Assembly: GCA_900548695.1 (NCBI GenBank)
Contig: URLC01000001.1
Span: 75,878 to 139,877 of the forward strand
DNA: 64,000 nucleotides
Direction of reading: 5' to 3'
Origin: an uncultured Mycoplasmatota bacterium
Lineage (GTDB): Bacteria > Bacillota_I > Bacilli_A > RF39 > UBA660
Within the stretch, counting starts at the first letter, position 1. Every line of letters starts with the position of its first letter. The position numbers and the translations under genes are program-made. Positions 1 to 64,000 of this stretch are shown in pieces. The notes under the pieces were generated by a model, which did not search any database, had not been told where the DNA came from, and saw only the letters and a program-made list of their open reading frames with translations.

Positions 1-19338: not shown

Positions 19339-22152
19339 TTACAAGATTTTTTTTAAAAATTGACCTGTATATGATTCTTTTATGCTTGCAATTTCTTCTG
19401 GTGTACCAGTTGCGACTATTTGGCCACCTTCATCTCCACCTTCAGGTCCTAAGTCTATAATATAGTCAGCGACTTTGATAACATCTAAGTTATGTTCTAT
19501 CACTACTACAGTATCTTTATTATCTACTATTTTCTGTAAAATTGCAAGTAAGCGTTTGATATCATCTGTATGTAATCCCGTTGTAGGTTCATCTAAGACA
19601 AATAAAGTTTTTCCCGTTGCTTTTTTTTGTAATTCCTTCGCAAGTTTTACGCGTTCTGCTTCTCCTCCTGATAGTGTTGGAGCACTTTGACCAAGTTTTA
19701 TATAGCCTAAACCAACATCTTCTAAAACTTGTAATTTATTTTTTATTTTAGGGACGTTAGCAAAAAATTCTAAAGCTTCCGATACTCGCATGTCTAATAC
19801 TTCAGCAATATTTTTACCTTTATACTTTATGTTTAGCGTTTCTCTATTATACCTAGTTCCATGACATACTTCACACGGTACATAAACATCTGGTAAAAAA
19901 TGCATCTCAATTTTCTTTACTCCGTCTCCACGACAAGCTTCACAGCGGCCACCTTTTACATTAAATGAAAATCTGTTCTTTTCAAAACCATACATTTTGG
20001 CCTCTTTCGTAGTCGTGAAAAGTGTTCTAATATCATCGAATACGCCAGTATAAGTAGCGGGATTAGACCTTGGTGTTCTACCAATTGGGTTTTGCGATAT
20101 AGCCACTAGTTTGTCGATATTATCTAAACCTAAAATTTTCTTATGTTTTCCAGGTTTTTCTTTTGAACTGTATAGGCTTGAAGAAACAGTTTTACATAAA
20201 ATCTCATTGACAAGACTACTTTTTCCACTTCCTGATACTCCAGTCACACAAGTGAAGGTTCCTAAAGGAATATCTACATCTATATTTTTAAGATTATGTT
20301 CTTCTGCCCCTTTTATCTTCAGAAACTTTTTATTGCCTTTTCTTCTTGTCTTTGGAACTTCAACACATTTTTTTCCACTCAAATATTGACCTGTTAAACT
20401 ATTTTCATTATCCATCACTTCTTTTGGTGTTCCCGCAGCTACTATTTGTCCTCCATGATCTCCAGCACCTGGACCAATATCTACTAAGTAATCACAGGCT
20501 AACATCGTATCCGTATCATGTTCTACCACGATTAGAGTGTTGCCTAAATCACGCATCTCTAACATAGAATTTATTAATTTTTCATTATCCCTTTGATGAA
20601 GTCCTATACTTGGTTCATCTAAAACATATAAGACACCAGTTAAATGGGATCCTATTTGTGTTGCAAGACGAATCCGTTGTGCCTCTCCTCCTGATAACGT
20701 TCCAGCACTTCTACTTAATGTTAAATATTCTAATCCAACATTTGCTAAAAAGTGAAGTCTATCTTTTATTTCTTTTAATACGAGATTGGCAATTTCTTGT
20801 TTTTCTTCTGATAATTCTAAATTTTCAAAGAATGGTAATAATTCTTTGATACTCATTTCCGTTACCTCATGAATATTTTTTCCACCTAGCTTTACGGATA
20901 AGACATCTTCTTTTAATCTAGCCCCATGGCAAGTTTCGCAAGTATGTTCTACCATATAATTTTCTAACCATTCTCTTACCCAATTAGAACTTGTTTCTAC
21001 ATATCTTCTTTCTAAGTTGTTAATAATTCCTTCATAGAAATCTTTGCTATTATATTTATTACCACTTTTTGAAGAATATTGAAAATGAATTATTTCATCT
21101 GAACCATATAAAATAACATTTTGTTGTTTCTTAGTTAATGATTTCCAAGGTTTAGTCATATCTATTTTATAATGCTTACAAAGACATTCTAACTTTTGGT
21201 AATCTAACCCTTCAGGATCATCTGTTAAAGTTTTGATACAGCCATTAGAAATAGATTTTGTTTTATCCGGTATTAGCAAATCTTCATCTATCTGCAATTT
21301 CATTCCTAAACCTTTACAGTCAGGACAAGCACCATATGGAGCATTAAAACTGAAAATTCTAGGTTCTAATTCTGGTAAAGAAAATTCACAATATGGACAA
21401 GCAAAAGATTCTGATAACACTAATTCCTTTTTATTTTCACCTAATATTTCAACTACTACTTTACCTTTGGATAACTTTGTTGCTGCTTCAATTGCTTCAA
21501 ATAGTCTAGAGCGACTATTTTCTTTGATAATTAGACGGTCAATAACTACATCTATTTTGTGTTTTTTGTTTTTATCTAAAGTTATCTCTTCTGATAAGTC
21601 TAACATTTCATCGTCAACTCTAATTCTTACATAGCCTTCTTTGCGTAGAGTTTCTAGAAGATCTTTTTGCGTTCCTTTTTCACCATTTACAACGGGTGAC
21701 ATAATAATTATTTTAGTTCCTTCACTATATTCTAAAACCTTATTAGTCATCTCTTCTACACTTTGACTTGTAATTGGTATATTATGAGTTGGACAGTATG
21801 GTATTCCTACTCTTGCAAAAATTAAACGTAAGTAATCATAGATTTCAGTTACTGTCCCAACTGTTGAACGGGGATTATTATTCGTAGTTTTTTGATCAAT
21901 ACTAATTGCTGGTGATAAACCTTCAATACTATCCACATCAGGCTTTTCACTACCACCTAGAAATTGTCTTGCATAAGCAGATAGACTTTCTACATATCTT
22001 CTTTGGCCTTCTGCATAAATAGTATCAAAAGCTAAACTACTTTTTCCACTTCCTGATACTCCAGTCATAACCACTAATTTATTTTTTGGTATTTCAATAT
22101 TTACATTTTTTAAATTATTCTCTCTTGCACCTTTTACAATTATTTTATCCAT
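19339..22152 (-). CDS. uvrA: Excinuclease ABC subunit A (start corrected to MDKIIVKGA)
   Basis: Two ABC modules and zinc fingers. Very strong UvrA match across ~940 aa. AGGTGA RBS. Confidence 0.95.
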   Translation of the reverse strand: MDKIIVKGARENNLKNVNIEIPKNKLVVMTGVSGSGKSSLAFDTIYAEGQRRYVESLSAYARQFLGGSEKPDVDSIEGLSPAISIDQKTTNNNPRSTVGTVTEIYDYLRLIFARVGIPYCPTHNIPITSQSVEEMTNKVLEYSEGTKIIIMSPVVNGEKGTQKDLLETLRKEGYVRIRVDDEMLDLSEEITLDKNKKHKIDVVIDRLIIKENSRSRLFEAIEAATKLSKGKVVVEILGENKKELVLSESFACPYCEFSLPELEPRIFSFNAPYGACPDCKGLGMKLQIDEDLLIPDKTKSISNGCIKTLTDDPEGLDYQKLECLCKHYKIDMTKPWKSLTKKQQNVILYGSDEIIHFQYSSKSGNKYNSKDFYEGIINNLERRYVETSSNWVREWLENYMVEHTCETCHGARLKEDVLSVKLGGKNIHEVTEMSIKELLPFFENLELSEEKQEIANLVLKEIKDRLHFLANVGLEYLTLSRSAGTLSGGEAQRIRLATQIGSHLTGVLYVLDEPSIGLHQRDNEKLINSMLEMRDLGNTLIVVEHDTDTMLACDYLVDIGPGAGDHGGQIVAAGTPKEVMDNENSLTGQYLSGKKCVEVPKTRRKGNKKFLKIKGAEEHNLKNIDVDIPLGTFTCVTGVSGSGKSSLVNEILCKTVSSSLYSSKEKPGKHKKILGLDNIDKLVAISQNPIGRTPRSNPATYTGVFDDIRTLFTTTKEAKMYGFEKNRFSFNVKGGRCEACRGDGVKKIEMHFLPDVYVPCEVCHGTRYNRETLNIKYKGKNIAEVLDMRVSEALEFFANVPKIKNKLQVLEDVGLGYIKLGQSAPTLSGGEAERVKLAKELQKKATGKTLFVLDEPTTGLHTDDIKRLLAILQKIVDNKDTVVVIEHNLDVIKVADYIIDLGPEGGDEGGQIVATGTPEEIASIKESYTGQFLKKIL

Positions 22153-22234
22153 GTTCATCACCTGCCACATATTATAACATATTTTTTAAGTTTTTTATTA
22201 CTAACTTTTGCACTATTATTTTATAGCAGAAACA

Positions 22235-22255
22235 TTTGTTCGTCAATCGAACAAA
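22235..22255. promoter_or_regulatory. Inverted repeat TTTGTTCG-tcaat-CGAACAAA upstream of uvrA / downstream of radical SAM gene (operator or terminator-like)
   Basis: Read directly. It contains GTTCG/CGAAC half-sites in everted order relative to the Firmicute LexA (Cheo) box. Confidence 0.3.
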
Positions 22256-22289
22256 TAAAAAGAATAGACTTTATTAGTACTATTCTATT

Positions 22290-23123
22290 TTAGTTTTTTC
22301 GCTCCTTAAAAGTACAAGATTGACACAATTTTTCACTAGGTTTTCTGTCTTGAAATGATTTCTTCAATTTTTTATATCTTTCTTTTGATTGGATTGCTTC
22401 TAGTGTTTCATTATATATATTTCCTAAGTTAATGATTCCATCGCTATCTAGACAGCAAGGTATTACTGTACCATCAACTAAAATCGCTATTTGTGTTTTT
22501 AAAGCATGACAATATCCACAACTTTTGTGATTATTAATAGTTGGCCATTCAAATTCATTATCTTTATCCACATATATTGTGGAAGAAATTTTTACGTTTT
22601 TTTCTTTTTTTAGTTTTTCCACTGTTATTGAGGATAATTCATAATATTTTTCTAACTTTTCAACTGTTTTATTAGACTTTTCATCCAGTTTATTGCCTTT
22701 TAATGTCCATAGCCTATAAATAACCACAGTATCTGGTGATAATTTTTCAACACTTTCAAAAATTTTTTCTTCGTAGTCTTTTATATTTTGTTCACAATGT
22801 AGCGAAAAATTCATCTTGTGTAAAGTTTTACATCCTTTTAATTTTTCTACTAGTTTGGGAAACAAAATTCCGTTTGTTGTTATGTTTACATTTAAATTGT
22901 ATTTTTCTGTAAGCTTTAAAAAATCAATTATTTGAGGATGAAGTAACGGTTCACCTTTGACATGAAGATAGATAACTTTTGTGACTTTAGATACTTCTTT
23001 TAAGATGTGGTCAAATTCTTCTAAGGTCATAAAGCGTTTTTCTTTTTTCATGGGTGAACAGAACGAACAATTTAGATTACAATTATTTGTTATTTCAATA
23101 TAGACTTTTTTATATTTATCCAT
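22290..23123 (-). CDS. Radical SAM protein with C-terminal SPASM/twitch-like Cys cluster
   Basis: N-terminal CNLNCSFC is a CX3CX2C motif in the ItNxCNLxCxfC context typical of the SPASM subfamily. C-terminal cysteines: CGYC...PCC...CQSC. Confidence 0.7.
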   Translation of the reverse strand: MDKYKKVYIEITNNCNLNCSFCSPMKKEKRFMTLEEFDHILKEVSKVTKVIYLHVKGEPLLHPQIIDFLKLTEKYNLNVNITTNGILFPKLVEKLKGCKTLHKMNFSLHCEQNIKDYEEKIFESVEKLSPDTVVIYRLWTLKGNKLDEKSNKTVEKLEKYYELSSITVEKLKKEKNVKISSTIYVDKDNEFEWPTINNHKSCGYCHALKTQIAILVDGTVIPCCLDSDGIINLGNIYNETLEAIQSKERYKKLKKSFQDRKPSEKLCQSCTFKERKN

Positions 23124-23151
23124 CTTTTTTACCTACTTTTTGACTTTTATA

Positions 23152-25104
23152 TTAATTTCCGGATTTCATTTCAAATAAAATATCTCGTAACTCCATAGCA
23201 CGTTCGAAATCTAGGGCTTTGGCAGCTTCTCTCATCTCTTGTTCTAGTGATTCTACAGTTTTAGCTAATTCTTTTTTAGTCATCTTCTTTTGTTTCTTTG
23301 TTCCTGATTCATCAGTATTACTAATTACTTCTCTTATTTCTTTATTAATTGTTTTAGGAACAATTCCATGTTCCTCATTGTATTTCTCTTGAATTTTTCT
23401 ACGTCTTGCTGTTTCTTCTATGGTTTCTTTCATTGAATCTGTAATTTTATCACCATACATAATAACGTGTCCATTCGCATTTCTAGCGCAACGCCCAACT
23501 GTTTGAATTAAACTTCTACTACTACGTAAGAATCCTTCTTTATCAGCATCCAATATGGCAATAAGAGATACTTCTGGTATATCAATTCCTTCTCGTAATA
23601 AGTTGATTCCAACAACAACATCATATTTTCCAATTCGTAAATCGTGAATTATTTGTAATCTTTCTAGTGTTTTTATTTCAGAATGAAGGTATGCTACTTT
23701 TATATCTAACTCTTTTAAATAATTTGTTAACTCTTCCGACATACGAATTGTTAAGGTTGTTACTAAGACTCTTTCATTTTTTTCAATTCTATCTCTTATT
23801 TCTCCGACCAAATCATCTATTTGTCCTTCGGTCTTTCTCACTTCAATAGTTGGATCTAGAAGTCCTGTTGGTCTAATTATTTGCTCTACGTATTTATTAT
23901 TTGTATGTTCTAGCTCCAAATCACCTGGTGTTGCGGATACATATATAACTTGATTGATTTTCTTTTCGAATTCTTCATATTTTAATGGTCTATTGTCTAG
24001 TGCACTTGGTAGTCTAAACCCATAATCAACTAAATTCATTTTTCTAGCTCTATCTCCGTTATACATACCTCTTACTTGTGGTAGTGTGACATGAGACTCA
24101 TCAACTACAAGAAGATAGTCTTTTGGGAAGAAATCCATTAAAGTTGTGGGTGTTTCGCCTTTTTTTCTTCCAGCCATGGGAGCAGAATAGTTTTCAATAC
24201 CAGAGCAAAAACCCGTTTCTTCTAGCATTTCAATATCATAGTTGGTCCTTTGTTCCAAACGTTCTGCTGCTAACAACTTGTTATTTTCTTTTAGTTCTTG
24301 TAATCTATCTTTTAACTCTTCTTTTATACGCACAATAGCAGATTTTAATTTTTCATCACTTACAACGAAGTGACTAGCTGGAAAAAGGCTTAAATTCTTC
24401 TTGCTGGAAATAATCGCTCCAGTTAAGGTGTCTACTTCACTAATACGATCAATTTCCGAACCAAAGAATTCAACTCTATATCCAGTTGTATTTTGGTATG
24501 ATGGAATAATTTCGACTATATCTCCTCTTACTCTAAAAGTACCTCTTTTAAAATCTAAATCATTACGTTCATAAAGCATATCCACTAATTTGGTTAACAT
24601 GTCATTTCTATCCATTTCTTCACCAACAGATAAAGTTAACATTTTATTTTTATATTCTTCTACTTCTCCTATACCATAAATACACGAAACACTAGCAACG
24701 ACAATGACATCATCGCGGGATAATAAACTACTGGTTGCCGCATGACGAAGTTCATCTATTTCATCATTAATAGATGAATCTTTTTCAATATATGTATCTG
24801 TTGATGGAACATATGCCTCTGGTTGATAATAGTCATAATAGGAAACAAAATATTCCACTCTATTTTCAGGAAATAATTCTTTTAATTCAGAATATAATTG
24901 TCCTGCTAAAGTTTTATTATGGGCAAGGACTAAAGTTGGCTTATTAACTTCTTTGATTACATTCGCAATAGTAAAGGTTTTTCCTGTTCCTGTTGCACCT
25001 AAAAGAACCTGTTCTTTTTTTCCTTCTTTAATTCCCTTTACCAATTCTTTTATTGCGGTTGGTTGATCTCCAGAAGGTTTAAATTTTGATATTAGTTTAA
25101 ACAT
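23152..25104 (-). CDS. uvrB: Excinuclease ABC subunit B (start corrected to [15 protein letters not shown])
   Basis: The UvrB N-terminus and helicase motifs are present. AAGGAGG RBS. The ORF-track N-extension is unsupported. Confidence 0.95.
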
Positions 25105-25492
25105 ATTTTTTTCCTCCTTACTATGACCATAGCCAACCAAACAATTAGTATTCTCAGTTGAAAAGTTCGTATTCCTCTGATAACATCCTATACTTTTTGG
25201 TAAAAAATGATAAAATATGGATCTAGGTCATAAATTCACTAAATACCACTAAACATTTTTATTAACCTATTTTAACACTTATTTTTCAATAAAACAAGAA
25301 ATGCACAGTGTGTTGTTTAACATTTTAATTTGAAATTTTTATTCATTAATCAATAGATTTTTAAATAAATTAATTTTAATTATTATTTTAGGAGTATTAA
25401 TATTTTGTAGAAAACCTAGTTATAGGGAGATTAAGGAAAAATTAGAAGTAACTAAATATACAGTAGTATATGATTTAACGGCTAATGAAGAA

Positions 25493-25771
25493 TTGAAAAA
25501 GCAAATAAATGATACTAAATTAATAAGGGAAATAACAAACATATTAAATGAAGCAAAAATAGATAATAGTAGATGGGAAACTACTACAGGTAACAAATAT
25601 AGACTTGAACTCTATGATAATAGTAACAAAATGATAATCCAAGTTTTTATCAACATAAACTATAATAACCCAGTATATATTAAGTACAAAGATTATGACT
25701 ATTCTTTAAAACTTAAACAAACTGAATTATTAAATACCATTATAAATAATTATATTGAATTAAATTCCTAA
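25493..25771 (+). CDS. Hypothetical small Asn/Lys-rich protein (TTG start, weak RBS)
   Basis: ORF followed by a clean terminator at 25789-25825. Low-complexity sequence with no family match. Confidence 0.25.
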   Translation: MKKQINDTKLIREITNILNEAKIDNSRWETTTGNKYRLELYDNSNKMIIQVFININYNNPVYIKYKDYDYSLKLKQTELLNTIINNYIELNS

Positions 25772-25788
25772 AAAATATTTATTAAAAA

Positions 25789-25825
25789 AGACTATTGATA
25801 AGTTCATTATCGATAGTCTTTTTCT
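25789..25825. terminator. Rho-independent terminator (13-bp stem AGACTATTGATAA / TTATCGATAGTCT, one mismatch)
   Basis: Hairpin followed by TTTTTC on the plus strand and preceded by an A-run. Confidence 0.55.
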
Positions 25826-26064
25826 TAATAATCTTTTAAATTTAAATACTCATTTCTATTATTTGTGTACATTTCAGATAGAGTAATATCAAACTCTTTT
25901 AATGTTATTGATTAGTCTGTGTTTTTATTTCCTGCTGTTAGTCTCTTATTTTAACACTTTGTATTATGAAATACAATAAATTAACTCTTATATTAGTGAC
26001 TATATAAAACTTTACTTTTCTCTTCTTTTTATCTATAATAAGAAAACATGTAAGGAGGAGAATT

Positions 26065-26397
26065 ATGAATAGTAAAAAGCAAGATATGAAAGTTCAATAT
26101 GATTTACTCTTAATTGATGAAGATATTGAAAAAATTCCACAAGATAGTTATTTATCAATTAGTTCTAGTGCTATAGAATTTGTACCAAAGTTAGGAGAAC
26201 AAGAGACTGAAGAATTTTTTAGATCAAAAACTGGTATTCATACTTTATATGTTTCTTCTCATCCTGAAAAAATACAGGTAGCCTGTCAATATGCTATAGA
26301 CACATGTTTTTTAAATAATGGAATTAACGATATCGGTAATTTTGATAGAACTTATGAAATTCCATATACTAAACAATTAACAAAAAAACTCTACTAA
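26065..26397 (+). CDS. Hypothetical 110-aa protein (orphan; strong RBS AAGGAGGAG)
   Basis: Consensus-strength RBS, and a terminator hairpin AAACTCTAC-taaaaa-GTAGAGTTT overlapping the stop. No recognisable domain. Confidence 0.5.
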   Translation: MNSKKQDMKVQYDLLLIDEDIEKIPQDSYLSISSSAIEFVPKLGEQETEEFFRSKTGIHTLYVSSHPEKIQVACQYAIDTCFLNNGINDIGNFDRTYEIPYTKQLTKKLY

Positions 26398-26410
26398 AAA
26401 GTAGAGTTTT

Positions 26411-27409
26411 CTATTTTTTACTGGTTTCTTTCTTTTTATAGAATGTTAATGCAGTTTCTTTTAATACATCTTGTAAACATTCTGGTGTATATGATTTTAC
26501 TAAAAAGAGACTATTAAATAATACTGGATTAGATGATAGAATCTTTTTTATTGATGATAGCTCTTGGAGTTTAAAATCCGGATTTACTTCATATATATAT
26601 TTTCTAAATATGTTGTTATAGGGGTTTACTTTGTTATTGGTCCAAGGTTTTATTCCTAATAATCCATAACTATGTAATATTTTTGGATTCATTTTTGATT
26701 CTTTTACCATTTCTAAATCTTTATCAAACCTATCGCAAAATAAACTTAACGTCAACCCTTGCATTAGACTAATAGCTGGTGACAAATTATAACTCATTGG
26801 TAATTCTTCTATATCTGTTTCTAATGTGCAATTTAATACATCTTGATCTGGATATATTAACTTTTTAGTTGGATTATCTTTCATAAATTTTATTACTCTT
26901 GCTTCACAATTCTCTTTTTTCCACCAATTAGTATTTATCTTTAATACTCCGGAATTAAAATATCTACTTACCCCTAAATCCTTAATATAAGATGGATGAG
27001 CATTGTCTAACACTGCGTGAATTTTTCCATGATACTGATTTAAATCATTTAAATCACCTGTTACTATTGTATCTGAATCTAAATATAATAACTCCTCTAT
27101 ATTGTCTAAGTTTTTACCCAGTATTTTTTGAAAAAATAATCTAGCATTAGCAACTTGAGTGTCTTGCCATCCGGGAATCTGATATTTTTCTAAATGAAAT
27201 TCCTCAATAGGATAAAATGATAAGGTAACATTAGGAAATTTATCTAATAGTATTTGTACTTTCTTATCGTCATGATCTAAAAAACCTTCTGTCATCATAT
27301 GAATCCTTATATTTTCAATTTGAGAATTATCAATTACTGATAATATAGATGCTAAAGTTATATTTAAATAACTTCTATTAGTTGCATATAAAATATCTAG
27401 ATGTTTCAT
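26411..27409 (-). CDS. Glycosyltransferase family 8 (GspA/LPS glucosyltransferase-like)
   Basis: 332 aa; N-terminal ILYATNRSY and the DxD motif LYLDSDTIV are typical of GT8. Confidence 0.7.
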   Translation of the reverse strand: MKHLDILYATNRSYLNITLASILSVIDNSQIENIRIHMMTEGFLDHDDKKVQILLDKFPNVTLSFYPIEEFHLEKYQIPGWQDTQVANARLFFQKILGKNLDNIEELLYLDSDTIVTGDLNDLNQYHGKIHAVLDNAHPSYIKDLGVSRYFNSGVLKINTNWWKKENCEARVIKFMKDNPTKKLIYPDQDVLNCTLETDIEELPMSYNLSPAISLMQGLTLSLFCDRFDKDLEMVKESKMNPKILHSYGLLGIKPWTNNKVNPYNNIFRKYIYEVNPDFKLQELSSIKKILSSNPVLFNSLFLVKSYTPECLQDVLKETALTFYKKKETSKK

Positions 27410-27554
27410 ATTTTCACCTTTTTCTTATATAAACGTAAGTTTTTCTCGTTAAATAGTTTTTCAAATTAGTAATTATTTATTTAATATATATGGTTTATAT
27501 TATATGTCTACTTTAATAATCTTAAAACAGGAGTAAAAAATAATTCCTAAAATT

Positions 27555-30101
27555 TTAGGAATTACTTGCAACTTTTGCTGCTTTTTTATACCTTCTAATC
27601 ATTTGTTTCACATTCTTATCATTTATATTATTCAAGCAAGATGGGACATATTCTCGTTTGCTATTTAATTTAGTTAGTAACCCTTTTACTTCTTCTGATG
27701 CTTCTTCTGGCTCATAAGTACCTCTTTCAAACTTATGTAAAGTATTTAATAAATAAACTCCTGTTTCTGTTTCTGGGTTTAACTCTATAGTACTATCAGT
27801 AGTTTTTTCTGAAACATAGTAGCTTTCTGTTACTTGATCTAAGACTTCAAATATTTTATGAGCTTTATGTTTAGAAACTTTCATTAAGTCTGATACCATT
27901 TCATTATGGTTTTTTAGAATTAATCTATCAGAATCTGGTAATCTGCTCTTATAAATGAAGGGAATACTATTGTTAGTGAAATTATAAGCTAACATTTCTG
28001 ATAGATAAGTACTTACTATCTTAGTGATAGATGTTTCTTGATATCTATTTTCATCCAACTCTAATTTTTCTTGTAATAAGGCTAACCAACCTTCAAACTC
28101 TTTAGCTTCTAAAACCTCACGATAATTATCTAAATCTTTAGAAGTTAGAGTTTTACTTATTTTCAAATTAGCTGGTGTAATAGCGGCTTTTTTTAATTTT
28201 CCTTCTTTAGTTACTAAGCACTGAAAGAGCATCGTTGGATAGAGTTTATCTTCAGTAAAAGTTGGTAAAGAAAGGGTATTTGTTTCTAATTCTTTTTGTA
28301 ATAAATCATTAAAGTTAACTATTTTAGTAGTATCTAAGATATGAATACCAATATTCTTACTTCCATCTGGTAAGTAACTAATCGAAAATGCAAAAGGTTC
28401 TACTCCATCAATTTTGAAAGTTTTGCAAGTTAGGGTTTCTTGATACGTTGGATATTTCAACCGATTATTATGTTCTACTCCTTCATCTAAAGAGTATTGA
28501 TATAACTCTTCTTTGGTGGCATCATCGATTTTTTCAAAAGTTTCTTTATAATCAAGATTATTAAAAGAATTTTTCTGAAAAGCAATTAATTCTTCTATAT
28601 CTTCCAAAACTTTACTGGTCGTTTGATATCCTTTACCTTTTACATATTCGCTAAACTCATTAAGACGAGTGGTATATTTAGTTAATTCTCGTGGTAATAA
28701 GTCAACTTCTTTATTAATAAATAATTTTATTATTTCCTTATAAAAATCGGGACTTTGATATTCTAGATTTTGATCTAGGAGAGCTAATTTATAATTTTTG
28801 ATAAATTCATCTAATACCAATAATACAAAATGCTCTTTTTCAGTTTTTTCAACTTTTTTTCTAGAGTTACCATTTTTCTTTATACCCTCTTTTCTAGCTC
28901 TTTGAAACTCTTCAATTTCTAGTAAATTTTTTATATAAGGATAATTTCTATCATCTTGTATTAATTTATATAAAATTTCGTAATAGATACTGGTATCTTC
29001 ATCATACTCATAAAATATAGGTCTAATCTTAACGAATTCTTTTTCGACTAGACGTAAAAATTCTTTTTCTAAATCTAGACTAGCACTTTGCCCTTTTTTA
29101 ATACCTTTTCTTGTTTTTTTAATAATATCTTCAGCCAGATAAGTTAACTCTTCTAATTCTTTTTTTGGCAAATCTTGAAGATCAGATAATAATTTAGTAA
29201 TTTCTTCTGGTATTCCATTTTCTAATTTATAGCCGTACTTTTGAAGATATTTCCCACTTTCTAATCTTCTTAATATACGTTGTAATTCTTGCTCCGTTTT
29301 ATTTCTTGGCTCTAAAAAATCTTTGCTTTCAATTAAATCTTCATTGGTAAATTCCAATTTTGTCATATCTTTTATTTGTTTATTTTCTAAATCTATTAAT
29401 GTAGTGATATCTTTTAAAATGTGATGAGCCTTCTTCACTTCAATTGCTAGTGTTTCTAGCTTTTCTTGGAATGGTTTATATTCTTTGGTATTGAGTTTAT
29501 CGTATAGTACTTTTTTTGTTGTGGCGCGATTTCTTTTTATATTTGCATCTTCTGCTACCATATTTTTTATTCTTTCGAAAGTTTCTTTTTTATAACGGTC
29601 TAATTCTTGGGTTGCTTCTTTATAGATTTTTTCCAAATGTCTTAAAATGGTTATTTTCTCGTTGGACATTTGAGATTTAGCATATTCTTCTACTAGCTCT
29701 TTCGCTTCTTTACTTACCCAATAATTAATGGCATTGATTTCTTCTATCAAATGTTGTTTTCTTTCATTGATACCAATTGATTTTTTCTCTTTTCTTCTAT
29801 AATTTTCTGGAATGGAAATATTTCTTTTTATTTCAGACAAGCGTTTTTCTGCTTCTTTTAATTCTTTTATTTCAGTTTGCTTTTCAATTGATAAATCCAT
29901 TTCTCCTCTTTTGTTATAGGCTCTTTTCGCTGTTGCTGCTTTTTTTCTTCTTGTGATTAACTCCTTTGTGATTAAAGATAAGAACTCTTTTGTTAATGTT
30001 GCTTCAAGCTTTTCTTGCAATTCTTCTAAGTCTTTGGCATTTTGTATATGAACAATTGCTTCTTCTATTAATTTTTTAGTTTCTTCCTTATTTTGTTCCA
30101 T
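27555..30101 (-). CDS. Large (848 aa) coiled-coil protein with C-terminal degenerate RNase II/R (RNB)-like domain
   Basis: Long Lys/Glu-rich N-terminal region. The segment TFKIDGVEPFAFSIS...IGIHILDTTKIV aligns to RNB motif I (TIDxxDAxDFDDAxS...VHIADVS). Most of the catalytic Asp positions are substituted. Confidence 0.45.
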   Translation of the reverse strand: MEQNKEETKKLIEEAIVHIQNAKDLEELQEKLEATLTKEFLSLITKELITRRKKAATAKRAYNKRGEMDLSIEKQTEIKELKEAEKRLSEIKRNISIPENYRRKEKKSIGINERKQHLIEEINAINYWVSKEAKELVEEYAKSQMSNEKITILRHLEKIYKEATQELDRYKKETFERIKNMVAEDANIKRNRATTKKVLYDKLNTKEYKPFQEKLETLAIEVKKAHHILKDITTLIDLENKQIKDMTKLEFTNEDLIESKDFLEPRNKTEQELQRILRRLESGKYLQKYGYKLENGIPEEITKLLSDLQDLPKKELEELTYLAEDIIKKTRKGIKKGQSASLDLEKEFLRLVEKEFVKIRPIFYEYDEDTSIYYEILYKLIQDDRNYPYIKNLLEIEEFQRARKEGIKKNGNSRKKVEKTEKEHFVLLVLDEFIKNYKLALLDQNLEYQSPDFYKEIIKLFINKEVDLLPRELTKYTTRLNEFSEYVKGKGYQTTSKVLEDIEELIAFQKNSFNNLDYKETFEKIDDATKEELYQYSLDEGVEHNNRLKYPTYQETLTCKTFKIDGVEPFAFSISYLPDGSKNIGIHILDTTKIVNFNDLLQKELETNTLSLPTFTEDKLYPTMLFQCLVTKEGKLKKAAITPANLKISKTLTSKDLDNYREVLEAKEFEGWLALLQEKLELDENRYQETSITKIVSTYLSEMLAYNFTNNSIPFIYKSRLPDSDRLILKNHNEMVSDLMKVSKHKAHKIFEVLDQVTESYYVSEKTTDSTIELNPETETGVYLLNTLHKFERGTYEPEEASEEVKGLLTKLNSKREYVPSCLNNINDKNVKQMIRRYKKAAKVASNS

Positions 30102-30422
30102 TATATCACCTCTAATTTCAATTACTGTTTTAGATACAAGTTTAGTGGTATTTTCATCGTTAGTATCAAACTTTGGGTATATTTTTTCACCTCTATTAAA
30201 GTATTGGTTGTTACACTAACAATTTTATCACTGGCTTCTCTCTTTTACTTATTTTTTATCATCTGTTGATAAGAATCCCTCAAAATCCATCTCAATTAGT
30301 TTTTATTTCATACTTTCTCCTCACTTTGACTTTATCATACTATTTTGATTTAAAAAAAACAATCTTTTCTTTTTTATATTTTGGTGATATAATAATACAC
30401 TCACAAAGGGAGTGGTTAGGTT

Positions 30423-31142
30423 ATGGATATTTTTATTAATAATCAAAGATATTCTATTGATAAAAAAAACTTTTTAAATGATGGAGCTAGTGGGAACTGT
30501 TATAGACTAAAAAAGGAGAACCTTGACTTATCAGTTAAGATATATCACGAGAAAGATCCTATGGGTTTTGGAGAACCTTGGTTTCCTGATGAAGATACGT
30601 TAAAAAAATTAATTGAGTTATCACCACAAACCAATCCTATTTTATTGAGTCAGTTTATAGTAAGGGATGAAAATGGTAAATATATAGGTTGCGCTAAAGA
30701 CTATGTTGATGATTTAGGACTAGATACTTTAACAGAAGTTTTTTCACAACCTAAAGGCATTATAATTGATTACTTACAAGAAATTCAGGAGAAAATTCCA
30801 TTATTTCATGAGGCAGGTATTATTTTAGACGATTGGAATACTGATAATATTTTATTTGGTTCGCATTTAGGTAAAGAAGGAATTTATGTTTTTGATGATG
30901 GAAACTATTATTTTAGTGATGATACGAGTTCTAATCATCTTGAATTTAACCATTTAATTGAAGATTTAGTTGATAATTTCGTTCCAGAGCACAAATTCGG
31001 CAAAGCTAAATCCTATATTTTGAATGAAATGTATAATTCGTCTGACTATTTAGAATACTTAATTAGATTAAGCAATAATAGTAATACTTTAGGAGAAGGA
31101 TTATCTAATCATGTTCAAAAAATTAAAATGAAGTACTATTAA
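30423..31142 (+). CDS. Small protein-kinase-like fold protein (CotS/bacterial spore kinase or Kdo-kinase-like)
   Basis: Gly-rich loop DGASGNCY, lysine VKIY, catalytic-loop-like ILDDWNTDNILFG and DxG-like VFDDGNY. Confidence 0.4.
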   Translation: MDIFINNQRYSIDKKNFLNDGASGNCYRLKKENLDLSVKIYHEKDPMGFGEPWFPDEDTLKKLIELSPQTNPILLSQFIVRDENGKYIGCAKDYVDDLGLDTLTEVFSQPKGIIIDYLQEIQEKIPLFHEAGIILDDWNTDNILFGSHLGKEGIYVFDDGNYYFSDDTSSNHLEFNHLIEDLVDNFVPEHKFGKAKSYILNEMYNSSDYLEYLIRLSNNSNTLGEGLSNHVQKIKMKYY

Positions 31143-31156
31143 AAGGAATGATTTAA

Positions 31157-31753
31157 TCATTCCTTTTCTAGTTTGTCAGCAAGAGATCCGGCTCTCAACA
31201 TTTCAATTTTATCATTTTCAATTTTTATAATTGTTGACGCTTCATTTTTGACTACTCCGCCATCTAATATGTAGCTGATTTTTTGTTGCATTTTATCTTC
31301 TATTTGAGAAACTTCAGTAATTGCTGCTTTAGATGTTATATTGGCGCTCGTTGCTATTAGAGGTCTACTCACTTTTCTTATGATATTTAATAGCCTTTCA
31401 TCATTTGGCATTCTAACTGCTATATAGGGTGATGAGGCAGTTAAAATATCTGATACTTTTTCTTTTTTGGGAAAAAGAATAGTTAATGGTCCTGGCCAGT
31501 ATTTAGAAATTATTTCTTCTGTTTTTGGAGATATTTCACTTACCACTTTTTCTAACATTTTTCTATCAGAAACTAGAACTAATAATGGTTTATTAAAGCT
31601 TCTTTCTTTAGCCTCAAAAACTTTCTTAATAGTTTCCTCCTTTGTAGCATCTGCAACTATTCCATAAACTGTATCTGTTGGCATAATTACTAAATTTCCT
31701 TTTTTTAATTCAGAAATTATTCTCTCTTCTTGCATTTTATCATCTCTTTTCAC
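31157..31753 (-). CDS. tsaC: L-threonylcarbamoyladenylate synthase (YrdC/Sua5 family)
   Basis: PTDTVYGIVADA, KPLLVLVSD, WPGPLTILFP and ATSANITS match the YrdC fold. Confidence 0.8.
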   Translation of the reverse strand: MKRDDKMQEERIISELKKGNLVIMPTDTVYGIVADATKEETIKKVFEAKERSFNKPLLVLVSDRKMLEKVVSEISPKTEEIISKYWPGPLTILFPKKEKVSDILTASSPYIAVRMPNDERLLNIIRKVSRPLIATSANITSKAAITEVSQIEDKMQQKISYILDGGVVKNEASTIIKIENDKIEMLRAGSLADKLEKE

Positions 31754-31801
31754 CTTTATTATACTCGCTTTTATAAAAAAAAGAAACTGTTTTCACAGTT
31801 T

Positions 31802-33013
31802 CTATCTTCCATACCACCAAGCTCTTAGGCTTGATGGAAAACTAATATAGCTTCTTGGATTTACTGTACTTCTTTGGTAGGTTGCCCAAGTACAACCTCC
31901 TCCTTTATTCCAGTCACAAGTTGTTATTTCCATGTGCAAATGGGCTCCCGTAGAATTTCCGGTATTTCCCATTCTACCAATCATAGTGTTTGGTGTTACT
32001 ACTTGTCCAACATTGACATTCCATGATGATAAATGTGCATAAGTTGAATATAAATATCTACCATTAACAACATGTCTTATTTTTAAGACTAAGGCTCCCG
32101 CACTATCATAATACTTAGCAAATACAACACCATTGGCTATTGGATAGATAGGCATGGTCTTATTAGAATTAGAATAATCCATTCCTAAGTGTCCTCCATA
32201 ACCACCCCAGTTTTGAGTTACATATCCATTTTCCATAGGGCGATAAAATCCAGATACAGATGGAGGTAAGACATTGCCTCCACCACCTCCTCCACCAGAG
32301 TGTTCTTGATCATAACGAACTTGACAAGTGAAGATATTTTCATTTTCTCCACAACCAAGACTTTCATAATATTTTACGTTATCTTTTGCTGATTTAATTT
32401 GCTTTTCGATATCTGGCATGGCATCTTTTAGAGACTTAGTATCAGCATTAATTCTTTCTTTTTGGTCTTCTAATTCTGCTTGCTTTGTTTTTTGTTCTGA
32501 TTGTTTTTCTGTTAGTGTCTTTTGTTGTTGTTTGTTTTTTTCAATTAACTGATCTAACTCTTTCATTACTCTATCATTATATTCAGTTAGTTGTTCTACT
32601 ACAGACATGCGATAAATCATATCTGTGATACTTGTTGCTCCAAAAGCATATTCTAAGTAAGCATTTTCTCCATTTGCTATTTGATAATACTCTAGTATTT
32701 TTTTGCTTTCTTCACTTTTTTCTTTTATTTCTTCGTTACTTTTCTTTATTTCTTCTTCTAAATTGCTAATTTCTGTTGCAATATTTTGTAACTCTGTTTC
32801 TATTTGAGAAATTTTTGCTTTTATTTCAGCTACTTCTTTATCGTTTTTTGCTACCTTATTTTGTTTTTCTTGAAGTTCTGATGTGAATTTTTCTACTTCT
32901 GCTCTTAATTCTTTTAATGTTTGTCCTCCTGCATTTACATCTTCAGGTAGTATGATGTAAGATGCAATTAGTGATATTAAGATTAGAAGGATTATTACCT
33001 TTTTTCTCTTCAT
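31802..33013 (-). CDS. Coiled-coil M23 family peptidoglycan endopeptidase (EnvC/PcsB-like FtsEX partner)
   Basis: Signal peptide and a long coiled coil, then a GGGGGGG linker. C-terminal M23 domain has HLGMDY...HLHMEI. Stop-start overlaps ftsX. Confidence 0.8.
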   Translation of the reverse strand: MKRKKVIILLILISLIASYIILPEDVNAGGQTLKELRAEVEKFTSELQEKQNKVAKNDKEVAEIKAKISQIETELQNIATEISNLEEEIKKSNEEIKEKSEESKKILEYYQIANGENAYLEYAFGATSITDMIYRMSVVEQLTEYNDRVMKELDQLIEKNKQQQKTLTEKQSEQKTKQAELEDQKERINADTKSLKDAMPDIEKQIKSAKDNVKYYESLGCGENENIFTCQVRYDQEHSGGGGGGGNVLPPSVSGFYRPMENGYVTQNWGGYGGHLGMDYSNSNKTMPIYPIANGVVFAKYYDSAGALVLKIRHVVNGRYLYSTYAHLSSWNVNVGQVVTPNTMIGRMGNTGNSTGAHLHMEITTCDWNKGGGCTWATYQRSTVNPRSYISFPSSLRAWWYGR

Positions 33014-33924
33014 TATACTTTTAAGTACTTTCTTACGGCACTGGCACTACCAACCATACCGACTAAAATACCAATCACTATTACTATTCCAGCAGTAGAA
33101 TAGATAAATGGTTCTGGTTTAATTAATTGAATTAATTGTGAAAATAAGTAACCATCAAAATGTTTATAGAAAGCTAAATATCCATATGTAGTAAATATTA
33201 CTGGTACAATTGATCCTAATAGACCTAAAATCATACCTTCAATAATAAATGGTGTCTTAATAGTAAAGTTACTTGCCCCAACAAGGCGCATAATACTAAT
33301 TTCACGACGTCTTGCTGAGATAGTTAGTTTAATTGTATTAATGATTAAAAATACCGTTACTACTACTAAAGCTATAACTACACCATAAGTCACTTTTTCG
33401 ATAGATGAGAAGGCTGTAATCATTTTATCTACCATTCCTTCTCCATATCTGACTGTATTAACTTTATCAATCTCTTTGATTCTTTCAGCGGTTTTAGAAA
33501 TCTTTTCTACATTTTTAACTTTAACTTGGAACGTATCCTTTAAAGGACTTTCTGAATCATCCCATTCATCTAATACTGTATCAAAAACTTCAGATTCTTC
33601 TTGCATTGCTTCTTTTACTTCAGATTTCGATTCAAATTTTAAACTATTTTTATTTACATTTGGTATTTTTGTTATCTCTTTTTCAATTCTATCTACATCT
33701 TCTTCAGTAGCATCATTGTTTAAAAATATTACGATAGTTAAATCTTTTTCAATTTCTTTCGTAAAATTTTGAACATTAAATGATGCTATGATGGCAATTG
33801 CTACTATTATGAGTGTAATAGTAATACATGAAATCGATGCTAGTGATAAACTAAAATTTCTTATTACACTTTTGAAAGCATCTCTAATGCTTCGTCCTAA
33901 CATTCTAAATATTTTCATCCGCAT
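33013..33924 (-). CDS. ftsX: Cell division permease FtsX
   Basis: 303 aa with the 4-TM FtsX architecture. Overlaps ftsE. Confidence 0.8.
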   Translation of the reverse strand: MRMKIFRMLGRSIRDAFKSVIRNFSLSLASISCITITLIIVAIAIIASFNVQNFTKEIEKDLTIVIFLNNDATEEDVDRIEKEITKIPNVNKNSLKFESKSEVKEAMQEESEVFDTVLDEWDDSESPLKDTFQVKVKNVEKISKTAERIKEIDKVNTVRYGEGMVDKMITAFSSIEKVTYGVVIALVVVTVFLIINTIKLTISARRREISIMRLVGASNFTIKTPFIIEGMILGLLGSIVPVIFTTYGYLAFYKHFDGYLFSQLIQLIKPEPFIYSTAGIVIVIGILVGMVGSASAVRKYLKV

Positions 33925-34603
33925 ATGTTCCTTTCTGTTTGAAGTTTACCAAATGTCCATCTTTTAAAGTTATTACTTGCTTTTTCATTCTATTTACAAT
34001 TTCTTTGTCATGTGTAGCCATAATTATAGTAGTTCCTCTGGTTTTATTAATATTTTCTAAAACTTTCATTATTTCCATACTTCTTTCAGGATCTAAGTTT
34101 CCTGTTGGCTCGTCACACAATAATAGTTTTGGATTATTTACAATAGCCCTAGCAATAGCAACACGTTGTTGTTCTCCACCTGATAATTGATCCGGATAAT
34201 TGTGAACCTTGTTTTTTAGTCCTACTTCCTCTAAGGCTTTTAAAACTTTCGTCCTAGTAACATCTTTACTTGCACCTATTACTTCCATAGCAAAAGCAAC
34301 ATTTTCATATACTGTTAATTTAGGTAATAAACGGTAGTCTTGAAAAACAATACCTAATTTACGGCGAAGTTTATATACTTTTGTATTTCTTAATTTAGCA
34401 ACATCTAACCCTCCAACAATAATTTGTCCTCGAGTAGGTTTTTCTTCACGATAAAGCATTTTGATTAGTGTACTTTTTCCACTTCCTGATCCACCGATTA
34501 CGAAAGTAAATGAGCCTTTTTCGATAGCTAGGTTTAAATCATAAATAGCGGTAACACCATTTTTGTATTTTTTTTCTACGTTTTTGATTCTAATTAAGTC
34601 CAT
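33905..34603 (-). CDS. ftsE: Cell division ATP-binding protein FtsE
   Basis: ABC ATPase: GGSGSGKST, LSGGEQQR and LLLCDEPTGNLD. Confidence 0.9.
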   Translation of the reverse strand: MDLIRIKNVEKKYKNGVTAIYDLNLAIEKGSFTFVIGGSGSGKSTLIKMLYREEKPTRGQIIVGGLDVAKLRNTKVYKLRRKLGIVFQDYRLLPKLTVYENVAFAMEVIGASKDVTRTKVLKALEEVGLKNKVHNYPDQLSGGEQQRVAIARAIVNNPKLLLCDEPTGNLDPERSMEIMKVLENINKTRGTTIIMATHDKEIVNRMKKQVITLKDGHLVNFKQKGTYADENI

Positions 34604-34689
34604 ATTTACTTCCTCCTAGTATATTTTATTATATCACATATTTCGACATAACAAAAGGGAAGATTTTGGAATTCTTCCCTCATTGTACA

Positions 34690-35559
34690 TTACTTTCCGC
34701 CTTGCACTTCATAGGCATCTTCTACGACAAAAAAGACTTTTGGATCAATTAATTTAATTCCTTCAGTTAAGCGATAATATTCTCTAGTAGGTATTACAGA
34801 AAGTAAAACTCGCCTTCTTTTTTCTAAGAAAGCTCCTTTTACATCAAAGATGGTAACACTATGTTTTAAAGTTTCTAAAATATAGTTTTTTATTTCCTGT
34901 TCTTTGGTAGTTATGATATAGAAAGCTTTATTTCTTGAAACTCCTAATAGGACTTTATCAATCATAATATTATTAATAAATAATAAAATACTTGCATACA
35001 TAACCATTGTCCATCCTAGAAAATAACCACCTATTAAAATGATGATACCATTGATAATAAAACTCGATTTCGCTATTGGAATTTTTTTATATTTATATAA
35101 AATTTGGCTAATAATAGGTAAGCCACCATTACTAAATCCTGTTTTATAAATAAATCCATTGGCTAATCCGCCTAATACTCCAGCAAAAATAATAATTAAA
35201 AATTTATCACTATAGTCTAGTGAAATGTTAGTTGTAATTAGTGAGGTTAATTTCACAAATAGTGGATATATAAAAGTTGCTAATATGGCTCCAGCTGTTT
35301 TTTCTTTTCCAAGATACATATAGCTTACTATTAAGCAGGAAAGTGATACTAAAAAAATAATCAGTGAAGTATCTATTCCATATATATGATTTGTTAAAGT
35401 AGCAATTCCTCCTACACCACCTGTTACTAAGTTGGTTGGTAAAATTAATAAATTATATACAAAAGATCCCACTAATAATGCTACTAATAGTGTGATTATT
35501 CTGCGAAATAAATCTTTCTTTTGTAGTCTCGCTATTATATTTTCAATTTTAATATCCAT
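34690..35559 (-). CDS. YitT-family membrane protein (DUF161 + DUF2179)
   Basis: Polytopic N-terminus and a C-terminal soluble domain. Paralogous to the next gene. Confidence 0.65.
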   Translation of the reverse strand: MDIKIENIIARLQKKDLFRRIITLLVALLVGSFVYNLLILPTNLVTGGVGGIATLTNHIYGIDTSLIIFLVSLSCLIVSYMYLGKEKTAGAILATFIYPLFVKLTSLITTNISLDYSDKFLIIIFAGVLGGLANGFIYKTGFSNGGLPIISQILYKYKKIPIAKSSFIINGIIILIGGYFLGWTMVMYASILLFINNIMIDKVLLGVSRNKAFYIITTKEQEIKNYILETLKHSVTIFDVKGAFLEKRRRVLLSVIPTREYYRLTEGIKLIDPKVFFVVEDAYEVQGGK

Positions 35560-36449
35560 TATTCACCTCCAAACACTTCATAAGCATCCGTTACAACAAA
35601 GAACGCATTAGGGTCTATTTCATGAATACCTTCTTTTAGACGATAATAGTCTTTCGTTGGTAAAACGCACATTAAAACTCGTTGATGCTCTTTTGCGTAA
35701 CCACCTTTAGCATTAAATACTGTTACACCATGATTTAGATATTTTAAAATATATTCCTTAATCGTCTTTTCTTCTGATGTAACTATATAAAAAGCCTTAC
35801 TATCAGATACGCCTAAAATAACTCTGTCAGATATATAACTAATAATATAAAGTAATACTATAGAATACATAAATCTTGTTGGACCAAAAACAAAGGCTGT
35901 TAATAGTACTACAAATCCATCGGTATAAAGCATGCTTTTTCCTATCCCAATTTTAAAATACTTGGAAATAATTTGATTTAATGTATCAGTTCCACCGGTT
36001 GAAAAACCAGCTTTAGAAAGCATTCCAAAACCAATACCATATACTACTGCTCCAAATACAGCCAATAACAGTAATTGATCTGTTTCAATATCAATCCAGA
36101 TGCCTATATTAGCAGTAATAGAAACAAAAAACGGATATAGAATTGCTCCTAAGACAATTGATTTTGTAGACTCTTTTCCTAATAAAAAATAGCTTGCTGC
36201 CAATAGAATGATAGAGCCAATTAAAATTACTAATGAATTATTTATTCCAAATAAGGAATTTAAAATAATTGCGAGTCCACTAACTCCACCTGATACTAGT
36301 TCATTCGGAACTAAAAATAAGTTGTATGATAACGCCATTAAAAAGCAACCTATGATAAATTGAATATAACGTTTGATGCTGGTTTTGGAATTAATTTGCT
36401 CTAAAATTTTTAGATTTTTATTTTTAGAAAATAAATTCATGCTTCTCAC
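35559..36449 (-). CDS. YitT-family membrane protein (paralog)
   Basis: Same architecture as the previous gene. Conserved C-terminal ...FFVVxDAYEVxGG. Confidence 0.65.
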   Translation of the reverse strand: MRSMNLFSKNKNLKILEQINSKTSIKRYIQFIIGCFLMALSYNLFLVPNELVSGGVSGLAIILNSLFGINNSLVILIGSIILLAASYFLLGKESTKSIVLGAILYPFFVSITANIGIWIDIETDQLLLLAVFGAVVYGIGFGMLSKAGFSTGGTDTLNQIISKYFKIGIGKSMLYTDGFVVLLTAFVFGPTRFMYSIVLLYIISYISDRVILGVSDSKAFYIVTSEEKTIKEYILKYLNHGVTVFNAKGGYAKEHQRVLMCVLPTKDYYRLKEGIHEIDPNAFFVVTDAYEVFGGE

Positions 36450-36455
36450 CCTTTA

Positions 36456-37551
36456 TTATCTATTCTTTAAATTTGCTTCTATAAATATATCAATATCTCC
36501 ATCTAATACTTTGGTGACATTACTTGTTTCCGTATTTGTACGATGATCTTTGACCATAGAATATGGATGAAGTACATAACTTCTAATTTGGGACCCAAAA
36601 TTAATATTTGCTTGATTTCCCTTTATTTCATTTAATTCTTGTGCTTGTTCTTCCAGTTTTTTTATTAGCAATTTATTTTTTAAAACTTTTAAGGCTTGCT
36701 CCTTATTTTGAATTTGACTGCGTTCATTTTGACAAGTTACTACAATCTTAGTTGGTAAATGGGTAACTCTTACGGCTGAGTCCGTGGTGTTAACTCCTTG
36801 TCCTCCTGCTCCAGTTGAGCGGTATACATCAATTTTTAAGTCTTTTTCATCTATCTCAATATCAGAATCCTGTTCTATTTCTGGAGTTATTTCTACAGAG
36901 GCAAAAGAGGTATGACGACGATTATTAGAATCAAAAGGAGAAAGTCTTACTAATCTATGAATTCCTTTTTCATTTTTTAAATAGCCATAAGCATTGTGAC
37001 CAATTACTCTAATAGAAACATTTTTTATACCAGCTTCTTCTCCATCTTGATAATCTAAGACTTCTATTTTATATTTTTTCTTTTCGCACCATCTAGTATA
37101 CATGCGATAAAGCATTAAAGCCCAATCACAAGATTCTGTTCCTCCTGCTCCAGGATGAATTTCTAAAATACAGTTATTTTTATCATAAGGACCACTTAAT
37201 AACAATAAAATGTTTAATCTTTCAGCATCTTTATTTATTTCTTTCGTATCTGTTTCTAATAATTTTATACTTTCTACATCCTCTTCCACTTCTAATAACT
37301 CTATTAATTCCATATTATCATTAATTCTTTTTAGTAAACCTTCCATATCATCGATAACAGCTTTTTCTTCATTTAATTCTTTAATTATTTTTTCTGCTGT
37401 TATACGATCACTCCAAAAATTCATATCTTTTGTTTTTTCTTCTAGTTTATGAACATAAAGCTTTTTAGAATCGATGTCAAAGTGACCTCCATAAATCTTC
37501 TAATAAATTTTTATTTTTTTGTAAATCATCTTTAATTTCTCTTAATTCCAT
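36456..37551 (-). CDS. prfB: Peptide chain release factor 2 (two frames joined by programmed +1 frameshift)
   Basis: The upstream frame MELREIKDDLQKNKNLLEDLWRSL ends at an in-frame UGA within GGAGGUCACUUUGAC. The +1 frame continues DIDSKKLYVHKLEEKTKDMNFW..., with GGQ in SPFDSNNRRHTSFASV and a catalytic-domain match. AAGGAG RBS before the ATG at 37551. Confidence 0.9.
37467..37473 (-). promoter_or_regulatory. prfB autoregulatory +1 frameshift site CUU UGA C with upstream SD-like GGAGG
   Basis: Read on the minus strand: tatGGAGGtcaCTTTGAC. This is the classic RF2 recoding context. Confidence 0.85.
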
Positions 37552-37597
37552 ATTACTCTCCTTCTTATTTTGTTCTTTTTCATAAAAACTATGCTAA

Positions 37598-37706
37598 TTC
37601 ACTGTTAAGGTAACACATTTTAGCTTTTTTCTCAATTATTTTTTTATTTTATGTATATATTTTTGTAATTAGCATATAGTATTAGTGAGGAAGGTTCACT
37701 GTTAAG
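37598..37706. repeat. Two exact 12-bp direct repeats TTCACTGTTAAG (37598-37609 and 37695-37706) in prfB upstream / NADAR downstream region
   Basis: Read directly; the copies are 97 bp apart. Confidence 0.5.
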
Positions 37707-37732
37707 TGTGAAGATCCTCTGTAAATAGATAT

Positions 37733-37757
37733 AGGAGCTCAAATGGGCTCCTTTTTT
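37733..37757 (+). terminator. Plus-strand-oriented hairpin terminator AGGAGC-tcaaatgg-GCTCCT + TTTTTT with no plus-strand gene (possible small antisense/intergenic RNA end)
   Basis: Hairpin plus T-run on the plus strand only. The flanking genes are on the minus strand. Confidence 0.3.
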
Positions 37758-37836
37758 GAAAGGACATCGTATTAGTATTATGATGTCTTTTTATATTGAA
37801 TTTTAATATTATAGTTTTTCTATATATTTTGGTTTT

Positions 37837-38331
37837 TTACTTTTTCTTTTTTTTATATTCATCTCTTATTTTCATCCAAAGTTTTCCTAAATTATTTTGT
37901 CCACTTCTATTTGCTCCCCATCCCCAAAAGTTGTCTTTTGGGGAATCTTCCACTATTAGGTAATCTTTTGTTTCTAGTAATTTCTTCAATACATAGGGAT
38001 TCTGTTCTAATTTACATCTTAATATTTCTTCCATTACTCTTAATGACTTTTTTTTCCAATTTTTATCTTGTTTATCTTTGTTATAAAAGCTTATTTTTTG
38101 CGCTTCATGGGCTGAATGACTATTTTTAATTTTTTCGACAATTTCTGGAGATGACTCTATAAAATGAGCTGCTTGGTAAGCTTCTTCGGCAGTTGAGTAC
38201 AAATAGCCATTATATTCAACTTTAAAGGAACTAAAATTATCTAATGGATAAAATTCTCGTGGGTAAAACCCTATAACTTCTTCCATTTTTTCTGTTAACC
38301 ATAAGTCCCTGTATTGTTCCAATCTAATCAT
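37837..38331 (-). CDS. NADAR-domain protein (YbiA/DUF1768 family N-glycosidase / ADP-ribose processing)
   Basis: 164 aa align along their length to E. coli YbiA. Shared blocks: FYPL..DNFS.F, STAEEAYQAAHF, KNW, KLEQ, LLET...LVEDSP.DNFWGWG..RSGQNNLGKLWMKIR. Confidence 0.75.
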   Translation of the reverse strand: MIRLEQYRDLWLTEKMEEVIGFYPREFYPLDNFSSFKVEYNGYLYSTAEEAYQAAHFIESSPEIVEKIKNSHSAHEAQKISFYNKDKQDKNWKKKSLRVMEEILRCKLEQNPYVLKKLLETKDYLIVEDSPKDNFWGWGANRSGQNNLGKLWMKIRDEYKKKKK

Positions 38332-38389
38332 ATATTTACCTTCTTTCTATAGTAAATATACTGTTTAAAGAGGAACTATTATTGTCACA

Positions 38390-38866
38390 TTAAAATTTTT
38401 CTTCTAATATTTCTAATTTTGTTATTCTATTTAAATAAAAGTGTCTTATTTCTTGTTTACTTTCACAAAATGCAGCTACTCCCCATTTTCCTTCCAAAAT
38501 CATTAAATTATATGGTCTAATTTTTCTATATGTTATTTTATTATGTTCTTTTGAATAGTATTCTATATAGCACTTCGTCTTTGATTTAATAGCCTTACTT
38601 AAAATATTGAAAAATTCTTTATTATTCAATGTGATATTTTTCGGCTTAATATATTTTTCAGGTAATTTTATTTCTTGGTTTAGATAGTATCCACCATATG
38701 GTCCTCTTATTGTTTCAATAAAGATACCTGCTAATTCTAGCTCACTTTTGTATTGCCTTATCATTCTTGGAGTAACTTCTAATTTTTCAGATAATTCTTT
38801 AATACTATATTTTTTTCCATTTTGAAGATATTCCAGCATTAATAAAACATTAGAAAGTTTAGACAT
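38390..38866 (-). CDS. Compact HTH-WYL domain transcriptional regulator
   Basis: N-terminus LLMLEYLQNGKKYSIKELSEKLEVTPRMIRQYKSELELAGIFIETIRGPYGGYYL matches the HTH_11-type helix of WYL regulators. C-terminus YRKIRPYNLMILEGKWGVAAFC...RHFYLNRI is WYL-like. Confidence 0.7.
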   Translation of the reverse strand: MSKLSNVLLMLEYLQNGKKYSIKELSEKLEVTPRMIRQYKSELELAGIFIETIRGPYGGYYLNQEIKLPEKYIKPKNITLNNKEFFNILSKAIKSKTKCYIEYYSKEHNKITYRKIRPYNLMILEGKWGVAAFCESKQEIRHFYLNRITKLEILEEKF

Positions 38867-39183
38867 AATATCACCAACTATATTATACTTTAATTAACAA
38901 GAAAAAGATATGTAGCAGATATTAAAATTATATTTTAATCGTATCTATTCTTATTGTTTTTCTACTATTTATAATAATTATTATCTACCACATTTCTTAT
39001 ATTTCTTTTCTGAATCAACTAGAAAAATGAGAAATTCTATTTTTTGTGAACTTTTCTTCCTATTTTCATAGATGTTTAATAATCTTTAATTAGTGCCATG
39101 TAAAGGAATTCATAGGTTTCTTTAAATTCTTAATTACTTTTCCAATTCATTAAACTAAACTTGTATCTAAATCTATCTCTAAT

Positions 39184-39678
39184 TTAAAATAAATTAAATA
39201 AATAATAGTTTTCTTTATATTCATCTCTAAATAATCCACTTTTAATATATTTTCCACCTATATGTTTATAAAAATCATTTGACTTATTTCCATCTAAACA
39301 TCCAATAACTAACTTTTCAATTTTATTTTTCTTTATCATATCTACCGCAAAATTATATAATTTTTTTCCATATCCCTTACCTTGATATTCTTTTAAAATA
39401 TATAATGAATGTATCTCAGCGGCATCTTCATATTTATCTGAATCCAATTCAAAATAAATCCAACCAGCTATTCTATTATTAATTTCCAAAATATAATAAT
39501 TAGGCTGATCAACAATATGTTTTTTTATTTTTTCAGCAGAGTCATTTTCATAATTAAATAAATTATTTAAAAATTCTTCGTTGACAATACCTTTATATGT
39601 GTCGTTCCAAACTGTTGCTATTGCATGAGCTAACTCTTGAGCATCTTCTTTTTTTCTTTTTCTAATTATTGCTTCCAT
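39184..39678 (-). CDS. GNAT family N-acetyltransferase
   Basis: 164 aa with acetyl-CoA motif A LKEYQGKGYGKKLY. Confidence 0.7.
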   Translation of the reverse strand: MEAIIRKRKKEDAQELAHAIATVWNDTYKGIVNEEFLNNLFNYENDSAEKIKKHIVDQPNYYILEINNRIAGWIYFELDSDKYEDAAEIHSLYILKEYQGKGYGKKLYNFAVDMIKKNKIEKLVIGCLDGNKSNDFYKHIGGKYIKSGLFRDEYKENYYLFNLF

Positions 39679-39717
39679 ATTACCACCTAATGTTTATTAT
39701 ATACTAAATAAATATAA

Positions 39718-39756
39718 AAAGATATATCTGGAGTTTTAGCAACCAAATATATCTTT
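39718..39756 (-). terminator. Hairpin AAAGATATAT-(19 nt)-ATATATCTTT with T-run, downstream of secA
   Basis: Read directly. It is followed by a T-run on the minus strand. Confidence 0.4.

Positions 39757-64000: not shown

What the first reader, a model, noticed from the sequence alone, without database searches (positions are those of the whole stretch)
27555..30101. 848-aa coiled-coil protein with a catalytically degenerate RNase II/R (RNB)-like domain
The C-terminal third contains a segment that aligns with RNB motif I and the following VHIADVS block (TFKIDGVEPFAFSIS ... IGIHILDTTKIV). Most of the metal-binding aspartates (the D-F-D-D block) are replaced (P-F-A-F). A later segment (SIPFIYKSRLPDSDRLIL) is reminiscent of the RNB RNA-binding motif. 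The N-terminal roughly 500 aa are Lys/Glu-rich coiled coil. This looks like a pseudo-exoribonuclease that retains RNA binding, perhaps a scaffold or sensor, encoded in a lineage-specific block.
Basis: inference. Interest (0 to 1): 0.55.

Follow-up and report, generated by a model that had tools for sequence, protein, structure and literature searches.

The report
Bacterial dead RNase R-like protein family
This gene encodes a member of an unnamed family of gut-bacterial proteins that joins new helical domains to a cut-down, catalytically dead copy of the RNase II/R RNA-degrading fold; its distant relatives sit at the end of the dnaB-dnaI DNA-replication operon.

Summary
Window 27555..30101 (- strand) is an intact 848-aa gene under purifying selection (dN/dS 0.13).

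- **Fold.** A high-confidence model of residues 525-848 (pLDDT 92) matches only RNase II/R/Dis3/Ssd1 structures. The top 43 PDB hits have E from 1e-10 to 2e-5; the next hit is E 0.23. Profile comparison with five RNB domains gives 93% probability and E 3e-7; the reversed control gives 0.1%.
- **Catalysis.** The DxDD block is replaced in all 41 aligned family members. The motif II loop, a beta-hairpin and the TSPIR(R) arginine segment are missing. There are no cold-shock or S1 domains. It is therefore a pseudonuclease, and the canonical RNA channel is probably gone too, so "retains RNA binding" is unproven.
- **N-terminal half.** It is not plain coiled coil. Residues 1-300 are variable helices. 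Residues about 340-500 form the most conserved domain of the family and have no detectable relatives.
- **Family and context.** There are 57 clusters at 50% identity, with no Pfam or NCBIfam model and no source name. It evolves fast. In 5 of 9 divergent clusters sampled it lies 9-35 bp downstream of dnaB-dnaI, before the thrS T-box.

Function is inferred: a non-enzymatic binding or scaffold protein, possibly tied to the replication/chromosome cycle.

The parts
27555..30101 (-). Complete gene for the 848-aa family member (stop codon 27555-27557).
   Evidence: ORF list. Exact sequence is present in public collections. 57 homolog clusters. dN/dS 0.13 against an 88%-identical ortholog.
29352..30101 (-). 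Residues 1-250: variable, basic (pI 9.2), K/E-rich region of long helices. It is absent or shortened in some members.
   Evidence: Low conservation, about 1.0-1.3 bits per column. Composition. AF2 helices of up to 40 residues. Variants of 684-701 aa lack it.
28527..29351 (-). Residues 251-525: central helical domain. Residues 370-500 carry the family's most conserved motifs (YYxILxxLxxDxNY at 373-387; LDxFIxNYKLKLxxQ at 430-444).
   Evidence: Conservation profile. Alignments A1 and A4. No PDB sequence relative, best E 0.32. No fold match for this region.
27657..28439 (-). Residues 555-815: trimmed RNB (RNase II/R) fold of about 260 aa, against about 370 aa in active enzymes.
   Evidence: AF2 model pLDDT 92.4, pTM 0.88. 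Foldseek PDB hits are all RNB-family. BFVD hits are all giant-virus RNB exonucleases. hhalign 93%. HMM against PDB gives RNase R at E 2.3e-4.
28317..28427 (-). Residues 559-595: degenerate motif I plus the retained HxLDT strand (CKTFKIDGVEPFAFSISYLPDGSKNIGIHILDTTKIV).
   Evidence: Aligned to RNase R [37 protein letters not shown]. Column counts: the D209 position is K/N/P, the D210 position is Y/F in 35 of 41, H587 is in 41 of 41 and D590 in 40 of 41.
27915..27968 (-). Residues 712-729: SIPFIYKSRLPDSDRLIL, the counterpart of RNase R NVPFIYRIHEEPNAEKL.
   Evidence: HMMER and hhalign alignments. P714 is in 39 of 41 and Y717 in 38 of 41.
27837..27911 (-). Residues 731-755: family-specific conserved polar motif NHN..C..L.KIPK.EAH.IF.ILD, with no counterpart in active RNB domains.
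   Evidence: Fourth most conserved 15-residue window in the family. H732 is in 37 of 41. In the hhalign alignment it faces an unrelated RNase R segment.
27732..27767 (-). Residues 779-790: helix ETGVYLLNTLHK at the place of motif IV. The conserved Arg of TSPIRRY is absent; G781 is nearly invariant.
   Evidence: hhalign deletes THFTSPIR. G781 is in 38 of 41.
27558..27641 (-). Residues 821-848: basic C-terminal helix (pI 10.3).
   Evidence: Composition. AF2 helix at A3 positions 299-323.
26411..27409 (-). GT8 glycosyltransferase gene directly downstream on the same strand, probably co-transcribed. This linkage is clade-specific.
   Evidence: Pfam Glyco_transf_8, E 9e-29. No terminator between the genes; a bidirectional terminator follows at 26383-26412. 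Same arrangement in L008 and L016.
30423..31142 (+). Divergently transcribed 239-aa ORF with weak Bud32/Kdo-kinase-like similarity. It neighbours the gene only in the closest clades.
   Evidence: NCBIfam weak hits, E 0.006-0.1. Homologs are adjacent in L008 and L016.

Best explanation
Shown: the gene encodes a soluble, roughly 98-kDa protein of an unannotated Bacillota family. It has four parts: (i) a variable, basic helical arm (residues 1 to about 300); (ii) a strongly conserved helical domain with no known relatives (about 340-500); (iii) a trimmed RNase II/R (RNB) fold (555-815), closest to Firmicute RNase R; and (iv) a short basic helix. Across the whole family the RNB part has lost the acidic DxDD cluster that holds the catalytic Mg2+, the motif II loop, a beta-hairpin and the arginine-bearing TSPIR segment. 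No cold-shock or S1 domain is present. It therefore cannot carry out the canonical RNB 3'-5' hydrolysis and is a pseudonuclease. It is kept by purifying selection but diverges much faster than its neighbours. Inferred: the former nuclease core has been kept as a rigid platform whose conserved features are structural (HxLDT strand, YP, PFIY) or family-specific (NHN...AH). Together with the central domain it forms a binding module for a partner, either a protein or a single-stranded nucleic acid. The variable helical arm serves for self-association or tethering. In divergent members the gene is the last cistron after dnaB-dnaI, ahead of the thrS T-box, the slot that ytxB-ytxC fill in B. subtilis. 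The partner is therefore most plausibly connected with replication initiation/restart or the chromosome/division cycle rather than with bulk RNA decay. In the window's clade the gene has moved next to ftsEX-pcsB and gained a GT8 neighbour.
For: Fold: AF2 model pLDDT 92.4. Foldseek finds 43 of 43 significant PDB hits in the RNB family. The independent shallower full-length model again hits RNB, with rmsd 3-4.5 A over 136-173 columns. The viral library returns only RNB exonucleases. Sequence: PDB profile hit to RNase R at E 2.3e-4. RNB is the only recurrent Pfam family among the 46 members scanned, in 2 members with best E 2.2e-4. hhalign gives 93% with clean controls. Loss of catalytic and channel elements. 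The literature states that RNase II homologs lacking these Asp residues are expected to be inactive (PMC8097288). No CSD or S1. Functional gene: dN/dS 0.12-0.14 in all three regions. Soluble: maximum Kyte-Doolittle 19-residue mean is 1.07. Context: dnaB-dnaI-X with 9-35 bp gaps in 5 of 9 informative divergent clusters. thrS is downstream in 5. A T-box leader lies immediately after X. DnaB and DnaI are 50-71% identical where X is 25-33%. The B. subtilis operon is dnaB-dnaI-ytxB-ytxC-thrS (PMC8208703).
Against: There is no direct evidence for any ligand. The dnaB-dnaI linkage is absent from the window's own clade and from 4 of 9 sampled clusters, so it may be positional inheritance rather than functional coupling. 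Residue-level equivalences around motif I and motif IV rest on a profile alignment with low local confidence, not on a structural superposition. I could not inspect coordinates, so whether any channel remains is inferred from deleted segments only. Invariant H587/D590 and near-invariant H732, Y717 and K667 could in principle form a new active site.
Confidence: 0.6

Rival explanations
1. Ssd1-like RNA-binding regulator. The dead RNB domain, or a new surface on it, still binds specific RNAs and controls their translation or stability.
For: Fungal Ssd1/Sts5 show that dead RNB proteins can become sequence-specific RNA binders (PMC8934651). Ssd1 is among the best structural matches. The N-terminal arm and C-terminal tail are basic.
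Against: Ssd1 binds RNA through its cold-shock domains, which are absent here. The channel-forming RNB segments are deleted. No RNA-metabolism gene is a conserved neighbour, apart from a single case next to Tex.
Confidence: 0.25
2. Still an enzyme. A relocated catalytic site built from family-invariant residues (H587, D590, H732, Y717, K667, the NHN motif) gives a nuclease or other hydrolase with new chemistry.
For: Several polar residues are invariant or nearly so. The NHN...AH motif is family-specific and highly conserved.
Against: H587 and D590 correspond to the H-I-A-D strand, which is conserved but non-catalytic in active RNase R. No metal-binding acidic cluster is conserved. I could not check spatial clustering.
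Confidence: 0.07
3. Fast-evolving accessory, defence or mobile cargo protein with no link to replication. The variable contexts reflect horizontal movement.
For: It is far more divergent than its neighbours: uvrB is 90-93% identical between genomes while X is 36-47%; DnaI is 50-67% while X is 25-33%. At least six different contexts were seen.
Against: No PADLOC or PHROG hit. No integrase, transposase or phage genes flank it, and its neighbours are housekeeping genes. GC content is like the surroundings. Synteny with dnaB-dnaI is kept across genomes whose DnaB is only about 55% identical.
Confidence: 0.06
4. The RNB resemblance is chance motif recall, or the ORF is a decaying remnant of rnr.
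For: There is no Pfam or NCBIfam hit for the window protein itself. Sequence identity to RNase R is only 13-15%.
Against: Structure, profile and control results. Intact ORFs in 57 clusters and dN/dS 0.13.
Confidence: 0.01

Closest known systems
Bacterial RNase R (B. subtilis Rnr, PDB 8CDU; M. genitalium RNase R, 7DCY/7DID)
   Same: RNB fold. It is the best sequence and structure match. Shared blocks are DG..[9 protein letters not shown] / DGS..IGIHILDTT and NVPFIYR / IPFIYK. Both have a basic C-terminal tail.
   Different: X has no HTH, CSD1, CSD2 or S1 domains. The DxDD acidic cluster, the motif II loop, a 19-aa hairpin, a 17-aa helical segment and TSPIR are missing, making it about 110 aa shorter. 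X has about 520 aa of unrelated helical sequence at the N-terminus. It falls below the Pfam RNB threshold.
Fungal pseudonucleases Ssd1 / Sts5 (PDB 7AM1)
   Same: RNase II-family fold with lost catalytic aspartates, kept as a non-enzymatic protein (PMC8934651, PMC8097288). It is a top structural hit.
   Different: Ssd1 keeps the full CSD1-CSD2-RNB-S1 architecture, blocks the channel with insertions and binds RNA on the CSDs. X has deletions instead of insertions, lacks CSD and S1, is bacterial and is closest to Firmicute RNase R. The loss is therefore independent.
E. coli RNase II (PDB 2IX0/2IX1)
   Same: Same fold. It is the reference for catalytic residues D201, D207, D209, D210 and R500 (own knowledge of Frazao et al. 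2006; summarised in PMC8097288).
   Different: No usable sequence alignment outside one strand. In X at most the D201 position stays acidic (E or D in 31 of 41), and the others are replaced.
Deinococcus radiodurans short RNase II-family protein (PDB 2R7D)
   Same: A shortened bacterial RNB protein. It matches at E about 1e-6.
   Different: I did not examine its sequence here. It matches less well than RNase R, and X's helical N-terminal domains have no PDB match of any kind.
B. subtilis ytxB-ytxC (genes between dnaI and the thrS T-box)
   Same: Same operon slot: dnaB-dnaI-[...]-T-box-thrS (PMC8208703).
   Different: This is positional analogy only. No YtxC or DedA-type Pfam hit was found in X.

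Membership tests
RNase II/R (RNB, PF00773) superfamily | RNB three-dimensional fold | tested here: met
   Foldseek: 43 RNB-family PDB chains at E 1e-10 to 2e-5, probability 1.00, TM (query) 0.5-0.61, next hit E 0.23. Repeated with a second model and in BFVD.
RNase II/R (RNB, PF00773) superfamily | Sequence match to the Pfam RNB model above its gathering score | tested here: not met
   No RNB hit for the window protein even at E<=1. Only 2 of 46 family members give weak hits, best E 2.2e-4. Remote homology is supported by profile methods instead.
RNase II/R (RNB, PF00773) superfamily | Motif I acidic cluster (RNase II D201, D207, D209, D210) that binds Mg2+ and the 3' end | tested here: not met
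   D209 position: K, N or P. D210 position: Y or F in 35 of 41. The loop is shortened from 9 to 4-5 residues. Only the D201 position stays acidic, in 31 of 41.
RNase II/R (RNB, PF00773) superfamily | Motif IV arginine (RNase II R500, in TSPIRRY) | tested here: not met
   hhalign deletes THFTSPIR. The alternative register puts the nearly invariant G781 at that place. Local alignment confidence is low.
RNase II/R (RNB, PF00773) superfamily | Motif II loop (SVYL..IPMLP) lining the substrate channel | tested here: not met
   The 18-aa segment GTSVYLVDRVIPMIPHRL of B. subtilis RNase R has no counterpart.
RNase II/R (RNB, PF00773) superfamily | Flanking RNA-binding domains (CSD1, CSD2, S1) | tested here: not met
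   No CSD, OB or S1 Pfam hit. The N-terminal 520 aa are predicted helical and only one helix follows the RNB part. E. coli RNase R relatives all carry PF08206, PF17876 and PF00575.
RNase II/R (RNB, PF00773) superfamily | Processive 3'-5' exoribonuclease activity | not testable with these tools
   Needs biochemistry. Predicted absent from the residue losses (PMC8097288).
Ssd1-type RNase II pseudonucleases | RNB fold with catalytic aspartates lost, under selection | tested here: met
Ssd1-type RNase II pseudonucleases | Descent from Dis3L2 with retained CSD1-CSD2-RNB-S1 architecture and channel-blocking insertions | tested here: not met
   Best matches are bacterial RNase R. There are no CSD or S1 domains. 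X has deletions rather than insertions.
Ssd1-type RNase II pseudonucleases | Sequence-specific RNA binding | not testable with these tools
Known anti-phage defence or phage protein families | Match to PADLOC or PHROG models | tested here: not met
   No hits at E<=0.1.

The most novel reading that the evidence does not exclude
An RNA-decay fold has been exapted into the Firmicute helicase-loading machinery. X would be an accessory factor co-expressed with DnaB and DnaI. Its dead, trimmed RNase R core would hold a single-stranded nucleic-acid end or a primosome protein at oriC or at restarting forks. Its fast-evolving helical arm would tether it, for example to the membrane-proximal DnaB complex or the division apparatus. 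This would be the first bacterial RNB pseudoenzyme and a new component of Gram-positive replication initiation.
Probability: 0.12. Interest if true: 0.8.

Novelty: new variant of a known kind. Interest (0 to 1): 0.55.

Why it matters
The RNase II-family pseudonucleases found in the searchable literature are all fungal (Ssd1/Sts5). This family would be an independent bacterial case. It also arose by a different route: channel elements and accessory RNA-binding domains were deleted and new helical domains were fused on, whereas Ssd1 keeps its domains and blocks the channel with insertions. It defines an unnamed family of 57 clusters at 50% identity, with hundreds of sequences in gut metagenomes and no Pfam or NCBIfam model. 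It also raises a testable link between a former RNA-decay fold and the dnaB-dnaI helicase-loader operon of Firmicutes. If the link is only positional, the finding is still a clean, annotatable example of a bacterial pseudoenzyme.

Tried and rejected
- **NEDD4 HECT hits.** Weak hits to residues 360-500 (E 0.06-0.1) disappeared with a deeper central-domain profile (best E 0.32), so I treat them as chance.
- **Sda hit.** A weak Sda (PF08970) hit at residues 341-358 (E 0.004, below cutoff, 2 of 46 members) is tempting given the replication context. It covers only 18 helical residues, so I treat it as chance.
- **Acidic pI argument.** I considered the acidic pI (5.1) of the RNB-like domain as evidence against nucleic-acid binding. 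I dropped this because genuine RNB domains are equally acidic (pI 5.0-6.3).
- **Second homolog search.** Searching with alignment A2 returned only the same 10 proteins, probably because K/E-rich words filled the candidate cap.
- **Third homolog search.** Searching with E. coli RNase R returned only relatives of at least 80% identity, useless for a profile. I rebuilt diverse RNB domains from printed PDB alignments instead.
- **Single-sequence comparisons.** hhalign against single E. coli sequences and hmmsearch against them were uninformative.
- **Metagenome scans.** The neighbourhood evidence therefore rests on 12 look-ups plus 10 genome loci, not on a census.
- **No hits or not found.** PADLOC and PHROGs gave no hits. 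dnaB, dnaI and thrS are not in the window. There is no DnaA-box cluster at the 60-kb skew switch.
Full report
**The gene.** Window 27555..30101 (- strand) is an uninterrupted ATG-initiated ORF of 848 aa. A Shine-Dalgarno-like AGAGGTGA lies 6 nt upstream. The window is low-GC (26-33%) chromosomal DNA with housekeeping genes: uvrA/uvrB, ftsE-ftsX-pcsB, secA, argS, murA, mreB and glycolytic genes. The exact protein sequence exists in public collections on contigs up to 366 kb, with no name from any source. Against an 88%-identical ortholog (L016), dN/dS is 0.13 overall. It is 0.14, 0.12 and 0.13 in residues 1-250, 251-525 and 526-848. The whole gene is therefore under purifying selection. No transmembrane segment is predicted; the maximum Kyte-Doolittle 19-residue mean is 1.07.

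**First-pass annotation finds nothing.** Pfam and NCBIfam give no significant hit and no RNB hit. phmmer against PDB sequences gives nothing. PADLOC and PHROGs give nothing. The family is small but real. There are 10 clusters at 90% identity in the word-indexed search. An exhaustive search finds 57 representatives at 50% identity, 38 of them at E<=1e-10. Genome hits are all uncultured gut Bacilli, Mycoplasmatota or 'Tenericutes' MAGs, including Candidatus Faecimonas gallistercoris.

**The RNB claim, tested by sequence.**
- A profile of the 11 closest sequences has B. subtilis RNase R (8CDU) as its best PDB hit (E 0.013).
- A profile of the C-terminal 324 residues from 41 diverse members (A3) raises this to E 2.3e-4. 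It is the only hit below 0.1.
- When all 46 aligned members are scanned individually, RNB (PF00773) is the only recurrent Pfam family: 2 members, best E 2.2e-4.
- I rebuilt five diverse RNB domains (B. subtilis, M. genitalium, human DIS3, E. coli RNase R and RNase II) from printed PDB alignments and E. coli loci. hhalign of A3 against them gives 93% probability and E 3.3e-7 over 282 columns.
- Controls are clean. The reversed template gives 0.1% and E 0.43. The family's central domain against RNB gives 0.0%.

**The RNB claim, tested by structure.**
- AlphaFold2 on A3, without templates, gives a confident model: pLDDT 92.4, pTM 0.88.
- Foldseek against the PDB returns 43 chains at E 1e-10 to 2.4e-5. 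All are RNase R, RNase II, Rrp44/Dis3, Dis3L1/2, Dss1 or the pseudonuclease Ssd1. The 44th hit is at E 0.23.
- A separate, shallower full-length model (pLDDT 66, but 75-89 for residues 550-700) again retrieves only RNB proteins. Local superpositions have rmsd 3-4.5 A over 136-173 columns.
- In the viral library only giant-virus RNB exonucleases match.

**Catalytic and channel elements.**
- Motif I: RNase R has strand-[19 protein letters not shown]. The window protein has strand-KID-GVEP-FAFSISY, so the loop is cut from 9 to 5 residues (4 in many members).
- Across 41 members the position before the conserved Ala is Y or F in 35, and the one before it is K, N or P. Only the residue right after strand 1 (equivalent to RNase II D201) stays acidic, as E or D in 31 of 41.
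- hhalign and the secondary-structure register disagree on which Asp the window's D565 matches. Either way, at most one of the four acidic residues survives.
- The profile alignment also shows no counterpart for these B. subtilis RNase R segments: 309-326 (GTSVYLVDRVIPMIPHRL, motif II), 415-433 (a beta-hairpin), 519-535, and 555-562 (THFTSPIR, which carries the motif IV arginine). G781, nearly invariant, sits at or next to that place.
- What is retained is the structural core: H587 (41 of 41), D590 (40 of 41), Y621-P622, P714, Y717 and Y762.
- The literature states that RNase II homologs lacking these aspartates are expected to be inactive (PMC8097288).
- The domain is about 260 aa, against about 370 aa in active enzymes. 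It is a minimal, dead RNB core.
- These equivalences come from profile alignment, not from a coordinate superposition, which I could not run.

**The rest of the protein.**
- Conservation across 46 members is low in residues 1-300 (about 1.0-1.3 bits per column). It peaks in residues 370-500, where the two most conserved motifs of the whole family lie: LDxFIxNYKLKLxxQ at 430-444 and YYxILxxLxxDxNY at 373-387.
- Some members lack the first 140-280 residues altogether.
- The central domain has no PDB sequence relative (best E 0.32) and no fold match.
- No cold-shock, S1 or HTH domain is present. All close RNase R relatives carry them.
- The N-terminal arm (pI 9.2) and the last 28 residues (pI 10.3) are basic.
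- The RNB-like part is acidic (pI 5.1), but so are genuine RNB domains (5.0-6.3). This says nothing about nucleic-acid binding.

**Genomic context in the window's clade.**
- The gene lies in a variable stretch between ftsE-ftsX-pcsB and uvrB.
- In the window, L016 and L008 it is followed on the same strand by a GT8 glycosyltransferase, with no intervening terminator. A bidirectional terminator follows at 26383-26412.
- In those same loci it is preceded by a divergent 239-aa ORF with weak Bud32/Kdo-kinase-like hits. L016 adds a HAD phosphatase.
- In L001-L007 GT8 is replaced by an unrelated 285-aa gene. A 110-aa ORF further downstream is conserved.
- The protein evolves fast: uvrB is 90-93% identical between these genomes and pcsB 54-75%, but this protein only 36-47%.

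**Genomic context in divergent members.**
- I looked up ten clusters with 23-31% identity to the window protein. One contig was too short to be informative.
- Of the nine informative clusters, five (P0029, P0032, P0036, P0039, P0047) place the gene 9-35 bp downstream of dnaI and co-directional with it, in the order (ftsW)-dnaB-dnaI-X.
- thrS follows in four of these, and in a fifth cluster without dnaB-dnaI.
- Rfam finds a T-box leader immediately after X in two loci. X therefore ends the dnaB-dnaI unit, and thrS has its own leader.
- This is the slot occupied by ytxB-ytxC in the B. subtilis dnaB-dnaI-ytxB-ytxC-thrS operon (PMC8208703).
- Between these loci DnaB and DnaI are 50-71% identical and ThrS 57-87%, while X is 25-33%. 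Gene order has survived considerable divergence.
- Other contexts also exist: Tex/nrdD, SMC, NT5C/MazG, and CoatF/MacB. dnaB, dnaI and thrS are not in the window.

**Interpretation.**
- Shown: this is an RNB-fold pseudonuclease of a new architecture, under purifying selection, in an unannotated Bacillota family.
- Inferred: the dead core plus the central domain act as a binding or scaffold module, and the variable helical arm mediates association. The ancestral position after dnaB-dnaI points to a partner in the replication/chromosome cycle rather than RNA decay.
It lacks support because both the channel elements and the RNA-feeding domains are gone.
- A relocated active site built from the invariant His, Asp and Tyr residues cannot be excluded without coordinates (0.07).

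**Comparison with known systems.**
- The closest enzyme is Firmicute RNase R.
- The closest concept is fungal Ssd1/Sts5. Those keep CSD1-CSD2-RNB-S1, block the channel by insertions and derive from Dis3L2 (PMC8934651, PMC8097288).
- Here the loss is independent, bacterial and deletional, and it is combined with new domains.
- Literature searches for RNB pseudonucleases returned only fungal cases.
- I rate it a new variant of a known kind, of moderate interest (0.55). The replication-linked reading (probability about 0.12) would be much more interesting if confirmed.

Noticed in passing
window 13536-13590 and 14203-14255: Two near-identical copies of a roughly 55-nt element (TCTTTTGACACTTTTTTGTCGTAAAAAAATATCCACAGCTTTTGTGGATATTTTT). 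Each holds a 9-bp hairpin plus T-run that reads as a terminator on the - strand, and a GACAC-T6-GTC inverted element. They flank a Pfam-less 178-aa ORF (13603-14139, -) just upstream of gap-pgk. This may be a duplicated terminator/operator module of the glycolytic operon.
   Followed up: partly
window ~59800-60300: GC skew changes sign and gene orientation flips. All large ORFs are on the - strand up to argS at 59844 and on the + strand from the PBP gene at 60269. This is the pattern of diverging replication, but no DnaA-box cluster or dnaA is there.
   Followed up: partly
window 30423-31142 (+): A 239-aa ORF with only weak Bud32/Kdo-kinase-like hits (E 0.006-0.1). It is divergently transcribed from the 848-aa gene and conserved at that position in L008 and L016. 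It may be an atypical small kinase-fold protein.
   Followed up: partly
window 26065-26397 (+) and 26383-26412: A 110-aa ORF with no family match, conserved (40-45% identity) convergent to the 848-aa gene's region in L001, L002 and L004-L007; L016 has a 113-aa gene at the same relative position. It shares a perfect bidirectional terminator hairpin with the GT8 gene.
   Followed up: partly
L016 882-1667: In the 88%-identical ortholog's locus a Cof-type HAD phosphatase is inserted immediately upstream of the family gene. The kinase-like ORF, HAD, X and GT8 form one cluster there.
   Followed up: no
L022 8751-9227, L024 8704-9195, L018 6681-7061: A small conserved ORF (126-163 aa, 38% identity between L022 and L024, no Pfam hit on record) lies between X and thrS. 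In L018 and L024, where a T-box leader was detected, the ORF lies downstream of that leader.
   Followed up: no
window 7762-9102 (-): An AAA_14/DUF4143 ATPase gene sits among glycolytic genes (pgm at 6250-7752). This type is often mobile or defence-associated.
   Followed up: no
window 3390-3488 (-) and 51406-51433 (-): Rfam S10-Clostridia and L31-Firmicutes ribosomal-protein leaders, consistent with a Firmicute chromosome.
   Followed up: no

Follow-up and report, generated by a model that had tools for sequence, protein, structure and literature searches.

The window (the whole 64-kb stretch of DNA analysed here) is a housekeeping region with a G+C content of 29%, containing genes for ribosomal proteins and glycolysis, uvrAB, and the series hpf-secA...prfB-ftsEX. 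An intact open reading frame with an ATG start codon, located on the reverse strand between secA and prfB (37837–38331), encodes a NADAR protein of the YbiA family with 164 amino acids. Its ribosome-binding site is GAAGGT (38338–38343, reverse strand), with the GAAGG positioned 8 nt 5′ of the start codon.

The protein matches Pfam PF08719 (E = 3.9e-26, 92.7 bits, cut-off 35.1) and NCBIfam TIGR02464, a model named 'riboflavin biosynthesis intermediates N-glycosidase' (88.1 bits, above the cut-off of 73.7). Among known structures, E. coli YbiA (2b3w) is matched with an E value of 4e-15 and 29% identity. The AlphaFold model of the protein (pLDDT 78) is similar to that of YbiA (TM 0.73, E = 1e-7 with Foldseek) and to the structure of P. 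nicotianae NADAR in complex with ADP-ribose (8bau, TM 0.68). These matches, together with the mapping of the active site residues (see below), confirm the gene product as a genuine member of the NADAR superfamily with the YbiA-like α+β fold. The earlier note had named the gene from its letters and had proposed structure prediction as a check, and the profile matches and the fold both bear out the assignment.

The NADAR gene is flanked by a WYL regulator and prfB, as the earlier note had described, and both neighbors are confirmed by Pfam and by their coordinates. The regulator, a wHTH + WYL protein, is located upstream on the same strand (38390–38866, reverse strand), and the two genes are separated by a spacer of 58 nt. 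Downstream, a stretch of 285 nt that codes for no protein and contains hairpins precedes prfB (36456–37424, plus a frameshift leader up to 37551), which carries the classic +1 frameshift leader (an ORF of 24 aa). A terminator-like GC hairpin is found 3′ of the NADAR gene (37733–37752, reverse strand; it also reads as a terminator on the forward strand), and the terminator scan gives 3 sites compared to 0.4 expected. A 12-nt direct repeat near prfB is conserved no further than the closest relative. No RNA family was found in or around the WYL-NADAR cassette, either in an Rfam scan of the whole window at the gathering threshold or in a scan of positions 37300–39300 at E ≤ 1.

There is no toxin-sized ORF in either of the gaps that flank NADAR. 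The largest ORFs there are a 32-aa ORF with a TTG start, a 21-aa ORF, and the 24-aa prfB leader, and a low-complexity antisense ORF of 55 aa overlaps the 3′ end of NADAR. The earlier note had set the limit for these ORFs at 21 aa, which is slightly too low, but none of them makes a plausible toxin, and its statement that no ADP-ribosyltransferase (ART) is adjacent stands. A small ART directly 3′ of NADAR, in the layout of YarT-YbiA, is absent, the largest ORF at that position being the one of 32 aa. None of the 10 unannotated ORFs of the 64-kb window has an ART or DarT domain of Pfam. In the closest relative (L010, 94% identity), the order secA-WYL-NADAR-prfB is preserved without the GNAT gene, and there is again no toxin. 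No ART gene was found next to NADAR in the loci of about 80 species-level relatives, or in 19 WYL-NADAR loci from metagenomes.

The earlier note had described the gene as an orphan. In this family, a gene without a partner is nothing out of the ordinary: the majority of bacterial NADARs are unpaired, and linkage to DarT is apparently exclusive to the BC4488 subfamily (PMC11125620; PMC11543638). YbiA-like NADARs are viewed as housekeeping proteins (PMC11825919). Judged by Glu128 in its last β-strand, the window NADAR is assigned to the YbiA type, and its orphan status is therefore not anomalous. It is most likely not an antitoxin bereft of its toxin. A true antitoxin, with an ART or PRTase toxin located elsewhere in the genome or lost by assembly, would have a precedent in YarT-YbiA of myxobacteria, where a YbiA-type NADAR is the antitoxin (PMC11125620), and the visible genome amounts to 64 kb. 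However, the contig runs unbroken and gap-free through this region, so the assembly gap that the earlier note had considered finds no place here. Moreover, the relative with 94% identity and the same gene order is toxin-free, the surveyed loci of other relatives have no ART neighbor, and the features of DarT1-type antitoxins (an Asp two residues before the Glu, and a basic N-terminal extension) are missing. A lost or distant toxin is thus highly improbable.

The WYL regulator and the spacer promoter

More than 1200 proteins, at roughly 70–80% identity, make up the tight clade of the window NADAR; they come from uncultured gut Bacilli of low G+C content, such as Candidatus Faecimonas. Enough upstream DNA was available for 74 of the approximately 80 species-level NADAR loci, and in 18 of these 74 a WYL homolog (66–75% identity) is located directly 5′ of NADAR, on the same strand, with a spacer of about 58 nt. 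The genes around the WYL-NADAR pair differ from locus to locus, and WYL is the sole recurrent neighbor of NADAR among the approximately 80 species loci. In a relative with 81% identity, WYL-NADAR-HD is found at an unrelated genomic place. NADAR is located between secA and prfB in about 9 of the 80 related species. Among the viral contigs of IMG/VR, a search finds no relative of the WYL protein, and only NADARs with at most 46% identity. The cassette is not phage-borne in this collection.

The regulator is a short transcription factor of 158 aa. It has matches to the WYL domain (PF13280, E = 1.5e-13) and to HTH_11 (E = 9e-9) in Pfam, and to WYL in PADLOC (E = 3e-32). Its model (pLDDT 88) has structural matches to BrxR, PafBC, CapW, and DriD, each with a probability of 1.0. 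The chain ends at residue 158, five residues past the WYL domain, and there is no C-terminal WCX domain. The same is true of the family as a whole, a tight group of more than 1800 proteins that are uniformly 158 aa long.

The characterised WYL regulators (BrxR, PafBC, CapW and DriD) are reported to sense ssDNA, and the WCX domain helps form the ssDNA crevice (PMC11662680). The four residues of CapW that contact ssDNA (S144, R164, R168 and R184) were mapped by alignment to BrxR (7qfz), and two of them are kept in the window regulator, as Ser105 and Arg141. The two arginines that flank the tryptophan are replaced by Lys127 (Glu in the family consensus) and Ala131. Because the WCX domain is missing and only two of the four contact residues are present, the ligand of this regulator is uncertain and may be a different one. 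It could be ssDNA, ssRNA, or a nucleotide.

Two promoters are predicted in the cassette. The first belongs to the WYL gene itself, with a putative −10 region, AGTATAATATAG (38878–38889, reverse strand), positioned 5′ of a GGTGAT ribosome-binding site. About 20 loci, whose genes 5′ of WYL are unrelated, keep a TG(G)TATAAT box at this position. This promoter is preceded by an inverted repeat or hairpin (38917–38946, reverse strand), identified by comparison of the upstream regions; relatives have a GACTAG-N-CTAGTC hairpin with a T-run at this position.

The second predicted promoter is located in the spacer. A conserved 16-nt motif, TGACAATAATAGTTCC (38372–38387, reverse strand), begins 3 nt past the WYL stop codon. 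The family consensus is TGACATAaATAtTTCC, and consensus and information content were computed over 69 unique spacers. In 1.7 Mb of loci, the motif has 94 matches with at most one mismatch, 91 of which adjoin a WYL stop codon. It has a single match at up to two mismatches in the 64-kb window, where matches with three mismatches are at the chance level; there is no second good copy. The motif is likely the binding site of the regulator. In the cargo promoter it would cover roughly positions −39 to −24. A predicted −10 hexamer, TATATT (38355–38360, reverse strand), follows in the spacer as a conserved TAnnnT box, which is found about 11 nt 3′ of the motif, at a fixed distance, in all cargo classes.

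The arrangement suggests that the WYL gene has a constitutive promoter and that the cargo is transcribed from another one, which depends on the regulator. The motif itself was considered as a canonical −35 element and rejected, with a spacing of about 22 nt to the −10 box. Its location at the −35 position recalls PafBC-type promoters, as these are described in PMC11804915. A hairpin is predicted in the spacers of many relatives: the TTCCTC segment of the motif is either base-paired to the ribosome-binding site of the cargo or part of a terminator, and the −10 box lies in the loop. Read-through that starts at the WYL promoter would thereby be silenced. The hairpin in the spacer of the window is weak and insignificant (z = −0.8). 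In two relatives the WYL gene has been lost and NADAR is fused to a WYL-type promoter (L065 and L069), and one relative retains the 16-nt motif without a WYL gene. By comparative evidence, the conserved cassette and the conserved spacer motif, the control of NADAR by the WYL regulator that the earlier note had entertained is well supported.

Exchange of the cargo gene

The survey of the genes downstream of the regulator began with a small number of long contigs and was extended to 80 WYL loci from metagenomes, of which 73 could be scored. The gene after WYL is Ham1/ITPase in 24 loci, NADAR in 18, and a HAD-NADAR fusion in 1. A 343-aa protein with SIS-like motifs, recognised by eye and without a Pfam match, is found in 13 loci, CYTH in 8, a HAD/NT5C-like nucleotidase in 7, and another gene in the remaining 2. 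The cargo gene is on the same strand in 73 of 73 loci, and the gap is 20–130 nt with the exception of four loci. The 16-nt motif is present in every cargo class.

Many of the cargo genes are followed by others. NADAR is the first gene in NADAR>HD, NADAR>pyrophosphatase, NADAR>NUDIX and NADAR>histidine phosphatase, and the second in CYTH>NADAR and HAD>NADAR (or fused to HAD). The Ham1 operons include Ham1>NUDIX, Ham1>MazG and SIS-like>Ham1. Ham1/ITPase, MazG, NUDIX/MutT, and HD enzymes are classic "house-cleaning" nucleotide hydrolases. With such alternatives, NADAR fills a slot that is otherwise occupied by enzymes that sanitise the nucleotide pool. The phosphohydrolases that are coupled to NADAR would process the nucleotide before or after cleavage of the glycosidic bond. 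The cassette in the window carries NADAR alone, and the link to phosphohydrolases is seen in its relatives.

A sensor with swappable effectors is also the layout expected for a minimal inducible defence, in which infection by a phage would cause the WYL regulator to derepress an effector that destroys nucleotides (NADAR, Ham1, CYTH or NT5C), and the phage would be starved of them. WYL regulators are typical of phage-defence systems too, and effectors are swapped in a similar way in other defence systems. BrxR and CapW control such systems (PMC11662680), and DS-32, which combines NADAR with a PRTase, is a validated defence system in E. coli (preprint 10.1101/2025.01.08.631726). The window NADAR has a weak match to PDC-M42C of PADLOC (E = 2.5e-8). 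On the other hand, it scores 80.3 bits with the NADAR model of DS-32 (NF053876), far under the cut-off of 240, and it has no PRTase neighbor. With this score and the weak PDC-M42C match, it is not classed as a known defence gene in the defence libraries. The cassette is located among housekeeping genes (secA and prfB), and no defence genes recur next to it. Ham1, MazG, and NUDIX are classic sanitisers with narrow substrate ranges, and an effector that is toxic would be harmful on the constitutive WYL-type promoter that drives NADAR in the two relatives without a WYL gene. A defence function of this kind is improbable.

Active site and proposed function

The active site residues map to Glu49, His56, Trp92, Glu128, Asp133, and Trp136 in the window NADAR. 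Most of them are the usual residues in a set of 161 diverse NADAR domains, with Glu at position 49 in 156, Trp at 92 in 153, Glu at 128 in 145, Asp at 133 in 156, and Trp at 136 in 156. Glu49 is invariant in the window clade. Glu128 is located in the segment LIVEDS, aligned with LVEHT of YbiA, and corresponds to the position of E125 in the P. nicotianae (Pn) enzyme. The Asp of the DarT1-linked NADARs, which is two residues before this Glu (D171 in the E. coli C7 NADAR), is Ile126 here and is invariant as such in the clade.

The exception is His56. This position, seven residues beyond the first catalytic Glu (E43 in Pn, E88 in C7), is Lys in 138 and Arg in 11 of the 161 domains (93% basic). In the structure of the Pn enzyme in complex with ADP-ribose, the lysine (K50) touches the adenine and the pyrophosphate, and its equivalent in C7 (K95) is essential for the hydrolysis of ADPr-guanine (PMC11543638). 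In the window clade the position is occupied by S, L, G, H, R or C, and occasionally by K, and the residue is fixed within each sub-clade; K is retained on deeper branches. The NADARs that are linked to WYL have L, H, S, R or I. The residues equivalent to Glu49, Trp92, Glu128, Asp133, and Trp136 stay conserved in the clade despite the loss of the lysine. In the active-site comparison that the earlier note had proposed, these five are present and the lysine is replaced.

As this very conserved enzyme has repeatedly replaced its lysine, contact with the adenosine diphosphate is probably dispensable in the clade. A ribosyl or phosphoribosyl substrate would fit the loss better than ADP-ribose. His56 could still contact a phosphate group.

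The loss of the lysine bears directly on a second possible function, stand-alone repair or immunity, in which NADAR would strip ADP-ribose from G or C in DNA or RNA modified by toxins or phages, and the WYL regulator would induce it on ssDNA or damage. Protection of this kind was suggested in the earlier note, and stand-alone NADARs have already been proposed in the literature as guards against exogenous ARTs. All of the NADAR subtypes tested hydrolyse ADPr-guanine in vitro, on RNA as well as on DNA, and this extends to YbiA types (PMC11125620; PMC11833690); some NADARs also hydrolyse ADPr-cytidine (PMC12945103). The five other active site residues are kept, and ssDNA is the signal sensed by WYL regulators (PMC11662680). 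The layout is the same as that of the predicted ARG + phosphatase systems under WYL/Nudix regulators (PMC9503650), and in relatives NADAR is found together with phosphatases of the HAD and HisPhos types. However, the lysine whose mutation abolishes the hydrolysis of ADPr-guanine is gone from the window NADAR and from most of its clade, and the same regulator and site appear to drive Ham1, MazG-linked, CYTH, and NT5C-type enzymes as well. These enzymes are not known to have a role in the removal of ADP-ribose. In addition, E. coli YbiA gave cells no protection from the toxicity of DarT1 (PMC11125620). Removal of ADP-ribose is the main and a serious rival to the clean-up function described below, although the less likely of the two, and the loss of an essential lysine weakens what the earlier note had suggested.

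The earlier note had also considered the N-glycosidase of riboflavin intermediates, a role that is described for E. coli YbiA and its plant homologs. As a housekeeping enzyme that happens to follow a WYL regulator, the window NADAR would agree with its score above the cut-off of TIGR02464, with YbiA as its closest solved relative, and with the housekeeping character ascribed to YbiA-like NADARs. A phosphoribosyl substrate would need no lysine for contacts with ADP. Nevertheless, there is no rib gene among the neighbors in the window or in the approximately 80 species loci, and the regulator is common to ITPase, CYTH, and NT5C cargo, not to cofactor genes. A function confined to riboflavin is quite unlikely, and the context of the cassette favors a broader N-glycosidase for small molecules.

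Of the functions considered, that of a clean-up enzyme, probably induced by damage, is the most likely for the window NADAR. We tentatively describe it as a regulator-controlled, inducible N-glycosidase for abnormal nucleotides, because the same regulator and site would drive nucleotide-destroying enzymes in relatives, and the nature of the substrate is inferred from this context. In this model, the cassette would be a self-contained unit of two genes, with NADAR as the cargo. The short wHTH-WYL factor would be expressed from its own strong, extended −10 promoter, and it would control the second promoter, in the 58-nt spacer, through the 16-nt site at the −35 position, from which the NADAR gene would be transcribed. 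In related gut Bacilli, the regulator and site would direct Ham1/ITPase, the HAD/NT5C nucleotidase or CYTH against abnormal nucleotides. NADAR would cut the bond between ribose and base in aberrant ribosylated or phosphoribosylated bases or nucleotides. The inducing signal would be one of damage, perceived by the WYL domain; ssDNA is the ligand of the characterised WYL regulators. Expression of a NADAR in response to damage has a precedent, as E. coli ybiA is located in an operon controlled by LexA (PMC11125620).

Several observations count against the clean-up model. All NADARs assayed to date, E. coli YbiA among them, remove ADP-ribose from guanine in vitro, which keeps the reversal of nucleic-acid ADP-ribosylation in play as a rival. 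The −10 box lies at an unusual distance from the motif. The weak spacer hairpin of the window, the absence of phosphohydrolase genes from its cassette, and a possible phosphate contact of His56 weigh in the same direction. Finally, WYL regulators are also characteristic of phage defence, and, with no WCX domain and two of the four ssDNA-contacting residues of CapW, the window regulator may have another ligand.

The compact regulated cassette, the sanitising enzymes that replace NADAR as cargo, and the loss of the lysine together give a concrete and testable hypothesis, that of an inducible N-glycosidase. With 158 aa, no WCX domain and a candidate DNA site, the minimal regulator would also be a convenient model for sensing by WYL domains. 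If NADAR instead removes ADP-ribose, the cassette would give abundant gut bacteria a stand-alone enzyme, under regulation, that erases ADP-ribosylation from nucleic acids.

Comparison with known systems

E. coli YbiA (2b3w) is similar to the window NADAR in its fold, its size, the absence of a large extension, the Glu in the last strand and its stand-alone gene. Its control by LexA, a regulator of DNA damage, parallels the control by WYL proposed here. YbiA differs in that it keeps the lysine (SEHYFQAQKF), whereas the window NADAR has His56 (AEEAYQAAHF), and in that its regulator is LexA and not WYL. An extra N-terminal helix (MIKLEQYRDxW) is conserved in the window clade, unlike in YbiA.

The DarT1-linked NADARs (DarG1, of the BC4488 subfamily; E. 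coli C7 and G. lovleyi) share the superfamily and the first catalytic Glu with the window NADAR. In comparison, the window NADAR has no adjacent DarT1, and it lacks the catalytic Asp (Ile126), the catalytic Lys, and the long, basic N-terminal extension for DNA binding. The structure of DarG1 is not retrieved in a profile search of the PDB with the window NADAR. The NADAR linked to the sigma-70 operon of pathogenic E. coli (Cihlova et al. 2024, PMC11125620) likewise stands alone inside a core information-processing operon, although the window NADAR is in another operon, has a dedicated regulator and promoter, and belongs to another subfamily.

[quoted passage not shown] Its putative site in place of a −35 element recalls activation of the PafBC type. 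In contrast to these regulators, it has 158 aa and no WCX domain, its target site is not palindromic, and the arginines around the WYL tryptophan (RWHVR) are changed to K/E and A.

The WYL-regulated NADAR cassette appears to be previously undescribed. A full-text search of the literature for WYL together with NADAR finds no description of it, and PMC9503650 treats WYL with ARG-centred systems only. A further and rather unlikely reading is that the short WYL regulator, the 16-nt site and the swappable cargo (NADAR, Ham1, CYTH, NT5C and SIS-like) constitute an undescribed family of conflict modules in uncultured gut Bacilli, each with one sensor and one effector. They would be inducible and would either act against phages by depletion of nucleotides or erase ribosyl adducts made by toxins or phages, and the lysine-less NADARs would have evolved a new substrate, for example phosphoribosylated instead of ADP-ribosylated bases.

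The closest described layout is that of the ARG + phosphatase systems under WYL/Nudix regulators (Iyer et al. 2022, PMC9503650), which are predictions and are proposed to counter ADP-ribosylation. In these systems an HTH-WYL protein is located beside an enzyme that cleaves ribosyl linkages, with a phosphatase coupled or fused to it. The counterpart of this phosphatase, HAD (fused or adjacent) or HisPhos, is present in relatives of the window cassette and not in the window itself. The core enzyme of the window cassette is NADAR, with no match to ARG in Pfam and no chaperone or effector genes, and the window-type regulator would also drive Ham1, CYTH, and NT5C cargo.

The secA-prfB interval and cassette variants

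The genes secA and prfB are neighbors in many Firmicutes. The interval between them (36456–42340 in the window) is a recurrent site of this NADAR clade, with NADAR genes here in about 9 of 80 species, some of which have a secA identity of only 52%. NADAR is found in this interval in loci L010, L030, L034, L039, L058 and L062 of the relatives, and the genes that accompany it differ between loci. In the window, a GNAT acetyltransferase gene (39184–39678, minus strand) is located between secA and the WYL regulator gene. No GNAT gene is present at the corresponding position in the closest relative (L010), and therefore the gene is a separate insertion. GNAT genes also adjoin the WYL-NADAR cassette in L097, L054, L070 and L100.

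The cassette itself varies among the relatives. In L065 and L069 the WYL gene is missing, and NADAR is joined directly to a WYL-type promoter (hairpin and TATAAT box, upstream of NADAR at about 7880–8000). In L072, the complete spacer, including the conserved motif, is maintained, yet there is no WYL gene upstream of NADAR (about 7880–8000). These three loci are decay variants of the cassette. The arrangement in L072 suggests that the regulator may work in trans. One genome (L046, 7457–11477) carries two complete cassettes, less than 4 kb apart.

In L149–L159, L165 and L177, the gene following WYL encodes a conserved 343-aa protein, for which no sequence match was found in Pfam or the PDB. Motifs similar to those of SIS domains (GGSK... 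and AISASGNT) were recognized in this protein by eye. A Ham1 gene invariably starts 1 nt after it.

Sequences flanking the NADAR gene

A Phe-rich, low-complexity ORF of 55 aa (37796–37963, plus strand) overlaps the NADAR gene in antisense orientation at its 3′ end and is probably spurious. The NADAR-prfB intergenic region contains an exact 12-nt direct repeat, CTTAACAGTGAA, with two copies on the minus strand (37598–37609 and 37695–37706) at a spacing of 97 nt. A single copy is present in L010 (94% identical), and none was found in the remaining 190 loci. The repeat might be a promoter or regulatory element of prfB.

The prfB gene (36456–37551, minus strand) has a classic programmed +1 frameshift. 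The leader ORF of 24 codons starts with the ATG at 37551 and ends with CTT TGA C (37482–37476), preceded by GGAGG, and the main frame covers 37424–36456.

A predicted agr-like locus

The region 43456–46264 of the window is predicted to be an agr-like quorum-sensing locus. The AgrB gene (43456–44055, plus strand; Pfam E value 5e-32) is adjoined by ORFs of 439 and 254 aa on the opposite strand. Their counterparts in L010 encode a histidine kinase and a response regulator of the LytTR type, and in that relative a 40-aa ORF is located between AgrB and the kinase.
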